From the NCBI GenBank assembly GCA_021847485.1, contig JAJZRA010000004.1, positions 463 to 64,462 on the forward strand: a DNA stretch of 64,000 bases. Reading direction: 5' to 3'. This stretch comes from a bacterium (GTDB taxonomy: Bacteria > Elusimicrobiota > Elusimicrobia > Elusimicrobiales > UBA9959). Shown here piece after piece: positions 1 through 64,000 of the stretch. Positions within the stretch are counted from its first letter, which is position 1; the number at the start of each line of letters is the position of its first letter. A program made the position numbers and the translations under genes. The notes under the pieces are model-generated. The model saw only the letters and a program-made list of their open reading frames with translations. It was not told the origin of the DNA and did no database searches.

Positions 1-353
1 TCCCCGGGGGCGGGGCGTTCCCCGGAGCGGTAGGGGCGCAGCAGGAAGGCGGCCAGCGCGACCGCGTACAGGATGAAGAGGACCCCTTCGGCGGGGTAGA
101 GCCAGGCCGCGGTTATGTTGAGGCGGAACTGGACGTTGAAGAGCAGGTCCCCCGCGAACAGGGCGGTCATCGCGGCCTTCCAGCTCCAGTGCGCGCGGGG
201 CGTCCAGGCGAAGGCCATGAGCGCCAGCGCCGCTTCCGCCGCCAGCTCCAGGCCGGACATGGATTCTTTCCAGCCGGCCGCGGGCAGCAGCAGGGAACCG
301 AGGGCCGCGGCTATGACGGCCGCGCGGATAAGCAGGGGCAGGTGGCGCCGCAT
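1..353 (-). CDS. Membrane protein, N-terminal part (runs off window edge)
   Basis: Read by eye from ATG 353: MRRHLPLLIRAAVIAAALGSLLLPAAGW..., several hydrophobic segments, no stop before position 1; TATAAT 6 nt upstream. Confidence 0.6.
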   Translation of the reverse strand, partial: MRRHLPLLIRAAVIAAALGSLLLPAAGWKESMSGLELAAEAALALMAFAWTPRAHWSWKAAMTALFAGDLLFNVQFRLNITAAWLYPAEGVLFILYAVALAAFLLRPYRSGERPAPG

Positions 354-451
354 CGCATCATTATATTAATTTATGTCAAAGCGGAAGCGGCGGCCACATT
401 TATATAATATAATCGTGGTCAGCAGCGCCGGCAGCCCGGAGGAGCCATCCC

Positions 452-1681
452 ATGAACACCCGACATATCGACACCACCCTGACGATGGGGGAGACCAATT
501 TCCAGATCCGCATCCGCAGCGCGCGCCTGGAGGACGCCAGGCGCATCCAGGTGCTCTACGCCGAGGTCTACGGCCACAACTACCCGATGTCGCTCGTCTC
601 GGACAGGGCCAAGATGAACAACGCCATCACGAGCGACAGCTACTACTGGCTCGTCGGCGAGCATAACGGGCGCATCATAGCCAGCCAGATCCTGCAGATC
701 GACGCGGCCAACCGCATGGCCAAGGCGCTCGGCGCCGTGGTCTCGCGCGAGTACCGCAGGCTCAATCTCAACTATGCGATGATGAAGATGATCATGGACG
801 ATATCACCGGCGTCCAGAAGGTCGTGGACGTGGTCTACGCCACCACGCGGACCGTCACCGCGGCGCCTCAGCAGATCCTCGACAACATGGGCTTCTCGGC
901 GCTGGGCATCTTCCCCAACGCGCACAAGGTCTACGAGCACGAGACCCACTGCCTGACGGCCTACTACGTGATCCCCGCCTGGGGCAAGCGCCGCAAGCCG
1001 GTCAGGATCATAGAAGAGATAGAACCCTTTTACCGCCTGGCCCAGCGGGAGCTCACCGGCCGGATGCCGGGCAAGGAACTGCGGCTGGAGGAGCCTAAGG
1101 TGACGGCCGCCGCCGGCAAACCCAAGGAAGGCGCGCCCAAGCACGAGGAGAAGCCGATCCAGTTCGAGATCATCCAGGCGCCCCACTTCGTGTCGGAACG
1201 CTACCGCAGGAACGGCAGCAACGGCGTCTTCGCCGACTTCTTCGTGCCTTTCCATAAGCCCAACATGCTGCTGGTCTCGCACGACCAGAAGACCGAGATC
1301 TACATGCAGTACAACCCGCAGGACAAGTACACGGTGATCCTGGGCGGCAGGACCGAGGTGACCGACTTCTCCCTGCTGCTCAACAGCGTGGCCGAGGTGA
1401 TGCGCAACCTTAACGTCAGCTACCTCGAGTGCCTCGTCGACGCCTACTCTCCGGAGCTGCAGGCGCAGGCCGTGAAGGCCGGCTTCCTGCCCAGCGCCTA
1501 TTTCCCCGCGATGCGCCTGGTGGGCTCCAAGCGGCTGGACTACATAGCCTTCTCCCGCTCCTTCGAGATGCTGGACTTCCGCAAGGTGAACCTGATCCGC
1601 ACCTACCGCGCCTACCTGAAGGAATACCTCAGGATGTGGAACGAGATGTACGTCGATTCGGCGCTGCGGAGCAAGCGCTGA
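452..1681 (+). CDS. GNAT-fold acyltransferase-like protein (probably two GNAT-like domains)
   Basis: 409 aa; IRSARLED start, GAVVSREYRRLNL acyl-CoA-binding-like motif, GFLPSAYFP near C-terminus; GGAGGAG RBS. Confidence 0.7.
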   Translation: MNTRHIDTTLTMGETNFQIRIRSARLEDARRIQVLYAEVYGHNYPMSLVSDRAKMNNAITSDSYYWLVGEHNGRIIASQILQIDAANRMAKALGAVVSREYRRLNLNYAMMKMIMDDITGVQKVVDVVYATTRTVTAAPQQILDNMGFSALGIFPNAHKVYEHETHCLTAYYVIPAWGKRRKPVRIIEEIEPFYRLAQRELTGRMPGKELRLEEPKVTAAAGKPKEGAPKHEEKPIQFEIIQAPHFVSERYRRNGSNGVFADFFVPFHKPNMLLVSHDQKTEIYMQYNPQDKYTVILGGRTEVTDFSLLLNSVAEVMRNLNVSYLECLVDAYSPELQAQAVKAGFLPSAYFPAMRLVGSKRLDYIAFSRSFEMLDFRKVNLIRTYRAYLKEYLRMWNEMYVDSALRSKR

Positions 1682-2838
1682 TGGCCCGCAGCGTCGCCGT
1701 CCCTATAGCCGCGCCGCTGGGGGACCGCAGCCCGATGGGCCGCCTGATGGAGCTGCCTCCGTACGACCACACCCCGGCCGCGCGCCGCCTTTTCACGGAG
1801 GCCCTGCGCGCGGCCGCCGCCGTCCACTGCCGCCGCTGCCCGCGTTTCCGCGGGCTCTGGAAGGACGCCGGCTTCGCGCCGGCGGACCTGCGTTCCTATT
1901 CCGACGTGGAAAGGATGCCTCATATCTACGTCGCCGCCTTCAAGGAGCGCGACCTCGTCAGCGTGACGCGCCGCGAGACCGCGCTCGAGCTCACCTCCAG
2001 CGGCACCTCCGGGCAGCGCAGCCGCATCGTGCTCGACAGGGCCTCGCTGCGGCGCGTGCGGCGCATGGCCTGGCAGGTCTTCAACGGCCACGGCCTGGCC
2101 GCCCCGCACGACGTCAACGACTACCTGTGCTTCACCTACGACCCGGCGGTCGCCAGGAACGTGGGCACGGCGTTCAGCGACGAGAGCATCACTGGGCTTA
2201 CGGGCCGCGGGGAGGTCTTCTACGCCCTGCGCTGGGACCCGGCGAAGAAGGACTTCTATTTCGACATGGCCGGCGCGCTCGCGGCGCTGGAGCGCTTCGA
2301 GGGCCGGGGCCGCCCGGTGCGCGTGGTCGGCTTCCCGGCGCACGCGCTCGCCCTGTGCGAGGAGTTCGAGAAGGCGCACGGCCGCCGCGCGCGGCTGAAC
2401 CCGGCCAGCTGGGTCATCACCGGCGGCGGCTGGAAGGACAAGCAGGACCGCGCCGTGGACAAGGGCGAGATGCGCGCGCGCCTGGCGGCCTCGCTCGGCC
2501 TCGCGGCGGAGCGCGTCAGGGACCTCTTCGGCATGGTCGAGCACGGCGTGCCCTACGTGGACTGCCCGCTCGGCAATTTCCACGTGCCGGTCTACAGCCG
2601 CGTGCTGGTCCGCCACCCGGCCACGCTCGAGCTGCTGCCTTTCGGCGAGACCGGTCTGCTGCAGTTCGTGACCCCGTACCTTTCCAGCTACCCCTCGATC
2701 TCGCTGCTGTCGAGCGATAAGGGCTGGCTGGAGGAAAGCTGCCCGTGCGGCCTGGGAGGCCGCGTCATGCACATCGCCGGCCGGGCCGGCACGCGCAAGC
2801 TCAAGGGCTGCGCCATCTCCGCCGCGACCATGCTATGA
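1681..2838 (+). CDS. LuxE-family acyl-protein synthetase
   Basis: TSSGTSG P-loop, ITGGGWK, RDLFGMVEH, C-terminal RAGTRKLKGCA with LuxE-type acylated Cys; ATG overlaps upstream TGA. Confidence 0.85.
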   Translation: MARSVAVPIAAPLGDRSPMGRLMELPPYDHTPAARRLFTEALRAAAAVHCRRCPRFRGLWKDAGFAPADLRSYSDVERMPHIYVAAFKERDLVSVTRRETALELTSSGTSGQRSRIVLDRASLRRVRRMAWQVFNGHGLAAPHDVNDYLCFTYDPAVARNVGTAFSDESITGLTGRGEVFYALRWDPAKKDFYFDMAGALAALERFEGRGRPVRVVGFPAHALALCEEFEKAHGRRARLNPASWVITGGGWKDKQDRAVDKGEMRARLAASLGLAAERVRDLFGMVEHGVPYVDCPLGNFHVPVYSRVLVRHPATLELLPFGETGLLQFVTPYLSSYPSISLLSSDKGWLEESCPCGLGGRVMHIAGRAGTRKLKGCAISAATML

Positions 2839-5483
2839 AGACCCCCAACGCCTATCTTTTCGGAAAGACCCTGGAGCGGAAGGAGCCGTGGACGCCGGCC
2901 GAGGTGGAAGCCGTCTGCCGCCGGGCCGCGGCCTCGGCCGCCGCGCTGCGCGCCGCCGGGCCGGATTACGTGCTGGACACGCTGGACGCGGTCGGCCGCT
3001 ACTGCGGCGACAAGCGCGGCGCCTGGTACCGCGAGGTCTTCCGGCAGGTCCGGGAATACTCCGGCTTCTCGAAGGAGACCGTGGAGGCCTCGCTCGAGGT
3101 GCTGCCGCGCCTGTTCAGCCGCGCCGAGACGGAGAAGCGCCTGCGCCTGGAGCTGTTCCTGCCCGGCGCCCTCGACAGCTGCGTCGGCCGCGAGGGCTAC
3201 GACGGCTTCGTCACGGCGGTGCCGCGGGGCGTGGTGCTGCACGTCGGCGCCGGCAACGTCTTCCTCGGCATCATAGATTCCCTGCTGATGGGCATGCTGA
3301 CGCGCAACGCCAACGTGGTCAAGACGGCCAGCGGCGGCGCGGTCTCGATGGCCCATTTCGCGCAGGCCCTGAAGAAGTGCGACCGCCGCGGGCTGCTCGC
3401 CTCCTCGGTGGCGGTGCTGAGCTGGCCCGGCGGCGACCTGGCCGTGGAGCGCGCCGCCGCCGCCAACGTCGACGCCGTGATGGTCTGGGGCGGGGAGGAG
3501 GCCGTGGCCGCCTACCGCCGCGCGGCGCCTTCGGGGACGCACGTGGCCGGCTTCGGGCCCAAGGTCAGCATGGCCGTGGTCATGCCTTCCGCCGTCGAGG
3601 CCGACGGCGCGGCCGCCGTGGCCGAAAAGATAGCTTTCGACGCCAGCGTCTGGGAGCAGCAGGCCTGCGCCTCCCCGCATACCGTCTTCCTGGTGGACCC
3701 GGCCCTGCGCCGCAGGGACCCGCTCGCGCGGGAGTTCCGCGCCGCGCTCGCGGCCGGCTTCGAGAAGACCCGCCGCGAACTGCCGCCCGGCGCGCTCTCT
3801 TTCGACGAGCAGGTGGAGATCACCCGGGCGCGCGGCCTGGCCGCGGTGGACCGCGCCGTGGGCGAGGCCGCGCTAGCGAGCGCGTTCCCGTCCACCGACT
3901 GGACCGTGATCGCCGAGAAGGACCCGGCCTTCAGAGTGTCGCCGCTCAACCGCACGCTTTACGTCAAATGCGTGGGCTCGCTGGCCGACGTGGAGAAGGC
4001 GGCCGCGGCCTACCGCGGCTATATCCAGACCGTAGGCGCGGCGGCCACGCTGGCCGAGCGCAAGGAGATAGCCCGCCGCCTGGCCCCGCACGGGATCGCG
4101 CGCGTGACCGTGGCCGGCAGGATGATGGACGGCCCCACCGGCTCGCCGCACGACGGCACCTTCCCGATGCGAGAGCTCGTGCGCTTCGTGGGCGTGGAGG
4201 GCAGGCCCGAGACCCGGGACCTGCTGTCGGAGCTGGTGGAGTACGCGCGGGCCAAGAGCCCGTTCTACAAGAGGCATTTCAAGGGAGTCGGCGGGATAGT
4301 CTCGCTCGAGGGTTTCCGCAAGGTGCCGCTGCTGACCAAGGAGCATATCCTGGCCAACACCCCGCCCGACAGCGAGGCGATGTTCACCGCCCCCGTGGCC
4401 GGCGGCATCTATTTCGCCAGCGGCGGTTCCACCGGCAATCCCAAGTACATCTTCTTCGAGGGGCGCGAGCACGACCGGACCAGCCGGACGCTCGCCGTCA
4501 GCCTGACGAGCGCCGGCCTCACGGCCGACGACAGGGCGGCCAACCTCTTCGTTTCCGGCAACCTGTGGTCCAGCTGGCTCGGCATCGAGCGGGCGCTGGC
4601 GCGGACGCCGGCCATCTCGGTGCCGGTGGGCAGCGCGCTGCCGCTCGAGACCATAGTCGGCTACCTCAACGAGTTCAGGGTGACGGCCGTGATCGGGCTG
4701 CCCTCGTTCCTGCTGAAGCTGGCCCAGTACTGCGAGGCCGACCGCTCCCGCCGCCGCTTCCCGCTGCGCTATATCTTCTACGGCGGCGAGTACGTGGGGC
4801 CCGAGATGCGCGATTACTTCCGCAAGGTCTTCCCGGGGGTGCAGGTGCGCTCGGCGGCCTACGCCACGGTGGACGCCGGCATCATCGGCTACCAGTGCCC
4901 GCGCTGCGAGGGAGGAGTGCACCACCTGTTCGAGTCCGAGCAGTACCTGGAGATCCTCGACACGGAGACAGGGCGGCCCGCGGAGGGCCGCGGCGTCGGC
5001 GAGCTGGTAGTGACCGTGCTGCACAAGCGGCACATGCCGATCATCCGCTTCAGGACCGGAGACCTCGGCCGCTGGCTGCCGGACCCGTGCCCGTGCGGCC
5101 GCGGGGACCGGCGCTTCGAGATCCTCGGCCGCTGCGACGACAGGGTCCACGCCGGAGGGGCGCATATCTTCGTCAACGACATCGGCCGCGCCGTGGCCGC
5201 CGTCCCGGGGCTCAGCCTGAACTTCCAGGTGGAGGTCTCGGCCGGCAAGGGCGGGGACCGCTTCAAACTGCGCGTCGAGACCAAGGACGGCGCCGCGCCG
5301 CGTCCCGGGCAGGCGGAGAAGCTGCTGGCCGCCATCCGCGAGCACTGCGAGGATATGACCTATTCGCTCGACATGAAGTGGCTGCAGACGCCGGAGATAG
5401 AGATCCTGCCGCCCGGCGCCATCGAGCGCGTGCGGCGCACCGGCAAGATCCGCCGCGTCATCGACAGGAGAGTGAAGACCTGA
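2835..5483 (+). CDS. LuxC-type acyl-CoA reductase fused to PaaK/phenylacetate-CoA-ligase-like adenylating domain
   Basis: N-half: PRGVVLHVGAGNV, VWGGEEAV, FGPKVS, EQQACASP, HDG; C-half: SPFY, ASGGSTGNPK, YGGE, IIRFRTGD, GRCDD, TGKIRRVID; ATGA overlap with luxE-like stop; 882 aa. Confidence 0.85.
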   Translation: MKTPNAYLFGKTLERKEPWTPAEVEAVCRRAAASAAALRAAGPDYVLDTLDAVGRYCGDKRGAWYREVFRQVREYSGFSKETVEASLEVLPRLFSRAETEKRLRLELFLPGALDSCVGREGYDGFVTAVPRGVVLHVGAGNVFLGIIDSLLMGMLTRNANVVKTASGGAVSMAHFAQALKKCDRRGLLASSVAVLSWPGGDLAVERAAAANVDAVMVWGGEEAVAAYRRAAPSGTHVAGFGPKVSMAVVMPSAVEADGAAAVAEKIAFDASVWEQQACASPHTVFLVDPALRRRDPLAREFRAALAAGFEKTRRELPPGALSFDEQVEITRARGLAAVDRAVGEAALASAFPSTDWTVIAEKDPAFRVSPLNRTLYVKCVGSLADVEKAAAAYRGYIQTVGAAATLAERKEIARRLAPHGIARVTVAGRMMDGPTGSPHDGTFPMRELVRFVGVEGRPETRDLLSELVEYARAKSPFYKRHFKGVGGIVSLEGFRKVPLLTKEHILANTPPDSEAMFTAPVAGGIYFASGGSTGNPKYIFFEGREHDRTSRTLAVSLTSAGLTADDRAANLFVSGNLWSSWLGIERALARTPAISVPVGSALPLETIVGYLNEFRVTAVIGLPSFLLKLAQYCEADRSRRRFPLRYIFYGGEYVGPEMRDYFRKVFPGVQVRSAAYATVDAGIIGYQCPRCEGGVHHLFESEQYLEILDTETGRPAEGRGVGELVVTVLHKRHMPIIRFRTGDLGRWLPDPCPCGRGDRRFEILGRCDDRVHAGGAHIFVNDIGRAVAAVPGLSLNFQVEVSAGKGGDRFKLRVETKDGAAPRPGQAEKLLAAIREHCEDMTYSLDMKWLQTPEIEILPPGAIERVRRTGKIRRVIDRRVKT

Positions 5484-5495
5484 GGCCGGCCGGCC

Positions 5496-5535
5496 AAAAA
5501 AAGAAAGGCCCGGGCGACCGGGCCTTCTTTTTTTT
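5496..5535. terminator. Rho-independent terminator
   Basis: A-tract, aaggcccgg/ccgggcctt stem, long T-tract after operon. Confidence 0.8.
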
Positions 5536-5579
5536 CAAGGGGCGCCGGCGCGGCGCGGGTTGTTTGTATAATCTGGACT

Positions 5580-7673
5580 ATGATGCCCATACTCTCCCTG
5601 CTGCTGTCCGTCCCCTGCGCGGCCGCCGGCGGACCCGCCGCCGCCCCGTCGGCGCCGGCCGACCCCTACCTCTGGCTCGAGGAGGTCAACGGGCCCAGGG
5701 CCATAGCCTGGGCGCGCGAGCGCAACAAGGAGACGCTCTCCGAGCTGGAGGCCGACCCGCGCTACAAGAGCTTCTACGACCAGGCGCTGGAGGTGCTGGA
5801 CGCCAAGGACAAGGTCCCCTACGTCACGCTGCGCGCCGGCACCGTCTATAATTTCTGGCAGGACGCCGCTAACGTAAAGGGCCTCTGGCGCGAGGCCCCG
5901 TTGGCGGAGTACCTCGAGAAGGACCCCGCCTGGAAGACCATCCTGGACGTCGATAAGCTGGCCAAGGCCGAGAACGAGAACTGGGTCTTCAAAGGAGCGG
6001 CCTGCCTGCGGCCGGCCGGGGACCGCTGCATAGTCACGCTGTCGCGCGGCGGCAAGGACGCCTCGGTGCTGCGCGAGTTCGACGTGCCGTCCCGCTCCTT
6101 CGTGAAGGGCGGTTTCGAACTGCCCGAGAGCAAGAGCGGCCTCGGCTGGCTGGACAGGGATACCGTGCTGTTCGACGACGCTATCTCGAGCGGCTCGCTG
6201 ACGGAGTCGGGCTACCCGCGCGTGGTGCGCAGGTGGACCAGGGGAACGGACCCGCTTACGGCCCCGGTCGTCTACGAGGGGAAGAAGACTGATATGTCCG
6301 CCGGAGGCTGGTGCTCGTTCCGGCCGGAGGGAAAGCATTGTTTCGTCACCAGGCAGATCTCTTTCTACGAGTCCGAGACCTTCCTGCTGGAGGGCGGCGC
6401 GCTGAAGAAACTTCCGATACCCGCCGACGCCGCCGTCAACGAGGTCTTCCGGGGAAAGGCGCTGCTGACGCTGCGTTCGGATTGGAAGCTGCCCGGCCGG
6501 ACGCTGAAGCAGAACTCGCTCGTGTCCGTAGACCTGGCCAAGGCCGGCCTGCCGGAGGCTGAGGCCGATCCCCGGCCGGTCTTCGAGCCCGGGCCGCGCG
6601 TGACCGTGGAGGGGGTCTCCTCCACCGAGGACGCGGTGCTGCTTACCCTGCTGGACAACGTCAAGGGCCGCATCCTGAAGCTGACTCCGGACGGCGACGG
6701 CTGGAAGACCGGGGACGTGGCGGTGGCCCCTAACGGGGACGCCTACGTGCTCACGACCGACCCCTACGGGAAGCGTTTCCTTTACGGCTACCAGAACTTC
6801 CTGATGCCGGACTCGCTGGTCTATTCCGAGGGCGGCAGGACCATAAAGAGCGCGCCGGCCCGTTTCGACGCCGCCGGCCTGGAGACGGCCCAGCGCGAGG
6901 CGGTCAGCGCCGACGGCACCAGGGTGCCCTACTTCATCGTCTACCCGAAGGGCATGAAACCCGACGGGAAGAACCCGACGCTGCTCTACGGCTACGGCGG
7001 TTTCGAGGTGTCTATGACGCCGCGCTACCTGGGCGTGGCGGGCCGGCTCTGGCTGTCGCGCGGCGGCGTCTACGCGCTGGCCAATATCCGCGGCGGCGGG
7101 GAGTTCGGCCCGGCCTGGCACAAGGCGGCGCTGAAGGAGAACCGCCAGAAGGCCTTCGACGACTTCATCGCCGTGGCCGAGGACCTGGTGAAGACCGGCG
7201 TGACCTCGCCGGCGCATCTCGGTATAGAGGGCGGCAGCAACGGGGGCCTGCTGATGGGCGCCATGTTCACGCAGCGGCCCGACCTGTTCCGCACCGTGCT
7301 CTGCGAGGTGCCGCTGCTGGACATGCTGCGCTATACCAAGCTGCCCCCGGGCGCCTCGTGGGTGGGAGAGTACGGCGACCCCGACGACCCCGCGATGAGG
7401 CCGGTCATAGCCGAATATTCCCCCTATCAGAACATCAGGGCCGGAGTGAAGTATCCCGACATCTTCTTCCTGACCTCCACCAAGGACGACCGGGTGCACC
7501 CGGGCCACGCCCGCAAGGCCGCGGCCAAGCTGCTGGGCCTGGGGACGAAGGTCCACTACTACGAGAACATCGACGGGGGCCACGCCGCGGCCGCCAGCAA
7601 CCCGGAGACCGCCAGGCGCCTGGCGCTGGAGTACGTGCTGCTCTCGCGGGACCTGATGGATCCAACCCGGTAG
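5580..7673 (+). CDS. Prolyl oligopeptidase family serine peptidase (S9A), secreted
   Basis: Signal peptide, DPYLWLE, YGYGGF, NIRGGGEFG, GGSNGGLL, DDRVHP, GGH. Confidence 0.92.
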   Translation: MMPILSLLLSVPCAAAGGPAAAPSAPADPYLWLEEVNGPRAIAWARERNKETLSELEADPRYKSFYDQALEVLDAKDKVPYVTLRAGTVYNFWQDAANVKGLWREAPLAEYLEKDPAWKTILDVDKLAKAENENWVFKGAACLRPAGDRCIVTLSRGGKDASVLREFDVPSRSFVKGGFELPESKSGLGWLDRDTVLFDDAISSGSLTESGYPRVVRRWTRGTDPLTAPVVYEGKKTDMSAGGWCSFRPEGKHCFVTRQISFYESETFLLEGGALKKLPIPADAAVNEVFRGKALLTLRSDWKLPGRTLKQNSLVSVDLAKAGLPEAEADPRPVFEPGPRVTVEGVSSTEDAVLLTLLDNVKGRILKLTPDGDGWKTGDVAVAPNGDAYVLTTDPYGKRFLYGYQNFLMPDSLVYSEGGRTIKSAPARFDAAGLETAQREAVSADGTRVPYFIVYPKGMKPDGKNPTLLYGYGGFEVSMTPRYLGVAGRLWLSRGGVYALANIRGGGEFGPAWHKAALKENRQKAFDDFIAVAEDLVKTGVTSPAHLGIEGGSNGGLLMGAMFTQRPDLFRTVLCEVPLLDMLRYTKLPPGASWVGEYGDPDDPAMRPVIAEYSPYQNIRAGVKYPDIFFLTSTKDDRVHPGHARKAAAKLLGLGTKVHYYENIDGGHAAAASNPETARRLALEYVLLSRDLMDPTR

Positions 7674-7688
7674 CCCGCGCGCAGCGCG

Positions 7689-7726
7689 AAAAAAAGGACC
7701 CCGCTTCCCGGCGGGGTCCTTTCTTT
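7689..7726. terminator. Bidirectional terminator
   Basis: aaaggaccccgc/gcggggtccttt between convergent genes. Confidence 0.8.
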
Positions 7727-7740
7727 ACGGCCGGCGCCGT

Positions 7741-8856
7741 TTACGGCAGCACGGTGTGCAGGGTCTGCGCGTTGATGTCCGTGAACTCGGCGCCCAGCAG
7801 GCCGCGCTTCTGCAGGTTCTTGATGACCATCAGCGGCATCGTGGCGCGGACGTTGTAGACCATGTACGGGATGGTCCACATCTTGATCTGCCGCTCCTTG
7901 GGCAGCACGCGGTTGAAGAGGATCAGCAGGTTGTTGGTGCAGTTGTTCTTTATGGTGTTGTAGAACTCGCCTTCGCGGTCCACCGCCGCCTGCCGCATGG
8001 ACTCGGTCAGCAGCGCGGCCTTCTCGGCGTGGGACAGCAGCACCGGGTAGGGCACCAGGTGGCCTTTTTCCTCGTAGATCGTGCGGGCGGCGTACTCTTC
8101 CCAGGTGGAGAGCGACCAGTTGATGCCGAAAGCGTTGTTGAGGCCGGTCAGCGGGGAGAAGCTCTGGCCCACGCGGGTCTTGCCCTCTATGCTGAGCGCC
8201 AGCGCCATCGGCTCGCGGCCGGCGGCGTCCTTAAGGCCGCCCTTCTCGAAGGTGAAGACCAGGAACGAGTGCGCGGCCACGAGCTCCGGCTTGAAGGGCT
8301 TCTTGATGAAATAGACGTTCTTGATCAGCTCCGGCTTTACCGTCATCGTGGTCCAGTCGTAGGAGCCGGCCGGGGGGACCTCGGCGTCGCTCTTGCGGAC
8401 GTTGCCCATCACCAGCTCGCCGGCCTTGTTCTCTAGCAGCAGGGCCTGGCGGCGGCGCGGCTGGTACGGGGCCGGGACCACCTCGCCGGCCTTGGGGGTG
8501 TACTCCGAGATCTTGCCGACCTTCAGGACCGAGAGGTCGTCGGCCTGCCTGGCCTGCGCTTCCACTACGACGGTCCTGCCGTCCAGCTTGCGGGCCTTGC
8601 GCTCGGACAGGTCCAGCTTGAACAGGCGGCCGTCCGCGGTGTTGAGGTACGGGCCGTCCTCGGTCAGCGATAGGACGCCCTTAAGGGAATAGTTGACGCC
8701 CCAGCTTTTCTCGGAGGGGAGGGGCAGGCCGGGCAGGTCCGACGTCCGCACCTGGGCGGCCGTCATCGAGCCCAGCGCGGAAAAATCCGCGGCGTCCTGT
8801 GACTGGGCGGCCGCGGGGGCTGCGAGAAGGGCTAAGGAAAGGAGCCTCGATATCAT
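7741..8856 (-). CDS. DUF4105 (Lnb-N-like) domain secreted protein
   Basis: Signal peptide; AHSFLVFTF, LSIE, FYNTIKNNCTNN His/Cys motifs typical of DUF4105. Confidence 0.7.
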   Translation of the reverse strand: MISRLLSLALLAAPAAAQSQDAADFSALGSMTAAQVRTSDLPGLPLPSEKSWGVNYSLKGVLSLTEDGPYLNTADGRLFKLDLSERKARKLDGRTVVVEAQARQADDLSVLKVGKISEYTPKAGEVVPAPYQPRRRQALLLENKAGELVMGNVRKSDAEVPPAGSYDWTTMTVKPELIKNVYFIKKPFKPELVAAHSFLVFTFEKGGLKDAAGREPMALALSIEGKTRVGQSFSPLTGLNNAFGINWSLSTWEEYAARTIYEEKGHLVPYPVLLSHAEKAALLTESMRQAAVDREGEFYNTIKNNCTNNLLILFNRVLPKERQIKMWTIPYMVYNVRATMPLMVIKNLQKRGLLGAEFTDINAQTLHTVLP

Positions 8857-9036
8857 ACTTATATCATAGCTTCCCGGGGGCGCCGGCTTAAGGAGCCAAG
8901 GGCCCTCTTTTCTTCGGCTTTGTTCCCAGGCCCCGCTAGGACCTTAGGGAACGCGCCGCGGGGCCAAGAATATCATTGAACTGCCGAATGTCAGGTTAAT
9001 ATAATTGATTCAGCGAATATCCCGCAGGAGGACCTC

Positions 9037-10242
9037 ATGAACGTGTTTTCGAAGACCCAGCTGGAGAAGTACGCCGACACCCTCGTCTGGGGGCTGACCA
9101 CCGCCCGCACCAAACCTTTCAGGAAATACGACAACGTCCTGCTGCGCTGCGACCTGGAAGCCCGCGACCTGGGCGAGCTGGTGCACCGCAAGCTGGTGCA
9201 GCGCGGTTTCAACGTGACCGTCGCCTTCCTGCCCAGCCCCGCCATCGAGCACGATTTCTACAAGTTCTCGGACGAGCGGCAGCGCGGCTTCCTGTCCCCG
9301 TGGGACAAGGTCATGTACGAGAACCTCAACGGCTACGTCTTCATCCACGCGCCGGCCTCGCTGACGCACCTGAAGGACATCGACACCAAGCGCCAGTCGC
9401 AGGTGGCCATCGCGAAGAAGCCGCTGTTCAACATCCGCAACAAGCGCGAGGAGAAGGGGCAGTTCGCCTGGACGCTGTGCACCTATCCCACGCCGGAGCT
9501 CGCGAAGCAGGCCAAGCTCTCGGTCAGGGAGTACGCCGCGCAGATCGCCAAGGCCTGCTACCTCAACGAGCCCGACCCGACGAAGAAATGGACGCAGGTC
9601 TATAAGCAGGTCACGGCCATAAAGAAATGGCTGCTCGGCCTGAACATGGACGTCATCCGCACCGAGTCGGCCTCCATGGACTTCGAGGTGACGCTGGGCG
9701 AGAAGCGCCGCTTCCTCGGCATCAGCGGCCACAACATCCCGAGCTTCGAGATCTTCACCTCGCCGGACTGGCGCGGCACGCGCGGCACCTACTACGCCAA
9801 CCTCCCGGCCTTCCGCGGCGGCAACTACGTCGAGAAGATAAAGCTGGAGTTCAAGGACGGCCGCGCGGTGAAGATAGCGGCGGCGAAGGGCGCCGACTAC
9901 GTGAAGAAGATCATGGGCACCGACAAGGGCGCCTCGCAGATAGGCGAGTACTCGCTGACCGACCGCCGCTTCTCCAAGATCGACCGGTTCATGGCCGACA
10001 CGCTGTTCGACGAGAACCACGGCGGCCGGCACGGCAACTGCCACGTGGCCATCGGCAACGCCTATACCGACACCTATACCGGCGACGTCTCCAAGCTTAA
10101 CGAGGCGCTCAAGAAGAAGCTCGGCTACAACGATTCGGCCGTCCACTGGGACCTGATCAACACCGAGGACAAGCGGGTGACCGCCACGCTGAAGAGCGGC
10201 AAGAAGGTCACGATCTACGAGAAGGGCCAGTTCAAGTACTGA
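9037..10242 (+). CDS. Aminopeptidase, peptidase M29 family
   Basis: NIPSFEIFTSP, IGE, LFDEN, HVAIGNAY, NDSAVHWDLI; AGGAGG RBS. Confidence 0.9.
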   Translation: MNVFSKTQLEKYADTLVWGLTTARTKPFRKYDNVLLRCDLEARDLGELVHRKLVQRGFNVTVAFLPSPAIEHDFYKFSDERQRGFLSPWDKVMYENLNGYVFIHAPASLTHLKDIDTKRQSQVAIAKKPLFNIRNKREEKGQFAWTLCTYPTPELAKQAKLSVREYAAQIAKACYLNEPDPTKKWTQVYKQVTAIKKWLLGLNMDVIRTESASMDFEVTLGEKRRFLGISGHNIPSFEIFTSPDWRGTRGTYYANLPAFRGGNYVEKIKLEFKDGRAVKIAAAKGADYVKKIMGTDKGASQIGEYSLTDRRFSKIDRFMADTLFDENHGGRHGNCHVAIGNAYTDTYTGDVSKLNEALKKKLGYNDSAVHWDLINTEDKRVTATLKSGKKVTIYEKGQFKY

Positions 10243-10272
10243 ACCGCGCGGTCCGCGCCGACGGGAGGGGAT

Positions 10273-11040
10273 ATGGCCGTAAAGAAAGCAGCGCCCAAAG
10301 CGGAGAAGCCGGACAGCCTGGACGCGGTGGTCGGGCACATCGAGGCCCGCACCGCGGCCGGGCGGTCCACGCTGGCCATCTTCGACCTGGACGGCACCCT
10401 CTTCGACAACCGCACCCGCACGATCTTCATCCTGCGGGAGATCTCCGAGCAGTTCGACAGCAAGGTGCCGGGCCTGGCCGCGGCCTTCGACAGGTTCCAG
10501 GACCTGGCCGTCGTCGACTACAGCCTCGAGACCACGCTGGCCCGCATGGGCGTCAAGCACCCGGCCGAGACCGCCTTCATCAAGGCCGAATGGGCCAAGC
10601 GCTTCTTCTCCGACGAGTACCAGAAGTACGACATGCCGATCCCCGGCGCGAAGTCCTACGTCTGCCGTGTCCACAGGGCCGGCGCCACCGTGATCTACCT
10701 GACCGGCCGGGACGTGGGGCGCATGCTCGTCGGCACCACCGAGGTGCTGCGGCTCTACGGCTTCCCCGTGGGCGTGGCCGGCACGATGACGATAGTGAAG
10801 AAGGAGTTCGAGCAGTCCGACGAGCTCTTCAAGAAAGAGGTCAGCGACTACATCGACCGCCTGGGCGAGGTCGCGGCCGTCTTCGAGAACGAGCCGGCCA
10901 ATTCAAACATCCTGCAGGCCAGGTTCCCGGACGCCGCGTCCTTCTTCGTGCTGACGCAGCACCGGCCCGACGCGCCCCGCCTCGCCGCCGGCATCCATAA
11001 GATAAAGGATTTCCGCCCTCCGAAGGGCGCCCGCCGCTGA
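10273..11040 (+). CDS. HAD-superfamily hydrolase/phosphatase
   Basis: IFDLDGTL motif I, YLTGR motif II, K and FENE motifs. Confidence 0.75.
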   Translation: MAVKKAAPKAEKPDSLDAVVGHIEARTAAGRSTLAIFDLDGTLFDNRTRTIFILREISEQFDSKVPGLAAAFDRFQDLAVVDYSLETTLARMGVKHPAETAFIKAEWAKRFFSDEYQKYDMPIPGAKSYVCRVHRAGATVIYLTGRDVGRMLVGTTEVLRLYGFPVGVAGTMTIVKKEFEQSDELFKKEVSDYIDRLGEVAAVFENEPANSNILQARFPDAASFFVLTQHRPDAPRLAAGIHKIKDFRPPKGARR

Positions 11041-11095
11041 AGGACCCCGCCGCCGTTTGTGGCCGCCGCCGCATTTTTTGGATAATATCCCTACC

Positions 11096-12349
11096 ATGAG
11101 CACACTTCTCGAGGCGCTTCGTACCGAGCGCGGCCGCCACGTCGCGTCCGCCGTCTTCCTGGCCGGCCTTTCGGCCATGTTCCTGTTCGGGGGTTACGAG
11201 TTCATCCGCTCGCCCGCCGAGTCCATCTTCATAGAGCGGTTCGGCGCCGGGGCCAAGCCCTACGCCATAGCGTGCGTGCCGTTCATGATGGCGGCGATGA
11301 TCTACGGCTACGGCCGCCTGCTGTCGGCCGTCGGGGCCAAGAAGGCGATGGCCGTTTCGATGCTGGGCAGCTCCGCCTTCTTCGTGCTGGCCTGGGCCCT
11401 GCTGGGCCGCGTCGGCGGCTGGCTGGCCTTCCTGCTGCTGGTCTTCAAGGAATCCTACGTGGTGGTGATCTCGGAGCAGTACTGGTCGTTCATCAACAGC
11501 GTGCTCAAGGACGAGGAGGGCAAGGTCTTCAACGGCCCGGTGGCCGGCCTGGGCGCGCTCGGGTCGCTGACCGGCGGCTGGCTGCTCGGCCGCTACGTGA
11601 TGTCCGCCGGTACCGAGAACTTCGTGCTGCTGGCGGCGCTGGCCATCCTGCCGGCGGCCGTCCTCTTCTGGATAGGCTACAACAACGCCGGCGAGCCGAA
11701 GCCCTCGGCCGAGGAGGCCGGCGGCCGCAAGGGCCACCTGCACCTGAGCATCCTGAAGGAGAACCGCACGGTCCTCTTCATCGCCTTCATCATCTTCTCC
11801 GCCCAGGTCGTGGCCACCGCGCTGGACTTCCGCTGGACCCAGCTGGTGCAGGACTTCATCCCGTTCAAGGACGCCCGCACGGCCTACATGGGGCGCTTCT
11901 GGATGCACGTGAACATCTTCTCGTTCGCGATGCAGTTCCTCGCGACGCCGCTGCTGCTGCGCTACATCCCGCGCCGCGGCATCCTGACCGCCATCCCCGC
12001 CGTGCACGTGCTGAGCTGCCTGCTGCTGTTCTTCTTCCCGTCGCTGGGGCTGGCCTCCACGGCCTTCCTGCTGTTCAAGGGCATGGATTATTCCATCTTC
12101 CGCGCCTCCAAGGAGACGCTCTATATCCCGTTCTCCTACGACACCCGCTACCGCGCCAAGCAGGTGGCGGACGCCTTCACGTACCGCTTCGCCAAGGGCG
12201 TCACCGCGTTGTGGGTCTCGGGCCTGAAGACGCTGGGGACCGTGGCCCCCGCGTTCTATCCGGCCCTCGGCGTCGCCTTCTCGGCGGGCTGGTTCGTCAT
12301 GTCCTTCCCGCTCACCGCCGTCCGTCCGGCCGACGAGGCGCGGGCCTAG
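11096..12349 (+). CDS. Npt1/Npt2 (TLC/NTT) nucleotide-transporter-like MFS protein
   Basis: 417 aa, about 12 hydrophobic segments; YEFIRSPAES, YWSFIN, KGMDYSIFRASKETLYIP..RYRAKQVAD..RFAK resembles NTT consensus. Confidence 0.7.
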   Translation: MSTLLEALRTERGRHVASAVFLAGLSAMFLFGGYEFIRSPAESIFIERFGAGAKPYAIACVPFMMAAMIYGYGRLLSAVGAKKAMAVSMLGSSAFFVLAWALLGRVGGWLAFLLLVFKESYVVVISEQYWSFINSVLKDEEGKVFNGPVAGLGALGSLTGGWLLGRYVMSAGTENFVLLAALAILPAAVLFWIGYNNAGEPKPSAEEAGGRKGHLHLSILKENRTVLFIAFIIFSAQVVATALDFRWTQLVQDFIPFKDARTAYMGRFWMHVNIFSFAMQFLATPLLLRYIPRRGILTAIPAVHVLSCLLLFFFPSLGLASTAFLLFKGMDYSIFRASKETLYIPFSYDTRYRAKQVADAFTYRFAKGVTALWVSGLKTLGTVAPAFYPALGVAFSAGWFVMSFPLTAVRPADEARA

Positions 12350-12361
12350 CGCGGTCCGGAA

Positions 12362-12396
12362 ATGAAAAAGCCCGGGACGGCCCGGGCTTTTTTCAT
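12362..12396. terminator. Bidirectional terminator
   Basis: atgaaaaagcccggg/cccgggctttttt..cat between convergent genes. Confidence 0.85.
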
Positions 12397-12408
12397 GCCC
12401 CGGCGGCT

Positions 12409-13386
12409 TTAGAAGACGATGCCGGCGGAGATGCGGTGGACGGTGCCCAGGTCGCCGAAAGGCGAGTAGGCGTAATCGATGGTGTAGTCGGTATAGCGCA
12501 GCCCGGCCCCCAGGGCGATGTTGCGCGTGCCGCCGAGGTCGCCGATGGCGCGGGTGTTCGCGCCGCCGCGCAGGAAGACGTCCATGTCGGGATAGACGGC
12601 GAGCTTCCACTCGGTCCCCACCGCGAGGAACGGCAGGTTGTCCCTGGCGGCGATGATGTCCGCGGTCAGCGTGAAATAGTCGGCCAGCTTCGTGGCCGTG
12701 CCCAGCCTCAGGATCAGCGGCAGCGGGGCCTCCTCCTTGTCGTAGCGCAGCGTGCCCATGACGTTCTGCGCGGTCAGGCTCACGCGGAAGGCGTTGTCGA
12801 ACATGTAGGGCAGGTTGAGTCCGACGTCGGCCGAGACCGTGTTGTCCTCGGAGAGGACCTTCGAGCGCACGAACTTGCCGGTGGCGCCCAGCACTAAGCG
12901 TTCCTCCGGGTCCTTGTTGAAACCGGTGATATAGCAGGCGAAACCCACGTTGATGGCGGAATCGTACGGCGTGAACGAGCCCAGTTCGAAGCCGCTGGAA
13001 TCGGTCTGCGAGATCTTGCCGAAATTCATGTACTTGAACGAAACGCCCCAGGCCCCCACCTCGCCGGCGCTCTCGGCGTAGGCGAAGTAGTCGGCGTAGG
13101 TGCCGGCCAGGTAGGGCGCGTGCATCATCACCAGCGAGTTCTTCTTGATGTTGATGAGGCCGGCCGGGTTCCAGTCCAGCGCGAAGGCGTCGTCGGCGAG
13201 GGCGGAGTAGGCCTCGCCCAGCGCGGCGCCGCGCGCGCCGGAGGCCACCTTCAGGAACTGCCCGGCCGCCGTGCCGGCGGAGGCGGCGTCGAAGTTCTGC
13301 GCGGAGGAACGGCCCGCGGCCAGGCAGAGGAGCAGCGCCGGCAGCAAAGCCGCGCGCCCGGCGAAGACCGCGCTCCTCCGGTTCAT
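12409..13386 (-). CDS. PorV/PorQ-family outer-membrane beta-barrel
   Basis: Signal peptide; FLKVASGARGAALGEAYSALADDA..WNPAGL; DYAYSPFGDLGTVHRIS; terminal Phe. Confidence 0.85.
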   Translation of the reverse strand: MNRRSAVFAGRAALLPALLLCLAAGRSSAQNFDAASAGTAAGQFLKVASGARGAALGEAYSALADDAFALDWNPAGLINIKKNSLVMMHAPYLAGTYADYFAYAESAGEVGAWGVSFKYMNFGKISQTDSSGFELGSFTPYDSAINVGFACYITGFNKDPEERLVLGATGKFVRSKVLSEDNTVSADVGLNLPYMFDNAFRVSLTAQNVMGTLRYDKEEAPLPLILRLGTATKLADYFTLTADIIAARDNLPFLAVGTEWKLAVYPDMDVFLRGGANTRAIGDLGGTRNIALGAGLRYTDYTIDYAYSPFGDLGTVHRISAGIVF

Positions 13387-13390
13387 GCCG

Positions 13391-16300
13391 TCACCTCTCC
13401 ACCGCCACTTTGAAGCTCTTGTCCGTCTTCCTGTCCTTGGTCTGCACGAAAGCTATGTAGACGCCGCTGGCCACCTTGCGGCCCGCCGAGTTGAGGCCGT
13501 CCCAGGCGGCCATGCCGTTGACGTCGGCCTTCAGCTCTCGGACCAGCTCGCCGAGGAAGGTGTAGATCCTGACCCTGGCGTAGGGCGTCATGTTGGTGAA
13601 GTGCATGACGTCGGAGACCGAGTTGGGCCGGTACGGGTTGGGGTAGATCTTTATGTTGCCCAGCCCCGTCTGCGGCGTGGCCTGCATGATCTGGAACGTG
13701 GACAAGTGCCAGGTCTGGGCTATCACGCGGTTGTTCGCGGCGTCCGATACCGACGGCAGCGGCACCCAGACGCCGTGGCCCTCGTCGTAGAGCGCGAGGA
13801 CCAGCTTGGAGCGGTCGGTGCCGGGCGGCAGGTCGGAAACGCGGTACGGGAGCGTTATCGTGATGGCCTTCAGCACCAGCGTGGGCGGGAAATGGTTTAT
13901 GATCAGGCCTATCCCGGTGGGCGCCAGCTCCGAGACGGCCGAGACCGGCCCGGGCAGCGTGAACGTCGACGGGGCCAGCGTGATGTAGGTGGAGCTGCCG
14001 AGGGCGCCGCGCGGCAGCGTCACCGAAATCACGCCGTAGCTGGTCTGCAGGGTCACCACGCCCTCCTGCAGCGCCACGGAGTTGAAAGTGGTGGAGAGGA
14101 TGGTGCTGGTGGACCAGGCCGTCTCGTAGCCGGTCAGGACCCCGCTCTGGCCCCTGGCCCGGATGCGGGCGAAATAGGTGGTGCCCGGCAGCAGGTCCTT
14201 GAAGGAGCAGGACAGGGCGTTAACGGAAGCGGCGCCCGCTACAGGTGAAAAGTCCCCGGCGGTGGAGATCTGCACGTCGTAGACCGTGAACGAGGAATTG
14301 CCGTTGTCGGCCCAGTTCACGGTGAAGCCGTCCACGAGGGGGTTAGTGTAGGTCTGCGGCTGCGGCAGGATATAGGCCGTGGCCGGCAGCGTCAGGGCCG
14401 CCCCCAGGTCGGCCGCCGGCAGCGTGGGGACCCCGGTCATGTTGAGGGCCGAGACCCGCAGGTAATAGCTGGCGTTGGAGACCAGGCCGCTGAAGACGGC
14501 GTACTGGTTGGCCGTGACGGAGGAGAGGACGGCGCCGGAGAGGCCCCCGCCGGAGTCCGCGCTGGAGGAGACGCTGGCCAGGTATAAGGTCCCGGGCGGG
14601 TTGTTGCCGACCCAGTCCACCGTCACCGAGGAAACCCCGACGTCCGAGAAAGGCGCGTAGGCCGGGTCGAACGCGGCGGTCGCCATTTCGGGGAAATAGA
14701 CGGCGGGCGCGGCGCGCCCGAAGCGGTTGTAGGCCGTAACGCGCGTGTAATACGTGGTGTTGGAGGTCAGCCCGGAGAAGGTCGCCGCCGGCAGGACCGT
14801 GACGGAGGAGACCGCGCCGGTGAAGGAAGGGTTGTCGGCCAGCTCGGCCGCGTAGAGGGTGTCGGGCGGGTTGGCTTCCGGCAGCCAGTTCAGCGTCATC
14901 GTGAAAGGGGTCAGGGTGAAAGGCAGCGCCGCCGGCGGGTTGGCCAGCGTGGCCGTGGCCGGCGCCAGCGAATAGGCCGCGGTACCGTCGGCGTTAAAAG
15001 CGCCGGCCCGCAGGTAATAGGTGGTGTTGGGCGCCAGCCCCTCCACGGTCAGCCCGGCGGCTGAGACGGACAGGCTGCTGGAGGACAGCGCGGGGCCGGA
15101 AAAGTCCGGCGCCGTGGAGGCCTCCAGGCGGTAGGAGGCGGCGGTGGCCTCCGGCGGCTGCGCCGCCAGCGGCGTCCAGGAGACCGTGACGCTGGAATAG
15201 TAGACGCCGGCGTAGGGCGGGGAGTCGAGCGCCAGCGGCAGCGGCAGCGTGGAGGCGTAGGACGGGACGGTCTCCGAATAGACCGTGGTGCCGCCGTAGA
15301 GGGCGCCGGCCCTGAAATAGTACCGGGTGTTGGGGTTCAGCCCGGAGATGGTCAGCGTGGTCACCGAGACCGAGGTGGTGACGGAACTGCGGTGGATGTA
15401 GGAGAAGAACTCGTAAGTGGAGGCTTCCACCAGATAGTTGTCGCCGCCGGGGACCGCGCTGAAGTAGATGGTCGCGCTGGACTGCCAGACCCCGGCCAGC
15501 TCGGGGCCGGGGGGAGGCGGCGGCAGAATGGTGCCGGTCTTGGCCAGGGTGGAATAGTTGGGCGTCCCGGTCCAGTTCAGGGTGCCGAGGCGCATACTGT
15601 AGGCGGTGTTGGGCTTAAGGCCCGCGACGTACAGGTAGGCGGCCTGGGGGTCCAGCGTGGAGGAGGAGATCACCGTCCCCGGCAGGAAACCGGCGGAGGA
15701 GACTTCGAGGCGGTAGCCTTCACAGGCCGCGCTCTGGGGCCAGGCCGGCAGCGGGTACAGGAAGACCGTCATCGCCTCCGGCTCCGGGACTATGGTGACC
15801 ATGTCGGCCGAAGGCGGCCTGGCCAGCGTGATGGACGAGACCGCCGCCGTATAGTTCCTGGCGTAGGCGAGGTTAACCGAGGAGGTCCTGAAGTAATAGG
15901 TGGTGTTGGCGTCCAGTCCCTGGGCGGTCAGCGTGTTGGCCGTCATGCTGTAAGCGGCCGAGGAGATCGCCGCCGCCGCGGAGGTGAAAGCGGCGGTGGA
16001 GGCCTCCAGCTGGTAGCCCATGGCCGCACCTGCTGGCAGGGCCGTCCAGCCGAACGTGCCGCCGGTATCCGTCATGCCCAGGGCCGTCAGCCCCTGCGGC
16101 ATGGGGGCCAGGGTGGTGAAGGACCTGATGCTGCCGTCCTGGAGGTTGGCCGCGCCGCCCCAGTTAAGGGCGCCCAGCCGGTAGTAATAGGTGGTGTTGG
16201 AGGCCAGCGGGGACGCGTCCACGGAGGCCGTGTCGGAGGAGGCGGTCTGCCAGTACGTGGTGGCCGGCGGGATCAAGGCCACGTCCATGTAAGCGGTGGA

Positions 16301-17062
16301 GAGGTGCAGGACGTAGCCTTCCGAGTTGAGGGCCTGTATGAGCGGGTCGTTCACCTGGTCCCAGGCCAGGGTCGCGCTGCTCTCGAAGATCTTTTCGGTG
16401 AGGCCGCCGAGGTTCACGGCCAGCGTGGCGGTGGAGATATAGGGCGTATAGGCGCCCGGGACCCCGCTTACGCCCACCGCCCTGACCCGGAAGTAATAAG
16501 TTGTGTTGGCCTTAAGGCCGCCTACCGCCTGCGGCGCGCCCTGCGGGTTGGTGTAGGGCAGCACGGTCTCCGGCGCGAAGGACGCGTTCTCGGAGTAGGA
16601 CAGGTCGTAGCGGGTCCAGGCCGGGTTGCCGTCCACGTCCCAGCCTACGCTCGCGGTGGCGGTATAGGAGGAGGGGGCGGAGAAGAAAGGAGGGACGGAG
16701 TAGAGCCCCGAAGGCGCGGCCACCAGCGTGGAGGTGGAGGCGCTCTCGTAGAACGCGTCGCTCTCTGCCTGGCGCTTGACCCGGAAATAGAAGGTGGTAT
16801 CCTGCGAAAGGTTTATATAGGTAGTGGTCAGGGCCGTGACGGCGCCGGCGGCTATTACGCTGGAGAAGGTCGGGACCGTCGCCAAGGCCACCGCGTAGGG
16901 CGAGCCGGCACCGGCGCTCCAGGTGAAGGAGACGGTGTTGAGCGTGACGGGCGGCGCGGGCTGGGGATTATAGGTCCCGGCGGCGAGGGACGCGGGCGCG
17001 GCCGCGGCCGCAAGTAAGGCCGGCAGCAGCAAGGCTCGCAGATGGGAACGCCGCGGGAACAT
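13391..17062 (-). CDS. Secreted fibronectin type III repeat protein with ZU5-like domain and T9SS-A/FlgD-like C-terminal domain
   Basis: About 9 GLxPNTTYYFRV-type repeats; C-terminal IYPNPY..IYTFLGELVR..WDGLNSAGRKVASGVY; start taken at MFPRR. Confidence 0.8.
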   Translation of the reverse strand: MFPRRSHLRALLLPALLAAAAAPASLAAGTYNPQPAPPVTLNTVSFTWSAGAGSPYAVALATVPTFSSVIAAGAVTALTTTYINLSQDTTFYFRVKRQAESDAFYESASTSTLVAAPSGLYSVPPFFSAPSSYTATASVGWDVDGNPAWTRYDLSYSENASFAPETVLPYTNPQGAPQAVGGLKANTTYYFRVRAVGVSGVPGAYTPYISTATLAVNLGGLTEKIFESSATLAWDQVNDPLIQALNSEGYVLHLSTAYMDVALIPPATTYWQTASSDTASVDASPLASNTTYYYRLGALNWGGAANLQDGSIRSFTTLAPMPQGLTALGMTDTGGTFGWTALPAGAAMGYQLEASTAAFTSAAAAISSAAYSMTANTLTAQGLDANTTYYFRTSSVNLAYARNYTAAVSSITLARPPSADMVTIVPEPEAMTVFLYPLPAWPQSAACEGYRLEVSSAGFLPGTVISSSTLDPQAAYLYVAGLKPNTAYSMRLGTLNWTGTPNYSTLAKTGTILPPPPPGPELAGVWQSSATIYFSAVPGGDNYLVEASTYEFFSYIHRSSVTTSVSVTTLTISGLNPNTRYYFRAGALYGGTTVYSETVPSYASTLPLPLALDSPPYAGVYYSSVTVSWTPLAAQPPEATAASYRLEASTAPDFSGPALSSSSLSVSAAGLTVEGLAPNTTYYLRAGAFNADGTAAYSLAPATATLANPPAALPFTLTPFTMTLNWLPEANPPDTLYAAELADNPSFTGAVSSVTVLPAATFSGLTSNTTYYTRVTAYNRFGRAAPAVYFPEMATAAFDPAYAPFSDVGVSSVTVDWVGNNPPGTLYLASVSSSADSGGGLSGAVLSSVTANQYAVFSGLVSNASYYLRVSALNMTGVPTLPAADLGAALTLPATAYILPQPQTYTNPLVDGFTVNWADNGNSSFTVYDVQISTAGDFSPVAGAASVNALSCSFKDLLPGTTYFARIRARGQSGVLTGYETAWSTSTILSTTFNSVALQEGVVTLQTSYGVISVTLPRGALGSSTYITLAPSTFTLPGPVSAVSELAPTGIGLIINHFPPTLVLKAITITLPYRVSDLPPGTDRSKLVLALYDEGHGVWVPLPSVSDAANNRVIAQTWHLSTFQIMQATPQTGLGNIKIYPNPYRPNSVSDVMHFTNMTPYARVRIYTFLGELVRELKADVNGMAAWDGLNSAGRKVASGVYIAFVQTKDRKTDKSFKVAVER

Positions 17063-17201
17063 GATAGATAGTCTAATAGATAACGTCAAAGAATCAATGA
17101 CCTATATGTTACAAAAAAAGACCGCCGCCGCGCGGGTTTGCACGGGGCGCGGTTTCTATTATATTATAATTTTAAATTTAGCGGTCCTTCCGGAGTTTTA
17201 G

Positions 17202-18305
17202 ATGCGGATCCTGCGTTTGCGGAAAAAGAGCGGCGGCCTCCTCGCGGAGGCCGTACTTCTGGCGGCCTTCGCCGCGGCCCCGGCCTTCGCCGCCGCCGGG
17301 CGCCCCGTTTTCCCGGCCTTTTCGGTCTCCACCGGCGCGCCGCTCTTCTCGCAGGCGGCCGCCACCGGCGTCGTAGTAGGGCAGGGCGGCAACTGCGCCG
17401 TGCCGCTGCCGGACGGCCGCACGCTGTGGCTGCTCAACAACGTCATGACCGGCGAGCGCAAGGCCGACGGCCGGCGCGAGGTCTGGGACATCACCGACGG
17501 CGCGGCCGCGCTGGCGCCCAGCACCGCGCCGCTGGCCCAGGCCGGCGCTTTCGCCTACGTGGCGGAGGAGAACGGCCTGCCGCTGCCGCTGCTCTCCGGC
17601 GACCTCAGGGAGTATACCCAGGTGCGCAAGTTCTGGCCCCGCGCCGGTCTCTGCTCGGGGGGGCGCTGCGCCGTGTTCTACTCCATCATGAACAATTTCG
17701 GCGCCGGCCCGTACGATTATTTCCGCGTCGGCCAGGGCGTTGCCTCCTCGGAAAATCCCGCCGGCCCCTACGCGAAGGCCCGCCGCGACGGCCGCTATTC
17801 GCTGTGGAGCGACATCGAGCCGGCCTTCGGTTCCGCCCTGCTCGAGGACGCCGACGGCTGGGTCTACGTCTACGGCCGCCTGATGACCGCCCCCGGCGAA
17901 TACGGCGCCGCGCTGGCCCGGGTCCGCCCGGACGGACTGACCTCCCGGGCCGGCTACTCCTACTACGGAGTGAACGCCGCCTCCGGGCCTTGGACCTCCG
18001 ACGTCTCGGAGGCCTCCGTCGTGCTGGAGAACGCGCCCGAGGATATGTCCGTTTCCTATAACGAATTCCTGAAGTCCTATCTCGCCGTCTACCTGGACGA
18101 GAAGACCTCCGCGGTGCAGGCCAGGCTGGCCCCCGCGCCGTGGGGGCCCTGGGGCCCGCCGGTCCGCCTGTTCGCCTGCGCGCCCGAGGATTACTGCTAC
18201 GGGGCCAGGGAGCAGCCGGCTTTCGCCGCCGACGGCGGCAAGCGCGTCTTCCTGACGCTCGAAAGGAAGAACGAGCCGTACCTGTACGAGCTCAAGTTCG
18301 AATAA
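17202..18305 (+). CDS. DUF4185-like secreted beta-propeller protein
   Basis: Signal-like N-terminus; DGWVYVYG, SVSYNEFLKSYL, APAPWGPWG. Confidence 0.6.
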   Translation: MRILRLRKKSGGLLAEAVLLAAFAAAPAFAAAGRPVFPAFSVSTGAPLFSQAAATGVVVGQGGNCAVPLPDGRTLWLLNNVMTGERKADGRREVWDITDGAAALAPSTAPLAQAGAFAYVAEENGLPLPLLSGDLREYTQVRKFWPRAGLCSGGRCAVFYSIMNNFGAGPYDYFRVGQGVASSENPAGPYAKARRDGRYSLWSDIEPAFGSALLEDADGWVYVYGRLMTAPGEYGAALARVRPDGLTSRAGYSYYGVNAASGPWTSDVSEASVVLENAPEDMSVSYNEFLKSYLAVYLDEKTSAVQARLAPAPWGPWGPPVRLFACAPEDYCYGAREQPAFAADGGKRVFLTLERKNEPYLYELKFE

Positions 18306-18315
18306 AGGGGATAAC

Positions 18316-19434
18316 ATGGCCGACTACAACATACTCGTGATCAACCCGGGCTCGACCTCCGACGAGGTGAGCTATTTCCGCGGCGACAAGGAGGTCTTCC
18401 ACAAGACCGTCCGCTACAGCCCGGACGACCTGAAGCCCTACGAGCGCGAGAAGATCACCGCTCAGTTCGATATGCGCAGGAAAATGGTGCTCGAGGCGCT
18501 CAGGGAGAACGGCGTGGACCCGAAGGAGATGCACGCGGTCATAGGCCGCGGCGGCCTGGTGAAGCCCATAGAGGGCGGCGTCTACTCCGTGAACGACGAA
18601 CTGCTGGCCGACCTGCGCGAGGGCGTGCTCGGCGACCATTCCTCCAACCTCGGCGGCATCATAGCGCACGACATCGCGACCCCGCTCGGCATACCGTCCT
18701 ACATCGCCGACCCGGTGGTGGTGGACGAGATGCAGCCGCTCGCGCGCTACTCCGGCATGCCGGAGAATCCGCGGATCTCCATCTTCCACGCGCTCAACCA
18801 GAAACGCTGCGCCCGCCACGCGGCGCGCCAGCTCGGCAAGCCGTACGAGGAGTGCCGGCTGATAGTCATGCACGGCGGCGGCGGCATTTCGGTCGGCGCG
18901 CACATGGGCGGCCGCGTGATAGACGTCAACAACGCGCTCAACGGCGAAGGCCCTTTCACCCCGCAGCGCTCCGGCGGCGTGCCCGCCGGCGGCCTGGTGA
19001 ACATGTGCTTCTCCGGCAAGTACACCAGGCAGGACATGCTGCTCAAGCTCAAGGGCCGCGGCGGCCTGGTGGCCTACACCGGCACCTCCGACTGCGTGGC
19101 GCTGGAGAAATACATCCTGACCGGGGAGATAAAGGCCGGCAGCGGCATAGACCCGGACAAGATGACCCGCGAGGAGGCCCGCGAGGCCATGCACGCGATG
19201 GGCTACCAGATCTGCAAGGAGATAGGGGCGCTGGCCACCGTGCTCGAGGGCAAGGTGGACGCGATCGTGCTGACCGGCGGCCTGGCCTACGACAAGGTGC
19301 TGGTGCCCGAGATCAAGCGCCGCGTCGGCTGGATAGCGCAGATCCTGTCCTACCCCGGCGGCGACGAGATGACCGCGCTGCGCACCGCGGCCGAGACCGC
19401 GCTGCGCCATCCCGGCGCGGTGAAGAAATACTGA
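18316..19434 (+). CDS. buk: Butyrate kinase
   Basis: ILVINPGSTS, IGRGGL, HSSNLG, DPVVVDE, FHALNQK, HGGGGISVGAH, LTGGLA, YPGGDEM. Confidence 0.95.
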   Translation: MADYNILVINPGSTSDEVSYFRGDKEVFHKTVRYSPDDLKPYEREKITAQFDMRRKMVLEALRENGVDPKEMHAVIGRGGLVKPIEGGVYSVNDELLADLREGVLGDHSSNLGGIIAHDIATPLGIPSYIADPVVVDEMQPLARYSGMPENPRISIFHALNQKRCARHAARQLGKPYEECRLIVMHGGGGISVGAHMGGRVIDVNNALNGEGPFTPQRSGGVPAGGLVNMCFSGKYTRQDMLLKLKGRGGLVAYTGTSDCVALEKYILTGEIKAGSGIDPDKMTREEAREAMHAMGYQICKEIGALATVLEGKVDAIVLTGGLAYDKVLVPEIKRRVGWIAQILSYPGGDEMTALRTAAETALRHPGAVKKY

Positions 19435-19463
19435 CTTTCGGTGATCTTAAACAGGAGACTGAC

Positions 19464-20396
19464 ATGAACTTCAAGAACTTCGACGAGCTCATGAACCTGG
19501 TGAAGGGCAGGACCAACCGCATAGTCGTGCCCGGCGCCAACAACGACGAGGTGCTGACGGCCTGCAAGATGGGCGTCGACCATAAGATAATATCCGGCGG
19601 CATCCTGATCGGCCCGAAGGTCGAGGTGGAGGCGACGGCGAAGAAGGTCGGGCTGAAGCTCGACATCTTCGAGATAGTCGACAAGAGCGACTACGCCGAG
19701 ATGTGCAACCTGGCCGTGGACCTGGTGAAGGCCGGCAAGGGCGATTTCCTCGTGAAGGGCCTGGTGGACACCAAGTTCTACATGAAGGCGATCCTGCGCA
19801 AGGAGGTCGGCGCCGTCCCCGAGGGCAGGGTGCTCAGCCACTTCGTGCTGTTCGAGCTGGCCAACTACCACAAGCTCTTCGCGATGACCGACGCCGCCAT
19901 CATGATCGCGCCGAACGTGGACCAGAAACAGCTGATCCTGGAGAACTCCGTGGACATGATGCGCATGCTCGGCGTGGAGAAGCCGCTGGTCTCCGTGGTC
20001 TGCCCGGTCGAGAAGGTCAACGAGAAGATCCCGAGCACGCTGGACGCGGCCGAGCTCGTCAAGCGCAACAAGGAGGGGAAGATAAAGAACTGCGTGGTGG
20101 AAGGCCCCTACGATATCTATATCTCCTTCTCCAAGGAGCTCGCCGCCGAGAAGGGCATAAAGGGCGCCGTGGTGCCGGGCAACACCGACATCGCGCTGTT
20201 CCCGAGCCTCGACTCCGGCAACCCGGTCTACAAGGCCGTCTCGTTCTTCGGCGCCGGCATGAAGAGCGCCACGCTGCTGGCCGGTTCCAACATCCCCGTC
20301 ATCCTGCCGTCCCGCACGGACAGCCCGGTGACCAAGCTGCATTCGATAGCCCTCGCCGCCTACCTGAAGGACAAGGCCGGCGTGCCGGCTAAATAA
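19464..20396 (+). CDS. ptb: Phosphate butyryltransferase
   Basis: [40 protein letters not shown]; AGGAG RBS; directly after buk. Confidence 0.88.
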
Positions 20397-20409
20397 GGAG
20401 AACCCCGAC

Positions 20410-20919
20410 ATGGCATGGAATTTCCTGAAGAAGATAGTAGGCAAGGAAGAGGAGAAGAAGCCCGCAGCCCCCGCCGCCGGTAAGCCGGCGGCCGCGACCG
20501 CGGCCGAGGCCCCCGCCAAGCCCGCCGCGCCGAAGCCCGAAGCCGGGGCGAAGCCGGCCGCGCCCAAGGCGGCGGCCCCCGCGGCGCCGGTCAAGGACAA
20601 GCCGGTCTCCGAGAAGACCGACGACGAGCTGGCGGCCGAGCTGGACAGGATGTCCCCGGACATCCTCCGGCAGGCCAAAGACCCCCAGATGCGCGCGATG
20701 ATCATCGGCATCTACCGCAAGATGCTCGCGGCCGGAGTGGACGTCACCGACGACAAGGCCGTCAAGAAGTGGATGCAGAAGCACCCCGAGGTGCTGCAGG
20801 GCGGCGAGCCGGTGAAGATAGAGACCGTCAGGCGCGAAGAGCCCAAAGTGGGCCGCAACGACCCCTGTCCCTGCGGCTCCGGCAAGAAGTACAAGAAGTG
20901 CCATGGGGCCGGGAAGTAA
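20410..20919 (+). CDS. SEC-C metal-binding motif protein
   Basis: C-terminal [21 protein letters not shown]; Ala/Pro/Lys-rich linker; TAAGGAG RBS. Confidence 0.85.
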
Positions 20920-20932
20920 GCCGCCCCAGAGG

Positions 20933-20968
20933 AATAAAAAAACCCCCGGTGCCGGGGGTTTTTTTATT
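20933..20968. terminator. Bidirectional terminator
   Basis: aataaaaaaacccccgg/ccgggggtttttttatt. Confidence 0.9.
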
Positions 20969-20983
20969 GTCCGTCCGCGGAGC

Positions 20984-21817
20984 TCAGTTCCAGGGGATCG
21001 TAGGGGTCTCGGAGATCTGCACCGGGGGTATCTCGCGGGTCAGGTCCTTGTCCTGCTGGGTCAGGTCCTTGAAGTTGCCGAGGCCGTCCACGGCGTAGCT
21101 CAGCGTGCCGCCGTCGGTGGAGAACGGGGTGGAGCGGATCCAGTTGAGCGAGGCCTGCAGGGCGGCGACCGGGTTGAGCTTGGTGCCGATGTTCATCGGG
21201 TCGGACATGCGCACCGCCAGGTCGAACTTCCAGCCCCACTTCACGTTGACGCTGACGGGCTGGACGGTGAAGTTGGTGATGTAGCGGCCGTGCACCTTGC
21301 CGTCGTCCGTCTTGGTGGCGGCGCCGCCGGTGGCCTGCGCGACGTAGTCGGCGGCGCGGGAGTCCTTGCCGCTGTAGTCCTCGGTGCCGCCGTAGAAGAA
21401 CGAGATCTTGTACTTGACGTTGATGACGTCGATGCCCATCAGGTTGGTCACCTTATACTGGTAGACCATCTCCTTGGGGCCCTGCCAGCCGGTCACGTTG
21501 CCCCAGTTGAAGGAGAAGCCGGGGATCGCGCTGGCGTAGGCGGAGGAATAGCCGGCGCTGGGGGCGCCGCTGTTGATGACGTTCCACGCGGCGACGCCGG
21601 CGTTGACGATGCCGCCGGCGGCGGCTTTCTCCATGCCGCCCGCGGAACGCTCTTCCATCTTGGGAGGAACGGCGGCCTTGCCTTCCTCGACCGCGGTGAG
21701 CGTAACTTGCTCGCCCGCTATGGTGAAATAGTCCTTGTCCGCGTTCTGCGCGGCAAGCAGGGGGGAAACCATCGAGAGTATCGCGGCGATCGCAAGGGTG
21801 GATTTCATGGTTTTCAT
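20984..21817 (-). CDS. Secreted hypothetical protein (paralog A)
   Basis: Signal peptide, AGGAGG RBS, beta-rich; clear similarity to 21894..22646. Confidence 0.75.
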   Translation of the reverse strand: MKTMKSTLAIAAILSMVSPLLAAQNADKDYFTIAGEQVTLTAVEEGKAAVPPKMEERSAGGMEKAAAGGIVNAGVAAWNVINSGAPSAGYSSAYASAIPGFSFNWGNVTGWQGPKEMVYQYKVTNLMGIDVINVKYKISFFYGGTEDYSGKDSRAADYVAQATGGAATKTDDGKVHGRYITNFTVQPVSVNVKWGWKFDLAVRMSDPMNIGTKLNPVAALQASLNWIRSTPFSTDGGTLSYAVDGLGNFKDLTQQDKDLTREIPPVQISETPTIPWN

Positions 21818-21893
21818 AGCTCCTCCTGCCTATAGTCTAATGCATGGCCGCGGAATGCGCAAGGGTGTAAGGGCCCAGAGAGGGCCTGGGCCT

Positions 21894-22646
21894 TCAGTAC
21901 CAGGAGACCCCGGCCGGCCCGGTGGAGCGGACCTCTTCCGCGGGTACCGGGGGCATGGCCACCGACTGGACGTCGCCGGGGGCCGTGAAAGAGCCGGTGC
22001 CGATAGCGGTGAACGAGTTGACCGTGATCTCCGGCCTCTTCAGGGGGCCGCTGACGCGCCATTTCAGGTCGGAATTGAGCCAGGCGACCGGACTGATGGC
22101 GGAACCGACGTTCATCGGGTCGGACATCGCCGCGTCCAGGGAGACCTTCCAGCCCCATTTCAGGTCTATCTTCACCGGCTTGATGGTGAAATTGGCTATA
22201 TAGGATCCCTTATGGCCGTCCGGGGAGGGGATATCGCCGTAGCAGAAGGAGACCTCGTAGACGATGTCGACCGCCCTGCCCTGCAGCTTGGAATCCACGG
22301 TGTAGGCGTAGCGGCGGGTCACCTGCTTCCAGCCGGTGAGGTTCTCCCAGTTGAAGGAGAAGCCGGGGATGGCGCTGGCGTAGGCGGTGGCGAGCTGGGC
22401 GGAGGGGCGGCCGTTCACTATCACGCTCCAGACCTTGGCGCCGGCCATTATTATCAGCGCGCCGGTGACGGCGAAGCGGGTGTCCTGGGCCGGCTGGGCT
22501 GCGGTATCCGAGAAGACCACCGGCCGCGCGACCTCCGAGAGCAGCTCCACCCGGGCGGAGGTCTCGTCGTCGGCGGCGAGGGCCGCGGCCGGGAGGAGGG
22601 CCTGGGCGGACAGGAGCAGGGCTAACAGCAGGGTAAGGTTTTTCAT
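21894..22646 (-). CDS. Secreted hypothetical protein (paralog B)
   Basis: Signal peptide; shares AYASAIPGFSFNW, KWGWK, MSDPMN with paralog A. Confidence 0.75.
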   Translation of the reverse strand: MKNLTLLLALLLSAQALLPAAALAADDETSARVELLSEVARPVVFSDTAAQPAQDTRFAVTGALIIMAGAKVWSVIVNGRPSAQLATAYASAIPGFSFNWENLTGWKQVTRRYAYTVDSKLQGRAVDIVYEVSFCYGDIPSPDGHKGSYIANFTIKPVKIDLKWGWKVSLDAAMSDPMNVGSAISPVAWLNSDLKWRVSGPLKRPEITVNSFTAIGTGSFTAPGDVQSVAMPPVPAEEVRSTGPAGVSWY

Positions 22647-22653
22647 TATATAG

Positions 22654-23346
22654 TTACCAGTAGCGTACGCGGCCCGCGTCCACGTGGACGAAGCCGTCCG
22701 AAGGGTAGTAGCCGACCCCGCCGGCCTTCAGGGCCTTGGCGGCGTCGCGCAGGGCGGAGGTCCTCACGCCCTCGATCCTGATGTCGGCGGCGAGGCCGCG
22801 CAGGTGCAGGCTGGCTTTGGCCACGCCGTCGGAGGCGGAGGCCAGGGCGCCGTTGAGTTCGGGGCTGCGGTAGCCGCAGATCACGGTGACGGTCCGGCCG
22901 CCGAAGCGGTCCTGCAGGGCGTCGAGGATCTCCAGCAGCCCGGCGGGAACGTCCGCCTCCCTGCCGGTGAGGCGGCAGCGCATCAGGTGCTTCACCTTGG
23001 CGAAAGCCTCGGGGATGTAGCGGCCGTCCGCGCCGCGGTAGCGCACCTCCAGGGTCTCGCCGGTCCACTGGTGGCGCAGTTTCAGGACGCCGTCGCCTCC
23101 GAGGGCGGGGCCGGATTCGGCGGCCTTTTCGGAGACCCCGGCGGGCGTTTCCGCGTCGGCCAGGTAGGCGCCGGCCTCGGCGGGGGCCAGGGCGGAGAGA
23201 TCGGCGGAAGGGGAAGAGGGGGCCGGCAGGGAGCGGTCCGTCAGGGACCTGAGGTCGGCGGCCGTCACCATGACGAGGGAGAACTCCTGGGCGCCGGCCG
23301 CGCCGGCCGCCGTCAGGATCGCCAGAGAGAGGTAAAGCGCTTTCAT
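22654..23346 (-). CDS. DUF882/YcbK (MepK-like, peptidase M15) peptidoglycan endopeptidase
   Basis: GYRSPELN, GVAKASLHLRGLAADI, GGVGYYPSDGFVHVDAGRVRYW. Confidence 0.9.
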   Translation of the reverse strand: MKALYLSLAILTAAGAAGAQEFSLVMVTAADLRSLTDRSLPAPSSPSADLSALAPAEAGAYLADAETPAGVSEKAAESGPALGGDGVLKLRHQWTGETLEVRYRGADGRYIPEAFAKVKHLMRCRLTGREADVPAGLLEILDALQDRFGGRTVTVICGYRSPELNGALASASDGVAKASLHLRGLAADIRIEGVRTSALRDAAKALKAGGVGYYPSDGFVHVDAGRVRYW

Positions 23347-23516
23347 AAATTTTCCCCGTCGCTATAGTTTAGCCGAACTACGGCCGTCTTCAAGCGGCTT
23401 AGGGCCCAGAAGGGGGCGGACAATGGGCCCAGGCCGCCGTCTGGGCCCCCCGGCCCTTGACAAAATCGCGGCCGCCCCTTATCCTATCTGTTAAGATAAG
23501 TGTGTCCTTAACTTAT

Positions 23517-25991
23517 ATGAGGAAGATACTTTCTGCGGCTCTACTGTTTTCCCTGCTGGCCGGGGCCTCCCCGGCCGTCTCCGGGCCCGCGGAAGCGGCC
23601 GGTACAGGGCAGGAGCAGGCGCTGGACGGGACGGCGCCGGCCGTCCCGCCGGCCGGCGGGTCCGACCAGGACGCCGGGACCAGGGACGACCTGGCGGTCT
23701 TCCGGCGTAACGCGGTCCACAGGCCGCTGGTGGCCGCCGAGGCCCTGCTGCGCTACCTTTCCTCGCTGCCGGAGGACCAGGTCCAGGATTTCCGTCGCAA
23801 GAACTGCGCCTCGATAGCCGAGATGGTGGACTCCCTGCAGCGCGCCGTGGACAGCGGCCGCGTGCCGCAGGAAGCCTACGCCGATTTCACCGCCAGGTTC
23901 TCGAAGTACGAGATCCCCACCATGCAGGCCATGGCCGAGCCGGGCCACGGCGGCCGCGCCGCGGTGGACCAGAAGAAGAACCCCGTGGCGGCCCTCGTGC
24001 ACGTGCGGATGGTGGCGGTCTCCGGCAAGAAGGAGGAGACGGAGCGGGCCATAGCTCAGGCCAGTTCGGACTACCCCGACAACCCCTCGGTCCAGACCGC
24101 CGCGGCCTCCTATTATAACGAGACCAGGAACTACGCCATGGCCGAGAAGACGGCCACCGACGCCATACGTCTGGATTCCTCCTCTCCCGGCGCGTACAAG
24201 GCCCGGGCCCTGGCCAGGGCCTCGCTGCAGGACCGCAAAGGGGCCATAGAGGATATCAAGAAAGCCCTCGCCATAGACCCGCAGGACGAGTCCGCGAGGC
24301 TGCTGTCGGCCCTGCTGGAGAGCCGCAAGCCGGCCGCTTCGCTCAAGGCCGTAGCCTCCGCGGAGGAGATGAGCAAGGCGCTGGGCGCCCGGGAGGACGA
24401 CCGGGGCGAGGTGAACGCCTCCGGCGGCGACGCGGCCCCGGGCGCGGAAAGCGCCTCTTCCGGCGCGGCCCCGGCCGCCGGCCTGCCGGACTACGCCAAG
24501 TCCAGGGCCTACCTGAAGACGGCGCTCGCCAAGACGGCCCTGGGCGACTACGAGGCCGCCGCCCGCTACTCGGGCCTCGCCATAGAAAAGGACCCCGGCA
24601 ATACCGAGGCCTACCTCGAGCGGGCCAACGCCTATAATTTCCTCGGCCGTTACGACGACGCGGTGCGCGACGCCACCGCCGCCATCGAGAAGGACCCCGG
24701 CAACATGCAGGCCTTCAACATCCGGGCCTGGGCCCTCAACCGCAAAGGCCGGGCCGGCGACGCCGCCGCCGACGCCAGCCGGGCCATAGGCCTCAACCCC
24801 AATTACGCCGACGCCTGGTTCAACCGGGCGCTGGCCTACGAGAAGCAGGGCGACTACAAGCGGATGCTGGAGGACTTCCAGCGGGCCGCGGCGCTGAGCG
24901 GCTCCTACGCCGCCCGCTACCAGGACGCGGTGGCCCAGTATGGGCCGCGCGTGCCGGGCTTCATGGGGCAGGGCGCCGCCGCCGGCGCCGCCAGGGCCGC
25001 CGCGGCCGCGGGCAGGGAAGCGCCGGCCGGCCGCCGCAACCCGCTGAGCCGCTTCCTGGTGACGCTGTTCTTCACGCTGACCGGCGGCGCGCTGGTGGCG
25101 ATGGGCCTCATCCACGTGGTCTCCTCGCGGGCCGAAGCCCCGGGCCGCCCGCGCGCTACCCACCCGGACGTGCTCTCGCCGTCGGTCTTCTACGAGGGCG
25201 TGGCCACCGGCAAGTACAAGATAGAGCGCAAGCTCGGCGAGGGGGCGATGGGCGTGGTCTACGAGGCCACCGACCAGTCGCTCGGCCGCAAGGTCGCCAT
25301 CAAGAAGATGGGCGACGAGATCAAGGTCAACGAGCGCGAGAAGCAGCGCTTCCTCGAGGAGGCGCGCACCGTCGCGCTGCTGCACCACCCCAACGTGGTG
25401 GAGATCTATACGATCTTCGAGGAAGAGGACAATATCTACCTGGTCTTCGAGCACGTCGACGGCCAGACCCTGGACAAGGTCCTCGACAAGGAGGTCCGCC
25501 TGCCCTTCGACCGGGCCCGCGGGATCTTCTCGGAGGCCGCCGGCGCGCTGGCCTACGCCCATTCCAAGAACGTAGTGCACCGCGACCTGAAGCTCTCCAA
25601 CATCATGCTGAGCGCGGAGGGCGCCGTGAAGGTGATGGACTTCGGCCTGGCCAGCCACGCCCGCGAGTCGATGGCCCGCTTCTCCAATAAAGAGGTGGTC
25701 GGCTCGCCGGCCTACATGGCGCCCGAGCAGGAGCTCGGCTCGTCGTCGCCGGAGTCGGACATCTATTCGCTCGGCGTCTGCTTCTACGAGGCCTTGAGCG
25801 GCGTGCTGCCGTTCCAGGGGCCGGACTTCCACCACCAGAAGACGCACCGCTCCTACCAGCCGCTCTCGGCTATGGTGCCCGGCCTGCCCAAGGCCGTGGA
25901 TTCCGTGATCGACCGGTGCCTGGCTACGGAGCCTGAGGCCCGCTACCGGAACGCCGAGGAGCTGCGCCGTGACATCGAGGCGCTGGGCTGA
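23517..25991 (+). CDS. Receptor-type TPR-repeat serine/threonine protein kinase
   Basis: Signal peptide, TPR repeats, one TM helix, then GEGAMG, VAIK, HRDLK, DFG, GSPAYMAPE, SDIYSLG. Confidence 0.9.
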   Translation: MRKILSAALLFSLLAGASPAVSGPAEAAGTGQEQALDGTAPAVPPAGGSDQDAGTRDDLAVFRRNAVHRPLVAAEALLRYLSSLPEDQVQDFRRKNCASIAEMVDSLQRAVDSGRVPQEAYADFTARFSKYEIPTMQAMAEPGHGGRAAVDQKKNPVAALVHVRMVAVSGKKEETERAIAQASSDYPDNPSVQTAAASYYNETRNYAMAEKTATDAIRLDSSSPGAYKARALARASLQDRKGAIEDIKKALAIDPQDESARLLSALLESRKPAASLKAVASAEEMSKALGAREDDRGEVNASGGDAAPGAESASSGAAPAAGLPDYAKSRAYLKTALAKTALGDYEAAARYSGLAIEKDPGNTEAYLERANAYNFLGRYDDAVRDATAAIEKDPGNMQAFNIRAWALNRKGRAGDAAADASRAIGLNPNYADAWFNRALAYEKQGDYKRMLEDFQRAAALSGSYAARYQDAVAQYGPRVPGFMGQGAAAGAARAAAAAGREAPAGRRNPLSRFLVTLFFTLTGGALVAMGLIHVVSSRAEAPGRPRATHPDVLSPSVFYEGVATGKYKIERKLGEGAMGVVYEATDQSLGRKVAIKKMGDEIKVNEREKQRFLEEARTVALLHHPNVVEIYTIFEEEDNIYLVFEHVDGQTLDKVLDKEVRLPFDRARGIFSEAAGALAYAHSKNVVHRDLKLSNIMLSAEGAVKVMDFGLASHARESMARFSNKEVVGSPAYMAPEQELGSSSPESDIYSLGVCFYEALSGVLPFQGPDFHHQKTHRSYQPLSAMVPGLPKAVDSVIDRCLATEPEARYRNAEELRRDIEALG

Positions 25992-26006
25992 CGCCCGCTC
26001 CGGCCG

Positions 26007-26046
26007 AAAGGAAGAGCCCCCGCGGGAACGGGGGCTCTTCCTTTTT
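26007..26046. terminator. Bidirectional terminator
   Basis: aaaggaagagccccc/gggggctcttccttttt. Confidence 0.85.
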
Positions 26047-26063
26047 CGCGCGGCGCGGCGGCC

Positions 26064-26690
26064 TCAGGGGAAGAAGGCTTTCTTGACGCCGTCGATGATG
26101 AACTGCACCGCCGTGGCGGCCAGGATGAGGCCCATCAGGCGCGTGGTGATGTTCATGGCTATGGGGTTGAGCTTCGGGGCTTTCTTGATGGCCACGCGGA
26201 AGATCTGGAAGCTGGCGAAGCCGACGGCTATGAACAGCAGGAACAGCACGCCGTCGTAGGCGAGGTTCTTGGCCTTGGACTCGAGCAGGATGGCGGTGGT
26301 GATGGCGCCGGGGCCCGAGAGCATCGGGATCGCCAGCGGCGTTATGGAGACGTCCGCCTTGGCGGCGCCCTCGGCCTTCTCCTCCTCGGTCTCCTGCACC
26401 GCCGAGCGCTTGGCGCGCAGGCTGTCCAGCGAGACCAGCAGCAGCAGCAGGCCGCCGGCCATCTGGAAGGCGGCTATCGTTATCCCGAACACCCTGAACA
26501 GCGCGTTGCCGGTGGCGGCGAAGACCATCAGCACGCCGACCGCGGTCATGCAGGCCGTGCGCGCCATCTTCAGGCGCTCCTCCGGCGTGTTGGCCGGGGT
26601 CATCGCGAAGAAGGTCGGCACCGCGGCCAGCGGATTGATGATCGCGAAGAGCGACCCGGCCCCCATCAGCGCGAAATTCAATATTTCCAT
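26064..26690 (-). CDS. MarC family membrane protein
   Basis: FAIINPL, AFQMAGG, PLAIPMLSGPGAIT, TRLMGLILAATAVQFI. Confidence 0.92.
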   Translation of the reverse strand: MEILNFALMGAGSLFAIINPLAAVPTFFAMTPANTPEERLKMARTACMTAVGVLMVFAATGNALFRVFGITIAAFQMAGGLLLLLVSLDSLRAKRSAVQETEEEKAEGAAKADVSITPLAIPMLSGPGAITTAILLESKAKNLAYDGVLFLLFIAVGFASFQIFRVAIKKAPKLNPIAMNITTRLMGLILAATAVQFIIDGVKKAFFP

Positions 26691-26728
26691 AGGTAAGCAA
26701 GTATATAAATTTTCGGCCCGCCGGCGGT

Positions 26729-29491
26729 TCAACGCTTTAGCTTGAAGAGGCGGGAGTATTCCAGCGCGAAGCCGGTGGTCAGATTGTAGGCCGAGCCGGG
26801 CAGCTTCTTGCCCTGGGCCAGGTAGAAGTTCAGGTAGGGGCTGATCATGACGTCCCCGTAGAGGCGGGTGCTGACCTTGACGTTCAGCTCCAGGCGCTGC
26901 TTGAGGTCGTAGATCGTATCGAAGCGGCTGCGCGCGAAGTTGCGGTAGTTGCCGTCGGCGCTGAGCTGCAGCGCGGTGCCGGGCAGCGGCAGCGACAGGC
27001 TGAAGCCGGTCTCCACGGCGTACTTGGTGCGCGCCGGGCTGTAGGTGTAGACCTGCTCGGTGGTAAGGCCGGCGTAGAGCTCCTGCAGGGCCGCGCCCTC
27101 GAAGAGCTTCATGCCGGCGCTGCCGCGGACCACCTTCTTGAGCGGCAGCGAGTCCTGCCGCGAGAACTCGGTGTCGTAGGCCGCCGAGGCGTACGGGCCC
27201 ACCACCATGCGCCCCAGCCGCCCGTTGTAGTTCCTCATGCGGTAGATCAGCTGCGTTTCGTAGGTCAGCTGGTCCACGCTCTCGGCGGTCAGGTGCGGCT
27301 GGCCGCGGGGGCGCAGCACGTTCTTGCCGTAGTCCGCGGATACCCCGGCGTCGAACCTGAACTTGCCGGAGTAGTATTCCGAATAGAGCCTGCCCGAGCC
27401 CTGGACCTGGGTCTGGTTGACGGCGCTGAGCTGGGACTCGTTTATGTTAGCGTAGGCCGAGGGGCCGCTGACGTCGGTGTTCACCATCGAGAGCGACAGG
27501 CCGCGCAGGTTGACGCGCCAGAGGTTGCGGCGCGGAGGCTCGTTGCGCACCGCGGCCTCGACCCGCGCCTCCCAGTCCTCCCTGGAGGAGGCCTCGGCCC
27601 GCAGTTTCTCGAGCCCGCCTATCACCGCCCCGTAGAGGGTCTTCGGGGCGCCGGGGGGCGGCGCCGCGGGGCGCAGGAAGCGCTTGCCTTCGGCCAGCTC
27701 GGCGGGCAGGGCGGTTAGGTACAGCTCGGAGTCGTTGAGGGGCAGGCCCGAGACCCGGCCGTACCGGTCGACGCCGGACAGGGCGTAATAGTCCATGCCG
27801 GCGTAGTCCTGCGGCGTATAATAAGCCCCGGGCGCGCGCGGCGGCACCTGCCTGGAGCGCAGGTCGTTGATGAAGCGGCCCGGCGCGAGCACCAGGGCCA
27901 GCGGTTTGTCGGGGCCGAGCCAGGTCTTGACCATGGCGGTGGGGATATCCCCGACCATGGAACTGGAGAACGGCTTGACCCTGAGCACCGCCACCTCCGC
28001 GCCGAGCTCCTTGCGCAGCAGGCCGGCCGCCAGGTTATAGAGGTCGGGCACGCCGTAGGCGGGGCCGGCGGCGGGCCCGCCGGCGGGGCGCAGCTCGGGC
28101 AGCAGCTTGTCCCCGGAGCCCAGGAAATGCCGCACGATGCGCTCCTTCATGTAGAGCTGCTCCTTGTAATAGAGCGGCTCGCGCCCGTCGTCGGGCGGCG
28201 GCAGCGATTCCAGCGCGGCCAGCTCGCCGCGCCGGGTGAATTCCAGCCGGAGCAGGCCGGAGCCGGCGGAGTCCGGGAAGACGGTCAGCGCGGGGCCGGT
28301 ATGGGCCTCGCGGGCCCAGTTGCGCAGCGTCACGCGGGTCCGCCTGACCGAGCCGCTGTCCCACGTCTTGGGGCCGATCAGCGCGTCTATGCCGCGGGCG
28401 CTCATCAGCCAGCCCAGCTCATCGCGCTTGAGCTGCGGCGCTATGGCGACGACGGCGTCCGCCTTGTAGCGGCCGCGCAGCTCGTTGATCAGCGCGTAGA
28501 GGGCGCGCTCGTCGCGGGGGTCGCGCACGCTCACCGGCGTGCCTTCCAGGTCGGCCAGCGCTCCGGAATTGGCCGGCACGAAGGAGATGAACGCCACGGT
28601 GCCGCCGCCTATCCGGCGCAGCGCGTACGGCTTGACCAGCGCCGCCAGCGGCGGGGTGGAGATCTCCACGTTGGAGCAGATGAGCTCCGGCGAGCCGGGC
28701 GGCGTCCTGACCGGGCCCGCCGAGGTCCAGAGCAGGAAGTTGCGCAGGTCGTTCGGGTCCATCGCGGCGATGTCGGTGCCGGCGGCGGCCAGGTATTCCA
28801 GGGTCTTAGCCGGGCCGGAATTGAGGATCTGGCCGGTCAGCGTGCCGCCGAGGCCCAGGCTCAGCATGACGGCGTTCTTCTTGTCGGCGGCCGCCTCCAC
28901 CATGCTGCGGCTCAGGCCGTTGAGCCCCATCGGGACCGAGATGCCGGTCAGCAGGGCCTCGTGGCCGCCGAACGAGACGTAATGCCGCATCTCCAGCGTC
29001 GGCTCCCAGAGAGGCTTGGCGATCTCGGAGGCCAGCTCCACCGCGGTGAACCTGATGCCTGACGGGGAGGTGCCGGCCAGCAGGCGCGCCGGGACGCGCT
29101 CCACCGTGAAATACGCCCGCATCCTCTCCTCCACTACCGGGGCCAGCGCGTCCAGCAGCGGGGGCGGCACCAGCAGCAGCGAGTGGCCGCCGCGCAGCAG
29201 CTCGGTCGAGCCCAGCTCCGCGTAGCTGGTGGTGCGGGCCAGCTCCTCCCCGGTGAGGTCCTCCGGGCGGTCCACGACGAACCTGGCGCCGTCGGTGTAG
29301 GTGACGGAGGTGGCGGTGCGCGCCAGCTTCACCGTGCCCGTGGCCGAGGAGATGTCCTCTATGACCTGGGACAGGTCGAAGCTGATCCTGTAATCGTGGT
29401 CGAAATAGTAGACCGAGGCCTCGCCCGCCGCGGCCCCGTTCAGGAGGCCGGCGGTCAACGCCGCGGCCAGCAGCGGCGCGCGGAGCTTCAT
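26729..29491 (-). CDS. Large secreted protein: degenerate 5'-nucleotidase-like region plus C-terminal beta-barrel-like domain
   Basis: Signal peptide; LICSNV..KPYALRRIGG..VAFI..DAVVAI..IDALIG pattern; C-terminal third made of alternating beta strands. Confidence 0.55.
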   Translation of the reverse strand: MKLRAPLLAAALTAGLLNGAAAGEASVYYFDHDYRISFDLSQVIEDISSATGTVKLARTATSVTYTDGARFVVDRPEDLTGEELARTTSYAELGSTELLRGGHSLLLVPPPLLDALAPVVEERMRAYFTVERVPARLLAGTSPSGIRFTAVELASEIAKPLWEPTLEMRHYVSFGGHEALLTGISVPMGLNGLSRSMVEAAADKKNAVMLSLGLGGTLTGQILNSGPAKTLEYLAAAGTDIAAMDPNDLRNFLLWTSAGPVRTPPGSPELICSNVEISTPPLAALVKPYALRRIGGGTVAFISFVPANSGALADLEGTPVSVRDPRDERALYALINELRGRYKADAVVAIAPQLKRDELGWLMSARGIDALIGPKTWDSGSVRRTRVTLRNWAREAHTGPALTVFPDSAGSGLLRLEFTRRGELAALESLPPPDDGREPLYYKEQLYMKERIVRHFLGSGDKLLPELRPAGGPAAGPAYGVPDLYNLAAGLLRKELGAEVAVLRVKPFSSSMVGDIPTAMVKTWLGPDKPLALVLAPGRFINDLRSRQVPPRAPGAYYTPQDYAGMDYYALSGVDRYGRVSGLPLNDSELYLTALPAELAEGKRFLRPAAPPPGAPKTLYGAVIGGLEKLRAEASSREDWEARVEAAVRNEPPRRNLWRVNLRGLSLSMVNTDVSGPSAYANINESQLSAVNQTQVQGSGRLYSEYYSGKFRFDAGVSADYGKNVLRPRGQPHLTAESVDQLTYETQLIYRMRNYNGRLGRMVVGPYASAAYDTEFSRQDSLPLKKVVRGSAGMKLFEGAALQELYAGLTTEQVYTYSPARTKYAVETGFSLSLPLPGTALQLSADGNYRNFARSRFDTIYDLKQRLELNVKVSTRLYGDVMISPYLNFYLAQGKKLPGSAYNLTTGFALEYSRLFKLKR

Positions 29492-29603
29492 CGTACGTTA
29501 AAGATAGCATTTTTGGGCCTCCTCCCCGCGCTTTTTAGGCGGCGGGCAAATCTGTATAATATCAGGGACGTCGACAATAGCGGACCTAACAGGAGAATCC
29601 CAC

Positions 29604-30635
29604 ATGAAAGCGCTCGTGAAAGCTAAAGCGGAGAAAGGCCTCTGGCTGCAGGACGTGCCCAAGCCCGTACCCGGCGACAACGAAGTCCTCATCAAGATAA
29701 AGAAGACCGCCATCTGCGGCACCGACGTGCACATCTACCAGTGGGACGAGTGGGCGCAGAAGACCATCCCGGTGCCGATGCACGTGGGGCACGAGTTCGT
29801 CGGCGAGATCGCCGAGCTCGGCAAAGGCGTCAAGGGCCACTTCCTGGGCGAGCGCGTCAGCGGCGAGGGCCACATCGTCTGCGGCCACTGCCGCAACTGC
29901 AAGGCCGGCCACCGCCACCTCTGCATCAACACCAAGGGCGTGGGCGTCAACCGCCCCGGCTGCTTCGCCGAGTACCTGGCGATCCCGGCCGAGAACGTCT
30001 TCTCCATCCCCGAGGGCGTCTCCGACGACGAGGCGGCGATCCTGGACCCGCTCGGCAACGCCGTGCACACCGCGCTCTCCTTCGACCTGATCGGCGAGGA
30101 CGTCCTGATCACGGGCGCGGGCCCGATAGGCATCATGGCCGGCGCTATCGCCTCCCACGTCGGCGCGCGCCACGTCGTGATCACGGACGTGAACGACTAC
30201 CGCATGGCCCTGGCCGGGAAGCTCGGCCTGAAGAACGTGGTGGATTCCCGCAAGGAGAAGCTGCCGGACGTGATGAAGGCGCTCGGCATGACCGAGGGTT
30301 TCGACGTGGGCCTCGAGATGAGCGGCAACGCGCAGGCCTTCAACGACATGATCGCCAACGTCAAGATGGGCGCGAAGCTGGCGCTGCTCGGCATCCTGCC
30401 GCCCAACACGACGATCCCTTGGGGCAGCGTGATCTTCAAGGCGCTGACGATGAAGTGCATCTACGGGCGCGAGATGTTCGAGACGTGGTACAAGATGTGC
30501 GCTATGCTGACGAGCGGCCTGGACATCAAGCCGGTCATCACGCACCGCTTCGCGGCCAGGGACTTCCAGGAGGGCTTCGAGATCATGTCCTCCGGCCGTT
30601 CCGGCAAGATCATCCTGGACTGGACGGACATCTGA
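29604..30635 (+). CDS. tdh: L-threonine 3-dehydrogenase
   Basis: [62 protein letters not shown]. Confidence 0.96.
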
Positions 30636-30647
30636 GCGGCTTCGTTC

Positions 30648-30760
30648 GGCCTTTGCCGGGGGGACCGTTAGCGCGAGCCTGACCGCGGGGGTATGCCTGC
30701 CGCGACATCCCTCGGAAGGCATACCCCCGCGGTCAGGCCAGGCGGGACCCGCAAAAGGCC
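30648..30760. repeat. Long inverted repeat (REPIN-like or structured RNA element)
   Basis: Perfect 22-bp arms gcctgaccgcgggggtatgcct (30677-30698) / aggcatacccccgcggtcaggc (30717-30738); outer ggcctttgc / gcaaaaggcc. Confidence 0.8.
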
Positions 30761-30771
30761 CTTCAGTATCT

Positions 30772-31275
30772 ATGAGATACACCGAACATTTCGACGAGCT
30801 GTGCGAGGCGCTGGAGGGGGCCGGGGCCTTCCTCGTCGTGGAGGACTCCATCGGCCGCGTCAACGTGATGACGATAGGCTGGGCCCAGCTGGGCCCCGTC
30901 TGGGGCGAGCCGGTCCTGACCGTGCTCGTGCGCCCCTCGCGCCATACCTTCGCGCTGCTCGCCAAGGCCTCCCATTTCTCCGTCTGCGTCCCGCGCCGCG
31001 GCGAACTGAAGCAGGAGCTGGCCTTCTGCGGCTCCAAGTCCGGCAGGGATTACGACAAGGCCCGCGCCTGCGGCCTGAAGCTGAAGGACGGCGCGGCCAA
31101 GGGGATAAAATACATCGAAGGCTGCGGGCTGGTCTACCAGTGCGAGCTGTACGGCTCCACGCGCCTGGCGGAGGGGGACCCGGCGCCCGCCGCGCTTTCC
31201 GGCTTCTACCCGGGGGCAAAGGACCTGCACGCGCTTTTCTTCGGCAAGGTCATCAAGGCGGACCGTTCGGTATGA
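30772..31275 (+). CDS. Flavin reductase-like (flavoredoxin family) protein
   Basis: NVMTIGW, VRPSRHT, CGSKSGRDYDK, HALFFGKV. Confidence 0.85.
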   Translation: MRYTEHFDELCEALEGAGAFLVVEDSIGRVNVMTIGWAQLGPVWGEPVLTVLVRPSRHTFALLAKASHFSVCVPRRGELKQELAFCGSKSGRDYDKARACGLKLKDGAAKGIKYIEGCGLVYQCELYGSTRLAEGDPAPAALSGFYPGAKDLHALFFGKVIKADRSV

Positions 31276-32501
31276 GGACTATAAGACTTTCCGCTCTCCT
31301 GCTTTCCGGGCTGCTGCTGTCCGGCTGCGGCCTGCTCAAGCAGAAAGCGGCCGAACATTACCTGGACAAGGCCCGGGCCGCCGCGGCGGCGGCGGCGCCT
31401 ACCCCCGCGCTGCTGGAGGCCGGGTTCGCCGCGGCCGGCAAGGCCATAGGCTACGCGCCGGGCTCGGAGCAGGCGGTCAACGTCCTGGAGGACCTCGCCG
31501 CCGCCTCCGAGAAGGCCGGCTTCGCGAGGGGGCAGGAACTGCAGGCCGGCGCGCTGCGCAAGGCCCTTTCTTTGGACCCGCTCAACTGGTACGCGGCCGA
31601 GTCGCTCATCAACTTCTACGCCGCGCGCGGGGACGTCCCCGGGCTGGAAGCCATGGCCGCGCACGCCCGCGGGCTCGCCGCCTCCGGCGACGGCTCGGTG
31701 AAGTACCGCGCCGCCCTCGCCGAGCTGGCCGCCGGCGCCTCCGAGCTGCCTTGGCTGGAGTCGGCGGCCTACCTGGCGCTGAACAAGACCCCCGGGGATT
31801 TCTTCGACCGGCTGGCCGCCTACGCCTCGCTGGCCGGCCGGCTGCCCGGCCTCAAGGCCGCCGCCGACCGGCTGGCCGCCTCCGACCCGGCCGCCCGCCG
31901 CGCCGCGCCGCCCGCGCTGGCCTCCGCCGCCGAGGTGGCCGCGGCCGACGCGCTGCGCCCGCAGGAGGAGATCCGCCGCGCGCTCGACTTCGCGGCCAAG
32001 GCCTCCTCGGAGCCGGCCTTCCGCAAGGCCGCCGAGATGACGGTGCTGGGCAACGCGGCGCTGGTCAGGCGGGAGTACGCTCAGGCCCGCGCGTATTACC
32101 AGGGGGCCGCGCAGAATTACCCGGGCCTCCTGGACGCCCGCCGCCAGCTGGCCGAAACGGATTTCCAGGAAGGGGCGGCCCTGGCGGCCTCGGGCGGGGA
32201 CCCGAAAGAGGCCGCGCGGCTGCTCTACAGGGCTTACGCCGGGGCCGGAGAGGCTATCAAGGGAGCGCTGGCCGGCGGCGAGCGCCTGCCCTTCGTGAAG
32301 AGCGACAGGTTCCTGGGCGAGCTGTATTCCCTCAAGGCCGCCGACCTGGCCGCGCTGCGCGCGGTGGAAGGCGGGAAGCTGCGAGGCGGCGCCCGCCTGG
32401 AGGCCGAGTTCAAGAGCGCGCTCGACGAAGCCGTCCGGCTCAACCCGGAGGGCAGGCTGGCCCGGGAGCTGCTCGAGCGCTATTCCAAGGACGGGTTCTA
32501 G
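31272..32501 (+). CDS. TPR-like helical lipoprotein
   Basis: Lipobox LLLSGC; Ala-rich TPR-like helices; ATGA overlap with upstream gene. Confidence 0.65.
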   Translation: MRTIRLSALLLSGLLLSGCGLLKQKAAEHYLDKARAAAAAAAPTPALLEAGFAAAGKAIGYAPGSEQAVNVLEDLAAASEKAGFARGQELQAGALRKALSLDPLNWYAAESLINFYAARGDVPGLEAMAAHARGLAASGDGSVKYRAALAELAAGASELPWLESAAYLALNKTPGDFFDRLAAYASLAGRLPGLKAAADRLAASDPAARRAAPPALASAAEVAAADALRPQEEIRRALDFAAKASSEPAFRKAAEMTVLGNAALVRREYAQARAYYQGAAQNYPGLLDARRQLAETDFQEGAALAASGGDPKEAARLLYRAYAGAGEAIKGALAGGERLPFVKSDRFLGELYSLKAADLAALRAVEGGKLRGGARLEAEFKSALDEAVRLNPEGRLARELLERYSKDGF

Positions 32502-32505
32502 CCGG

Positions 32506-33135
32506 ATGCCGCGGCGCCTGACGCTGGCGGCGGCCGCCCTGGCCGCGCTGTTCCCGGCGGGCTACGCGGCCGCCCAGGAGCCGTCCACCTCCCCGGCGCC
32601 GAGCCCGCTGACCCTGAACATCGAGAAGGACGCCCGGCAGTCCCGCGTGGGCCTGGATTACGCGGTCCGCTGGGATTTTTCCGACCTGGCCTCTTTCCGT
32701 CCCAGCCTGGGGACCCTCTATTCCGGCATCAAGGCCGTTACGTCGTGGGACATCACCGAGAATACCCGGCTGGACTACTACGGCTTCCGCACCAATCCGT
32801 GGCGGCTGATAATAACGAAAGAGAAAAAGGAGGCCCCCGAGCCGGCGCCGGAAGGCTCCGGCGGCGGGTTGGTGACCAGGCGGCCGCCGGAATACCGCAG
32901 GCGCGTGCGGCTGTCCGTCTCGCCGCTGGTCGACGACCTTAAACGCAATTTTGACGCCAACCTCAGCGAGTTCCTGTTGCGCAGTTCGCTGAAAGGGGCG
33001 TCGCCCGAATGGGAGAGGATGGGGGCGGCCAACAGGAAATATTTGGTCAGGGACGTGCTGGCGCTGCCGGTGTGGCAGGCGCCCGTGCCGGGAGTGGGGG
33101 AGGCCAGGGAAGGGCTGGAGTACCTGGGCCGCTAG
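32506..33135 (+). CDS. Secreted hypothetical protein
   Basis: Signal peptide (..AAAQE), 4 nt after upstream stop. Confidence 0.6.
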   Translation: MPRRLTLAAAALAALFPAGYAAAQEPSTSPAPSPLTLNIEKDARQSRVGLDYAVRWDFSDLASFRPSLGTLYSGIKAVTSWDITENTRLDYYGFRTNPWRLIITKEKKEAPEPAPEGSGGGLVTRRPPEYRRRVRLSVSPLVDDLKRNFDANLSEFLLRSSLKGASPEWERMGAANRKYLVRDVLALPVWQAPVPGVGEAREGLEYLGR

Positions 33136-33533
33136 CCGGCCCGCCCGCCCAGCCGCCTGGCGCGTTCCTCCGCCGCGGCGGCCACCGCGGTCCTGACGCG
33201 CTCCGCTTCGAAAGGCTTGGTTATGTAGGCGTAGGCGCCCAGCGACAGCGCCTTCACCGCGCCGCCGAGCTCGGTCTCCACCGTCACCATCAGCACCGCC
33301 GGCCCGCCGGCCGGCCGGCCCTTCAGCAGCAGCTCCAGCACCCGCAGGCCGTCCAGGCCCGGCATGTTCACGTCCAGCAGTACCACGTCCGGCTTCTCGG
33401 CCTCGGCCAGCCGCAGCGCCTGCGTCCCGTCGGCCGCCGTCAGCACCTCGCAGCCGGCCAGCACGCGGCGCAGCGTCTCGCGGATCCCCTCTTCGTCGTC
33501 TACCACCAGCACCTTCAGGGCGGGGGCGGTCAC
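33132..33533 (-). CDS. Single-domain response regulator
   Basis: VLVVDDE, LLDVNMPGLDG, MVT, YITKPF; GTG start overlaps upstream TGA. Confidence 0.85.
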   Translation of the reverse strand: MTAPALKVLVVDDEEGIRETLRRVLAGCEVLTAADGTQALRLAEAEKPDVVLLDVNMPGLDGLRVLELLLKGRPAGGPAVLMVTVETELGGAVKALSLGAYAYITKPFEAERVRTAVAAAAEERARRLGGRAG

Positions 33534-36493
33534 AGCGCGTCCCCCTGCAGGGCCACGGCGCCGCGGCCTTCCGAGCCGTCTATGCGGATGTCCAGCGGCG
33601 TTTTGAAGCGCAGGTGCCGGATATGCGGGCCCTCGAAGACCGGTTTGACGGCCTTGATGCGCTCCCAGTTGATGAAGGCGTCGGGGGCGGTCTCGTGGAT
33701 GGTCAGGTAGCCCAGCCCCAGCGACGTGACGTTGTGGAAGAAATGGGTGCCGTAGGACGGGTCCACGACGAAGTCCCCGTAGGCGGCCTCGACGATGATC
33801 CGCGAGCCGGAGATGTGGTGCCACTTGACCGGGATGCCGAGCAGCGGGTCGCTCGAGCCCCAGCGGCCGGGGCCTATGATGAGGTAGGGGCGCCCCTCGG
33901 CGCGCAGGCGGGCGTTCAGCTCGCCTATCTCCTCGGCGATCTCGCGGGTCCGGAGCGTGTCGAAGGTCTCCGGCGCCACGTAGACCAGGTCCGCGACGTC
34001 GCGGTGGGCGCCGTTGCCCAGGGCCTTGGCGCTCAGGCACAGCAGGCTCTCCGGCTTCAGGTCCTTCAGCGAGACCTTCTTGACCGGGCTGCGCGAGACC
34101 ATCGGGCGCATCTGCAGGATGTTGAAGGCGGCCTTCCGGGAGACGGGGTCGTAGTCGCACGCGAACTCCATCTCGACGTTGCAGCCCATCGCCTCCTTGC
34201 CCAGCGCGGAGACCTCGCTGAGGATGTCGGAGAGGGGGAGTTCCTCGTTCTTGAGGACGGGCGCGAAGGTGATCAGGCGGCGGCCGGGGTTGGAGATCCC
34301 GTCGTAGACGCGGTCGTTCTCGGCCGAATAGGTCGAGCCGGCCAGCTCCAGCGAGCCGTCGGCCTCGGCCTCGGCCACGCCGGCGGTGACGAGCGCCGGC
34401 TCCTCCTCGTAGCGCAGCGGCGCGCAGCCGGGGGCGGTGTTGAGCGCGATGAACTTCTTCTGCGAATTGCCCAGGAAGTCCGCCAGCGTGGAGAACTGGT
34501 GCAGGTTCTGCGGGTGGGCCGGGGAGAAGCGCAGCGCGTTGAAGCCCTCGACGATGGTCTTGCCCAGGCCCAGCGCGATGTGCGCTATCGGGTCCTCCGC
34601 CTCGAGCGGCGGCACCGGGTAGTAGTTGTAGGACTGCATCACGCCGGAGAAGGCCGGGTAGAAGCGGCCGTCCCGGTAGCGGCGGCCCACCACCTTCTGG
34701 ATGACCACCGCCATCTTCTCCTCCTCTATCAGCAGCGGGTTGAGCTTGCGGTAGGCGCGGGCCTCGCGGGAGAAGACCGAGGCGTAGATGAACTTGATGG
34801 CCCGCCGCAGCTCCTCCAGGCGGACCGCCGGGTCCGGGGAGTCGTTGGGGAGCATGTAGGTCTTGTAGACGCCGGCGAAAGGCTGCGTCTTGGAGTCCTC
34901 CAGCAGCGACGAGGAGCGGACGGCGAGCGGGCCGTCTAACCGCTCAATCAGCGCGGCCAGGTCGCGCGTGACGTAGTCGGGCAGCCGGGCCCGTTCGAAC
35001 AGCGCTGCGGTCTCCTCGGTGGAGTGGTTCTCGTTCAGGAGCGAGTCCAGGCCGTTCTGTTCCATGAAGAAGTCGAAGACGTCGGTGGCGATGACGACGG
35101 TGTTGGGCACCGTGACGGCGACGCCGGGCCAGCGGGCCTCGAGGTCGCTCTTCGAGAGCAGGAAATCCACGAAGGCCAGGCCGCGCGCCTTGCCGCCTAT
35201 CGAGCCGGAGCCTATCTTGGCGAACGGGGTGGAGTCCTCGAACAGCCTGGGGTCGAACTTCAGCACGGTGCCCAGCTGGGTCTTGTGGATGAACTGGTGC
35301 AGCGTCTCGATGAGGTACTTGCGGAGCTGTTCGGGGTTGCTGAACTCGGAGATCTTCTTGGGCCGGATGCGGTAGGCCATCTCGAACTCGGTGCGCGCGA
35401 GCAGCCACTTGGAGAAGTGGTTGCGCCCGGCGTGGTAGAGCACCGATTCCACCGGCACCGCCTTCAGCAGCCGCAGCATCGAGTTCAGGTCGGCGGCGCG
35501 GGCCAGCTCGCCGCCGGTCTGGTCGCTGAAAACGAAATCGCCGAAGCCGAAGTACCTGGTGATGAAGGCGCGCAGCTGCTTGGAGAGGTCGGGCGCGGCC
35601 TTGTGCACGAAGGCTGCCCCCAGCGCGGCGGCCTGCCCCGCCCGCCTGGCGTCGGAGGACTGCAGCAGGACCGGCATGTCGGGGCTGTCGGCCTTGATGC
35701 GGCGCGTCAGCTCCAGGCCCGCCTCCGGGTGGCACGCGCCGCCCTTCGGGTACTCTATGTCGGTTATCACGCCGAGCAGGTTGCCCTTGTGCTTCTCGTA
35801 GAGCTCCCAGGCCTCCTCGTAGGTGCTGCAGAAGAGCACCTTGGGCCGGGCGCGCAGGCGCAGGTTCTTCTTGGCCGGGTTGAGCTCCTCGGCCATCACG
35901 ACCTGGGTCTGCTTCATCAGCTCGGTGTAGATCAGCGGCAGGTAGGAGGAATAGAACTTGATGTTGTCCTCGACGAGCAGCACCGCCTGCACGCCGACCT
36001 CGGCGTCGCGGTCGAAGTTGCGCCTGTCCTCCGCCAGGTTGATGATGGCGGAGAAGATGCGGGTATCGCCGCTCCACAGGTAGATGCCGTCGGCCAGCTC
36101 GCGCGCGTCGTCCAGGGCGTTGCGGACGTCCTGCGCGTTGAACGAGAGCAGCACCACCGGCAGGTCCGGCCGGCCGGCCTTGAGGCCGCGGAAGAAGTCC
36201 GCCATGTCGGTCTCGCCCACCTGGACCATCGCTATCACGAGGTCGTAATTGCCCCGCTTGAGCTTCTCCATCGCCTGTTCGGCGGTCCCCACGCGCGTGA
36301 TCTTGGGCGCGCCGCGGCCGGGGTCGGGCAGCTCGGAGAAAAGCGCCTCGTTCAGGCGGTCGTCGTCCGCCAGCAGGAAGGAATCGTAGAGGGAGGCCAC
36401 CATCAGGACGTTCTTGATCCTGTGAGGCATCAGCTTCTCGAAGCCGCCGAATTCCACCTCGTAGTCGCCCGGTCTTTTTGGTGTCGTCCGCAT
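33530..36493 (-). CDS. PEP/pyruvate-binding (PPDK_N, PEP-synthase-like) protein with N-terminal receiver-like domains
   Basis: GSIGGKARGLAF, LAVRSSSLLEDS..PFAGVY, EEKMAVVIQ, LGLGKTIV, LQMRP, GPGRWGSSDP, PSYGTHFF; start at MRTTPK. Confidence 0.85.
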   Translation of the reverse strand: MRTTPKRPGDYEVEFGGFEKLMPHRIKNVLMVASLYDSFLLADDDRLNEALFSELPDPGRGAPKITRVGTAEQAMEKLKRGNYDLVIAMVQVGETDMADFFRGLKAGRPDLPVVLLSFNAQDVRNALDDARELADGIYLWSGDTRIFSAIINLAEDRRNFDRDAEVGVQAVLLVEDNIKFYSSYLPLIYTELMKQTQVVMAEELNPAKKNLRLRARPKVLFCSTYEEAWELYEKHKGNLLGVITDIEYPKGGACHPEAGLELTRRIKADSPDMPVLLQSSDARRAGQAAALGAAFVHKAAPDLSKQLRAFITRYFGFGDFVFSDQTGGELARAADLNSMLRLLKAVPVESVLYHAGRNHFSKWLLARTEFEMAYRIRPKKISEFSNPEQLRKYLIETLHQFIHKTQLGTVLKFDPRLFEDSTPFAKIGSGSIGGKARGLAFVDFLLSKSDLEARWPGVAVTVPNTVVIATDVFDFFMEQNGLDSLLNENHSTEETAALFERARLPDYVTRDLAALIERLDGPLAVRSSSLLEDSKTQPFAGVYKTYMLPNDSPDPAVRLEELRRAIKFIYASVFSREARAYRKLNPLLIEEEKMAVVIQKVVGRRYRDGRFYPAFSGVMQSYNYYPVPPLEAEDPIAHIALGLGKTIVEGFNALRFSPAHPQNLHQFSTLADFLGNSQKKFIALNTAPGCAPLRYEEEPALVTAGVAEAEADGSLELAGSTYSAENDRVYDGISNPGRRLITFAPVLKNEELPLSDILSEVSALGKEAMGCNVEMEFACDYDPVSRKAAFNILQMRPMVSRSPVKKVSLKDLKPESLLCLSAKALGNGAHRDVADLVYVAPETFDTLRTREIAEEIGELNARLRAEGRPYLIIGPGRWGSSDPLLGIPVKWHHISGSRIIVEAAYGDFVVDPSYGTHFFHNVTSLGLGYLTIHETAPDAFINWERIKAVKPVFEGPHIRHLRFKTPLDIRIDGSEGRGAVALQGDAL

Positions 36494-36623
36494 ACCCGAT
36501 ATTCTACTAAAGAATGCCCGCGCGCCGCCGGGAAAGGGCTCCGCGGGCGGGGTTGTCAAAGGGATATTATTATGTTTATATATAATCACCGGTTTCAGAA
36601 TACGAACAGGAGAACCATAGATC

Positions 36624-37802
36624 ATGGAAAAACCCTCGGTAAAACCCAAGTGCCCCAACTTCTCTTCCGGTCCGTGCGCCAAGCGCCCCGGCTGGACCGT
36701 GGACGCGCTTAAGAACGCGCTCGTGGGCCGCAGCCACCGCTCCAAGGAAGGCAAGGCCCGCCTGCAGGAAGTCTCCGACCGCATGAAGAAGGTGCTGAAC
36801 CTCCCCGCCGACTACCGCATAGGCGTCGTGGCCGGCTCGGACACCGGCGCGGTGGAGCTGGCGATGTGGAGCCTGCTCGGCCCCCGCTCCGTCGATATCT
36901 TCGGCTGGGAATCGTTCAGCAAGGGCTGGATCACCGACGCCGTGAAGTACCTGAAGCTCAAGAACGTCAACGAGTACAAGGCCGACTACGGCAAACTGCC
37001 GGACCTGACGAAGGCCAACGCCCAGAACGACATCATCTTCACCTGGAACGGCACGACCTCCGGCGTGAAGGTGCCGAACCTGAACTGGATCCCGAAGGAC
37101 CAGCAGGGCCTCGTGATCTGCGACGCGACCTCCGGCGTGTTCGCGATGGACATAGACTTCACCAGGCTCGACGTGGTGACCTTCTCCTGGCAGAAGGTGC
37201 TCGGCGGCGAGGCCGCCCACGGCGTCATCATCCTGTCGCCCAAGGCCGTCAAGCGCATGGAGGAGCAGAACTCCAAGATCACGTGGCCGATGCCCAAGAT
37301 CTTCCGCCTCGTGGACGAGAAGAAGCTGCTGCCGGGCGAGCTCGAATACAGCACGATCAATACCCCGTCGATGCTCTGCGTCGAGGACGCGATAGACGCG
37401 CTGAAGTGGGCCGAGACGATCGGCGGCCTGCCGGGGCTCGTGAAGCGCTCCACCGCCAACCTGGCGGCGTTCGAGCGGTGGGTCGAGAAGTCCAACTGGA
37501 TAGCCTTCCTCGCCGAGTCGAAGGAGATCCGCTCCAACACCTCGGTCTGCTTCAAGATCAAGGCCGACTGGTTCCAGAAGCTTTCCGACGAGGAAAAGCC
37601 CAAGGCCGCCAAGAAGATCACCTCCCTGCTCGACAAGGAGAACGTGGCCAAGGACATCAACTCCTACGGCAAGGCCCCGGTGGGCATCCGCGTCTGGTGC
37701 GGCGCCACCGTCGAGACCTCGGACATAGAGGCTCTGACCCCGTGGCTCGACTGGGCCTACGAGCAGGTCGCGAAGGAATATTCCAAGGAGGCCGTGAAAT
37801 GA
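36624..37802 (+). CDS. serC: Phosphoserine aminotransferase (Methanosarcina type)
   Basis: [60 protein letters not shown]. Confidence 0.93.
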
Positions 37803-38749
37803 GCAAGGTACTTATAGCCGACAAGGCCGATCCCCTCTGCGAGAAGGTCCTGAAGGAGCGCGGCATAGAGGCCGTCGTCAAGACCGGCATGAAGCCCGAG
37901 GAGCTCAAGGAGTTCGCCAAGGACTTCGACGGCATCATCGTGCGCTCCGCCAGCAAGATCACCCGCGAGATCATAGAGAACGCCAAGAACCTGAAGGCCG
38001 TGGCCCGCGCCGGCGCCGGCGTCGACAATATCGACGTGCCCGCCGCCAGCGAGAAGAAAGTGATAGTGATGAACACGCCGTTCGGCAATACCGTGTCTAC
38101 CGGCGAGCACGCGATCGCCATGATGTTCGCCCTCGCCCGCCATATCCCCCAGGCCAGCGCCTCCACGCACGCCGGCAAGTGGGAGAAGAGCAAGTTCGAG
38201 GGCGTCGAGATAACCGGCAAGACGCTCGGCGTCGTCGGCTGCGGCAATATCGGCGCCGTGGTGGCCGACCGCGCGCGCGGCCTGCATATGAACGTCCTCG
38301 TCTTCGACCCGGTGATGACCACCGAGCGCGCCCGCGAACTGGGCGTGAAGATGGTCACGCTGGACGAGCTGTACGCCAAGGCCGACTTCATCACCTACCA
38401 CGTCACGATGAACCCCAATACTAAGGGGATGATCAACAAGGACGCGATAGCCAAGATGAAGAAGGGCGTGCGCATCATCAACTGCGCCCGCGGCGGCATC
38501 ATGGTGGAGGCCGACATCAAGGCCGCCATCGAGAGCGGCCACGTGGCCGGCTTCGCCGTGGACGTGTACCCGGTCGAGCCGCCGGAGAACTGCGTGTTCT
38601 TCGGCATGGACAAGGTGATCTGCACCCCGCACATAGCGGCGTCCACCAAGGACGCGCAGGTGACCGTCGCGCGCCAGGCCGCCGAGCAGATAGCCGACTA
38701 CCTGCTCACCGGCAAGCGCACGCACGCGGTCAACGGCGACAAGATATAG
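37799..38749 (+). CDS. serA: D-3-phosphoglycerate dehydrogenase (short form, no ACT domain)
   Basis: [38 protein letters not shown]; ATGA overlap with serC. Confidence 0.88.
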
Positions 38750-38763
38750 GCTTGCCGCCCCGC

Positions 38764-38798
38764 GCCCGGGTCCCCCGCGAGGGGGCCCGGGCTTATTT
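38764..38798 (+). terminator. Intergenic hairpin (weak terminator or stabiliser)
   Basis: gcccgggtccccc/gggggcccgggc followed by ttattt. Confidence 0.5.
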
Positions 38799-38817
38799 AC
38801 GGACCAAGGACAACGAC

Positions 38818-40077
38818 ATGGCAAAACTCCCTCTTTTCTCACCTATCTACGGCATCCGCCCGGCTTCCCCGGCCAAGGCGCAGGAGATCATAGCCCCGCC
38901 TTACGACGTGCTGGACTCCGAAGAGGCGCGCGAGCTCGCCAAAGGCAAGCCCAACAGCTTCCTGCACGTCTCGAAGGCCGAGATCGACCTGCCGCCCGGC
39001 ACCGACGTGCACGACGAGAAGGTCTACCTGAAGGCCGCCGAGAACTTCGAGCGGATGCTTAAGGACGGCCTGCTGGTGCGCGAGGCCAAGCCCTGCTTCT
39101 ACGTCTACCGCCTGAAGATGGGAGAGCACGTCCAGACCGGCCTGATGGTCGGCGCCTGCGTGGACGACTACGACGCCGGCCGCATCCGCAAGCACGAGTT
39201 CACGCGGCCCGTGAAAGAGGACGACCGCGTCAACCAGATCAAGTACGTGAAGGCCCAGACCGGCCCCGGCATCATCGCCTTCAAACCGATCCCGGAGGTC
39301 GACGCCGTGATAAAGAAGAACGTGAAGAAGGCCCCGCTCTTCTCGGCGACCGGCCCCGGCGGCGTGGTCCACACGCTGTGGCTGATAGACGACGAGGCCG
39401 ATATCAAGGCCATCGCCGACGCCTCCGAGCGGCAGAAGACCGTCTACATAGCCGACGGTCACCACCGCTCCGCCGCGGCCAGCCGCGTCAAGAAGTTCAT
39501 GGTGGAGACCCGCGGCGCCGCCCACAAAGGCGACGAGCCGTACAACGTCTACCTCGCGGCCGCCTTCCCGGTGAACGAGATGAAGATCTGGGACTACAAC
39601 CGCGTCGTGAAGGACCTCAATGGCCTTACGCCGGAGCGGTTCCTGGCCGAGTTGAAGGAGAGTTTCTCTGTCTCCGAGACCAAGGGCCAGGCCAAGCCCG
39701 CGGCGCGCCGCGAGTTCGGGCTCTACCTGGGCGGCAAATGGTACCTCCTGAAGCCCGTCGTGAAGACCCCGACCAGGGAGGAGGACCCGGTGAAGGCGCT
39801 GGACGTCAGCGTGCTGTCCGACCTCGTCCTCGACCGGCTCCTCGGCATCAAGGACCTGCGCAAGAGCGACAGGGTGGATTTCGTCGGCGGCATCCGCGGC
39901 CTGGGCGAGCTGGAGAAGCGCGTCAATTCCGGAGAGATGGCCGCCGCGTTCGCGCTGTTCGCGACCTCTCTCGACGAGCTGATCAGCGTGGCCGACGACA
40001 ACCAGGTGATGCCTCCCAAGTCCACCTGGTTCGAGCCCAAGCTGGCGGACGGCGTGGTCTCCAACCCGCTGCTGTAA
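38818..40077 (+). CDS. DUF1015 family protein
   Basis: PPYDV, IRKHEFT, IADGHHR, YNRVV, MPPKSTWFEPKL. Confidence 0.9.
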   Translation: MAKLPLFSPIYGIRPASPAKAQEIIAPPYDVLDSEEARELAKGKPNSFLHVSKAEIDLPPGTDVHDEKVYLKAAENFERMLKDGLLVREAKPCFYVYRLKMGEHVQTGLMVGACVDDYDAGRIRKHEFTRPVKEDDRVNQIKYVKAQTGPGIIAFKPIPEVDAVIKKNVKKAPLFSATGPGGVVHTLWLIDDEADIKAIADASERQKTVYIADGHHRSAAASRVKKFMVETRGAAHKGDEPYNVYLAAAFPVNEMKIWDYNRVVKDLNGLTPERFLAELKESFSVSETKGQAKPAARREFGLYLGGKWYLLKPVVKTPTREEDPVKALDVSVLSDLVLDRLLGIKDLRKSDRVDFVGGIRGLGELEKRVNSGEMAAAFALFATSLDELISVADDNQVMPPKSTWFEPKLADGVVSNPLL

Positions 40078-40096
40078 GTCCCGGCCCGGTCCGGCG

Positions 40097-40130
40097 GAGG
40101 GCCCCGCCCGCGGCGGGGCCTTCTCTTTTT
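40097..40130 (+). terminator. Rho-independent terminator
   Basis: ggccccgcc/ggcggggcc stem plus T-rich tail. Confidence 0.7.
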
Positions 40131-40151
40131 ATTCTTAAAAAGATATAGAAT

Positions 40152-41228
40152 ATGGTGACGGGCCTGCCGCCTCTTTTTATGAAAGGGTTCTATTCTTTCT
40201 TCTTGGGCACCAGGACCCGCGCCGGGCTGACCGGCGCGGCGATCTTCGTGCTCGTGTCCGGCACGGACTATTTCCTGCGCAACGAGATCTCGATAGACGT
40301 CTTCTATTTCCTGCCCATCTTCATCCTGACCTGGTACGGCGGCCGCCGCTGGGGCCTCACGGCCGCCGTGATGTCCGTCGTGGTCTGGCTGACCGACGAG
40401 CGGGTCTACGCGCCGGACTTCGCCGACCAGTACCACATCGTGCTGTGGAACGCCGTCGTGCGCCTGGCCTTCTTCTCCACGGTGGGGTTCCTCGTGCACG
40501 CGCTTAGGACCATCGTGGTCAAGGAGCGCGCCGTCTCCAACCTGAAGTCGGCCATGATCCACACCGTCAGCCACGAGTTCAACAATTCGCTGACGGGCCT
40601 GTCGGCCGGGCTCTTCCTGATAAAGGAACTGGACCCCTCCGCCTCGGAGGAGACCAAGAGCAAGCTCTACTCCTCGATGGAGGCCTCGCTGCACAACCTT
40701 TCGCTCTACGTCAAGAACATCCTCAACGAGGCCCGCATGGAAGAGGGGCGCTTCAAGATAGAGCGCCACCCGGTGGCCCTGCGCGAGCTGGCCTCGGCGG
40801 CGGTGGCCCCGATGAGCGAGCTGATAGCGCAGAAGAACATAGCGCTCGAGATGAAGGTGCCGGGGACGCCGCTGCTGGTCAGCGCCGACCGGGAGGCCCT
40901 GGCCCTGGTGGTCAGCAACCTCGTGGGCAACGCGGTCAAGTACACCCGCGCCGGCGGCCGGATAACCGTATCTGTCGCGCCCGCCGGGAATTCCGGCTCC
41001 GCGGTGATGTTCTCGGTGGAGGATTCCGGCATCGGCATCTCGCTCGAGGACCAGAACCGCATCACCTCCGGCTTCTACCGCACCGGAGAGGGCCGGGCCG
41101 AGGCCGGCGGCTTCGGGCTGGGCCTGAGGATCTGCAACGACCTGCTGGCCCTGCACGGCAGCCGCCTGGAGATCTCCAGCGAGAAAGGCAGAGGTTCGCG
41201 TTTCTTTTTCGAGCTGCCGGCCGCTTGA
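40152..41228 (+). CDS. Membrane sensor histidine kinase
   Basis: N-terminal TM bundle; SHEFNNSLT, NLVGNAVKY, DSGIGI, GFGLGL; start may be 40179. Confidence 0.88.
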   Translation: MVTGLPPLFMKGFYSFFLGTRTRAGLTGAAIFVLVSGTDYFLRNEISIDVFYFLPIFILTWYGGRRWGLTAAVMSVVVWLTDERVYAPDFADQYHIVLWNAVVRLAFFSTVGFLVHALRTIVVKERAVSNLKSAMIHTVSHEFNNSLTGLSAGLFLIKELDPSASEETKSKLYSSMEASLHNLSLYVKNILNEARMEEGRFKIERHPVALRELASAAVAPMSELIAQKNIALEMKVPGTPLLVSADREALALVVSNLVGNAVKYTRAGGRITVSVAPAGNSGSAVMFSVEDSGIGISLEDQNRITSGFYRTGEGRAEAGGFGLGLRICNDLLALHGSRLEISSEKGRGSRFFFELPAA

Positions 41229-41264
41229 GCGGCGGTCCTCAAAATACTTCGCGGGAAGGCTTAC

Positions 41265-41678
41265 ATGAAACAGAAGATACTGATAGTCGACGACGAAGAG
41301 AACATTTTGTTCGTCACCAAGGCGGCTTTCATCCAGAATTACGAGGTCTTCACGGCCGGCAGCGGCCCCGCCGCCATAGAGGTCATCAAGCGCGAGCGGC
41401 CGGACTTCATCTTCCTGGACATCAAGATGCCGGGCATGTCCGGCATAGAGGTGCTGGAGATCATAGGCGGGCTGGACGCCAAGCCTATAGTCTGGATGCT
41501 GACCGGCGACGACGACCTGGACACCGCCACGCGGACGCTGCGGGCCGGCGCCAGCGGTTACATCACCAAACCGTTCGACCTGGCCCAGCTGCGCGAGGTG
41601 GTCACCGGGGCGCTAGAGGCCTCCGCCGGAGAGAAGCCGCCCTCCGAAAAGCCCTGGCACGTCAAGAAGAAGAAATAG
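41265..41678 (+). CDS. Single-domain response regulator
   Basis: ILIVDDE, FLDIKMPGMSG, MLTG, YITKPF. Confidence 0.9.
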   Translation: MKQKILIVDDEENILFVTKAAFIQNYEVFTAGSGPAAIEVIKRERPDFIFLDIKMPGMSGIEVLEIIGGLDAKPIVWMLTGDDDLDTATRTLRAGASGYITKPFDLAQLREVVTGALEASAGEKPPSEKPWHVKKKK

Positions 41679-41683
41679 CCGCC

Positions 41684-42364
41684 GTGGACCTGTTCCGGGA
41701 CTTCCCCGCCAAGTACAAGGCCGTGCTGCGCCGGCTGGACACGCCGCGCAAAGTGCAGGCCTTCCTCGACCAGGAGCTCGCCTACAACGATTCACCGAAG
41801 AGCACCTGCCTGTCCCCGCTGGAAGTCCTCCGGAGCCGGCGCGCCCACTGCGTGGAAGGGGCGATGCTCGCGGCCGCCGCCTTCGCCCTGCACGGGCGGC
41901 CCGGGCTGCTGCTGGACCTGAGGGCCAACCCGCGCGACGACGACCACGTGATCGCCCCGTTCCTCGAGAACGGCCGCTGGGGCGCCGTCGCGCAGTCGCA
42001 TTTCTGCGGCCTGCGCTACCGCGAGCCGGTCTACCTGACCTACGGGGAGCTGGCGCGCAGCTATTTCGAGTTCTACTACAACGGGCGGGGGGAGAAGACC
42101 CTGCGGGAGTATTCGGTGCCGGTGCCGGTGTCGGCGCTGCGCCCGGAGTGGCTGACCTCGCGGAAGAACGTCTTTTTCGTCGGGCGCCGGCTGGACGCCG
42201 CGCGTCATTTCCGCATCCTCGGCCGCTACCCGGAGAACTCCCTCGCCAGGGCGGATTCGCTGCTGGTGGAGGCCGAGCTGATAGGAAAGAACGGGGCGCC
42301 GCTTATCAGGCGGCGCCCCAGACCGTACTCCGAGCTGAAGCTGCGCTTCAACGGGCCGGTTTGA
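41684..42364 (+). CDS. Transglutaminase/papain-like hypothetical protein
   Basis: GTG start; AHCVEGA, DDDHVIAPF, WGAVAQS, LRYREPVY. Confidence 0.6.
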   Translation: MDLFRDFPAKYKAVLRRLDTPRKVQAFLDQELAYNDSPKSTCLSPLEVLRSRRAHCVEGAMLAAAAFALHGRPGLLLDLRANPRDDDHVIAPFLENGRWGAVAQSHFCGLRYREPVYLTYGELARSYFEFYYNGRGEKTLREYSVPVPVSALRPEWLTSRKNVFFVGRRLDAARHFRILGRYPENSLARADSLLVEAELIGKNGAPLIRRRPRPYSELKLRFNGPV

Positions 42365-42914
42365 ACGTCTTGAGTATCTTCTCGAACGCCGCCAGGTAGC
42401 GCCGGGCCTCGCCCTTCGGGGCCTTGAAACTGAGCGAATAGAACCCCTGCTTGGCCGGGATCACCACGAACCTCTCGAGCATCTCCACTTTTACGGCCTT
42501 GGGGCTGTAGGGCGGCACCATTTCGTAGCTGAGCTTGTCGAAGGTCTTGGCGTAGCGGTTGTTGACCACCGTGGAGGAGACCTTGCCGGACTTCTCGCCC
42601 TTGATGCGGTCGCGGGTCTCCCGCTGCGTGGCTATGTACTTCTCGGCGGTCTTGAAGCGCGCGTGGTCGGGGCCGAAGTAGATCAGCGAGATGACCGCGG
42701 CGGGGGGCTTGCCGGGGGCGTAGAGGTCCACGCCGTACTGCTTCTCCTGGCGGCCTATCGTGATCTCGTCCTCCTTCTCCCAGTCGGAGGGGACCATGGC
42801 CGTGAAGTAGGCGCCGTCGCAGACGTACTTCTCCGCGCCGGCGTCGGGCGCGGCCTGGCCGGCCCGGGCCGCGGGCGAGAGGAACATGCTCAGAAGGGCT
42901 ATTATCTTTATCAT
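42348..42914 (-). CDS. Secreted PsbP/DcrB-like protein
   Basis: AAGGA RBS, signal peptide; FTAMVPSDW ... FYSLSF ... FEKILKTFK pattern. Confidence 0.55.
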   Translation of the reverse strand: MIKIIALLSMFLSPAARAGQAAPDAGAEKYVCDGAYFTAMVPSDWEKEDEITIGRQEKQYGVDLYAPGKPPAAVISLIYFGPDHARFKTAEKYIATQRETRDRIKGEKSGKVSSTVVNNRYAKTFDKLSYEMVPPYSPKAVKVEMLERFVVIPAKQGFYSLSFKAPKGEARRYLAAFEKILKTFKPAR

Positions 42915-42940
42915 TTCCTTGGTCTCCGTGGATCTTCCCG

Positions 42941-44839
42941 TCACTGGCCCAGCGGTTTGACGCCGGACGCCTTGATGGACTGCCACCTGGCCGAGGTGTC
43001 GATGGAATTGAGTCGGGCCATCTCGCCGTCTATCAGCGAGATGTCGCTCTCCTGGCGCTTGACGGCCGTCTCGTACCACGGGTAGGCCTTCCGCGTCATC
43101 GAGTTGAGTTCCTCGGTGGAGCAGTCCTGCACGCTGAACCACGAGCAGTCGTCCGGGTTATGGGCGGCCGGGTCGTAGTAGGCGGGGTCGCTCTTGCGCA
43201 GCTGGAGCTCCTTCATGCCGGCCTCCATCTGCGAGAAGCTCTTGGCCGCGGCGCCCTGCGTGCCTTCCAGGTTGTAGTAGCGCACGAACTTCTTCATGCC
43301 GCGGTAGCCGCCGTTCTCGGAGACGGCCAGCACCTCCATCGAGAAGTCGTCCATCTCCCCTTCGTAGAGGGCGCGGGTCTTGGGGTCTATCAGCTTGTTC
43401 TTGACGGCGGCGGCCTGGCCGGAGAAGGCCACGACCTCCTTGTCCAGCATGCGCTTGTTGTCGAGGCCGTTGGCGAGGTAGTACTCGTCCTGGTGCACCT
43501 GGTGGATGCCCTCGTGCACCGTGACCGGGTAGACGCTGCGGGCGAGCCGGTCCATCAGTTCCGGGCTCTTCATCAGCTGCTCGGCGGTGACGTCGTTCTT
43601 CTTCATCCAGGCCTCGACGAGCTGGCTGTTGACGGCTATCTCGCCGGGGCCGTGGTCGGGGCCGCAGCCGGTGACGGCGGCCTTGGGGCAGTAGGCCCCG
43701 TTGGTCCCCGGCAGTTCGCCGAGGTCCACCAGTTTCAGCTTCATCGGGTGCAGCGGCTGGCCGTCCTTGCCTTTCTCGGTGTAGAAATTGCGCAGTTCGT
43801 CCTCGAGCGGCGTGCCGGCGAACTGGGCGTCGTGCCGCTTGCCGTCCGCCGCGCTGACGCCGCCCACCATCCGGACGTTGAGCTCGCCGGCCACGGCGTT
43901 CCAATCGGATTCCGGCAGCTTGTACTTGGCGGCCGGGGTCCGGGCGGCCGTCGCGGCGGAGGCCGATCTGCCGGGCAGGGCCGTGGCGCCGGAGCCGGCG
44001 GCGCTCTTATCGAACATGCCGCCCAGGTAGGCCAGCAGGTCGGAGTCGGACCTGCCCGCCATCTCCTTGGCGGTCTTTAGGGAGTCGGCGTATTTGTCCC
44101 CGGGGGCGGCGCCGCCGGGTTTGGCGCCGGCGGCCGGCATCATCCTGCCCAGATAGGCCTTGATGTTGGCCAGGATGTCCGGGGGCAGGTAGGTGTTCAT
44201 GTACTTCTGCGCGTTGCTGTTGTAGGTGTCGCAGAAGGAGATCTCGCGCGGCAGCACGGTGGCGCTGGAGAGCGCGGTGTCCGCCATGAGGACGGCGGTG
44301 CGCTCGGAGAGCTTCATCTCGTTCCACCTGCCTGGGTTGACGCCGATGCGGGCGAGCGAGGCCGCGCGGGGCGCGCCGGCGAACTCCCAGCTTAGGGCGG
44401 CCACGCGGGCCGGCGGCACGTAATTAGGATAGTAGTCGGAGATCCACGGGAAAGTCTTTTCGGGCTGGGGGCCCATCCCCAGCTGGCACAGCACGCAGCC
44501 TTCCTGGTAGGCGTCCACCTCTAGCATCGCGATGAAGCGCTTGCGCAGCAGGCATTCCTTGGGGCCGTCCTTGAAGAAGTCGCCCAGCTCCTTGAAAAGG
44601 TTCTCGTACTTGAGGACGTAGGTCAGCGTGTCCTCGTCCTCGGCCTTCAGCTTGGCGTAGAGCGGGGAGTCCGGCTTCAGCGCGGAGAGGCATTTGTCCG
44701 CTTCGTCGGGGGAATAGACCTTCTGCGAGATGTTCTCCACGCAGGCGTCCCTGACGGCCGTCTCCTCGCGGGTGAGCTCGGCCGGGGCCGGGGCCGCCGC
44801 CGAGACCAGCAGGATGAGGCTGAAAAATGTCCTTTTCAT
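42941..44839 (-). CDS. Secreted hypothetical protein with HEXXH (zincin-like) motif
   Basis: Signal peptide; VTVHEGIHQVHQ followed by DKEVVAF; TTGACA-17-TATACT promoter upstream. Confidence 0.65.
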   Translation of the reverse strand: MKRTFFSLILLVSAAAPAPAELTREETAVRDACVENISQKVYSPDEADKCLSALKPDSPLYAKLKAEDEDTLTYVLKYENLFKELGDFFKDGPKECLLRKRFIAMLEVDAYQEGCVLCQLGMGPQPEKTFPWISDYYPNYVPPARVAALSWEFAGAPRAASLARIGVNPGRWNEMKLSERTAVLMADTALSSATVLPREISFCDTYNSNAQKYMNTYLPPDILANIKAYLGRMMPAAGAKPGGAAPGDKYADSLKTAKEMAGRSDSDLLAYLGGMFDKSAAGSGATALPGRSASAATAARTPAAKYKLPESDWNAVAGELNVRMVGGVSAADGKRHDAQFAGTPLEDELRNFYTEKGKDGQPLHPMKLKLVDLGELPGTNGAYCPKAAVTGCGPDHGPGEIAVNSQLVEAWMKKNDVTAEQLMKSPELMDRLARSVYPVTVHEGIHQVHQDEYYLANGLDNKRMLDKEVVAFSGQAAAVKNKLIDPKTRALYEGEMDDFSMEVLAVSENGGYRGMKKFVRYYNLEGTQGAAAKSFSQMEAGMKELQLRKSDPAYYDPAAHNPDDCSWFSVQDCSTEELNSMTRKAYPWYETAVKRQESDISLIDGEMARLNSIDTSARWQSIKASGVKPLGQ

Positions 44840-44939
44840 ATGAAAATAGTATAAAGGAGCCGCGGGCGGCTGTCAATGGCCCTTTGGGCCCGGCCCGGCC
44901 GGGTTGCCAACGCCTTTTCCATTTGGTAGAACTAGGGGT

Positions 44940-45509
44940 ATGAACAGCGTCAAGACCAACCCCGTCCTGGAAGCCATCAAGAGCCGCCGCAGCATCCGCA
45001 AATACCTGCCGGACCCGCTGAAGCAGGAAGAGCTGGACGCTATCCTCGAGTCCGGCGCCTACGCGCCGAGCGCGCACAACGACCAGCCCTGGCATTTCAC
45101 CGTGATCCGCGACAAGGCCCTGCTGGACCGCATCAGCGAAAAGTCCAAGGCGCTGATGGCGGAGCAGGAGACCGACTGGGTCCGCGCCATGGGCCGCAAC
45201 AGGCTCTTCCACGTCTTCTACCACGCGCCGGCCGCGGTGGTGGTCTCCATGCGCAAGGACGCGCTCAGCCCGCTGGTGGACTGCTCGGCCGCCATCCAGA
45301 ACATGCTGCTGGCCGCCGAGAGCCTCGACATCGGCTCCTGCTGGATAGGGCTGGCCCGCTACTATTTCTCGCTGAAGGAGGAGGTGGCCGCCCTCGGCCT
45401 GCCGGAGGGCTATGAGCCGTGCTACGCCGTGACGCTGGGGTACAAGGGCCAGCGCCCTTCCCGCGCGCTGCCGCGCAAGGCGCCGCCGCCGCGCTATATC
45501 GACCGATGA
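44940..45509 (+). CDS. Nitroreductase family protein
   Basis: SRRSIRKY, APSAHNDQPWHF, QNMLLAAESLDIGSCWIG. Confidence 0.92.
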   Translation: MNSVKTNPVLEAIKSRRSIRKYLPDPLKQEELDAILESGAYAPSAHNDQPWHFTVIRDKALLDRISEKSKALMAEQETDWVRAMGRNRLFHVFYHAPAAVVVSMRKDALSPLVDCSAAIQNMLLAAESLDIGSCWIGLARYYFSLKEEVAALGLPEGYEPCYAVTLGYKGQRPSRALPRKAPPPRYIDR

Positions 45510-46405
45510 GGTTCGGGCTCTGCTGCAAGTTCGCCCGGGAGCCCATAAAGTTCCCGGTCACTACCGCGCTCTACGCCATGAAGCTGGAGCCGGCGGCCCG
45601 CCGCGCCAGGCTGGCCGCGCTCTGCCGCGAGAACGCCCGCGCGCTGGCCGCCGCGGCCGAGTTCTGCTCCCGTAAAGGGATAGGGAGCTTCAGGGTCAAC
45701 AGCCAGGTCCTGCCGCTGAAGACCCACCCGGAGGCCGGCTACGACCTGGCCGGCCTGCCGGGCGGGCGGGAGATCGTAGCGGAGTTCCGGGCGTGCGGCG
45801 CGCTGGCCCGCCGGCTCGGAGTGCGGCTGACCTTCCATCCCGACCAGTTCATCCTGCTGAGCTCGCCCAACCCGGCCGTAACGGCCTCCTCCGTGAAAGA
45901 GCTGGCCTACCAGGCCGAGGTCGCCGGCTGGATAGGCGCCGACGTCATCAATATCCACGGCGGCGGGGCCTACGGCGACAAGAAAGCGGCGCTGGCCCGG
46001 GCGGCGGCGGTCCTTAAGCGGCTGCCGGCGGCGGTCCGCTCGCGGCTGGCCTTCGAGAACGACGACAGGGTCTATACCCCGGCCGACCTGCTGCCTTTCT
46101 GCAGGGCCAACGGCGTGCCGTTCGTCTACGACGTGCACCACCACCGCTGCCTGCCCGACGGGCTGACCGTGGAGCGGGCCACGCGGCTGGCGCTGGCCAC
46201 CTGGGACCGGGAACCGCTCTTCCATCTCTCCAGCCCGCGCGGCGGTTGGAAGGCCGCCGACCCGCGCCTGCACGCAGACTACATAGACATGAAGGACTTC
46301 CCGGCCTGCTGGCGCGGCCTCGACGTGACGGTGGAGGTGGAGGCCAAGGCCAAGGAACTGGCCGTGGCCCGGCTGATGCGGCGGCTGGAGGCGGGGAATG
46401 CCTAA
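45506..46405 (+). CDS. uvsE: UV DNA damage repair endonuclease
   Basis: GLCC, FRVNS, RLTFHPDQFILLSS, INIHGGGAYGDK, ENDD, YDVHHHRC, HLSS, HADYI, EAKAKE. Confidence 0.92.
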   Translation: MRFGLCCKFAREPIKFPVTTALYAMKLEPAARRARLAALCRENARALAAAAEFCSRKGIGSFRVNSQVLPLKTHPEAGYDLAGLPGGREIVAEFRACGALARRLGVRLTFHPDQFILLSSPNPAVTASSVKELAYQAEVAGWIGADVINIHGGGAYGDKKAALARAAAVLKRLPAAVRSRLAFENDDRVYTPADLLPFCRANGVPFVYDVHHHRCLPDGLTVERATRLALATWDREPLFHLSSPRGGWKAADPRLHADYIDMKDFPACWRGLDVTVEVEAKAKELAVARLMRRLEAGNA

Positions 46406-46997
46406 GAAGATACTGGCGATAAACGGCAGCTACAGGCGGGGCGGCGTGACGGCGCAGGCCCTGGCGGAGGCGCTCGCCGGCGCCCGCGAGGCCGGCGCGG
46501 AAACGGAGACCGTGGACCTGCCGGAGATCGACATAAAGTTCTGCACCAACTGCCGCGCCTGCACTCAGACTCCCGGTGAAGGCCGCGCGGCCTGCGTGCT
46601 GGAGGACGGTATGGCCTCCCTGCTGGACAAGGTGGACGCGGCCGACGGGCTGATCCTGGCCGCGCCGGTCAACTGCTTCAACGTCACCGCCGTCACCCGC
46701 AGGTTCATGGAGCGGCTGGTGGTGTACGGCTACTGGCCCTGGGGCATGGCCGCCCCGAAATACAGGATAACCGTGACCGGCAAGAAGGCCGCGCTCATCA
46801 CCTCGTCGGCGATGCCGGCGCTCCTGGGCAGGGTCTTTACCGGCGCCGTGCGAGCGCTGAAGTACACGGCCAGGGCCGTAGGCGCCAAGGTGGAGGGCAC
46901 GCTTTTCATCGGCCTGGCCGGCATGAAGGAGCATCCGGAACTTACGGCCGCCGAGAAAGGGAAGGCGCGGGCGCTGGGCAGGCGCCTCGCCGCCTAG
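46398..46997 (+). CDS. Iron-sulfur flavoprotein / flavodoxin family protein
   Basis: INGSYRRGGVT, FCTNCRAC..C, ADGLILAAPV. Confidence 0.85.
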   Translation: MPKKILAINGSYRRGGVTAQALAEALAGAREAGAETETVDLPEIDIKFCTNCRACTQTPGEGRAACVLEDGMASLLDKVDAADGLILAAPVNCFNVTAVTRRFMERLVVYGYWPWGMAAPKYRITVTGKKAALITSSAMPALLGRVFTGAVRALKYTARAVGAKVEGTLFIGLAGMKEHPELTAAEKGKARALGRRLAA

Positions 46998-47007
46998 AGG
47001 AGGGGGG

Positions 47008-47583
47008 ATGAGAACTACCGCAGCGCTGTGCTGCGCGCTGCTGCTGGCCGCGGGGCCGGCCGCCGCGCAGGGCAAGGCGGCTAAAGCCGCGAAGGGGGGG
47101 AAGATGACGCTGACACTCGCGAGCCCGGCGTTCAAGGCGGGCTCCTACATACCCAGGAAGCATACCTGCGACGGGGCGGACGTCTCGCCGGAGCTGAAGT
47201 GGACCGGCGCTCCGCCTGGAACGCAGAGTTTCGTCTTGATCGCGGACGACCCGGACGCGCCGCCCGGCACCTGGGTGCACTGGGTGCTGTTCGACATCCC
47301 CGGCGGGGCCGCCGGGCTCAAGGAGGGGCGTCCCAAGACCGAGGTGCTCCCGGACGGCTCGCGTCAGGGGCTGGTCTGGGGCGTCAACGAGGACGACTTC
47401 AGCCGCATAGGCTATTTCGGCCCGTGCCCGCCGCCCGGCAAGCCGCACCGCTACTTCTTCAGGCTCTACGCCCTGGACGCGGCGCTCGAGCTGCCGGCCG
47501 GCTCCACCAAGGGCGCCGTGCTGGAGGCCATGAAGGGGCACGTGCTGGCGCAGGCTGAGCTGGCGGGGCTGTACAAGCGCTGA
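47008..47583 (+). CDS. YbhB/YbcL (PEBP) family protein
   Basis: TCDGADVSPEL, DDPDAP..WVHW, GPCPPPGKPHRYFF. Confidence 0.93.
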   Translation: MRTTAALCCALLLAAGPAAAQGKAAKAAKGGKMTLTLASPAFKAGSYIPRKHTCDGADVSPELKWTGAPPGTQSFVLIADDPDAPPGTWVHWVLFDIPGGAAGLKEGRPKTEVLPDGSRQGLVWGVNEDDFSRIGYFGPCPPPGKPHRYFFRLYALDAALELPAGSTKGAVLEAMKGHVLAQAELAGLYKR

Positions 47584-47685
47584 CGGCTGGGCCCAAAAAC
47601 CGCGGCCGCCTGGGCCCTTTGGCCCTATCGGCCGCGGCGCCTTTTTAATAGCATATAGCCGTGGGGGTATGCTGAGAGGACGGTT

Positions 47686-47880
47686 ATGACGATGACCTGT
47701 AATTTCGAGAAAGACGACCGCGGCCTCCGTAAGGACGGCAAGCTGATAGTCCGCATCCCCGCCGGGCAGAGCGTCGGCACCGACACGCCCGGCCTCAAGC
47801 CCAAGGGCGGAGCCTACATGTGGGTGATGGGCCCCCGCCGCCGCGCCGGCCGCGGCTGGCGCGAGGACTCGCTCAACTAG
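47686..47880 (+). CDS. Small hypothetical protein (64 aa)
   Basis: GAGAGGA RBS, upstream TAGCAT -10, GC-rich third positions, followed by terminator. Confidence 0.6.
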   Translation: MTMTCNFEKDDRGLRKDGKLIVRIPAGQSVGTDTPGLKPKGGAYMWVMGPRRRAGRGWREDSLN

Positions 47881-47894
47881 CCCCGCCGGGGCCG

Positions 47895-47928
47895 TAAAAA
47901 AAGCCGCGCTGCCGCGCGGCTTTTTTTA
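47895..47928. terminator. Bidirectional terminator
   Basis: taaaaaaagccgcgc/gcgcggcttttttta. Confidence 0.88.
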
Positions 47929-47943
47929 TCGCTCCGGGCGGCT

Positions 47944-48408
47944 TCAGCGCCCGGCCGGGGCCTGTTCCGCCGGGGTCTCCGGCTTGGCGCCGGCCGCCGT
48001 CACCGTGAATTCCACCGTGCTCAGCACCGCGCCGGCTTCGTCGGTCACTTCCACTTTCCAGCTGCCGGGGCGCACCGCCTTGGAGCTCCAGACCCGGTAA
48101 GGGCTGCCGTTCACCGCCAGCTCCACCTCGGCCTGCCTGACCCCGTCCAGGTAGTAGACGTGCTTGATCTTCACCGGCGGCTTCTCCGCCGCGATCCTGG
48201 TCCAGACGTAGACCCGGCCCGCCGAAGCGTCGAAGGACGACGCCTCGCCGGAAGGCTCGCGCCCGGAGACGCCGGCGCAGGCCGCTATCTTCTCCACCTT
48301 TATCTCCGGCGCGGCCTGGGCGGCCGGTCCGCCCTCGGGCGGCGTCTGCGCGAAGAGCGCGCAGGCCGCGGCCGCGACCAGCGCCGACGCTAACAAGTGT
48401 TTTTTCAT
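47944..48408 (-). CDS. DUF2914 domain secreted protein
   Basis: Signal peptide; REP..F..VYVWT..HVYY..YRVWSSK..GSWKVEV. Confidence 0.8.
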   Translation of the reverse strand: MKKHLLASALVAAAACALFAQTPPEGGPAAQAAPEIKVEKIAACAGVSGREPSGEASSFDASAGRVYVWTRIAAEKPPVKIKHVYYLDGVRQAEVELAVNGSPYRVWSSKAVRPGSWKVEVTDEAGAVLSTVEFTVTAAGAKPETPAEQAPAGR

Positions 48409-48528
48409 GGTAACCCCCTTTCTATATGCAACCCGCTACCCGGCTATTCTAGCAAATGGAGGCGCCCCCGGAGCCGCGCCTTGACAAAATAGCGCTTACC
48501 CTATATATTATTATGTGGGTTAGGCTGG

Positions 48529-49344
48529 ATGGACCATACACCGTTTCATACGCGCGCGCGCAAAATTTATATACCGGTAAAGCGGCACGACCAGCTGCTG
48601 GACCCGTGCCGCCGCAGGGGCTCGGCCCTCAAGACGCTGCTCGCCTTCGCGGGCATAGGCCTTTCCGGCCTCGCGCTGGCGCTGGCCGTCTACTGCGCCG
48701 CCGTCGTGCTGAAGGCCCGCAGGGACACGCCCGGCATAGTGCGCGCGGCCCTGGCGCCCGGCAGGATCAAGCTGCCGCTCTCCGCGCTGCCGCGCCGCCG
48801 CATAGACGAACTGCTTAAGGTCGAGGACCCGGCCTTCCTCTCCCACTCCGGGGTGGATAACGTCACCCCCGGGGCCGGCCTGACCACCATCACCCAGGCG
48901 CTGGCCAAGATCTTTTACTTCCGGGAGTTCAAGCCCGGCTTCGCCAAGCTCAAGCAGACCCTCGTCGCGCGCTACGCGCTGCACCCGCTGGTCTCCAAGC
49001 AGGACCAGCTCACGCTGTTCCTGAACTACGCCTACCTGGGCCATTGCGGCGGCGCCGAGGTCCGCGGGTTCGCCGACGCGGCGCGCTGCTACTACCGCAA
49101 GGACGTCGCGAGGCTCGGCGAGGACGAGTACCTTTCGCTGGTGGCCATGCTGATAGCGCCGGACGCCTTCAGCCCGGTGCTGAACCCGCGGGCCAACCGG
49201 GAGCGCGTGGGACGCATCAAGGAGCTGGCGGCCGGCCGCTACAAGCCGGCGCACCATATGGACGTCTATTACGGGCCGGTGGATCCCGCTACCCGCACCG
49301 CGCTGGCCCCCGCCTCCTATTTAGAGGGCATTTACCGTAATTAG
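48529..49344 (+). CDS. Stand-alone peptidoglycan transglycosylase (GT51) domain protein
   Basis: TM anchor; VEDPAFLSHSGVD, TTITQALAK, FLNYAYLG; TTGACA at 48481. Confidence 0.8.
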   Translation: MDHTPFHTRARKIYIPVKRHDQLLDPCRRRGSALKTLLAFAGIGLSGLALALAVYCAAVVLKARRDTPGIVRAALAPGRIKLPLSALPRRRIDELLKVEDPAFLSHSGVDNVTPGAGLTTITQALAKIFYFREFKPGFAKLKQTLVARYALHPLVSKQDQLTLFLNYAYLGHCGGAEVRGFADAARCYYRKDVARLGEDEYLSLVAMLIAPDAFSPVLNPRANRERVGRIKELAAGRYKPAHHMDVYYGPVDPATRTALAPASYLEGIYRN

Positions 49345-49357
49345 GCAGGATATAGAA

Positions 49358-49996
49358 ATGAAGAAAGCCGTCAGGATCTTACCGGTCATGGTCATGCTGC
49401 TGCTGCCGGGCGCCGCCGCCGCGCTGGAAGGCCCGGCCTATCCGTCCGGCGCCTACGCCCGGCTGCTGAAAGGGCTGCTGAAGGACTGCACCGGCGAAGG
49501 GAAGATAGCCGTGGCGGACTTCACGTACCCGGACGGCAGGGCTTCGGGCGACGGCGGGGTGGTGTCCGAGCGGCTCACCACCGAACTGGTGCGCCGGAAG
49601 AAGTTCCGCGTGGCCGAGCGCAAGGAGATGGACGCGGTGCTGGCCGAGCTGAAGCTGCAGAGCTCCGGCGCGATGGACCAGGGCTCGATCAAGAGCGTCG
49701 GCAAGATGCTGGGCGCCGACTGGCTGATCCTCGGCACGCTGACCGAGCTGCCCCGCGGCCGCATCGAGGTGAACGCGCGCCTGGTCGGGGTGGAGTCGGG
49801 AGAGATCGTCAACGCGGCCACGGCCAGGATAAAGAAGGACTGGCGCGACCGGCCGGCGGCCGAAGAGGCGGGGGAAGAGGAGTTCAAAAAGACCGACGAG
49901 CTCGACGAGTACGGCAAGGCGATCCGCAAGTTCATGGACAAGAAGGCCGGCGAGGAGAGGCACGTGATCAAGGAGCCGCCGCCCTCGTTCCAGTAG
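49358..49996 (+). CDS. FlgO/CsgG-like periplasmic or outer-membrane-associated protein
   Basis: KIAVADF, VAERKEMDAVLAELKLQSSG, GKMLGAD, VNARLVGVESGEI. Confidence 0.75.
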   Translation: MKKAVRILPVMVMLLLPGAAAALEGPAYPSGAYARLLKGLLKDCTGEGKIAVADFTYPDGRASGDGGVVSERLTTELVRRKKFRVAERKEMDAVLAELKLQSSGAMDQGSIKSVGKMLGADWLILGTLTELPRGRIEVNARLVGVESGEIVNAATARIKKDWRDRPAAEEAGEEEFKKTDELDEYGKAIRKFMDKKAGEERHVIKEPPPSFQ

Positions 49997-50010
49997 CCGC
50001 CGCGCGCGGC

Positions 50011-50048
50011 AAAAAGAAAGGCCGCCCGCTGCCGCGGGCGGCCTTTTT
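50011..50048. terminator. Bidirectional terminator
   Basis: aaaggccgcccgc/gcgggcggccttttt. Confidence 0.85.
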
Positions 50049-50065
50049 CGTCCCCGGCGGCGGCC

Positions 50066-50377
50066 TCAGGCGGCGCGGCCGGGCAGCTGGTAGGCCTCTA
50101 TCAGGTCGCGGATCGCCGCCGCGTCGGCCTTGCGGTGGCCGTGGCTCAGTATGGGGTTGGTCCCGCCGCTGGAGTCTATCCTGATGTCGGCCCAGAGGAG
50201 GCCGGTGCTGATGTTGACCGAGGCCACCTTGCTCATGGAGATCGTCTCCTCGTCGGAGCCGATCAGCCGCGGCTTTATGCGGGTGACCCGGTCCGGCGTT
50301 ATCTCTATGCGCACCGGGAAGAGCAGGTTGCCCGCCGTCCAGCGGCTGGCGGTGAAGACTTTTTTTTCTCCGGTCAT
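50066..50377 (-). CDS. Bacterial PH-domain protein
   Basis: 103 aa; EETISMSKVASVNISTGLLWADIRIDSSGG; AAGGAG RBS. Confidence 0.7.
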   Translation of the reverse strand: MTGEKKVFTASRWTAGNLLFPVRIEITPDRVTRIKPRLIGSDEETISMSKVASVNISTGLLWADIRIDSSGGTNPILSHGHRKADAAAIRDLIEAYQLPGRAA

Positions 50378-50392
50378 ATCGGCTCCTTCTCG

Positions 50393-51199
50393 CTACGGCA
50401 GCTTCAGCAGGTCCTTCACCGCGCCTACCAGCACGTTGGGGGTAAGGGGTTTCTTCAGCACGAGGACGCCGGGGACTCTCTCCAGGTCGGCGACCGCCTC
50501 CGGCCGGGCAGTGGCGAACATGACCGGCACCGGCGAGGCCAGCTGCACGCGCAGGCGCTCGAAGACCTTGCGCCCGCCGCCGCCCGGCATCTCCACGTCC
50601 AGCACCACGAGCTCGGGGCGGAAATCGTGGAAGACCGTCACGGCCACTACCGTGTCCTCGGCGGTCCTCACTTCGAAGCCGGCCTTGGAGAGGATCTCGG
50701 AATAGAGCGCGACGAGGGCCGGATCGTCGTCCACCACCAGCACGCGGCGCCTCGCCGCCCTGGCCCTGAGCGACGCCGAGGGCGGCGGCGGGGGGACCGG
50801 GTTCAGCTGGCGGCCGAAATGGGAGGGCAGCAGGCGCTTGATCTCGGCCAGCAGCGCCTCGGGGGGCGTGGGCTTGGCGATCACGGCCACGTTGTGCAGG
50901 CTCTTTACGCTGTGCGGCAGCAGCTCCGGCTTGCCGGTGGAGAAGATGACCGGCACCGGGTCCTTGAGGCTGTGGCGCAGCGTCTCGAAGACCAGCATGC
51001 CGCCGCCGGCGGGGATATTGAGGTCGAGCACTATCAGGTCGGACTTGAACTGCTGGTGGAGAGTGATGGCCGACAGGGCGTCCTCCGCGGTCTTCGCCTC
51101 GAAGCCCATATCGGAGAAGAACTCCCTGTAGAAGTCCAGGATGGCGGGGTTGTCCTCCACCGCCAGGATCCTGATAGGTTTTACGGAGCCCGTGACCAT
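50393..51199 (-). CDS. Tandem double-receiver response regulator
   Basis: Two REC domains (ILAVED..LDLNIPAGGG..KP; VLVVDDD..LDVEMPGGGG..KP) joined by Pro-rich linker. Confidence 0.85.
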   Translation of the reverse strand: MVTGSVKPIRILAVEDNPAILDFYREFFSDMGFEAKTAEDALSAITLHQQFKSDLIVLDLNIPAGGGMLVFETLRHSLKDPVPVIFSTGKPELLPHSVKSLHNVAVIAKPTPPEALLAEIKRLLPSHFGRQLNPVPPPPPSASLRARAARRRVLVVDDDPALVALYSEILSKAGFEVRTAEDTVVAVTVFHDFRPELVVLDVEMPGGGGRKVFERLRVQLASPVPVMFATARPEAVADLERVPGVLVLKKPLTPNVLVGAVKDLLKLP

Positions 51200-51295
51200 G
51201 TTATTTCCGTTCCAGAAATGATACAAAAAACAGGCGGGCTTTTTCGTCCGGCTATAAAACGAGCCGCCGCCCGTTATCGATATGGAGGTCCGTCC

Positions 51296-51709
51296 ATGAT
51301 ATTAAGGAGCATATTGCTGGCCGCGGTACTGGCCGTGCCGGCTGCCGCCCAGGCGCCCGAGGCGCCGGCTCCGGCCGCGCAGGTCTCGTCGCCGGCCGCG
51401 CCGCCCAGGCGCGGCAACCGGCTGCTGGCGTTCTATGTGCCGCAGATCCTGCTGGGCGTCTGCGCCCTTGCGGCGGCTTCCGAGGCCGCGGCGCGCCGTA
51501 GCCCGGAAAGGGGCCGGGCGCTGAGGGTAGCCTGGGACTGGGCGCTGCTGGCGGCCTTCGGGGCTTGCGCGGCGCTCGGCCTGCTGCTGCTCTTCCCGCT
51601 GGACCGGGCGCTGAAAGGCGCGGTCGAGCACGCGCACGTCTGGGCGGGAGCGGCCGCTACGGCCGCGGCCGGTTACCACGCCGTCAAGCGGATCAGAACT
51701 TTTATCTGA
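51296..51709 (+). CDS. Small membrane protein
   Basis: GGAGG RBS; signal plus TM helices, HVWAG..YH His pair. Confidence 0.55.
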   Translation: MILRSILLAAVLAVPAAAQAPEAPAPAAQVSSPAAPPRRGNRLLAFYVPQILLGVCALAAASEAAARRSPERGRALRVAWDWALLAAFGACAALGLLLLFPLDRALKGAVEHAHVWAGAAATAAAGYHAVKRIRTFI

Positions 51710-51719
51710 AGCGGCCGCA

Positions 51720-52190
51720 CTAGCGCGGGAACTTCGGGGGCGGCGGAGGATTGGGGTTCATCGGGCGCTCGTCGGCCGCCGGGCGCGCCGGCGGGGGCGG
51801 CGGGGGGGCGGCCTGCGCGGCCGCGGCGGCCGCCGGGTGCGCGGCGATCTGCCGCTTCACCTCGGCCATCAGCACGTCCGGGTCGGTGGGCTTGCGCAGC
51901 GCGGACACGTTGACCATCTTGGTCAGGTCGCCCAGCGTCTCCGGCTTGCCGGTGGAGAAGATTATCGGGACCAGGTCGTTCTGCTTGCGCAGCGTCTCGT
52001 AGACGAAGAGGCCGCCGCCGCCGGGGATGTTGAGGTCCTGCAGGATCACGTCGGCCTTGAACTGCTGCTGCTGCGCTATCGCGGCGGGGGCGGTGTCGGC
52101 GGTGCGCACCTCGAAGCCGGCGTCCTCGAAGAATTCCTTGGAGAAGTCCACTATCTCCTTGATGTCGTCCACCACGAGTATCTTGGCCAT
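51720..52190 (-). CDS. Single-domain response regulator with Pro-rich tail
   Basis: ILVVDD, QDLNIPGGGG, FSTG, RKP; GGAGGG RBS. Confidence 0.85.
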   Translation of the reverse strand: MAKILVVDDIKEIVDFSKEFFEDAGFEVRTADTAPAAIAQQQQFKADVILQDLNIPGGGGLFVYETLRKQNDLVPIIFSTGKPETLGDLTKMVNVSALRKPTDPDVLMAEVKRQIAAHPAAAAAAQAAPPPPPPARPAADERPMNPNPPPPPKFPR

Positions 52191-52217
52191 GATCTTCCCT
52201 CCGGCTATTATGATACC

Positions 52218-52257
52218 AAACAAATGAAGAGGGCGGAACTTGCGTCCCGCCCTCTTC
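52218..52257 (-). terminator. gdhA terminator
   Basis: gaagagggcgg/ccgccctcttc stem with U-rich tail on minus strand. Confidence 0.7.
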
Positions 52258-52280
52258 TTCGGTACAGGTGTAAGGACTTC

Positions 52281-53758
<1,478 letters not shown>

Positions 53759-53816
53759 CTCGGGGCGGGCCGGCCGCATACGCCGGAAAACCGGGCAAAA
53801 ATTGTAGAATTTAGGC

Positions 53817-54839
53817 ATGAGCTACCTGTACGCCCTGGCCGCGGCCGCTCTGTTCTCCGTGTCGGTCCCGGCCGGGAAACTGCTGCTGGCGCGCCTGCGC
53901 CCGCTGGAGCTGTCCGCGCTTTGCTACCTGGGCAGCGGGCTGGGCCTGGCGGCCTGGCGGCTGCTCGCCCGGGCGCCCGGAGAGGCGCCGCTCGGGCGCC
54001 GGGACCTGCCCAGCGCGGCGGGCTTCGTGCTGGCGGGCGGCGTGCTGGCCCCGCTGCTGCTTTTCACCGGTCTCGAGCGTACCTCGGCCTCCTCGGCGTC
54101 GATGCTGCTCAACTTCGAGCTGGTCTTCACCTCGTTGATAGCGGTGGCCGTTTTCAGGGAGCACGGCGGGGGGCGTTTCTGGACCGCCGCCGCGCTGATA
54201 ACCGCCGGCGGGCTGGCGCTCTCCTGGGAGGGAGGTCCGGCCGGGGTGGGGTGGGGGGCGGCGCTGGTGCTGGGAGCCTCCTTCATGTGGGGAGTGGACA
54301 ACAACCTGACCGCCCGGGTCTCCATAAAGGACCCCGTCACCATAGCGATGATCAAGGGCCTGGCCGGCGGCGCGGTCAACGCCCTGCTGGCCTGGCGCTC
54401 CGGCGGGGGAGCGCCTCCGGCAGGGTGGGCCGCGGCGGCGCTTGCCCTGGGCCTGCTCAGCTACGGGGTCAGCCTGGTGTTGTTCATCCGGGCCATGCGC
54501 GGCCTCGGCGCCTCCCGGGCGGGGGCTTTCTTCGGGGCCTATCCGTTCATGGGCGCCGCGCTGGGCGTGGCGGTCCTGGGCGAGCCCGTGACCGGCCGGC
54601 TGCTGGCGGGCGGGGCGCTGATGGCGGGGGCTTTCCTGCTGCTGGCCCTGGAGCGGCACGGACACCCGCACCGCCACGAGGCCCTCGAGCACGAGCACTC
54701 CCATACCCACGACGACCGGCATCACTCGCACGGCCACGGGGAGGCCCCCGGTGCGGCGCATTCCCACCCGCACCGGCACGAACCCGCCGAACACTCACAT
54801 CCGCATTCCCCGGACGCCCACCACAGGCATTCCCATTAA
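53817..54839 (+). CDS. DMT/EamA transporter with His-rich C-terminal tail
   Basis: About 10 TM helices, LLNFE, WGVDNNLT, LGE; tail with 23 His. Confidence 0.88.
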   Translation: MSYLYALAAAALFSVSVPAGKLLLARLRPLELSALCYLGSGLGLAAWRLLARAPGEAPLGRRDLPSAAGFVLAGGVLAPLLLFTGLERTSASSASMLLNFELVFTSLIAVAVFREHGGGRFWTAAALITAGGLALSWEGGPAGVGWGAALVLGASFMWGVDNNLTARVSIKDPVTIAMIKGLAGGAVNALLAWRSGGGAPPAGWAAAALALGLLSYGVSLVLFIRAMRGLGASRAGAFFGAYPFMGAALGVAVLGEPVTGRLLAGGALMAGAFLLLALERHGHPHRHEALEHEHSHTHDDRHHSHGHGEAPGAAHSHPHRHEPAEHSHPHSPDAHHRHSH

Positions 54840-54910
54840 AGGCGCCCTGGGCTTGAAAGTTTATTGATGTGACTTGAAGCCTTTAATTTTCTATACTAAA
54901 AAATAAATTT

Positions 54911-56563
54911 ATGAGAAAGACCGCCCTACTGCGCCTCCTGCTGCCGCTGGTCCTCTCCGTCCCGCTCTGCGCGGGCGAGTTCAAGGATAAAGGCGACACG
55001 ATAGCGGTGGACTTCCCTTCTGGCTGGGCCCCCGGCGGGAGCGACGACCCGGCGGTCACACTGAAACTGGAGAAGGGCAAGGCCTTCTTCGAGTTCTCCA
55101 GGCAGGATTCCGAACTTGGCGACTATTACCTGAAGGCCCGGGTCAAGGAGCAGGTGGACTCGCTGCGCTCCAAGGGCAACAGCCTCTCCGGAGAGATAAG
55201 GCCCGTCGGCATCCACGGCGTCTCCACGGCCTACTATACCTCCTACGAGTCGATGGGCGCCGAGGCCTATATCGCTTTCTTCACTTACAACGGCGTCTCC
55301 TACGCGGTCAGCGCCCGCGGCCTGGACGACGGCGAGTTCCGGGGCGTCCTTTTCAGCGTGCGCAAGCCCGGAGAGAAGATAGAGCTGCCCAAGCCCAGGA
55401 AGGTCCGCGTCGCCCGCCGCCGCAAGGTCAGGGCCGAGGACGACGAGGGGATAAAGACCCAGATCTTCAAGGACGGAGAGGCCGAGGCCTCCACCGCCGC
55501 CGCGCCCGGCCTGGAGGCCTCGACAGCCGCCGTAGCGGAGGTCTCAGGCGCCGCCGCCGCGGAGGGGCCGGCCGCCGCGGTGGAGCGGTCCACCTCGGGC
55601 GTGGCCGCAGCCGCCGGGGCCGCCGCCGGCCTTATGGAAGAGCTGGCCCGCAAGCGCGCCGAGAGCGGCCTGCCGCCCTACCTGCCGCGCAAGCCGCTGC
55701 CGCTCGCCTTCTGGGGCGCGCTGATAGGCCTTTGGATCGTCGGGTCCTTCGCGGCCCGCAAGGCCGCGGCCGGCTACCAGAACCCCAAGCTCCCGCCGCC
55801 GCCCGCCGACGTGCCGCCGGACTTCTTCTTCCCGTTCCTCGTCACCAGGATCCAGTCGCCCAAGGACGTTACCTACAACGTGCTGACCCGGCAGAAGCAG
55901 ATGCTGCTGGCCGACTACCCGCACGAGCATTCCCTCTACCTGGCCGGGGGCGTTTACGGGGCGCTTTTCTTCCACGTCGGCTGGAGCCTGCTGGCCTTCG
56001 CCGGCAAGGGCGACCTCGTCGTCAACGCGCTGCTGGCCGTGCCGCTGATCGGCCGGGCGCTGGCCTCGCTGCCCGAGATCTTCTTCATCGTGCCGGTCTT
56101 AGCCGGCGCGGCCATGTATTTCAACAAGCGGCGCCCGCTGCAACTCTACGACGCCCAGTCCACGCTGATGATGGAGGTCTCGCCCGACATCGGCTACGGC
56201 CTCATCAGGGACGGCAGCGGCAAGGAAGTCGCGCGCCTGGTGCGCAAGGGCGGCTTCTCGGACAGGCGCTGGGAGTTCGTCGACACGGACAACCTCGTGG
56301 TCTTCGAGATCCGCGACGACTTCCCGAAGGGCCGCCTGCCGCGCATGCTGTTCGGCAGTCTCGGCGGGGCGCTGGCCTCCCATTACGGCATCTTCGCGCA
56401 GGACAGGCGCGCGGGCTTCGTCTTCCTCGACCCCACTTCGGCGGACCGCTTCCAGGTCCACATGGATTACGCCTTCGCCCGGCTGGGCCACCCGGCCCAG
56501 ATCCTGGCGGCGGTGCTCTACGTGATCTCCCGCGAGAGGGACACCGCCTACCCGTCGTTCTAG
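54911..56563 (+). CDS. Membrane-anchored hypothetical protein (PsbP-like N-domain, TM helices, LURP/scramblase-like C-domain)
   Basis: Signal peptide; VDFPSGW; 3 TM segments; repeated IRDGSGKEV/FVDTDN beta-hairpins. Confidence 0.5.
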   Translation: MRKTALLRLLLPLVLSVPLCAGEFKDKGDTIAVDFPSGWAPGGSDDPAVTLKLEKGKAFFEFSRQDSELGDYYLKARVKEQVDSLRSKGNSLSGEIRPVGIHGVSTAYYTSYESMGAEAYIAFFTYNGVSYAVSARGLDDGEFRGVLFSVRKPGEKIELPKPRKVRVARRRKVRAEDDEGIKTQIFKDGEAEASTAAAPGLEASTAAVAEVSGAAAAEGPAAAVERSTSGVAAAAGAAAGLMEELARKRAESGLPPYLPRKPLPLAFWGALIGLWIVGSFAARKAAAGYQNPKLPPPPADVPPDFFFPFLVTRIQSPKDVTYNVLTRQKQMLLADYPHEHSLYLAGGVYGALFFHVGWSLLAFAGKGDLVVNALLAVPLIGRALASLPEIFFIVPVLAGAAMYFNKRRPLQLYDAQSTLMMEVSPDIGYGLIRDGSGKEVARLVRKGGFSDRRWEFVDTDNLVVFEIRDDFPKGRLPRMLFGSLGGALASHYGIFAQDRRAGFVFLDPTSADRFQVHMDYAFARLGHPAQILAAVLYVISRERDTAYPSF

Positions 56564-56573
56564 GAGGTTCGGC

Positions 56574-57680
56574 ATGAAGATCGGCATACTTACCGGCGGC
56601 GGCGACTGCCCCGGCCTCAACGCCGTCGTGCGCGGCGTCACCAAGTCCGCGCTGCGGCGGGGCTGGGAGGTGATCGGCTTCCGCGACGGCTACCGCGGCC
56701 TCGTCGAACAGGACTTCACCCAGCTGCACGACCACGACGTATCCGGCATCATCATCCGCGGCGGCACGATACTCGGCACTTCCAACACCGCCAACCCTTT
56801 CGCCTACACCCTGCCCCCGCTCGGCTCGGCGGCGAAACCCAAAGACCTTTCCTCCCTGGCCTTCCGCAATTTCAAGGCCCTGGGGCTCGACGCGCTCGTG
56901 GCGATCGGCGGCGACGGCACGCTTACGATGGCCGAGCAGCTCCACAAGCGCGGCATGCCGGTGGTCGGCGTGCCGAAAACGATAGACAACGACCTTTCCG
57001 CCACGGACGTGACCTTCGGCTTCGACTCGGCGCTGCGCGTCGCCACCGAGGCGGTGGACCGCGTGCACACCACGGCGGAGTCGCATAACCGGGTGATGAT
57101 AGTGGAGACGATGGGCCGCTACGCCGGCTGGATAGCGCTGCGCGCCGGCATAGCCGGCGGCGGGGACGTGATCCTGCTGCCCGAGATCCCCTATAAGCCC
57201 GAGGATATCGTGGCGGCGGTGATGGACCGCAAGCGCCGCGGCAAGAAGTTCTCCATCATCGTGGTAGCCGAGGGCGCGCGCCCGGCGAAGGGCAGGATGA
57301 CAGTGGCCAGCGTGGTGAAGGGCTCGCCCGACCCGCTGCGCCTGGGCGGCGTCTCCTACAAGATCGCCGCCCTGCTCGATAAGAGCCGCGTGGGCCTCGA
57401 GAGCCGCGTGGTGGTGCTGGGGCACGTGCAGCGCGGCGGCGAGCCTACCGCTTTCGACAGGTGGCTCGCGACCGGTTTCGGCGTGAAGGCGGCGGAACTG
57501 CTCGCGAAGCGCCGGTTCGGCCGGATGGTCTCTTTCCGTAAATACTCCTTCGCCGACGTGAAGATCGCCGAGGCGGTGGGCCGGCTGCGCCGCGTGACGC
57601 CCTCCTCCCCGGAGGTGCGCGGCGCTCTCGCCGTAGGGGTCGGCTTCGGCAACAGGAAGGTGACAGGCGATGGCCGCTGA
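56574..57680 (+). CDS. pfkA: 6-phosphofructokinase (ATP-type, group III subfamily)
   Basis: TGGGDCPGLN, GGTILGTS, GGDGT, PKTIDND, ETMGR, LGHVQRGG. Confidence 0.92.
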   Translation: MKIGILTGGGDCPGLNAVVRGVTKSALRRGWEVIGFRDGYRGLVEQDFTQLHDHDVSGIIIRGGTILGTSNTANPFAYTLPPLGSAAKPKDLSSLAFRNFKALGLDALVAIGGDGTLTMAEQLHKRGMPVVGVPKTIDNDLSATDVTFGFDSALRVATEAVDRVHTTAESHNRVMIVETMGRYAGWIALRAGIAGGGDVILLPEIPYKPEDIVAAVMDRKRRGKKFSIIVVAEGARPAKGRMTVASVVKGSPDPLRLGGVSYKIAALLDKSRVGLESRVVVLGHVQRGGEPTAFDRWLATGFGVKAAELLAKRRFGRMVSFRKYSFADVKIAEAVGRLRRVTPSSPEVRGALAVGVGFGNRKVTGDGR

Positions 57681-58398
57681 ACTGCTTTACGGCATAAACA
57701 CCGCCGAGGAGGTGCTGAAGGCGGGCCGCCGCCGCGTGCTGCGGCTGCTGGTCTCCCGCGACGAGAAGAGCCGCAGGGTCAACGAACTGGCCGCGCTGGC
57801 CCGGAAGGCCGGGGTCCGCGTGGAGTTCTGCGACCCGCGCGCGCTGGAACGCCTGGCGGCCGGCGGCAACCACCAGGGAGTGGTGCTGGAGGCGGAGCCT
57901 CCCCGCAAGCTGTCGCTCGAGGAGGCCCTGGCCTCCGAGAAGGACCTCAAGCGCACCGTCTGGGCCGCGCTGGACGGCATCACCGATCCCATGAACCTCG
58001 GCGCCATCGTCCGCTCGGCCGCGTGCCTGGGCGTGTCCACCGTGGTCCTGCCCGAGCGCCGCTCGGCCTCGCTGACGGGAGCGGCGCAGAAGACCGCTTC
58101 CGGCGCGGCGGAGCGCGTGAACGTGGTGGAGGTGGTGAACCTCAACCAGACCGTCATTAAACTTAAGGAAAAGGGCTTCTGGGTCTACGGCATGGACATG
58201 GGCGGCAAGCCGCTGCCGCAGGTGGATTTCACGCTGCCGGCGCTGGTCATCATCGGCTCCGAGGGCGAGGGGCTGCACCAGAAGACCCGCGAACACTGCG
58301 ACGAGATAGTCTCTATCCCGCAGAAAGGCGGCGTGGAAAGCCTGAACGCCTCCAACGCCGCCGCCGTGGTCTTCTACGAACTCTCCAAGAGGATCTGA
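57670..58398 (+). CDS. rlmB: 23S rRNA 2'-O-methyltransferase (RlmB/TrmH family)
   Basis: NHQGVV, LDGITDPMNLGAIVRSA, IGSEGEG, ESLNAS. Confidence 0.88.
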   Translation: MAAELLYGINTAEEVLKAGRRRVLRLLVSRDEKSRRVNELAALARKAGVRVEFCDPRALERLAAGGNHQGVVLEAEPPRKLSLEEALASEKDLKRTVWAALDGITDPMNLGAIVRSAACLGVSTVVLPERRSASLTGAAQKTASGAAERVNVVEVVNLNQTVIKLKEKGFWVYGMDMGGKPLPQVDFTLPALVIIGSEGEGLHQKTREHCDEIVSIPQKGGVESLNASNAAAVVFYELSKRI

Positions 58399-58418
58399 AA
58401 GAAGCGCTCTCCCGTTAT

Positions 58419-58502
58419 AAAAAGACAACGCGGGCACTCGCCCGCGCTGTCTCCCTCAAAGCTAAGGAGCGGAAAGCGACCGTCGATAAGGTGTTCCGCT
58501 CC
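58419..58502 (-). ncRNA. Candidate stand-alone small RNA (~84 nt, two hairpins)
   Basis: Begins just after -10 box; 5' stem GGAGCGGAA/UUCCGCUCC; 3' terminator AGACAGCGCGGGC/GCCCGCGUUGUCU+UUUU; no ORF. Confidence 0.6.
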
Positions 58503-58508
58503 AAAAAT

Positions 58509-58536
58509 AGTATAGCAGATTTTTTTTATTTGTCAA
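58509..58536 (-). promoter_or_regulatory. Near-consensus sigma70 promoter for the candidate sRNA
   Basis: TTGACA (58536-58531), 16 nt, TATACT (58514-58509) with extended TGn. Confidence 0.75.
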
Positions 58537-58565
58537 GGGGTGCGCCCTTGACATGTCAATAGCGG

Positions 58566-59834
58566 TCACTTCAGGACCAGCAGGTAGAGTTCGCCGGAGG
58601 CCTTCATCGAGGAGGCCTCGGTCTCGGCCGTGTCTCCGGTGCCCCAGAACAGGTCCACGCGGCCGGGGCCGCGGATGGCCGAGCCGGTGTCGTGCGTGGA
58701 GATGAAGCGGCTGAAATCCCTGAAGGCCAGGCCGTCGCCCTGCAGGACGGGCCGCCTGGACTTGAGCAGGCCGAACAGGCCGTAGGGGATGTACTTGGGA
58801 TCGATGGCTATGGAGCGGCCGGGGACCAGGGCCTGGCCGATGGCGCCGTAGGCCGCGCTGTCCTTCGGGCGTTCCTTGAAGAAGACGTAGCGCGGGTTCA
58901 GGTCGATCAGGCGCTCCTCGCGGGGCCCCTGTGCCGACAGGTACTTTATGAAGTCCTTGAACGACATGGACGGCGTCTCGCCGCAGTCTATCAGGAGCTT
59001 CTGCACGCTGCGGTACGGGTGGCCGTTGGCGCCGTCGAAGCCTGCGCGGATATGGTCCCCGTCGGGAAAGCGCAGCACGCCCGACCCCTGGATCTGCAGC
59101 AGCATGATCTGCGCCGGGTGGGCGGACCAGACCAGCTCCAGGCCTTTCCCGTCCAGCGCGCCCGCGTGGACCTCGGCGGTGGAATAGTGGCGGACCAGCC
59201 TGCCGTCCGCGTCGTAGCGGCCGTAGTCGAAATCGACTCCCATGTCGGCCGTGGTCTTGACCAGGTCGGCGGGCCGGAGCAGGACGGGATAGCGGTGCTC
59301 GGCGTCGGGCGAGCGGGTGACCGGTATCTCGGCCTCGTAGTAGCCGGTTATCACGGTCTTGCCTGAACCGTCGTCGGCGGAGGCGCGGTAGATCCTGAAG
59401 CGGGCCTGCAGCTCCCTGCGCAGGTCGGCGGGGAGGAGGTCCGAGGCGAAGAGCGCCTGCAGGGCCTTTATCGTGCGGCGCATGGCGGGCGCGTCGTAAG
59501 TTGCGCCGCCCAGCTGTATACGGGCCGTGTCCGGCCTGCCCTCCCAGTAGACGAGGTCCTCTTCCAGTATCTTCAGCAGGCCGGCCTTGTCCAGGTCGTC
59601 GGCGGGCAGCGGTAGCGCGTCGGCTCCGACCTCGGCCACTTCCCTGACGGCGGGCGCGTCGGCGTAGCCGTCGGCCCCCCGTAAAGAGTTCAACTTGGGA
59701 CAGGAGTCCAGGGTGTCGGCGGGGGCGCCGGGCTCGGGCGCTTCTACAGCTTCGCGCGCGGGCGCGTACCAGGGGGCCTGGCAGAAAGCCGCGGAGGGCA
59801 GGGAGACCAGCAGGGAGAGCACGGCCGCTTTCAT
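58566..59834 (-). CDS. mltA: MltA-family lytic murein transglycosylase
   Basis: TGYYE, LQIQGSG, NGHPYRS, NPRYVFF, SIAID, DTGSAIRGPGRVDLFWGTG. Confidence 0.92.
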   Translation of the reverse strand: MKAAVLSLLVSLPSAAFCQAPWYAPAREAVEAPEPGAPADTLDSCPKLNSLRGADGYADAPAVREVAEVGADALPLPADDLDKAGLLKILEEDLVYWEGRPDTARIQLGGATYDAPAMRRTIKALQALFASDLLPADLRRELQARFRIYRASADDGSGKTVITGYYEAEIPVTRSPDAEHRYPVLLRPADLVKTTADMGVDFDYGRYDADGRLVRHYSTAEVHAGALDGKGLELVWSAHPAQIMLLQIQGSGVLRFPDGDHIRAGFDGANGHPYRSVQKLLIDCGETPSMSFKDFIKYLSAQGPREERLIDLNPRYVFFKERPKDSAAYGAIGQALVPGRSIAIDPKYIPYGLFGLLKSRRPVLQGDGLAFRDFSRFISTHDTGSAIRGPGRVDLFWGTGDTAETEASSMKASGELYLLVLK

Positions 59835-59877
59835 ACCCAGAATGCTACATAAAAGGTTGAGGGAAATCAACCAAACG

Positions 59878-59978
59878 AATTATGGTGACGACGACAATTA
59901 TGGTGACACACAACTTAACTGCCGAATTGAATCGTGCGTCATCGCTAGGGGTGAATTAAGTTGTGTGTCACCGTAATT
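59878..59978. repeat. AT-rich inverted-repeat element (MITE/REPIN-like) with an extra partial left end
   Basis: aattatggtgacacacaacttaa (59896-59918) vs ttaagttgtgtgtcaccgtaatt (59956-59978), 22/23 match; direct copy aattatggtgac at 59878-59889. Confidence 0.8.
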
Positions 59979-59984
59979 TTTAAT

Positions 59985-60812
59985 TTAGGGGTCGGGAGCG
60001 GCGAAGCCGCAGGAGGCGCAGTAGCGGGGCATCGGGGCTACCCCGGCTATGCTGCGGCGCAGATCCCGCGCCGAGCGCGACCCCAGGATGTCGGCCAGCG
60101 GCGCTTCCTTTATATTGCCCAGCGCCATCGCGCCGTCGTAATCCGCGCAGCAGGGCACCACGCGGCCGTCGCTGAGGATGCCGAAATGATGTTTCAGCCC
60201 GAGGCAGCCGGCCCTGGGCCTGCCGCCGGCCCCGCCGGGCCAGTCGAAGATCCCGCCGAAGTTGAGGTAGACGCCGTCCGCCAGCTTCACGTAGTCCGCC
60301 CCGGGGGCCGCGGCCGCGTCGAACCCGGCCAGCAGGGTTTTCAGCGCGGTCCTGAAAAAAGCGTCCTCGTTCTCCGAGCGCAGCCTGAAGCCTACGGTCA
60401 GGCCTGGGCGGCGGGTCCTGGCGAAGGCGGTCATGCCGGCTATCCGCGCGGCCCGTTCCGTTTCAGGCAGGGCGGAGAGAGCGTGCAGCGATATGGAGAC
60501 CTGCGCCAGGCAGGGTTCCGCGAGGACCTCCGGGGGGAAGTCGCCGAGCCGCAGCCCGTTGGTGACCAGGTTGACCTTCAGGGCCAGCCGCGAGCAGATC
60601 CCAAGCAGCTCGGGTAAACGCGGGTGCAGCAGCGGTTCCCCGAGCACGTGCAGCGAGAGCATCTCGGCCAGCCCGCCGGCCTGGCGCGCCGCGCTCTCGA
60701 AGAGCGCCGCGGACATATCCTCCGCCGGGCGGCGGGTAGGCGCGCAGAAGGCGCAGTCCAGGCCGCAACGGTTCGTGATCTCTATGAAGGCCCGCCTGTA
60801 AGGTTTATCCAC
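59985..60812 (-). CDS. Radical SAM protein with SPASM/twitch domain
   Basis: EITNRCGLDCAFC, GEPLLHP, TNG, C..GILSDGRVVPCCAD..LGNI..CASC. Confidence 0.9.
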   Translation of the reverse strand: MDKPYRRAFIEITNRCGLDCAFCAPTRRPAEDMSAALFESAARQAGGLAEMLSLHVLGEPLLHPRLPELLGICSRLALKVNLVTNGLRLGDFPPEVLAEPCLAQVSISLHALSALPETERAARIAGMTAFARTRRPGLTVGFRLRSENEDAFFRTALKTLLAGFDAAAAPGADYVKLADGVYLNFGGIFDWPGGAGGRPRAGCLGLKHHFGILSDGRVVPCCADYDGAMALGNIKEAPLADILGSRSARDLRRSIAGVAPMPRYCASCGFAAPDP

Positions 60813-60819
60813 GGTGCGA

Positions 60820-61101
60820 TTATACCAATTGCAGGTTCAGGGCCGCCGTTATCTCCATCAGGTCGGTCTCGTTCAGCGGGCGCTCCGCGTCGGCCAGCCA
60901 TTCCGCCCTGGCCCGCGGCCGCCACGAGCCTTCCCGGACTATGCGCCCCACCAGTTCGCCGCGGTTGCGCAGCTCGAAGAAGGTCTTGAGCCCGCTCAGC
61001 CCGCCGCCCCAGTTGGGCCGCCGGTAGATGAACACCGTCTCCCCGTCCCCGCGCGCGGCCACGTAGCCGCCGCAGATCCACCCTTTTATCTCCCACCCCA
61101 T
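60820..61101 (-). CDS. Small hypothetical protein (93 aa)
   Basis: AAGGGGGA RBS, 21 nt after upstream small ORF, GC-rich third positions. Confidence 0.6.
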   Translation of the reverse strand: MGWEIKGWICGGYVAARGDGETVFIYRRPNWGGGLSGLKTFFELRNRGELVGRIVREGSWRPRARAEWLADAERPLNETDLMEITAALNLQLV

Positions 61102-61122
61102 AAGTCCCCCTTTTCCCCGGGT

Positions 61123-61314
61123 CTACGCCGTCTTCGGCGCCAGGCGCGCCAGCCGCTCCTGCCTTACGGCGGCCGCGTGCCAGAGCCTAAGCGAGAAGTA
61201 GGTGTCGCTCCGTCCTGCGCGCCGCAGCGTGTAGACGCGCAGCCCCGCCCCGGCCCTGCCGCCGGGCAGGGCGGCCTTCCAGCTTATCCACGAGTGCCTG
61301 TTCTTGTCGTTCAT
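61123..61314 (-). CDS. Small basic hypothetical protein (63 aa), probably leaderless
   Basis: ATG 6 nt after TATGCT -10; alternative ATG at 61320. Confidence 0.45.
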   Translation of the reverse strand: MNDKNRHSWISWKAALPGGRAGAGLRVYTLRRAGRSDTYFSLRLWHAAAVRQERLARLAPKTA

Positions 61315-61320
61315 GCCCAT

Positions 61321-61360
61321 AGCATAACAGACGAACCCGACAGCGTAGTGTCGGGTTCGT
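61321..61360 (-). promoter_or_regulatory. Candidate WYL-regulator operator/promoter
   Basis: 12-bp palindrome acgaacccgaca-N6-tgtcgggttcgt; minus strand reads TGTCGG-N10-TATGCT. Confidence 0.6.
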
Positions 61361-61389
61361 TATGTTGGCTTCCGGCTTAAGGGGGGCTC

Positions 61390-61932
61390 TCAGCGCATTA
61401 TCTCGATGCGGCCTATGGAGGGTTGCGGGACCAGCGCCTTGGAGATGGCGCTAACGCCCTCGCCCACGTAGAGGGCCGCCACCAGCACCACCGCCGACAG
61501 CACTATGCCCACCGCGAGGTTGCCTTTCTGCAGTTCGACGCCGGGGCGCATATGGCTGCGCACCAGCCGGCCGAACAGGCGCAGCGTGACGGAGATGGTT
61601 ATGACGGCGAGCGCCAGGTCCAGGCCCAGGTGGGCGACGGAGAGCAGCGCGAGCTTGCCTAGCCCCAGCGTCATCTCGCCCGGCGCCGAGACGTGCATGC
61701 GGAACATGCCGACCACGGCGGAGAGGCCTTTCTGCAGGATCATAGAGGCCGCGAAGAGGATGGCGCCCACCAGCGTGCCCACGGCGACGTTGCCCTTCTT
61801 GATCTCTTCCTCCATGTTGAAGTCCGGGTTGGCCTTGATGAAGACCCGGTAGGTCAGGTAGATGATGAGGCCGCTCATCACCACCGACAGCAGGAACTCG
61901 AATATGCTTACTATGACCCTTGTGTTGAACAT
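61390..61932 (-). CDS. DUF350 domain membrane protein (two repeats)
   Basis: EEIKKGNVAVG and ELQKGNLAVG repeats, 4 TM. Confidence 0.8.
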   Translation of the reverse strand: MFNTRVIVSIFEFLLSVVMSGLIIYLTYRVFIKANPDFNMEEEIKKGNVAVGTLVGAILFAASMILQKGLSAVVGMFRMHVSAPGEMTLGLGKLALLSVAHLGLDLALAVITISVTLRLFGRLVRSHMRPGVELQKGNLAVGIVLSAVVLVAALYVGEGVSAISKALVPQPSIGRIEIMR

Positions 61933-61948
61933 GCTCCCTCCTATATCT

Positions 61949-62989
61949 TCAGAAGAACGGCTCCACCCGGTAGCCCTCGGCTCCGGCCAGCAGGTCGGTC
62001 GTGGCGGCGCCGACGGTCCCGGGCTCCAGCCAGGCCGGCCCGGCCGGTTCCACCAGGACGTACTCCAGCCCTTCGTAGCGCACGAAAACGTCGCCTTTGC
62101 CCGGCAGGCGCCGGATGGCCATCAGGTAGTGGCCGGGCACGGCTATGCCCACCATGCGCAGGCCTTTCCAGTTCCCCAGTACCGAGGCCAGCAGCGCGCT
62201 CTTGGTGTCGCAGTCGCCCCAGCCCGACAGCAGCGTCCGGGCCGGCGGCAGCAGGCCGCCGGTATGCAGGCCGCCTTCCCGGGACGGGGGGACCTTGTAG
62301 CGGACCGCGGTCTGCACCAGCGAGAGGGCCGCGCCCACCAGGTCCTCCTCGGACCAGGAGCGCTCGGACGAGGTCCTGTCCAGGGCGGCGGCCAGCGGGC
62401 GCATCAGGTCCACGTTGCGCTTGACTATCAGCGGGACGTCGCATTCCACGATGTTCCCCGCGCGCATGGCCATGCCGCGCGAGCGCAGCAGGCCGCGCAG
62501 GCGGGTATCGTACTCGGTGTCCACGCCGGCTATGGCGCGCTCGGCGGCCGGCTTGCCGCCGGCGGCCCAGCCTTTCTGCCAGGCCGCCTGCCTGGCGCTT
62601 TCGCGCCAGCTTTTCAGGGCGGCCAGGTCCGCGTCGGTGTAGCCGTAGCCGGCCAGGTATCGGCGGTAGTCCGGCGCCTTCATCGAGAAGGAGACGGTGA
62701 CGCGGTCCTTGTTGAAGTTGACGAAGCGGTATTCGGCGTTGAGGCTGTTGCCCTGCCGCCAGGTGCGCTGGGCGGTGCCGGCCTCGGTGCGGGTCTCGCG
62801 GCTGGTGTATTCCTCTTCCTCGGCCTCTTCTTCCGCGTCCTCCTCCCCGTCGGAAGCCTGCGCGCGCAGCAGCACGCCGCCGCCGGGCGGGGGCGCCAGC
62901 AGGGCCTCCCAGCGCGCGGCCAGCCGCGCGGCCGTCAGCGAGCAGACGGCCAGGGCGAGGAAGCAGAGCGTGAGGCGGGGTCCTTTCAT
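61949..62989 (-). CDS. Secreted transglutaminase-like cysteine-protease-fold protein
   Basis: Signal/TM, acidic linker, GDCDTKS, PGHYL, VEP triad. Confidence 0.7.
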   Translation of the reverse strand: MKGPRLTLCFLALAVCSLTAARLAARWEALLAPPPGGGVLLRAQASDGEEDAEEEAEEEEYTSRETRTEAGTAQRTWRQGNSLNAEYRFVNFNKDRVTVSFSMKAPDYRRYLAGYGYTDADLAALKSWRESARQAAWQKGWAAGGKPAAERAIAGVDTEYDTRLRGLLRSRGMAMRAGNIVECDVPLIVKRNVDLMRPLAAALDRTSSERSWSEEDLVGAALSLVQTAVRYKVPPSREGGLHTGGLLPPARTLLSGWGDCDTKSALLASVLGNWKGLRMVGIAVPGHYLMAIRRLPGKGDVFVRYEGLEYVLVEPAGPAWLEPGTVGAATTDLLAGAEGYRVEPFF

Positions 62990-63005
62990 TTCAGGCGCGT
63001 CGGAG

Positions 63006-63956
63006 TCAGCCGGTCTTGAGGTAGGCCTTTATGCGGACCGAGACCTCTTCGGAGATGGAGGAGGGGGACATTACCTTGATCTCGGGCATCCAGTGCAGCA
63101 CGAGCGGCACCACCTCCATCGGGTGGTGGATGACTGCCTTCACCGTCACCGAACCGTCGGCGGCGGGCCTGGAGACCTTCTGCCTGGGCAGCAGTTCCTT
63201 GCTCCGCAGGAAATCCGCGGCGGCTCCGCTGGCGCGCAGCTCCACCTTCACCGGCGCGCCGGCGTTGACGCCCCAGATGGTGGTGGCCGGGCCGATGAGC
63301 TTCTTTACCGCCTCCGGGGAGGGGGGAGTGAACTCCTCGGGGAGGATCTCCAGCTTCTTTACGCGGTCCACGCGGTACTTGGCGAACTTTTCCGGGTCGC
63401 CGCCGTCTGCGGAGGCCATCATGTAGAAGAAGCTCTCGCTGGTCAGGATCTTCACGGGACGCAGCACGCGCTCCCTTAGGGCGCCGTCGGCGCCGGCGTA
63501 GCTGACCTTGAGCTTCTTGCGGTGCTCGATGGCGAAGGCGATGTCCTCGTAGAACCGGCGCGTCAGCGGGTTGAGGGCGCGCGGCCCGAGCGCGTAGAAG
63601 TGGGAGTCCCCGGCGCCGGCCGAAGTGGCGCGCGCGAAGACCGCGTCGAAGGCGTCCTTGATGGCGCCGCCCAGGCCGGCGGCCATCTCGCGCATCAGCA
63701 CCAGCACGGAGAGCTGCTCGCTCGTCAGGTCGAAATTGGTCAGCGACACTCCGGCGGCGAAGGTGTAGACGCCCTTCTGCGGGGTGTCGAGGCGGAAGCC
63801 GGTCATGTTGATGCGCTCGAGGTCGCGCTGGATGGACCGCTCGGAAACGCCGAACTCCTCCGAGAGCTCGGCCACCCGGACCGGGCCTTCGTTGAGGCGG
63901 TTCAGGATATTGAGCACCCTGTAGTATTTTTTGTCGCCGGCGTCCTTCTTGGTCAT
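63006..63956 (-). CDS. WYL-domain transcriptional regulator (HTH-WYL-WCX)
   Basis: ELSEEFGVSERSIQRDL HTH; KVSY..ERVLRP..FY..KYRVDRV WYL; EIKVMSP WCX; GGAGG RBS. Confidence 0.92.
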   Translation of the reverse strand: MTKKDAGDKKYYRVLNILNRLNEGPVRVAELSEEFGVSERSIQRDLERINMTGFRLDTPQKGVYTFAAGVSLTNFDLTSEQLSVLVLMREMAAGLGGAIKDAFDAVFARATSAGAGDSHFYALGPRALNPLTRRFYEDIAFAIEHRKKLKVSYAGADGALRERVLRPVKILTSESFFYMMASADGGDPEKFAKYRVDRVKKLEILPEEFTPPSPEAVKKLIGPATTIWGVNAGAPVKVELRASGAAADFLRSKELLPRQKVSRPAADGSVTVKAVIHHPMEVVPLVLHWMPEIKVMSPSSISEEVSVRIKAYLKTG

Positions 63957-64000
63957 AGCCTTCCTCCCCCCATGTTCCTATTATATGAAAGAACGGGCGG

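Follow-up and report, generated by a model that had tools for sequence, protein, structure and literature searches.

The window, the whole 64,000-nt stretch of DNA that was analysed, carries a short unit on its minus strand between the convergent genes rlmB and mltA (Table 1). The preliminary description had drawn a TTGACA-16-(TGc)TATACT promoter on this strand, two hairpins, a palindrome TTGACATGTCAA and an inverted repeat (58531-58553), and all of these are present in the sequence as described; the Pfam domains of the neighbours bear out the setting. The promoter is of the sigma-70 type and matches the consensus at 11 of 12 positions, with the -10 TATACT at 58514-58509 and a TG in the 16-nt spacer that follows the -35. 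A promoter scan returned two overlapping sites at this one place against 0.1 +/- 0.4 in shuffled sequences. The RNA originally proposed, 58502-58419, begins six nucleotides past the -10, and its 84-nt strand folds into two hairpins at -46.6 kcal/mol (z = -6.4), with none of 200 shuffles folding equally well. The first of these, the core hairpin, has a lower stem of 9-10 bp, a 3' bulge, an ACC/GGU upper stem (58492-58479) and the loop UUAUCGAC (58489-58482). The 3' hairpin is not among the calls of a terminator scan but does fold with five U at its end, and the terminator it forms is probably common to the 84-nt RNA and rlmB. That there is no open reading frame was borne out: ATG is absent from the RNA, and the TTG and GTG codons that it contains have no SD upstream. 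ARAGORN found no tRNA or tmRNA within the window.

Table 1. Features of the RNA locus and its flanking genes (positions in the window)
Feature	Position	Strand	Evidence
rlmB-like SpoU rRNA methylase, convergent neighbour	57670..58398	+	Pfam PF00588, PF08032
Second hairpin and 5 U, predicted intrinsic terminator of the 84-nt form	58419..58451	-	Fold; 2/7 core pairs with compensatory changes, loop variable
GAGGGAGACAG, 3' motif specific to the genus, partly within the second stem	58447..58457	-	36/36 genus orthologues
U-rich linker, degenerate here; corresponds to the U-tract ending the unit in other copies	58458..58465	-	Comparison with other copies
Core hairpin of the RNA family, 37 nt, from predicted +1 G58502	58466..58502	-	Fold; compensatory changes; purine seventh after the -10 in 122/125 copies
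Extended -10 (TGc TATACT), 16-nt spacer	58509..58517	-	Promoter scan, alignment, sequence
-35 hexamer TTGACA	58531..58536	-	Promoter scan; TTGAC invariant in 52/52 alignment rows, which were selected by the promoter pattern
Palindrome TTGAC-N2-GTCAA, candidate operator centred at -51.5 of the predicted start	58548..58559		Exact in 34/36 genus orthologues
mltA lytic transglycosylase, neighbour upstream on the same strand	58566..59870	-	Pfam PF03562, PF06725

The unit is conserved and syntenic with mltA and rlmB in 39 of the 42 other genomes of the genus (model R1, E <= 1e-20), and the three that R1 missed are 66, 84 and 92% complete. By BLASTN the region was recovered from 34 of the 36 genomes sampled in the genus. 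Among 30 aligned genus copies, double changes occur in 5 of 23 pairs, a number reached by none of 500 shuffles; six of the eight core-loop bases are invariant, while all four bases of the terminator loop vary. In other genera the promoter, first hairpin and U-tract persist in the orthologues, but the 3' motif is gone and the second hairpin is often absent. The motif GAGGGAGACAG and the second hairpin are thus a genus-specific extension: the motif is kept in all 36 genus orthologues, and none of the orthologues examined from other genera showed it. We rejected a pseudoknot, CCUUA/UGAGG, as a family feature. Its bases are invariant, with no covariation, in the genus only, and other genera lack its 3' partner.

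Two elements of the preliminary description did not survive comparison across the genus. The anti-SD-like CUCCUU is not supported as a seed: it has four of its six bases within the P1 stem, is kept as a hexamer in only 19 of 36 genus orthologues and gave no target above shuffles. The 9-bp inverted repeat around the -35 is conserved only in its TGTCAA/TTGACA part, the next three nucleotides showing 16 different combinations among 36 loci.

The unit has further copies elsewhere, and together these form a family of stand-alone units, each made of a promoter, a hairpin and a U-tract. The family pattern is TTGACA-N13-TGN-TAYAMT, then a hairpin of about 38 nt from the predicted +1, then the U-tract. 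The source genome has three copies, one at mltA/rlmB and two paralogues on contig C87. When 110 promoter sites in this genome were scanned, five hairpin-plus-U units emerged: the locus itself, the two C87 paralogues, one tRNA and one other. Two more promoters, at G000:C28:9856 and C118:35300 (-), lead straight into a hairpin and U-tract; the models do not place them in the family and they have no Rfam match.

We built a model of promoter and hairpin, R3, from 52 rows of 7 genera. It matches 78 of 80 genomes of the bacterial family at E <= 1e-3, with one to seven matches per genome, some of them weak, and its best match is at E <= 3.3e-9 in 74 of the 80, including three genera outside the model. 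Four genomes gave weak R3 matches; the match in g12 is a true copy, and we did not count those in g16, which have longer hairpins, or that in g14, which is promoter only. Outside the bacterial family R3 gave weak matches (E >= 1e-5) in 9 of 143 class genomes, and the four viewed were promoter-hairpin-U units of another shape, again not counted. A second model, R2, run over 151 phylum genomes, likewise gave only weak matches outside the family (E >= 9e-6, 10 of 143), the single one viewed being an ordinary terminator. A wider pattern search of a contig collection that may lack near genomes gave one match, a Bacteroidales record with neither a promoter nor an intact stem, which we took as chance, and viral contigs gave 0 matches for two patterns. 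The 23 metagenome matches were all rlmB/mltA-type loci. Two of four sequencing runs gave, on comparison, only short pieces less than 90% alike, including one 237-nt contig of a relative (from a run flagged as probably DNA), a result that speaks neither for nor against expression. The promoter-hairpin-U units of a different shape lie at L168, L169 and L170 (family f8) and L171 (family f2); that at L168 lies about 240 nt upstream of a six-tRNA array that includes a tRNA with a UAU anticodon.

From 146 fetched loci, weak candidates among them, a script extracted 125 units, which lay in 117 of the loci, and their anatomy was compared. Across the family the hairpin begins 6-8 nt after the -10, and the seventh base after the -10 is almost always a purine (Table 1). 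At least six T fall within 10 nt after the hairpin in 93 of the 125 units. The copies share a 10-bp lower stem, a 3' bulge of 2-4 nt, a CC/GG upper stem and an AU-rich loop of 5-9 nt. All 52 rows have CC/GG, and the bulge is retained while its letters vary. Long single-stranded stretches are absent from the family core outside the loop and the U tail. The loops differ between paralogues (UUAUCGAC, UUAUAAAC, CUCUUAGU).

Compensatory changes support this fold. Double changes occur in 9 of 10 lower-stem pairs across the 52 rows and covariation is 0.57 against 0.04-0.27 in slid registers, counts that lean favourable because the rows were picked for folding and are mutually related. Within types, there are double changes in 6 of 14 pairs (type A, 24 rows) and 5 of 14 pairs (types B and C, 28 rows). 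Cells with G-U outnumber those with A-C by 64 to 4, which favours an RNA made from the promoter strand.

Four loci recur. Locus A is rlmB/mltA, locus B lies at the MetH activation domain/WG-repeat protein, locus C follows an ABC-F ATPase, and locus D belongs to genera with small genomes, two of the five copies viewed there facing the WG-repeat gene. At locus A the unit comes after mltA in 39 and after rlmB in 21 of 60 scored loci (61 are given). As it follows mltA or rlmB according to genus, the unit has been inverted without loss and is not a leader or terminator of its neighbours. This flipping counts against the hairpins being solely rlmB/mltA terminators, the outcome that the preliminary description had set against its own proposal. 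Its observation that no gene lies downstream on the same strand holds in all 36 genus loci, rlmB being convergent. In the family at large the next gene is convergent in 91 of 125 units, on the same strand in 30 and absent in four, as judged by a crude gene caller that mislabels some known convergent loci. The convergent gene is often within 50 nt of the unit. Same-strand genes downstream of other copies differ between genomes, and separate terminator hairpins follow several copies. In six loci a pair of units lies 124-183 bp apart, and each unit has a promoter to itself.

At locus B two type-B copies bracket a variable cargo of about 0.1 to 34 kb. The GC content of this cargo is ordinary, and no integrase or transposase families were found among the 47 of 57 crudely called cargo ORFs that were scanned. 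On contig C87 of G000 (L121:3258-4457) a 399-aa S1-domain gene lies between two type-B copies, and a second, distant S1 gene lies on C60; an S1-domain gene adjoins only 5 of the 125 copies. In one genome (L126:1468-1550) the rlmB locus, usually the place of type A, has a type-B hairpin, which suggests replacement between paralogues.

The unit does not have the full defining features of any named RNA family. The comparison with Rfam 15 that had been proposed gave no match to any known family: the best score at the locus was 20.2 bits, far below the cut-offs, with no match over the whole window or in six homologous loci, and none at E <= 0.5 in L160 and L174. Bacterial small SRP RNA was rejected, with no RF00169 match at the locus or in six genomes. 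The Ffh M-domain (PF02978) was found in 0 of 151 class genomes and 14 of 14 controls, and few Elusimicrobia are reported to have SRP (PMC7987157). The predicted RNA, at 45-84 nt, does not fit 6S RNA, a hairpin of about 180 nt with a central bubble; RF00013 scored above cut-off in 0 of 151 class genomes, in a search whose control was weak (4 of 14). Nor is it a piece of tmRNA. Intact tmRNA was found in four of four relatives, and the unit has no T arm, has A3-U in its stem and is not called by ARAGORN. Csr/Rsm titrating RNA was set aside since the loops have no GGA and CsrA (PF02599) is in 0 of 5 genomes, Y RNA since TROVE/Ro60 (PF05731) is in 0 of 5, and Hfq-dependent sRNA since Hfq (PF17209) is in 0 of 5. 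A riboswitch or cis leader was rejected because there is no consistent same-strand gene downstream. RRM proteins were rejected as a partner: 83 of 151 class genomes have them, but most of these belong to families that yielded no copy of the RNA, so that co-occurrence is not specific. A descriptor search for promoter-less copies in mRNA leaders, run without a control, gave at least 144 matches, mostly coding. The literature, outside most subscription journals and supplementary motif tables, yielded no description of RNAs of this lineage or architecture. The RNA gene family is real and conserved, and apparently undescribed. The preliminary description's proposal of an undescribed stand-alone structured RNA gene is therefore supported, by conservation, covariation, inversion between genera and the lack of an Rfam match.

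The palindrome upstream of the -35 was also noted at the outset, and the genus supports reading it as an operator-like site: it is exact in 34 of 36 orthologues at 22-24 bp before the -35, with a variable middle dinucleotide. It is not, however, a private site of the RNA promoter, for it marks many other promoters. TTGAC-N2-GTCAA is present 12 times in the genome, against an expectation of 0.9 and against 0-2 for the 12 other spacings. A -10 accompanies 11 of these sites; in eight the palindrome is the -35 itself and in three it lies 23 bp upstream of the -35. In a slightly relaxed form it is found at or before 51 of 125 family promoters. The other marked promoters lead to a trypsin-like peptidase, two clostripain peptidases and a giant Ig-domain protein, as well as to a formiminotransferase leader and two c-di-GMP-I-GGC-like aptamers below the gathering score. 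From its distribution the palindrome looks like the operator of a wider regulon, although it may instead be a plain promoter element.

Several of these sites deserve mention in their own right. At L217:802-925 (G000:C89:8601 onward, +) a promoter with the palindrome as its -35 is followed by a conserved three-hairpin leader and a terminator, upstream of glutamate formiminotransferase. BLASTN matches this leader in 60 of 80 family genomes (in some the promoter only), its stems covary by eye and it has no Rfam match, making it a candidate orphan riboswitch or attenuator. The two aptamers (L220:352-430 and L221:442-520, G000:C102) score 50.4 and 48.9 bits against a cut-off of 59. Both lie behind promoters with the palindrome upstream, and the genes that follow them are an 11,735-aa ORF with Ig-like domains and one for a TPR/outer-membrane protein. 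At G000:C118:31968 and C102:37795 (-) palindrome-marked promoters are followed by low-complexity leaders of GCGGT/GCAGT repeats.

What might such an RNA do? An RNA predicted to be almost wholly paired from its first base, with conserved geometry and a few conserved bases, variable copy number, no pairing target above shuffles in one genome and Hfq in 0 of 5 genomes, favours a protein-binding, dose-dependent role. Our preferred reading, held tentatively and with appreciable doubt, is that the unit makes a short stable RNA that binds and titrates a protein through its bulged hairpin, as a dosage-type decoy. Transcription would start at G58502. Most copies would give RNAs of about 45 nt, their hairpin doubling as the terminator, and the source genus would also make the form of about 84 nt. 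A dimeric DNA-binding regulator acting at TTGAC-N2-GTCAA may control the RNA promoter, and sites of the same regulator would also mark the promoters of secreted peptidases and of the giant Ig-like surface protein. The protein bound by the RNA would recognise the kinked stem, the CC/GG pairs and the AU-rich loop, with copy number setting the dose. Several observations sit awkwardly with a decoy. No partner emerged among the proteins considered (CsrA and Ro60 in 0 of 5 genomes, Ffh in 0 of 151, RRM proteins not tracking the RNA), the differing loops of the paralogues would also fit different RNA targets, the mostly convergent next genes would fit a role in transcription collision, and a decoy does not explain the invariant 3' motif of the genus.

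Multicopy RNAs that titrate a protein are known in CsrB, RsmY and RsmZ. The proposed role is similar, but here there is one hairpin per RNA, and neither the GGA loops nor CsrA were found. Bacterial Y RNAs have paired 5' and 3' ends, a bulged stem and a U tail, all of which the unit shares; unlike them it has no tRNA-like domain and no Rfam match, in genomes where TROVE/Ro60 was not found. It also resembles an intrinsic terminator, a GC-rich hairpin followed by a U-tract, except that the hairpin starts directly at its promoter's predicted +1 and retains a bulge, CC/GG and loop bases.

By analogy, the family may work most like sibling sRNAs such as FopS and NsiR1: the copies are several and related, and each has a promoter and a terminator-like end of its own. 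FopS, a Bacteroides thetaiotaomicron RNA (PMC11697453), has a single-stranded 5' seed and a terminator and represses mRNAs by pairing. The likeness lies in the paralogous short intergenic RNA genes, the canonical promoters and a lineage with RRM proteins in which Hfq was not found. The units described here differ in that the predicted +1 is the first paired base, so that the core has no single-stranded seed, and in having no Rfam match. NsiR1 of heterocystous cyanobacteria (PMC4030482) is an RNA of about 60 nt with tandem copies, each with its own promoter and a regulator-linked motif near the -35. Our copies also carry their own promoters with a motif near the -35, but they are mostly dispersed over two to four loci, have one bulged hairpin each, show no similarity in Rfam and have no evident linked target gene.

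These precedents bear on the first alternative to a protein decoy, that the copies are Hfq-independent sibling sRNAs whose loop, or whose 3' GAGGGAGACAG in the genus, pairs with mRNAs or other RNAs. We think this unlikely, but it has an identifiable basis in the conservation of the loop bases and the 11-nt motif within the genus, and in FopS and NsiR1 as multicopy sRNAs. However, neither the 11-nt motif nor the 15-nt loop region has an exact complement in the genome other than at the locus. The best duplex between the 3' single-stranded region and 2519 start regions was -26.4, no better than the -21.6 to -28.7 of 20 shuffles, in a test on one 83%-complete genome with crude gene calls and accessibility ignored. 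Moreover, the anti-SD is buried and variable, and the 11-nt motif is confined to the genus among the genera examined.

The act of transcription, rather than the RNA, might matter instead, the mini-unit sending RNA polymerase head-on into the convergent gene and stopping read-through, with the hairpin a mere terminator. A convergent gene does lie next to most copies, often very closely, and in E. coli head-on collisions at stem-loops are described as terminating convergent genes (bioRxiv 2022.10.23.513370). Such a role seems improbable to us, as the bulge, CC/GG and loop are conserved beyond the needs of a terminator, several copies already have separate terminator hairpins after them, the first copy of each tandem pair faces another copy and not a gene, and some copies precede same-strand genes.

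The pairs of type-B copies bracketing variable cargo could point to a repeated cassette acting at the DNA level, a mobile mini-element or recombination site. This is very unlikely given the lack of integrase or transposase families in the scanned ORFs, the ordinary GC of the cargo, loci that are stably syntenic across genera, the bias of G-U over A-C and the 0 matches in viral contigs for two patterns. We give just as little weight, or slightly less, to an antitoxin RNA neutralising an unlinked toxin or nuclease. A strong promoter and several copies, typical of RNA antitoxins, are both found here, but no conserved toxin-like gene is adjacent, the neighbours being RlmB, MltA, the MetH activation domain, the WG-repeat protein, the S1-domain protein and the ABC-F ATPase. 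A cis-acting leader, riboswitch or plain terminator of rlmB/mltA is barely credible, and largely refuted already by the orientation flipping: the second hairpin can terminate between the convergent genes, but same-strand genes downstream are absent from all 36 genus loci and vary by genome after other copies.

Returning to a protein-titrating RNA, a more far-reaching version of it can be put forward as a speculation that we consider improbable. The units would form a minimal class of RNA gene, whose product of about 45 nt is its own terminator hairpin, and would act as the RNA arm of a global switch. The RNA would titrate an unrecognised regulator, possibly the factor binding TTGAC-N2-GTCAA or a part of the transcription machinery, and so couple protease secretion with surface adhesins in bacteria whose searched genomes yielded no SRP, 6S, Hfq or CsrA.

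The family is a new, well-covarying group of RNAs, with a range of one family of uncultured bacteria, in an almost unstudied lineage where Hfq, CsrA, Ro60 and Ffh were not found. Its predicted product, a single hairpin from the +1, is so short and so heavily paired that most sRNA screens would miss it, and it is likely to be mistaken for a terminator. The palindrome that marks many of its promoters gives a first candidate regulon for these bacteria.
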